Positions 1 to 10,443 of a DNA stretch of 10,443 nucleotides are shown here, in pieces. How positions within the stretch are numbered: the first letter of the stretch is position 1; each line of letters opens with the position of its first letter. This DNA is from a virus. Taxonomy: Duplodnaviria > Heunggongvirae > Uroviricota > Caudoviricetes. Both the position numbers and the translations under genes were made by a program. The notes under the pieces were generated by a model, which saw nothing but the letters and a program-made list of their open reading frames with translations, did not search any database and was not told where the DNA came from. The stretch covers positions 1 to 10,443 of IMG/VR virus record IMGVR_UViG_2529292922_000021; one strand, 5' to 3'.

Positions 1-7733: not shown

Positions 7734-8842
7734 ATGACCGACACCACCATGCAATTGCTCAGTCAGGGCACAGACCCCGTGAAAATGCCGGATTTTGATA
7801 TTCTTGCGGAGGGTAAAACGCTGTCAGGCGTGGCAGAGCGCCTGATGAGCCTGTCACTGACCGACAACCGGGGATTTGAGGCGGACCAGCTCACCATCAC
7901 GCTGGATGATGCGGATGGTCAGTTGCAGCTACCGCCACGGGGCGCGCGCCTGACGGTTCTCATTGGCTGGAAAGGAGAACCGCTGACAGAAAAAGGCACT
8001 TACATTGTTGATGAAATCGCTCACGAAGGACCGCCGGACAGGCTGACTGTTTCAGCCAGAAGCGCAGATTTTCGGGATGAATTTAACGTTAAACGTGAGG
8101 TGTCCTGGCATGATGTGACCCTTGAGCGTGTGGTATCCGCCATCGCTCATCGGTATGGTCTGAAACCACAAATCAGCGAAATGCTGATGGATATCGAAAT
8201 CGACCACGCCGACCAGACCGAAGAAAGCGACATGTCCTTCCTTACGCGCATGGCGGAAATGCTGGGCGCAATCACCACGGTAAAAAGCGGTAATCTGTTA
8301 TTCATCATGCCAGGCGGTGGCGTGAACGCACAGGGCCAGCCGTTGCCCTCGTTCGCCATCACGCGCAGCAGTGGCGATCGCCATCAGTTCCGCATTGCTG
8401 ACCGCGAAGCGTATACGGGGGTACGCGCTTACTGGCTTGATCTTAATTACGGGAAAAAGAAAAAGTCAGCGTGAAACGCCGCAAACCGCCAAAACCCAAA
8501 AAGGAGAAAAGCAGCAGCCGTGAAGGTGATTATATGGAAGGCGCAGAAGGCAATGTGTTTGTGTTACGCAAGACTTATCAGAACGAGCAGGCAGCAAGAC
8601 GCGCAGCGGCGGCAAAGTGGCAGCAGCTACAACGCGGAGCCGCAGCGTTCTCCATCACACTGGCACGTGGACGCGCAGAACTCTACCCCGAAATGCATGG
8701 CACGGTAACAGGATTTAAAAGCGAAATTGATAATCAGGACTGGATTATTGCAAAAGCCGAGCACACCATTGATAACAGTGGCTTTACCACGCAGCTTGAG
8801 CTTGAAGCCAAAATCCCGGAATGGATAGCAGAAACAGAGTAA
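7734..8842 (+). pseudogene. D: P2 gpD-like tail protein (late control gene D), split by a frameshift in a lysine-codon A-tract
   Basis: ATG at 7734 with RBS GGGAGGG (7722-7728). The N-terminal part (to the TGA at 8472-8474) contains LSLTDNRGFEADQLTITLDDADG, VSARSADFRDEFNVKREVSWHDVTLERVVSAIAHR and FAITRSSGDRHQFRIADREAYTGV, resembling P2 gpD as recalled. The C-terminal part continues in another frame (8471-8842: REGDYMEGAEGNVFVL..FSITLARGRAELY..DNSGFTTQLELEA). The switch lies within GGGAAAAAGAAAAAG (8451-8465). Confidence 0.8.
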
Positions 8843-9036
8843 ACAACTTAGATGCATTAGCCCTGACATTTGCTAACGCGCTTACAGCAAGAATCATAAC
8901 CAATCTGACAGCCTACCCGGTGTCAAAATCAGAAGAGCCTTACATTAGAATATGTTAATTTGTAGCAAACAAATTTACACACAAATGATTACTGCTGAAA
9001 TAGCCCCCATAAATACCATGTCAAAGGATCCATGTT

Positions 9037-9702
9037 ATGAATATGCAAATTTTTATCGCACCAGCAGCCACAGTTGCTGCAGTCTGCCTTGCTGCATATT
9101 TTGCTTTACGAAATGAACGTAAAAAGAAAGCACTTGAGATTAGAACAACTCAACTAGATCGAATATCAGAGCTAGTAAACCGAGCATCTACCAATTTGAT
9201 GCAATATACAGGTACTCTTGCCTCTATACTGGAAGCGCACGCCAAAGATAATTATCTACCGAACAAAAAATTTGACATTAATGTAATTAGCAAATGGAAA
9301 GATTGCCTCGATGAGAGTGAGGTCTGGGCGATTGATAGACAGCAACTAAGAACATGTCAGCACAGTCTGGAGTTTCATCGTGAAAAAGAATGGGCTGAAT
9401 GGAAAAAAATAATTCCACCATTACTTGATAAAATTGACCAATTTTTTCTCATATCTAAGCCAGGGCAACCTGTTACGTTTATAAATGGCCAAAACAAAAC
9501 AGCTGATGAACTACTTGTTTTCTCAAGATATTTGAGAAAACAAACAGCAGAAATTGAATCAGTACGTCAGCTGTTACTTTCTCAAATGAGAGAGGAATTC
9601 ATCGAGTTAACTAGCTTTGAACCTGTCACAATGTTTAGCTTATTTAAATCAATAAAGAAAAATGTCATGCAATTTTTCTGTATCAGTGCTCTTAAAAATT
9701 GA
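9037..9702 (+). CDS. Hypothetical membrane-anchored protein of unknown function; low-GC cargo gene between D and ogr
   Basis: 221-aa ORF with RBS AAAGGA about 8 nt upstream. GC content is visibly far below the flanking phage genes. N-terminal hydrophobic helix IFIAPAATVAAVCLAAYFAL is followed by a charged, probably helical segment. No family recognised. Own AT-rich upstream region and a strong downstream terminator. Confidence 0.7.
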   Translation: MNMQIFIAPAATVAAVCLAAYFALRNERKKKALEIRTTQLDRISELVNRASTNLMQYTGTLASILEAHAKDNYLPNKKFDINVISKWKDCLDESEVWAIDRQQLRTCQHSLEFHREKEWAEWKKIIPPLLDKIDQFFLISKPGQPVTFINGQNKTADELLVFSRYLRKQTAEIESVRQLLLSQMREEFIELTSFEPVTMFSLFKSIKKNVMQFFCISALKN

Positions 9703-9717
9703 CGCTCTGTTGCAAGC

Positions 9718-9747
9718 AACCCCAGTGTTAAACTGGGGTTATTCTTG
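9718..9747 (+). terminator. Rho-independent terminator of the cargo gene
   Basis: Perfect 9-bp stem AACCCCAGT (9718-9726) / ACTGGGGTT (9732-9740) with a 5-nt loop GTTAA, followed by ATTCTTG. Confidence 0.6.
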
Positions 9748-9851
9748 CTAAGAGACCTTTCTACGGCATCAGTAAACAAAACGAACTATCAGTTGGAGTC
9801 TGAGCAAGTTCAGCCTAAACTAGCGACAGCACTACGTTAAGGGAGGTCGCT

Positions 9852-10112
9852 ATGTTCCGTTGTCCGCTTTGTGGCGCATCTGCCCGTATCCGCACCAGTC
9901 GTCCGGAAAATGATTCAAACACCGTGCGGCAAAAGTATTACCAGTGTAACAACCTGGAATGCGGCGTATGCTTCTCAACACTGGAAGCTTTCCATAAATT
10001 CACATCGAAACACGCCTCCGGCATCCACTCTTCAGAAGATATCCCGTGGCATGAGCTGCCAGCTTCACACAGGGGAAACAATCAGATGAGCTTGCCTTTA
10101 CCTCAGAATTAA
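9852..10112 (+). CDS. ogr: Ogr/Delta-family zinc-finger late transcription activator
   Basis: 86-aa ORF with RBS GGGAGG (9841-9846). N-terminus MFRCPLCG..(x24)..CNNLEC gives the Cys4 C-x2-C-x24-C-x4-C arrangement; overall resemblance to P2 Ogr as recalled. Sits downstream of D, as in P2. Confidence 0.85.
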   Translation: MFRCPLCGASARIRTSRPENDSNTVRQKYYQCNNLECGVCFSTLEAFHKFTSKHASGIHSSEDIPWHELPASHRGNNQMSLPLPQN

Positions 10113-10121
10113 CAGGCAGAA

Positions 10122-10150
10122 TTGCCGGAGTAACAAAAAAGCGATAGATT
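10122..10150 (+). promoter_or_regulatory. Putative sigma70 promoter for the mok/hok transcript (TTGCCG, 17-nt spacer, TAGATT)
   Basis: -35-like TTGCCG (10122-10127), 17-nt spacer, -10-like TAGATT (10145-10150), placed about 20 nt upstream of the mok-like start codon. Motif match only. Confidence 0.25.
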
Positions 10151-10172
10151 ACGCGCGGGTGCCTTTCGGCTG

Positions 10173-10385
10173 ATGGTCGGAGGGAATACCCGAAGGCCAG
10201 ATGTGGAAAGGCCCCGGAAAACATCTCTGTTTAACCGAGGCCCTAACCGCATTACCTTGACAAGTGAAAGGTTAGCGCCTCTCCGGAAAAGGAGCAAGTG
10301 CTATGTCGCAAAAATCGCTTACGGCCATCACGTTCTGCGTGACGGCAATCCTCATCATCTGGATGTTGCACGGTTCGCTGTGTGA
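10173..10385 (+). CDS. mok: mok-like overlapping leader ORF (modulation of killing) of a hok-family type I toxin locus
   Basis: 70-aa ORF that starts upstream of the hok-like gene, overlaps most of it in a different frame and ends inside it. This is the arrangement of mok relative to hok in hok/sok loci; the protein sequence itself is not diagnostic. Confidence 0.3.
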   Translation: MVGGNTRRPDVERPRKTSLFNRGPNRITLTSERLAPLRKRSKCYVAKIAYGHHVLRDGNPHHLDVARFAV

Positions 10386-10443
10386 AATACGGATGAGCTT
10401 CTGGGGAGCGGAGTTTGCGGCGTTCTTACAGTGTAAGCAGTAA
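10303..10443 (+). CDS. hok: Hok/Gef-family type I toxin (small membrane-depolarising peptide), hokA-like
   Basis: 46-aa ORF missing from the ORF track (below its size cutoff). MSQKSLTAITFCVTAILIIWMLHGSLCEIRMSFWGAEFAAFLQCKQ has an N-terminal TM helix followed by the Hok signature SLCEIR and an AAFL..CK tail, resembling E. coli HokA as recalled. SD GGAG (10291-10294) lies in a potential CUCC/GGAG hairpin. Confidence 0.8.
   Translation: MSQKSLTAITFCVTAILIIWMLHGSLCEIRMSFWGAEFAAFLQCKQ

Follow-up and report, generated by a model that had tools for sequence, protein, structure and literature searches.

Gene D of a P88-like Escherichia coli prophage: very probably a young pseudogene made by the loss of one A, rather than a programmed frameshift site

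Introduction

The baseplate hub protein gpD is encoded by an essential tail gene in phage P2, and each tail requires just a few copies of the hub. Stimulatory Shine-Dalgarno (SD)-like elements for −1 frameshifts sit approximately 10–14 nt upstream, while transcriptional slippage in E. coli needs an A or T run of about 8–9 or more, for which five A residues are too short. The frequency of −1 shifts has been determined for all Z_ZZN tetramers in E. coli, and without a stimulator these reach a mean of 0.147%, compared to 0.112% for a background without motif (Sharma et al., 2014; PMC4066793). The most shift-prone tetramer under stimulation is A_AA.G, at 5.6%, a value for which the IS3 pseudoknot was required (PMC4066793). 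Unstimulated full heptamers shift at most ten-fold above a background of about 0.05%. Compensated indels are an established concept (PMC5009743). Here, we describe a gene D that lies in two frames in a prophage of E. coli, with a pair of lysine codons of the shift-prone type at the frame junction, and compare it with its phage and prophage relatives and with known recoding sites.

Prophage context of gene D

The DNA that was analyzed, referred to as the window, is a stretch of 10,443 nt from a P2-related prophage adjoining hok, ihfA, and pheT in E. coli. This prophage is P88-like (Xuanwuvirus, Peduoviridae; P2 relatives), with Escherichia virus P88_4B11 as the closest phage record. Its main features are the following.

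1–600, plus strand: DNA invertase
about 627–7576, minus strand: gpU, tape measure T, E'/E, tail tube FII, and sheath FI
about 755–2123, plus strand: ISEc21 (IS110 family, with a 358-aa DEDD transposase at 1036–2112) in gpU, a second lesion of the tail module
5508–5514, minus strand: T_TTT_TTG, a full heptamer in phase where the frames of E and E' meet close to the end of gene E; read from the sequence and used as an internal contrast to the D site
7734–10443, plus strand: gene D, an unknown 221-aa ORF, ogr, and the start of hok

The genes from FI to U are opposite in strand to D and ogr. This was considered as a possible rearrangement lesion and rejected, since the inducible phage P88_4B11 has the same arrangement. 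In P88-like phages the FI-FII-E-T-U block lies on the opposite strand from D-ogr and adjoins the DNA invertase and an invertible tail-fibre region, and the divergent layout is native to the genus.

ISEc21 is inserted approximately 125 nt before the gpU stop codon, and five target bases (2244–2248 of the JNEC-KY180 locus, L004) are present on both sides of it. The element is absent from strain DEC2E (L006), in which D already carries the frameshift described below, and from all complete genomes compared. As DEC2E has the frameshift in D without the insertion in gpU, the frameshift came first, or at least arose independently.

The 221-aa ORF between D and ogr (9037–9702, plus strand) matches nothing in Pfam, PADLOC, or PHROG. 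It is also found in the E. coli loci L001–L004, and is absent from P88_4B11, KSC9, EC04, and GF75, where ogr follows directly after D; its position resembles a slot for variable cargo in prophages of the P88 type. At the far end, the window stops within a hok/gef family toxin ORF (10303–10443, plus strand). An Rfam scan of the whole window returned no family at the gathering threshold, hok/sok RNAs included.

Gene D lies in two frames

Gene D, which encodes the baseplate hub (Pfam Phage_GPD), is located in the position expected for a P2-type tail module and adjoins ogr. It is divided over two frames, the first covering 7734–8474 and the remainder running to 8842 in the −1 frame. The start at 7734 is the one used for the 369-aa protein WP_000132801.1 of strain N31. 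Toward the junction, frame 0 reads GAT CTT AAT TAC GGG AAA AAG AAA AAG TCA GCG TGA, the TGA being 8472–8474. In the −1 frame, the last stop is the TAA at 8444–8446, after which TTA CGG GAA AAA GAA AAA GTC AGC GTG AAA follows and the frame stays open to 8842. Since the −1 frame is closed until this TAA and frame 0 ends at the TGA, the two halves can be joined by a −1 shift only within 8447–8474. An earlier, sequence-only reading of this DNA had offset the two halves by −1 and placed the switch in the same interval, and the stop positions in both frames lead to identical coordinates. The parts of the gene, all on the plus strand, are as follows.

7734–8474, plus strand: N-terminal fragment of D, 246 aa (MTDTTMQLL...GKKKKSA*), ending at a premature TGA made by the frameshift; identical to EHU11282.1 (DEC1C) and EHU58331.1 (DEC2E)
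8447–8474, plus strand: frame-overlap window of 28 nt, with two in-phase A_AAG tetramers within G_AAA_AAG
8460–8464, plus strand: A5 run, A6 in intact alleles and the site of the 1-nt deletion, from the alignment with L001–L004
8465–8842, plus strand: C-terminal part of D in the −1 frame, in which a 123-aa ORF can be called from the GTG at 8471, overlapping the upstream stop (GTGA); identical to EHU11283.1 (DEC1C)

Both fragments retain recognizable parts of the hub domain. Against the Phage_GPD profile (PF05954) they align to positions 48–207 with 27.9 bits and to positions 218–304 with 28.2 bits, each just under the cutoff of 30.1 bits, while the D protein of an intact relative covers the whole domain (profile 48–304) with 61.3 bits. 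The only solved relative found for the intact allele is the R2 pyocin hub (6U5H chain C, E 5e-41). The break in D coincides with the start of a basic linker that is length-variable among gpD homologues, being missing in phage Dobby and gapped in the alignment with 6U5H_C. A loss of function of D is probable, because gpD is essential in P2 and half of the conserved domain lies downstream of the break.

Two different RefSeq annotations exist for the same intact D DNA (L001 6235–7344 and L002 3235–4344). Some genomes are given one 369-aa 'phage late control D family protein', and others a 266-aa 'contractile injection system protein, VgrG/Pvc8 family' together with a partial 'hypothetical protein' pseudogene on the antisense strand, which is spurious. 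Such a discrepancy could pass for a split gene.

One A is missing from the only A6 run of gene D

An alignment of positions 7500–9000 with three E. coli chromosomes gives the cause of the split. The second A run of the junction (8460–8464) consists of five residues in the window and of six in the intact alleles, so that the relatives (L001–L004) carry GGG AAA AAG AAA AAA GTC, GGGAAAAAGAAAAAAGTC (A5-G-A6), as opposed to A5-G-A5 in the window. A comparison of D orthologues in this tract had been suggested as a check on the sequence-only reading, and its outcome is this 1-nt difference. The missing A is the sole gap in 8321 aligned bases relative to JNEC-KY180 (L004), the closest intact prophage compared over 8.3 kb. 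The closest intact allele is that of strain N31 (L002), in which four positions in 5.9 kb are unlike the window, the missing A being one of them. When one A is inserted into D of the window a 369-aa protein results, and because the 7500–9000 alignment has no other difference from N31, this restored protein is the one of N31. The deletion seems to be recent, as apart from it just three positions in 5.9 kb separate the window from N31, and no further damage is seen in the downstream half of D.

The A6 run is the only homopolymer of six or more in the intact D gene and is therefore the expected target for replication slippage. The lesion has the hallmarks of a homopolymer-indel pseudogene, namely an indel relative to near-identical intact alleles and a premature stop created by it. 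The first of the options put forward from the sequence alone, a real 1-nt indel that makes D a pseudogene alongside other lesions, is upheld by the deletion relative to near-identical alleles, by its presence in several assemblies, and by ISEc21 in gpU.

Gene D in phages and in other E. coli genomes

A tblastn search with D matched 524 phage records, and ORF integrity was read in five phage D genes, that of P88_4B11 and four more distant ones. All five (P88_4B11, the P2-like fiAA91-ss, Salmonella RE-2010, Pseudomonas Dobby, and Klebsiella Kp4880-3) are single ORFs. The nearest phage record, P88_4B11 (LR595891.1), has one 369-aa ORF annotated as 'Gene D protein' that is 99.2% identical to the intact allele. 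The expectation that D of P2 is normally a single ORF thus holds for the five phage genes and for the intact E. coli prophage alleles that were read. The D gene of the Klebsiella phage Kp4880-3 has the same AAA AAG AAA AAA codons; this was not taken as conservation of a signal, since by our own estimate four lysine codons would match by chance with a probability of about 0.15.

The D region is present in approximately 1400 of 5426 complete E. coli genomes. Among the 1127 complete E. coli genomes carrying the 71-mer, the exact allele of the window occurs in one, KSC9, in which many of the neighboring genes are annotated as 'frameshifted'. In a spread systematic sample of 60 records, A6 was found in every fully covered record except KSC9 and EC04; EC04 has A5 on a different background, and D is annotated as frameshifted in both strains. 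A5 occurs in about 1–2% of the sampled E. coli genomes, on unrelated backgrounds, and an intact single ORF in about 98% of the sampled copies. The intact 369-aa protein, otherwise identical, is encoded on at least 1000 contigs, and the fragments on 4 and 10 contigs. These frequencies are based on the spread sample of 60 and on contig counts for exact proteins. A search with the intact 72-mer returned 440 records, compared to 1129 for the 71-mer of the window, probably owing to low-complexity masking and seeding, and was not used as a frequency. With a single ORF in five of five phage genes and in nearly all sampled E. coli copies, the two-frame layout of D is not conserved.

Two 73-nt matches (GF75 and CUVET18-1475) were considered as A7 alleles and rejected, as they have substitutions elsewhere and an intact A6. 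Only A6, the majority, and A5 (about 1–2%) were seen in the sampled genomes, with no long multi-allele repeat of the kind that marks a phase-variable contingency locus. Independent frameshifts in D are found in other strains: ECA64 (L003) has a different 1-nt deletion at window-equivalent position 7939, and KSC9 (L005) and EC04 (L012) show A6 to A5 at 8460–8465 on unrelated backgrounds. These reflect either recurrent decay of the gene or recurrent homopolymer errors.

The frame junction as a candidate recoding site

The sequence-only reading had drawn attention to the tract as shifty, and the part of this claim that stands is the presence of two A_AAG tetramers in phase (8456–8459 and 8462–8465). 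The base ahead of each AAA codon is a G (8453 and 8459); both heptamers read G_AAA_AAG, and the classical A_AAA_AAG is absent. Neither candidate follows the slippery pattern X_XXY_YYZ, leaving the A_AAG tetramer alone. The 80 nt downstream fold worse than shuffled controls (z = +1.53), with no stimulatory structure, and the best local hairpin near the site has 4 bp and −3.1 kcal/mol. An SD-like GGGA is present, but it is weak and misplaced: its anti-SD pairing amounts to −4.3 kcal/mol compared to −7.3 kcal/mol for the dnaX element, and it lies 4 nt from the second A_AAG. The D site therefore has neither a downstream hairpin or pseudoknot nor an upstream SD-like element that could serve as stimulator. 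For transcriptional slippage, the site offers two runs of A5 with a G between them, short of the required length.

The window provides its own contrast. Near the end of gene E, T_TTT_TTG at 5508–5514 is the P2 E/E' programmed frameshift signal. Here the heptamer and both ORFs are intact, with E' in the −1 frame and carrying Pfam Phage_P2_GpE, and the two-ORF layout is annotated in every relative compared.

At the D tract, spontaneous −1 slippage at roughly 0.1% would be expected. The suggestion that slippage meaningfully restores D finds no support, as there is no full heptamer and no stimulator, the split is not conserved, and tetramers without stimulation shift at about background level. Programmed or useful slippage at D is not supported. 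The A_AAG codons do no more than encode the lysines of a basic linker and did not evolve as a signal for recoding.

A weaker form of this idea is a leaky pseudogene, in which spontaneous −1 slippage of tRNA-Lys at an A_AAG yields biologically useful amounts of full-length gpD, a few hub copies being sufficient per tail. This explanation is improbable. It draws on the two in-phase tetramers within the 28-nt overlap, on the outcome of a shift (the exact wild-type protein from a slip at the second A_AAG, a single K-to-E change from a slip at the first), on A_AA.G ranking first for shifting among stimulated tetramers in E. coli (PMC4066793), and on the precedent of compensated indels (PMC5009743). 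It is opposed by the background-level rate of tetramers without a stimulator (PMC4066793), by the lack of downstream structure, and by the re-pairing in the P-site, which would go from AAA to GAA. Moreover, the allele is confined to one clone and sporadic cases, with nothing pointing to selection, and in DEC1C gpU is also broken, so that D restored alone would not rescue the tail. If slippage at about 0.1% holds, some tails might form in DEC2E, where gpU is intact. Still less likely is the broader proposal that A5 is leaky or reversible, with either slippage at the tandem A_AAG or reversion of A5 to A6 supplying the few hub copies per tail; if it were true, a DEC2E-like prophage with its intact gpU would still release particles at low titre, with wild-type gpD recreated.

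The A5 allele in independent assemblies

The window is 100% identical to positions 163–10605 of AIEX01000038.1 (L007, E. coli DEC1C). The 246-aa N-terminal fragment is encoded on six contigs, from DEC1C (L007), DEC2E (L006), and the Logan assemblies SRR094171, SRR094167, ERR10498364, and ERR10498362, with A5 in all of them (strain names for the D fragments are taken from NCBI protein names). Within D, all six contigs equal the window except that of DEC2E, which is one base off (8587). The Logan contig of ERR10498364 (L009) has a single deletion outside D and a cluster of 33 SNPs within about 570 bp of the tape-measure gene T (window 3978–4545), and is otherwise almost the same as the window. 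The cluster marks recombination in a prophage that is clonal elsewhere.

As A5 recurs in two NCBI assemblies and four Logan read-set assemblies, the deletion is probably real and inherited within one clone. The opposing view, a sequencing or assembly artefact with A6 and an intact D in the true genome, is very unlikely. The site is indeed a homopolymer, the source assemblies are early draft genomes, and in the assembly of KSC9, which also has A5, many genes close to D are annotated as 'frameshifted'. On the other hand, DEC1C and DEC2E are different isolates with separate NCBI assemblies, the Logan assemblies were made independently from raw reads of the series SRR094xxx and ERR10498xxx, and homopolymers of six bases are on the short side for consensus errors when coverage is normal. 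A homopolymer sequencing error, the second option of the sequence-only reading, is hence unlikely for the DEC1C/DEC2E lineage, given the same allele across independent assemblies; in the unrelated record KSC9 such an error is plausible.

That D is a functional split gene, whose 246-aa product and a 123-aa product translated by termination-reinitiation at GTGA assemble into a working hub, is extremely unlikely: the TGA at 8472–8474 does overlap a GTG (8471–8473) in frame with the C-terminal part and the break does fall at the start of the length-variable linker (missing in Dobby, gapped relative to 6U5H_C), but the GTG has no usable Shine-Dalgarno sequence before it (anti-SD pairing reaches at best −4.3 kcal/mol, at a site 16 nt upstream), the layout is an accidental by-product of the deletion, and it is not conserved in any relative read.

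Discussion

Gene D in the window is very probably a young ordinary pseudogene that arose by the loss of one A, not a programmed frameshift signal. One A was lost from the A6 run, the only one in D, and replication slippage is the most likely mechanism. Translation would then yield GKKKK followed by Ser-Ala and end at the TGA at 8472–8474, and the last 123 residues of the hub domain, now in the −1 frame, would not be made in useful amounts. The lineage appears to have kept decaying afterward, with the insertion of ISEc21 into gpU in DEC1C. This is ordinary prophage decay, in a P88-like prophage of the DEC1/DEC2 EPEC clone.

The prophage of the DEC1/DEC2 clone is probably tail-defective. For annotation, EHU11282.1 and EHU11283.1 (DEC1C) should be described as one frameshifted pseudogene of a P88-like gene D; beyond correct annotation, the meaning of the lesion is small. 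The locus may also serve as a negative example, in which an in-phase A_AAG at a frame junction is no evidence for recoding when near-identical relatives are intact and a stimulator is absent.

Comparison with known systems

In its gene order, the prophage resembles P88_4B11 (Xuanwuvirus), in which sheath, tube, E/E', tape measure, and U are likewise on one strand and D and ogr on the other. A different layout is found in P2-type phages, fiAA91-ss among them, with U, D, and ogr co-oriented. The gpD/Phage_GPD hubs of P2-like phages are uninterrupted in the five phage D genes read, whereas D of the window carries a 1-nt deletion.

With the programmed −1 sites on A_AAA_AAG (E. coli dnaX, IS911/IS3), the D site shares the lysine codons AAA-AAG with an in-phase A_AAG and a −1 shift that would lead to a full-length product. 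Unlike in the dnaX/IS911/IS3-type sites, the heptamer of D starts with G, hairpin and pseudoknot are lacking, and the SD-like element is weak. Moreover, in contrast to programmed sites such as P2 E/E', the two-frame layout of D is missing from nearly all relatives. The homopolymer-indel pseudogenes of decaying prophages show no notable difference from the D locus, and share with it the loss of 1 nt from the gene's longest homopolymer, the premature stop, an IS lesion nearby, and different lesions of the same gene in other strains.

What the first reader, a model, noticed from the sequence alone, without database searches (positions are those of the whole stretch)
8843..9750. Low-GC stand-alone cargo gene inserted between gpD and ogr encodes an uncharacterised membrane-anchored protein
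In P2, D and ogr are adjacent. Here about 1 kb of strongly AT-rich DNA separates them and forms a self-contained unit: AT-rich upstream region, RBS, a 221-aa ORF and a perfect stem-loop terminator. The protein has one N-terminal TM helix, then a charged, likely coiled-coil and soluble region with no motif I recognise. Composition and placement fit a horizontally acquired prophage accessory gene, a class enriched for superinfection-exclusion, abortive-infection and other anti-phage functions. This is the best candidate in the window for an undescribed system.
Basis: partly seen in the sequence, partly recalled or inferred. Interest (0 to 1): 0.8.

Follow-up and report, generated by a model that had tools for sequence, protein, structure and literature searches.

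The report
Unknown membrane protein, known prophage cassette
The AT-rich 1-kb insert between the tail gene D and the regulator ogr of this E. coli P2-family prophage is a mobile, inverted-repeat-bounded "lysogenic conversion" cassette of a type first annotated in phage P2 in 2004. It carries an uncharacterised membrane-anchored protein that may shield the host from other phages, but nothing here tests that.

Summary
A 1,009-bp stretch at 37% GC separates gpD from ogr and contains one 221-aa ORF (9037-9702) with an RBS and a strong hairpin terminator. The backbone is 53% GC.

The protein has one N-terminal membrane helix (N-out, C-in), a confidently modelled cytoplasmic four-helix bundle and a basic amphipathic tail. 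It matches nothing in Pfam, PADLOC, PHROGs, NCBIfam, PDB or BFVD. It is under purifying selection (dN/dS 0.24). It belongs to a small family (23 clusters at 50% identity) of solo genes on prophages, ICEs and plasmids of Enterobacterales.

The site is a genuine cargo hotspot. It was empty in about two thirds of sampled related prophages and otherwise held at least 7 unrelated single genes, including PIN, HEPN-like, DUF2971/PDC-S31 and DUF3800.

The same repeats flank P2 fun(Z), which blocks T5. They mark cargo borders in 2,049 of 5,426 E. coli genomes.

So the vehicle is known and the cargo family is uncharacterised. An anti-phage, membrane-acting role is the best guess but rests on inference only.

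The parts
7734..8842 (+). gpD (tail/baseplate hub), left backbone flank. Split into two ORFs by a 1-bp deletion in the A-run at 8460-8464.
   Evidence: Pfam Phage_GPD on both halves. The alignment to four other genomes shows 5 A here against 6 A elsewhere. Full-length D is annotated at the same place in TUM2820 and SCU-124.
8846..8852 (+). ACTTAGA, the left copy of the short direct repeat at the insertion point. The empty site holds a single ACTTAGAAT.
   Evidence: The right copy is clear in the other cassettes at this site but degenerate here (GCCTAAA at 9813-9819, 4/7).
8853..8937 (+). Left inverted repeat of the cassette (TGCATTAGCCCTGAC ... GTGTCAAAATCAGAAG).
   Evidence: Aligns to the annotated 'left inverted repeat' of P2-EC31 (AJ512677) and to the left ends of five other cassettes. 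An nhmmer profile built without the window gives a single hit at 8843-8944, E 9e-13.
8946..8951 (+). Candidate -10 (TAGAAT) of the cargo gene's own promoter, with a weak -35 GTCAAA 18 nt upstream.
   Evidence: Read from the sequence. The consensus scan did not call it. Inference only.
9023..9028 (+). Ribosome-binding site AAAGGA.
   Evidence: Sequence.
9037..9702 (+). Cargo gene encoding a 221-aa bitopic membrane protein: TM aa 5-22, cytoplasmic four-helix bundle about aa 26-192, basic amphipathic helix aa 199-219.
   Evidence: Identical to WP_001057122.1, 'hypothetical protein', in E. coli O55:H7 CB9615.
9718..9740 (+). Intrinsic-terminator-like hairpin (9-bp perfect stem, 5-nt loop).
9742..9812 (+). 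Right inverted repeat of the cassette (... ACTATCAGTTGGAGTCTGAGCAAGTTCA). The short form lacks the optional 33-bp internal duplication.
   Evidence: Aligns to the annotated 'Right inverted repeat' of P2-EC31, to the right end of the P2 fun(Z) cassette and to six others. The nhmmer profile built without the window hits only the terminal 9782-9818, E 1e-5. The inner part is poorly conserved here.
9793..9821 (+). Candidate ogr promoter, TTGGAG-17-TAAACT, whose -35 lies inside the right inverted repeat.
   Evidence: Read from the sequence. Other cassettes have TTGGAG-17-TAGAAT. P2 has its ogr promoter in the D-ogr spacer. Inference only.
9852..10112 (+). ogr (late-gene activator), right backbone flank.
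   Evidence: Pfam Ogr_Delta. Annotation in CB9615.

Best explanation
Positions about 8853-9812 are one mobile 'lysogenic conversion' cassette of the inverted-repeat-flanked type known from the P2 Z region. Here it is inserted at ACTTAGA in the short D-ogr spacer of a P88-like (Xuanwuvirus, Peduoviridae) E. coli prophage.

Its single cargo gene is probably transcribed from its own weak promoter in the lysogen and stops at its own hairpin. The right repeat may restore a -35 for ogr.

The product is an inner-membrane protein. A few residues face the periplasm, a conserved TM helix runs straight into a cytoplasmic four-helix bundle, and a basic amphipathic C-terminal helix probably lies on the membrane.

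Most likely role (inferred, not shown): a stand-alone prophage-encoded anti-phage factor acting at the inner membrane. It would either block incoming phage DNA or assembly at the membrane, or it would sense infection through the bundle and oligomerise through the conserved TM helix to collapse membrane integrity (abortive infection).

What is shown: cassette identity, hotspot behaviour, protein architecture, purifying selection and solo-gene distribution on mobile elements. What is inferred: expression in the lysogen, anti-phage function and mechanism.
For: **Cassette**
- The window ends align to the repeats that GenBank AJ512677 annotates as 'left inverted repeat' and 'Right inverted repeat' around a 'putative lysogenic conversion protein', and to the ends around P2 fun(Z).
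- Profiles built without the window hit once each (E 9e-13 and 1e-5).
- Homology to the Kluyvera lambdoid-prophage copy starts exactly at the outer edge of the left repeat and runs 860 bp at 76% identity.
- Independent insertions carry 7-9-bp direct repeats: 9/9 in L068, 8/9 in L100, and about 7/9 at D-ogr in other cassettes.

**Hotspot**
- The empty spacer is 39 bp.
- In an evenly spaced sample of records keeping both flanks, 24 of 36 sites were empty and 12 of 36 held 7 different cargos.

**Defence flavour**
- The prototype cargo fun(Z) blocks T5 (record note).
- Sister cargos are PIN_12, weak RiboL-PSP-HEPN, DUF2971 (the PADLOC candidate PDC-S31), DUF3800 and DUF4365 beside a pPIWI nuclease.
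- Distant homologs sit beside DUF4238 and DUF4145 genes, PifA and a Ppl-like ATPase, and on an ICE that also carries bSEFIR.

**Protein**
- The AF2 model has pLDDT 87.8.
- All 16 full-length members have an N-flank charge of 0 or below and a C-flank charge of 0 or above, and a basic amphipathic C-terminal helix.
- The TM and juxtamembrane block (P9, A20, L24, K30, K31) is the best-conserved part, together with F113, H114 and W122.
- dN/dS is 0.24.
Against: - No hit to any of 5,027 PADLOC models for any of 18 family members, and none in PHROGs, Pfam or NCBIfam.
- No strong promoter was found, and there are no expression or phenotype data.
- Cassettes of this type also carry non-defence cargo such as a GNAT, a glycosyltransferase region and a TolA-C-like gene.
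- Several plasmid and ICE homologs lie in replication or partition modules, which fits a maintenance role equally well.
- The flanking direct repeat is degenerate in this window (4/7).
- The two ends of this one cassette are not significantly complementary on their own (z 1.5).
Confidence: 0.45

Rival explanations
1. It is a lysogenic-conversion gene that changes host physiology for reasons unrelated to phage defence, for example envelope stress tolerance, colicin or toxin tolerance, or host-niche fitness. The membrane-tethered bundle would act as an adaptor or inhibitor of a host inner-membrane protein.
For: - Cassettes with the same repeats carry clearly non-defence cargo: a GNAT acetyltransferase in an effector-rich lambdoid region, a TolA-C-terminal-domain gene between Q and the holin, and a methyltransferase-like gene plus a membrane protein next to a glycosyltransferase.
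- The Kluyvera copy sits next to a colicin-domain gene.
- P2-family moron genes with niche-fitness roles are documented (neaT, PMC3573123).
- The gene is present in pathotypes such as EPEC E2348/69 and O55:H7 CB9615.
Against: - No similarity to any envelope, immunity or virulence family.
- The family is also on plant-associated Pantoea and Erwinia plasmids and on ICEs, which argues against a host-niche-specific role.
- Most sister cargos at this exact site look like nucleases or defence candidates.
Confidence: 0.25
2. It serves the mobile element itself, through maintenance or competition with other elements. Examples would be a membrane-acting addiction or killer function, or an exclusion function against related plasmids or ICEs, rather than defence against lytic phages.
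For: - Distant homologs lie directly after parA-parB on a Citrobacter Rep3 plasmid.
- Others lie directly after repB on a Klebsiella plasmid, beside a resolvase-type tyrosine recombinase on a Pantoea conjugative plasmid, and inside the ParA/DnaB/TopoIII maintenance part of ICEs.
- In this window a hok/sok killer module follows ogr, so this end of the prophage does collect maintenance functions.
Against: - It is always a solo gene with no conserved partner that could act as an antidote.
- Entry-exclusion genes normally sit in transfer operons.
- In E. coli it rides a cassette type whose known prototype, fun(Z), is anti-phage.
Confidence: 0.15
3. It is a decaying or functionless hitch-hiker ORF inside an old cassette in a defective prophage.
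For: - The prophage in this window looks defective: gpD is frameshifted and an IS110-family element truncates gpU.
- The copy in phage 520873 is disrupted.
- Two of the sampled genomes have an IS1 within or adjacent to the cargo unit (H19, H20).
- The right repeat and the flanking direct repeat are degenerate here.
Against: - dN/dS is 0.24 over 221 codons against Kluyvera, with all three protein regions constrained.
- The ORF is intact in 54 genomes at 99% identity or more, or at about 91-94%.
- There are 23 family clusters with conserved motifs and a confident fold.
Confidence: 0.05

Closest known systems
Inverted-repeat-flanked 'Z-region' lysogenic-conversion cassettes of P2-like coliphages. 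These include P2 fun(Z) and P2-EC30/31/48/58 (GenBank AJ512676-AJ512683), described by Nilsson, Karlsson and Haggard-Ljungquist, Mol Biol Evol 2004;21:1-13, a paper cited in PMC6379469 that could not be read here.
   Same: Homologous left and right repeats of about 85-110 bp. A single AT-rich cargo gene with its own signals, in either orientation. Short direct repeats at the insertion point. Present in some and absent in other closely related phages.
   Different: It sits between D and ogr of a P88-like phage, not between G and FI of P2. The cargo protein is unrelated to any P2-EC Z-region ORF or to Fun(Z): tblastn against 50,697 phage records finds only phage 520873. The right repeat is the short form, and the flanking repeat has decayed.
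P2/P4 defence hotspots (old, tin and fun in P2; Rousset et al. 2022, PMC9122126). [quoted passage not shown]
   Same: A fixed position between conserved phage genes that holds rapidly swapped, mostly single-system accessory cargo enriched for anti-phage genes.
   Different: The well-studied hotspots are A-Q (old/tin) and G-FI (Z/fun). The papers read here never name D-ogr as a slot. None of the cargo at this slot except DUF2971/PDC-S31 matches a PADLOC model.
Single-gene membrane-acting exclusion or abortive-infection proteins of prophages and defence systems. From general knowledge: P22 SieA/SieB, T4 Imm, HK97 gp15, and the Cas13b accessory pore Csx28.
Morons (Hendrix/Juhala concept), and mobile insertion cassettes or MITE-like elements that carry passenger genes. 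Both from general knowledge.
   Same: Extra DNA with deviant composition and its own terminator between two genes that are adjacent in relatives. Terminal inverted repeats plus short flanking direct repeats and no transposase inside.
   Different: The enzyme that moves these cassettes is unknown, and no autonomous copy was looked for exhaustively. The 2004 title attributes the exchange to site-specific recombination, not transposition.

Membership tests
P2 Z-region-type inverted-repeat-flanked cassette | Left terminal repeat homologous to the annotated 'left inverted repeat' | tested here: met
   Alignment A3 shows 55-62% identity to six other left ends, including AJ512677 3-115. The nhmmer profile built without the window gives one hit, 8843-8944, E 9e-13.
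P2 Z-region-type inverted-repeat-flanked cassette | Right terminal repeat homologous to the annotated 'Right inverted repeat' | tested here: met
   Alignment A4. The terminal block TCAGTTGGAGTCTGAGC is shared. nhmmer hits 9782-9818 at E 1e-5, but only the outer 37 bp are well conserved.
P2 Z-region-type inverted-repeat-flanked cassette | The two ends are inverted copies of each other | tested here: inconclusive
   The family consensus shows TGTAYTAGCTCA... / ...TGAGCTAnTACA, and inner GTGCCAGAAGCGGAC / GTCCGCTCCTCGC. This is significant in the SEC-C cassette (29 and 36 nt arms; z 3.8) but not within this window's cassette alone (z 1.5).
P2 Z-region-type inverted-repeat-flanked cassette | Short direct repeat of target sequence on both sides | tested here: inconclusive
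   ATTAATGTG 9/9 in L068, AGTAACAA(A/T) 8/9 in L100, and ACTTAGA clear in other D-ogr cassettes. In this window ACTTAGA against GCCTAAA is 4/7.
P2 Z-region-type inverted-repeat-flanked cassette | Located in the Z region (between G and FI) of a P2-like phage | tested here: not met
   Here it lies between D and ogr. The same repeats also occur after tfa and between Q and the holin in lambdoid prophages, and next to an integrase, so position is not really defining.
Moron / horizontally acquired prophage accessory gene | Absent from closely related phages at the same position, with deviant composition and its own terminator | tested here: met
   58 of 5,426 genomes carry it, against more than 1,100 with the backbone. 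The empty site is 39 bp. GC is 0.37 against 0.53. The hairpin folds at -26.7 kcal/mol.
Moron / horizontally acquired prophage accessory gene | Own promoter active in the lysogen | not testable with these tools
   Only a weak candidate, GTCAAA-18-TAGAAT. The consensus scan found none. This needs 5'RACE or RNA-seq.
Known anti-phage defence systems (PADLOC-DB 2.0.0) | Significant match of the protein to a defence-system HMM | tested here: not met
   The best match has E 0.023 and is not shared across members.
Superinfection-exclusion / abortive-infection proteins | Reduces productive infection by another phage when expressed alone | not testable with these tools
   Needs plaque and liquid-infection assays.
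Toxin-antitoxin module | Conserved adjacent partner gene | tested here: not met
   It is a solo gene in every context examined, and the neighbours differ in each.
Phage lysis proteins (holin / i-spanin) | Placement in the lysis cassette. For an i-spanin, also a periplasmic coiled coil with an o-spanin partner. | tested here: not met
   The prophage's holin, endolysin and LysB/C genes lie 16 kb away in CB9615. The charge distribution places the soluble domain in the cytoplasm in 16 of 16 members. There is no partner gene.

The most novel reading that the evidence does not exclude
The 221-aa protein founds a new single-gene, membrane-acting anti-phage family (TM helix, cytosolic four-helix-bundle sensor and amphipathic tail). 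In addition, the P2 'Z-region' inverted repeats are the ends of a much more widespread, transposon-like cargo vehicle than is appreciated. Its right end is found at 2,720 places in 2,049 of 5,426 E. coli genomes, with 7-9-bp flanking duplications, sometimes in head-to-tail arrays. This vehicle would shuttle defence and conversion genes between P2-like phages, lambdoid phages and integrase islands using an unidentified recombinase.
Probability: 0.25. Interest if true: 0.7.

Novelty: new member of a known kind. Interest (0 to 1): 0.42.

Why it matters
If the protein is an anti-phage factor, it adds a small single-gene membrane effector with no detectable relatives in current defence catalogues. 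It is present in reference pathogens (EPEC E2348/69, O55:H7 CB9615), where it is easy to test.

More broadly, the inverted repeats give a sequence handle that marks the borders of accessory cargo in several prophage types. Searching for the repeats, rather than for flanking phage genes, could harvest many uncharacterised lysogenic-conversion and defence candidates. It could also reopen the question of which enzyme moves these cassettes.

Tried and rejected
3. **Spanin, holin or toxin-antitoxin readings.** Rejected on position, topology and the lack of a partner gene.
4. **Tail genes on the opposite strand as a rearrangement artefact.** Rejected, because CB9615 and phage 520873 have the same layout.
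5. **Cassette ends as a structured RNA.** No Rfam hit.
6. **Invertase crossover sites, ERIC/REP or known IS ends.** No resemblance, judged from memory only.
7. **The 16-mer scan of IMG/VR.** Only 24 of 83 matches were real, 17 upstream of ogr and 7 at lambdoid borders. The rest are consistent with chance.
8. **Complementarity of the two ends within single cassettes.** Significant only for the SEC-C cassette. The repeat relationship is therefore argued from the family alignment and the GenBank annotation, not from this window alone.
9. **Literature.** Searches for the protein accession, and for a described membrane-anchored P2 defence gene, found nothing. The 2004 paper itself is not held.
Full report
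**What the window is.** Pfam assigns the following ORFs:

| Coordinates | Strand | Assignment |
|---|---|---|
| 1-600 | + | Pin/Gin-type serine invertase |
| 1036-2112 | + | IS110-family transposase |
| 2073-2495 | - | gpU |
| 2502-5345 | - | tape measure |
| 5880-6392 | - | tail tube FII |
| 6392-7576 | - | tail sheath FI |
| 7734-8842 | + | gpD, in two pieces |
| 9852-10112 | + | ogr |

A hok/sok module follows ogr. The DNA of 8700-9900 is 100% identical to E. coli O55:H7 CB9615 and eight other genomes. It is 94% identical to Escherichia phage 520873, genus Xuanwuvirus (P88-like), family Peduoviridae. The divergent layout (FI to U on one strand, D and ogr on the other) is also seen in CB9615 and phage 520873, so it is native to this lineage and not an artefact.

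**Check of the observation.**
- D stops at 8842 and ogr starts at 9852.
- The intervening 1,009 bp are 37% GC against 53% for the rest of the window. The ORF's GC3 is 28%, against 53-61% in neighbouring genes.
- ORF 9037-9702 encodes 221 aa behind an AAAGGA RBS.
- A perfect 9-bp hairpin at 9718-9740 folds, with its outer stems, at -26.7 kcal/mol, z = -5.
- In P2 the D-ogr spacer is 81 bp and holds the ogr promoter. In empty relatives of this prophage it is 39 bp.

**The site is a cargo hotspot.** Of 5,426 complete E. coli genomes, 1,140 match the D and ogr flanks but only 54-58 carry this insert. I took an evenly spaced sample of the ranking and kept the 36 records that retain both flanks. Of these, 24 had an empty site, 3 had this gene, and 9 had one of six other single genes:
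- a DUF3800 protein;
- a SEC-C-motif 'YecA family' protein;
- a PIN_12 protein;
- a DUF2971 protein that matches the PADLOC candidate PDC-S31;
- a 340-aa protein with a weak RiboL-PSP-HEPN match;
- a 384-aa unknown.

These cargos lie in either orientation, and their inserts are 34-43% GC. [quoted passage not shown] The reviews of P2 hotspots that I could read do not name D-ogr.

**The insert is a known kind of cassette.** Aligning the occupied sites showed that unrelated cargos share conserved ends:
- on the left, TGTATTAGCTCAGAC... running for about 85 bp, directly after ACTTAGA;
- on the right, ...ACTGTCAGTTGGAGTCTGAGCTAnTACA, followed by ACTTAGAAT.

The empty site has a single ACTTAGAAT.

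The right-end motif also occurs outside this backbone.
- It lies after the tail-fibre assembly gene of lambdoid prophages.
- It lies between cargo and the holin gene essD in a lambdoid prophage.
- It lies next to a prophage integrase.
- It lies after a DUF4365 gene beside a pPIWI-associated nuclease.
- An 84-bp right end finds 2,720 places in 2,049 of 5,426 genomes.

Matching left ends lie 0.4-3 kb upstream, enclosing one to three genes.

Three independent insertion sites carry short flanking direct repeats: ATTAATGTG 9/9, AGTAACAA(A/T) 8/9, and ACTTAGA.

A search of phage records then showed that these ends are already annotated. GenBank AJ512677 ('P2-EC31 proviral Z-region') labels 3-115 'left inverted repeat' and 1616-1706 'Right inverted repeat', around a 'putative lysogenic conversion protein'. 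The same repeats bracket P2 fun(Z), whose record note says the cloned gene blocks growth of T5.

These records belong to Nilsson, Karlsson and Haggard-Ljungquist 2004 (reference seen in PMC6379469). I could not read that paper.

Profiles of the left and right repeats built without the window each hit it exactly once, at 8843-8944 (E 9e-13) and 9782-9818 (E 1e-5).

Three caveats apply.
- Two of the profile sequences share some backbone flank with the window.
- The inner part of the right repeat is poorly conserved here.
- The flanking repeat is decayed here (4/7), and the two ends of this single cassette are not significantly complementary by themselves.

**The cassette, not just the gene, moves.** A 73%-identical protein in Kluyvera georgiana lies in a lambdoid prophage between the replication and Q regions. 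DNA homology to the window starts exactly at the outer edge of the left repeat and runs for 860 bp at 76% identity, to just past the stop codon. In the Kluyvera locus the sequence immediately before the left repeat ends in ...GTACCGTACA, which resembles a right-repeat terminus. This suggests abutting cassettes.

**The protein.** It matches nothing in Pfam, PADLOC, PHROGs or NCBIfam. None of the 18 aligned family members gives a consistent hit.

The family is small. There are 7 clusters at 90% identity by word-seeded search and 23 representatives at 50% identity in an exhaustive HMM search of 1.84 billion proteins. Members are 214-235 aa.

dN/dS against the Kluyvera copy is 0.24, and all three protein regions are constrained.

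With the 18-sequence alignment, AlphaFold2 gives pLDDT 87.8. The model has three parts:
- one long helix (aa 4-71) that includes the hydrophobic segment and continues as the first helix of a four-helix bundle (to about aa 192);
- two short strands;
- a terminal helix, aa 199-219.

In all 16 full-length members the residues before the hydrophobic segment have net charge 0 or below, and the 15 after it have net charge 0 or above (+4 in this protein). The C-terminal helix is basic and amphipathic. This predicts N-out, C-in, with the bundle in the cytoplasm.

The best-conserved block is the TM helix and its juxtamembrane stretch (P9, A20, L24, LRNExxKK). H114 and W122 are invariant and F113 is nearly so, within an LxFHR motif. 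That is more conservation than a passive anchor needs.

Structure searches give only generic helical bundles.

**Where relatives live.** It is always a solo gene. Contexts seen:
- the P88-like D-ogr site (E. coli);
- a lambdoid prophage (Kluyvera);
- the variable slot of ParA/DnaB/TopoIII-type ICEs, one of which also carries bSEFIR;
- between DUF4238 and DUF4145 genes on an unassigned contig;
- Citrobacter, Klebsiella, Pantoea, Erwinia and Winslowiella plasmids, next to parAB, next to repB with pifC-pifA 1 kb downstream, or next to a Ppl-like ATPase.

This is the distribution expected of an accessory gene used in conflicts between mobile elements. It does not by itself separate anti-phage defence from element maintenance.

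**Most likely working model.**
- *Shown:* a mobile, repeat-bounded conversion cassette in a genuine hotspot; a constrained gene; a bitopic membrane protein with a cytosolic four-helix bundle.
- *Inferred:* it is expressed from the prophage and protects the lysogen from other phages at the inner membrane, either by exclusion or by infection-triggered membrane damage through TM-mediated oligomerisation.

I put about 0.45 on the package and roughly 0.35 on the anti-phage role specifically. The rivals are non-defence lysogenic conversion (0.25), element maintenance or competition (0.15) and a functionless relic (0.05).

**Comparison with what is known.** As a genetic unit it is a member of the P2 Z-region cassette family. 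The repeats are met; the position differs, but position is evidently not defining. As a protein it belongs to no described family. It resembles small membrane exclusion or abortive-infection proteins only in general architecture.

I therefore call it a new member of a known kind. The interest is moderate. It would rise if a phenotype were found, or if the repeats proved to be the ends of an active and very widespread cargo vehicle.

Noticed in passing
window 8455-8475 (gpD, 7734-8842): gpD is split into two ORFs (ending at 8474 and starting at 8471) by a 1-bp deletion in an A-run. The window has GGGAAAAAG-AAAAAG where four other genomes have six A. This is either a real frameshift or a homopolymer sequencing error.
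   Followed up: partly
window 600-2500: An IS110-family transposase gene (1036-2112) lies between the invertase and gpU. CB9615 has no such element there. The gpU ORF is 140 aa with an altered C-terminus, against 162 aa in CB9615. The prophage is therefore probably tail-defective.
   Followed up: partly
window 10157-10443: A hok/sok-type killer module follows ogr. A sok-like RNA scores 48 bits against Rfam RF01794, below the gathering score of 59. The Hok/Gef ORF at 10304-10443 is annotated as Hok/Gef in CB9615.
   Followed up: partly
window 9793-9821: The right inverted repeat carries TTGGAG 17 nt upstream of TAAACT (TAGAAT in other cassettes), just before ogr. Insertion of the cassette may therefore replace the -35 of the ogr promoter.
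   Followed up: no
L068:7325-7408 and E. coli genomes; L099-L102: The 84-bp right repeat marks cargo borders at 2,720 places in 2,049 of 5,426 E. coli genomes. These are in several prophage types and next to integrases. Enclosed cargos include DUF4365 beside a pPIWI nuclease, a TolA-C-terminal-domain gene, a GNAT and a 417-aa unknown.
   Followed up: partly
L068 4161-7408; L100 2353-4083; D-ogr cassettes L005, L008: Independent cassette insertions are flanked by 7-9-bp direct repeats (ATTAATGTG 9/9, AGTAACAAA/T 8/9, ACTTAGA), and the termini read TGTA...TACA. This looks like transposition-type insertion, although the 2004 paper's title speaks of site-specific recombination.
   Followed up: partly
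L010 7770-7905: In the Kluyvera lambdoid prophage the left repeat of the homologous cassette directly abuts a sequence resembling a right-repeat terminus. A colicin-domain gene and a 100-aa gene lie upstream, which hints at head-to-tail cassette arrays.
   Followed up: no
L005 3039-3127, L068 7340-7408, L100, L102: Some right repeats contain a 33-bp internal duplication that repeats the ACTGTCAG motif (...ACTGTCAGATTTGATTGCATTCTGGCTACGCAAACTGTCAGTTGGAG...). Others, including the window, lack it. The repeated motif could be a protein-binding site.
   Followed up: no
E. coli genomes AR_0128 and AR_0118 (hits H19, H20, H206): In two genomes an IS1A lies within the matched region, inside or beside the cargo unit. 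In phage 520873 the cargo gene is disrupted, with a 399-bp ORF annotated and a split tblastn match.
   Followed up: no

Follow-up and report, generated by a model that had tools for sequence, protein, structure and literature searches.

A probable hok/sok-type toxin-antitoxin module between ogr and the attachment site of P88-like prophages of Escherichia coli

The hok gene and its place in the prophage

The DNA analysed here, a stretch of 10,443 nt to which we refer as the window, corresponds to the right arm of a P88-like (Xuanwuvirus) prophage of the P2 family (Peduoviridae) that in strain TUM9757 lies between btuC and ihfA. The last gene of the window is a 46-aa ORF whose stop codon coincides with the end of the stretch, and the gene upstream of it (9852-10112) encodes an Ogr/Delta zinc-finger protein. 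This arrangement agrees with an earlier sequence-only reading of the window, in which a hok gene adjoined ogr at the right end of a prophage; the prophage is now placed in the P2 family and hok is provided with a predicted promoter of its own. The features of the locus are as follows.

10122-10150, plus strand: hok promoter, read from the sequence, with -35 TTGCCG (10122-10127), a 17-nt spacer and -10 TAGATT (10145-10150)
10157-10171, plus strand: predicted 5′ end of the hok mRNA and tac (GGGUGCCUUUCGGCU); position 1 of the Rfam model RF01794 aligns at 10157
10157-10191, plus strand: predicted metastable 5′ hairpin, in which tac of the nascent transcript is paired to the segment just downstream
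10173-10385, plus strand: 70-aa out-of-frame ORF, taken for mok in the earlier reading and probably not a gene
10201-10261, minus strand: predicted Sok-like antisense RNA gene, ~61 nt with its 5′ end at ~10261, placed by homology
10206-10215, plus strand: ucb-like box (GAAAGGCCCC), whose partner is GAGGCC in the closed form and tac in the open form
10237-10281, plus strand: Sok-target hairpin of the open conformation, GAGGC:GCCUC and CUAACC:GGUUAG, with the YUNR loop motif CUUG at 10256-10259
10269-10297, minus strand: predicted sok promoter, with -35 TTGCTC (10297-10292), a 17-nt spacer and -10 TAACCT (10274-10269)
10273-10303, plus strand: hairpin of the closed conformation that sequesters the Shine-Dalgarno (SD) sequence and the AUG, UAGCGC:GUGCUA and CUCC:GGAG
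10303-10443, plus strand: hok coding sequence, 46 aa, MSQKSLTAITFCVTAILIIWMLHGSLCEIRMSFWGAEFAAFLQCKQ; SD GGAG at 10291-10294; the window ends on the stop codon
L001 6706-6721, plus strand (63-78 nt past base 10443, outside the window): fbi, which pairs with tac in the full-length fold

The 46-aa ORF matched the Pfam family PF01848 (HOK_GEF) through residues 7-44 with a score of 29.9 bits (E 4.1e-7; gathering cutoff, 22 bits) and the phage protein family PHROG 251 ('MokW-like host killing') with 80.6 bits (E 1.3e-22). Residues C12, T14, L26, C27, E28 and E37 correspond, with the same spacing, to positions C16, T18, L30, C31, E32 and E41 of the Hok family logo as it appears in the text of a recent catalogue (bioRxiv 10.1101/2025.08.07.668861). 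The N-terminus is 4 residues shorter than that of the logo and residues 7-22 are hydrophobic. When eight sequences were aligned (alignment A2), C12, T14, C27, E28 and E37 proved invariant, and position 26 was occupied by L in five of the sequences and by P in three island copies. Among the NCBIfam models, HokA scored best (34 bits) and Hok reached 21.6 bits; both matches are weak and far under the respective equivalog cutoffs (89 and 73 bits), which indicates a divergent branch of the family. The Hok signature perceived in the sequence-only reading is thus supported by the profile matches and the conserved residues, and we regard the ORF, on these sequence comparisons, as a genuine Hok/Gef toxin gene. 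RefSeq lists it as 'Hok/Gef family protein' (WP_000078916.1).

The peptide is identical to 72_1621, listed in Table S2 of the same 2025-26 Hok catalogue (Escalera-Maurer et al., bioRxiv 10.1101/2025.08.07.668861), where it belongs to the high-abundance cluster 72 and was cloned under an arabinose promoter; the coding sequence tested there and that of the window are one synonymous base apart. According to the text of that preprint, 42 of 45 Hok homologues were toxic on expression and the three non-toxic ones were sequences other than 72_1621. A peptide identical to the window Hok is therefore reported, by that text, to be toxic to E. coli, and the toxicity test by inducible expression that the earlier reading had suggested has in effect been done.

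The earlier reading had also asked whether the locus lies inside or outside the prophage, a question to be settled by the att core repeat, and had named a conserved chromosomal hok position unrelated to the prophage as the finding that would speak against its proposal. In TUM9757, a 25-nt direct repeat, AAAGAAAAAAGGCCGCAGAGCGGCC, which overlaps the ihfA terminator, brackets the prophage, its two copies being separated by 32,870 bp. The hok stop codon lies 262 nt inward of the right-hand copy, the attR core, so that the locus is phage cargo and not a chromosomal hok site; the packaged genome of P88 carries it too. Five complete E. coli chromosomes match bases 9800-10443 without a single difference, and packaged Xuanwuvirus genomes match the ogr-hok stretch at 95-97% identity, with values of 96-97% for P88, PhiR44_2 and Chuche. 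About a fifth of the complete E. coli genomes, 1158 of 5426, contain 80% or more of the ogr-hok stretch. Related prophages were found inserted at serS. The matching TUM9757 prophage has a frameshifted replication gene, and gpD is split within the window.

The distribution of the whole unit of ~440 nt is wider, with DNA homologues (74-100% identity) in 1756 of the 5426 complete E. coli genomes, often in several copies. Four contexts were distinguished: downstream of ogr in prophages of the P2-like type; behind lom or J in lambdoid and Stx phages; beside an L31 paralogue in an O157 island; and in E. albertii and Salmonella. The hok locus is thus a mobile cassette without a fixed chromosomal site. 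The Stx2 phage Sp5 also carries an unannotated copy of this Hok subfamily, downstream of lom. A GTDB scan with the eight-sequence alignment as query returned six loci, three of them in a Planococcaceae MAG (partly N-masked), in Vagococcus and in Xanthomonas pisi; since these three look like contamination, we keep the taxonomic range to Escherichia and Salmonella.

Predicted promoters, antisense RNA and alternative folds

A plausible promoter upstream of hok had already been pointed out in the sequence-only reading, and the element TTGCCG-17-TAGATT, which begins 10 nt past the ogr stop codon, is conserved: its columns ATTGCC and TA.ATTA are kept in 10 homologues from four genomic contexts. The element matches 8 of the 12 consensus positions, which explains why it was missed by the consensus promoter scan. 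The sok promoter, likewise a poor match to the consensus, escaped that scan as well, and both promoters were placed by homology. We propose that the hok promoter is weak and constitutive. A terminator between ogr and hok was looked for in the terminator/promoter scan and none was found. The hok terminator is located at L001 6731-6758, outside the window, and together with a 5′ end at ~10157 this predicts an mRNA of ~405 nt. The fbi element and the terminator span 63-114 nt past the window end, in keeping with the earlier expectation that the 3′ fold-back element might lie beyond the window.

In the alignment, tac is homologous to the 5′ ends GGGTGCTTGAGG / GGCGCTTGAGG of hokW, hokC and R1. The full-length RNA folded with a free energy of -177.8 kcal/mol (z -8.1), and both the minimum-energy and the centroid folds were closed by 15 bp between tac and fbi (mRNA positions 1-15 with 349-364). 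When this closed structure, which was derived from one member of the alignment, was mapped onto the alignment of 15 homologues, 88.3% of the cells were paired, compared with 38-46% when the partners were slid, and 25 pairs showed changes on both sides. The tac-fbi helix by itself was 85.9% paired in the 15 homologues. The sequence opposite tac is a different one in the copies from lambdoid phages, the O157 island and S. diarizonae, and it stays complementary to tac. Within the closed fold, the hairpin at 10273-10303 buries the hok SD and the A of the AUG, and the probability that the SD GGAG is unpaired in the full-length minimum-energy fold was 0.00. The 11 pairs of this hairpin are 96.4% paired in the 15 homologues, with changes from G-C to G-U only, which substantiates the hairpin that had been suspected around the hok SD. 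In RNAs truncated to positions 1-160, 1-330 or 1-340, the minimum-energy structure was the metastable 5′ hairpin, an element that has been described for R1 hok (PMC9841398).

With regard to the antisense RNA, it had been supposed that Sok may extend beyond the window. This does not seem to be the case, because the annotated sokB and sokC genes of E. coli K-12 project onto columns 10201-10261 (alignment A4) and thereby place the Sok gene on the minus strand of the leader region. The antisense strand folds into a 5′ tail and a long hairpin followed by UUU (-31.4 kcal/mol, z -4.0). The -35 element of the predicted sok promoter overlaps the hok SD region, and the promoter bases AGGTTAGCGCCTC and CAAG are invariant in 15 homologues. 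The promoter has the geometry of that of R1 (TTGCGC-17-TATCCT) and occupies the same homologous position as the promoters of R1, sokB, sokC and sokW. Its -10 element, TAACCT, is shared with sokW, where a TAGGTTAG to CCGGCTCG change introduced with primers YO-421/422 abolished it (PMC8621323). The alignment to the K-12 and plasmid hok loci recommended in the earlier reading has thus placed both the predicted sok promoter and tac. Judging from these alignments, the predicted Sok gene and its promoter are within the window, and only fbi and the terminator are outside.

The Rfam model RF01794 ('sok') matched the plus strand over its full length (model positions 1-157) with 48.4 bits (E 1e-9), a score under the gathering threshold of 59 bits; relatives of the locus scored 33-50 bits and canonical loci 87-118 bits. 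That a 'sok' match on the plus strand might be a strand error was considered and rejected, as the controls hokB, hokC, hokW and R1 behave alike. Since in these four loci the model matches the hok-sense leader, the match marks the leader and not Sok.

A second, open fold was predicted for an RNA of positions 1-322. It consists of a stem between tac and ucb and of the Sok-target hairpin, and is 90% paired in the family. Taken separately, the tac:ucb stem is 98% and the target hairpin 97.6% paired; both are mostly invariant, and every change in the target hairpin is wobble-compatible. The GAGGC segment of this hairpin occupies the position of the mok SD in canonical loci, and the YUNR motif is present at the same loop position in 11 of 11 homologues checked. 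The 5′ strand GGUUAGCGCCUCUCC is common to the target hairpin and to the SD/AUG hairpin, so the two are mutually exclusive. Modelled accessibility of the SD, which can be taken as suggestive only, was 0.00 in the full-length RNA, ~0.10 in the truncated RNA and 0.00 with the Sok-bound region blocked, a situation in which the SD/AUG hairpin re-forms. Given that accessibility rises merely from 0.00 to ~0.10 in the model, the relay between the two hairpins discussed below is something that we infer and not a result of the folding.

Could the locus nevertheless be a decaying, non-functional hok relic, comparable to several K-12 chromosomal hok loci and carried passively by the prophage? The RF01794 score of the leader under the threshold, the NCBIfam scores far under the HokA and Hok cutoffs and the absence of mok (see below) would fit such a relic, as would the damaged replication gene of the TUM9757 prophage and the split gpD. 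Against it, the hok ORF is intact in all 95 loci examined and synonymous changes dominate, for example with 13 synonymous and two non-synonymous differences in L007. The dN/dS proxy of hok was 0.04-0.58 against homologues chosen without regard to peptide identity; it was drawn solely from loci found by DNA search, and the dN of 0 of the IMG/VR loci was ignored, because that sample consists of the best 80 loci, all encoding the identical peptide, and is informative for leader variation and otherwise biased. Moreover, the promoter, tac, ucb, both hairpins, the complementarity to fbi and the sok promoter are kept in P2-like, lambdoid and island contexts alike, the locus occurs in viable phages, and the identical peptide is reported in the catalogue text to be toxic. 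We consequently give very little credence to the relic explanation. Overall, the locus is very probably a functional type I toxin-antitoxin module of the hok/sok type, carried as an accessory 'moron' between ogr and attP of P88-like temperate phages of the P2 family.

The leader and the question of mok

In R1, an essential mok ATG precedes hok by 58 nt (PMC9841398). The mok ATG was found at -57/-58, just after GAGG, in all four canonical controls (hokB, hokC, hokW and R1-type hok). When the locus was aligned with these canonical loci, the mok ATG column read TAC/ACC. GAGG is kept, at 10237-10240 in the window, and the retained motif serves as a structural element only.

The ORF that the sequence-only reading had assigned to mok, 70 aa long and out of frame with hok, is indeed present, but its position is a different one: its start codon precedes the hok ATG by 130 nt and follows the mRNA 5′ end by just 16 nt. 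No SD was found for the start at 10173, and the ORF had no Pfam or PHROG match. The ATG lies within the tac and metastable stems and reads ACG in the O157 island copies.

Leader variation was analysed in 95 loci, which represent 48 distinct leader-plus-coding variants. An ORF that starts with ATG, GTG or TTG and reads, in any frame, into the hok start was absent in 20 of the 48 variants (29 loci), and several of the variants without a leader ORF encode the identical Hok peptide. When CTG, ATT, ATC and ATA were added as starts, there was still no leader ORF reading into hok in 7 of 15 sequences checked. Two further candidates were rejected. The leader ATG at +45 (10201) is invariant, but the ORFs that it opens vary in frame and end anywhere from -98 to +137 relative to hok. 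As for a mini-ORF in the target loop, GTG-AAA-GGT-TAG, its GTG is replaced by GTA or GTC in 4 of 15 sequences.

The leader type of the window does contain an ORF that reads into hok, with a TTG at -46 and the ATG at -130, so that mok-like coupling would be possible in this haplotype. Accordingly, the locus could be read as a canonical hok/mok/sok system in which the 70-aa ORF, or its internal TTG at 10257, corresponds to Mok, hok translation is coupled to it and Sok blocks mok. The 70-aa ORF is open and overlaps the hok start in the window, the window-type leader is the commonest in the IMG/VR sample (best 80 loci), and the TTG at -46 lies in the loop of the target hairpin, close to the canonical mok ATG position. 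This TTG, however, follows GAGG at a distance of 16 nt and is replaced by TTA or TCA in other variants; the ATG at 10173 has the shortcomings just described, in particular its closeness to the 5′ end and its burial in stems; and neither the variants that make the same Hok with no start reading into hok nor the inconstant ORFs of the +45 ATG are easily reconciled with coupling. We therefore judge the canonical arrangement improbable, and the 70-aa ORF is most simply a haplotype-specific accident. On the evidence of the leader alignments, the subfamily has no conserved leader ORF.

In the openly searchable literature we found no description of an otherwise intact hok locus without mok. The recent Hok survey, according to its text, analysed the coding sequence only and left out Mok, Sok and the mRNA structure as 'not trivial' (bioRxiv 10.1101/2025.08.07.668861). 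Cluster 72 was thus covered there, going by the same text, at the level of the coding sequence, and the regulatory anatomy and the position between ogr and attR have been worked out here.

Proposed control of Hok and role of the module

The closest experimental precedent is hokW-sokW of Sp5, a type I toxin-antitoxin pair that has been demonstrated experimentally and is, like the window locus, prophage-borne (PMC8621323). The two share the leader layout and, as mentioned above, the homologous position and -10 element of the sok promoter. HokW is a 51-aa protein (MKQQKAM...) of a HokD-like cluster, compared with the 46 aa of the window Hok; hokW is preceded by an in-frame ATG at -57, where mok starts in canonical loci, whereas the window locus has no such ATG; the hokW leader scores 113.5 bits on RF01794, versus 48.4 for the window; and hokW-sokW resides in a lambdoid phage whereas the window locus is in a P2-family prophage. 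With R1 hok/mok/sok (parB), the window locus has in common the Hok/Gef peptide, the tac-fbi closure, the metastable 5′ hairpin, the alternative pairings of ucb/dcb, a predicted cis-antisense Sok whose promoter overlaps the hok SD, the YUNR target loop and a 3′ terminator just after fbi. Unlike the window locus, R1 is plasmid-borne, has a mok ATG and encodes a toxin of 52 aa, and its leader is not, as that of the window is, too divergent for the Rfam threshold. The K-12 systems hokA-E/sokA-E belong to the same family, HokA being the best NCBIfam match and sokB and sokC mapping onto the antisense region of the window; the mok ATGs of hokB and hokC are at -58 and -57, respectively, whereas the window locus has none and is mobile in phages and islands.

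The family membership, the position in the prophage, the conservation of the elements and of both folds and the lack of a conserved leader ORF are established by the sequence comparisons, and the toxicity of the identical peptide is taken from the literature; for the transcript ends, processing, Sok expression, relay and biological role we infer the following scheme. A weak constitutive promoter would produce the ~405-nt mRNA from 10157. Pairing of the 5′ tac with the 3′ fbi would render this RNA inert, with the hok SD and AUG hidden in the 10273-10303 hairpin and GAGGCC held by the ucb box. Slow 3′ trimming would then strip the terminator and fbi. In the trimmed RNA, tac would pair with ucb, and GAGGCC/CUAACC would pair with GGUUAG/GCCUC to form the Sok-target hairpin, which takes over the 5′ strand of the SD hairpin and so would free the hok ribosome-binding site. 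The labile Sok of ~61 nt, transcribed from 10261 to 10201 on the opposite strand, would bind the target loop, leading to mRNA decay and re-formation of the SD hairpin. If Sok synthesis stopped, the 46-aa Hok would be made and damage the inner membrane. Such a stop could follow prophage loss, induction, or the shut-off of host transcription by an infecting phage.

Because there is no conserved mok leader ORF, hok translation would probably be controlled directly through the RNA relay and not by translational coupling. The cluster 72 branch, with its 46-aa toxins in P88-like and lambdoid prophages and O157 islands, may thus represent a natural hok/sok without mok, in which Sok binds ~45-100 nt upstream of the hok start and a three-way relay operates with GGUUAGCGCCUCUCC toggling between hairpins; on induction, read-through from ogr or late transcription might also shut off sok and time Hok production to lysis. 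We put this forward as a tentative proposal whose chances we rate slightly below even.

The role of the module in the phage could be mainly to aid host lysis after induction, instead of prophage addiction or phage exclusion. The precedent is again Sp5, where mitomycin C leads to depletion of sokW and to RecA-dependent production of HokW, and where loss of the locus cuts phage release by half (PMC8621323). In addition, with no terminator between ogr and hok, read-through from ogr or the late operon in lytic growth could, speculatively, run into the sok promoter and collide with sok transcription. R1 hok/sok, on the other hand, stabilises replicons as well and lowers the plating of T4 (cited in PMC8621323), and these roles are not mutually exclusive; that lysis is the principal role seems to us rather unlikely.

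The module as such is already known: its toxin gene is annotated in RefSeq and falls into a phage protein family, a published catalogue lists the identical peptide among those tested, and the enrichment of hok in prophages has been published. To this, the apparent absence of mok, as seen in the leader sequences, adds a modest twist. Prophage-boundary callers, and the window itself, cut the locus at the hok stop codon and so lose fbi and the terminator, both of which are needed to understand the module or to clone it safely. Since about a fifth of complete E. coli genomes carry the ogr-hok junction, any role of the module in retention, lysis timing or exclusion would be widespread. If control without mok holds true, it would show how a ribosome-binding site can be gated by an antisense RNA whose own target is far away.

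Transcription of the hok leader and the ogr-hok junction

Although the Rfam family RF01794 is named for the sok antitoxin, its matches in hokB, hokC, hokW and R1-type loci (the related loci L004, L005, L021 and L022) lie on the hok-sense strand and span the leader from the 5′ end of the mRNA up to the start codon of hok; the annotated sokB and sokC genes lie on the strand opposite to these matches. RF01794 matches denote the hok leader and not a Sok gene. The match found here was:

10157-10316, plus strand, RF01794 match, hok-sense leader

A search of positions 10113-10156 revealed no terminator from the ogr stop codon (10112) to the hok promoter and mRNA start, and the first plus-strand terminator after ogr was that of hok itself, located 88-115 nt beyond the end of the window. 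Since no terminator separates the two genes, ogr transcripts may read through the entire hok locus.

The hok stop codon is also the exact end of many IMG/VR prophage contigs, including the present one (10443), the related loci L027, L029 and L033 and about 45 others. When the boundary is set at the final coding sequence, the hok 3′-UTR, with its fold-back element (fbi) and terminator, is therefore lost, as are the roughly 260 nt up to attR, the right prophage end.

Accessory gene content and prophage integrity

Between tail gene D and ogr, the following features were identified:

9037-9702, plus strand, 221-aa ORF
9718-9740, terminator-like hairpin of the 221-aa ORF

The GC content of this ORF is 35-40%, compared to about 50-55% in the flanking DNA, and its product carries a hydrophobic segment at the N-terminus. 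Searches of Pfam, PHROG and PADLOC gave no significant match. In the serS-type relatives L010 and L014 the ORF is missing and D directly adjoins ogr. Besides hok, the 221-aa ORF appears to be a second accessory gene ('moron'), with no function assigned.

Two reading frames of tail gene D (about 7734-8839, plus strand) are matched by P88 gpD:

7734-8453, plus strand, P88 gpD residues 1-240, one frame
8525-8839, plus strand, P88 gpD residues 262-366, a different frame

Judged from this alignment, D appears to be frameshifted. In the closest chromosome, that of E. coli TUM9757, RefSeq annotates D only as a 266-aa fragment, and in the same prophage a replication endonuclease and a tail gene are both frameshifted. 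It is possible that the prophage is defective and has nevertheless retained hok.

Related hok copies in other genomes

Near-identical copies of the E. coli phage hok locus were present among the GTDB representative assemblies, under the labels Planococcaceae MAG, Vagococcus sp. and Xanthomonas pisi (L015, L016 and L019), and likely reflect contamination or mis-binning.

An unannotated copy of the 46-aa hok subfamily, about 83% identical, was located 3′ of lom in the Stx2 phage Sp5 (VT2-Sakai, AP000363.1, 44532-44840; compare the related locus L013, 1670-1810). Sp5 is the phage in which hokW-sokW was defined, and its published ΔhokW-sokW strain still retains the lom-side second locus, which could contribute to the partial phenotypes of that strain.
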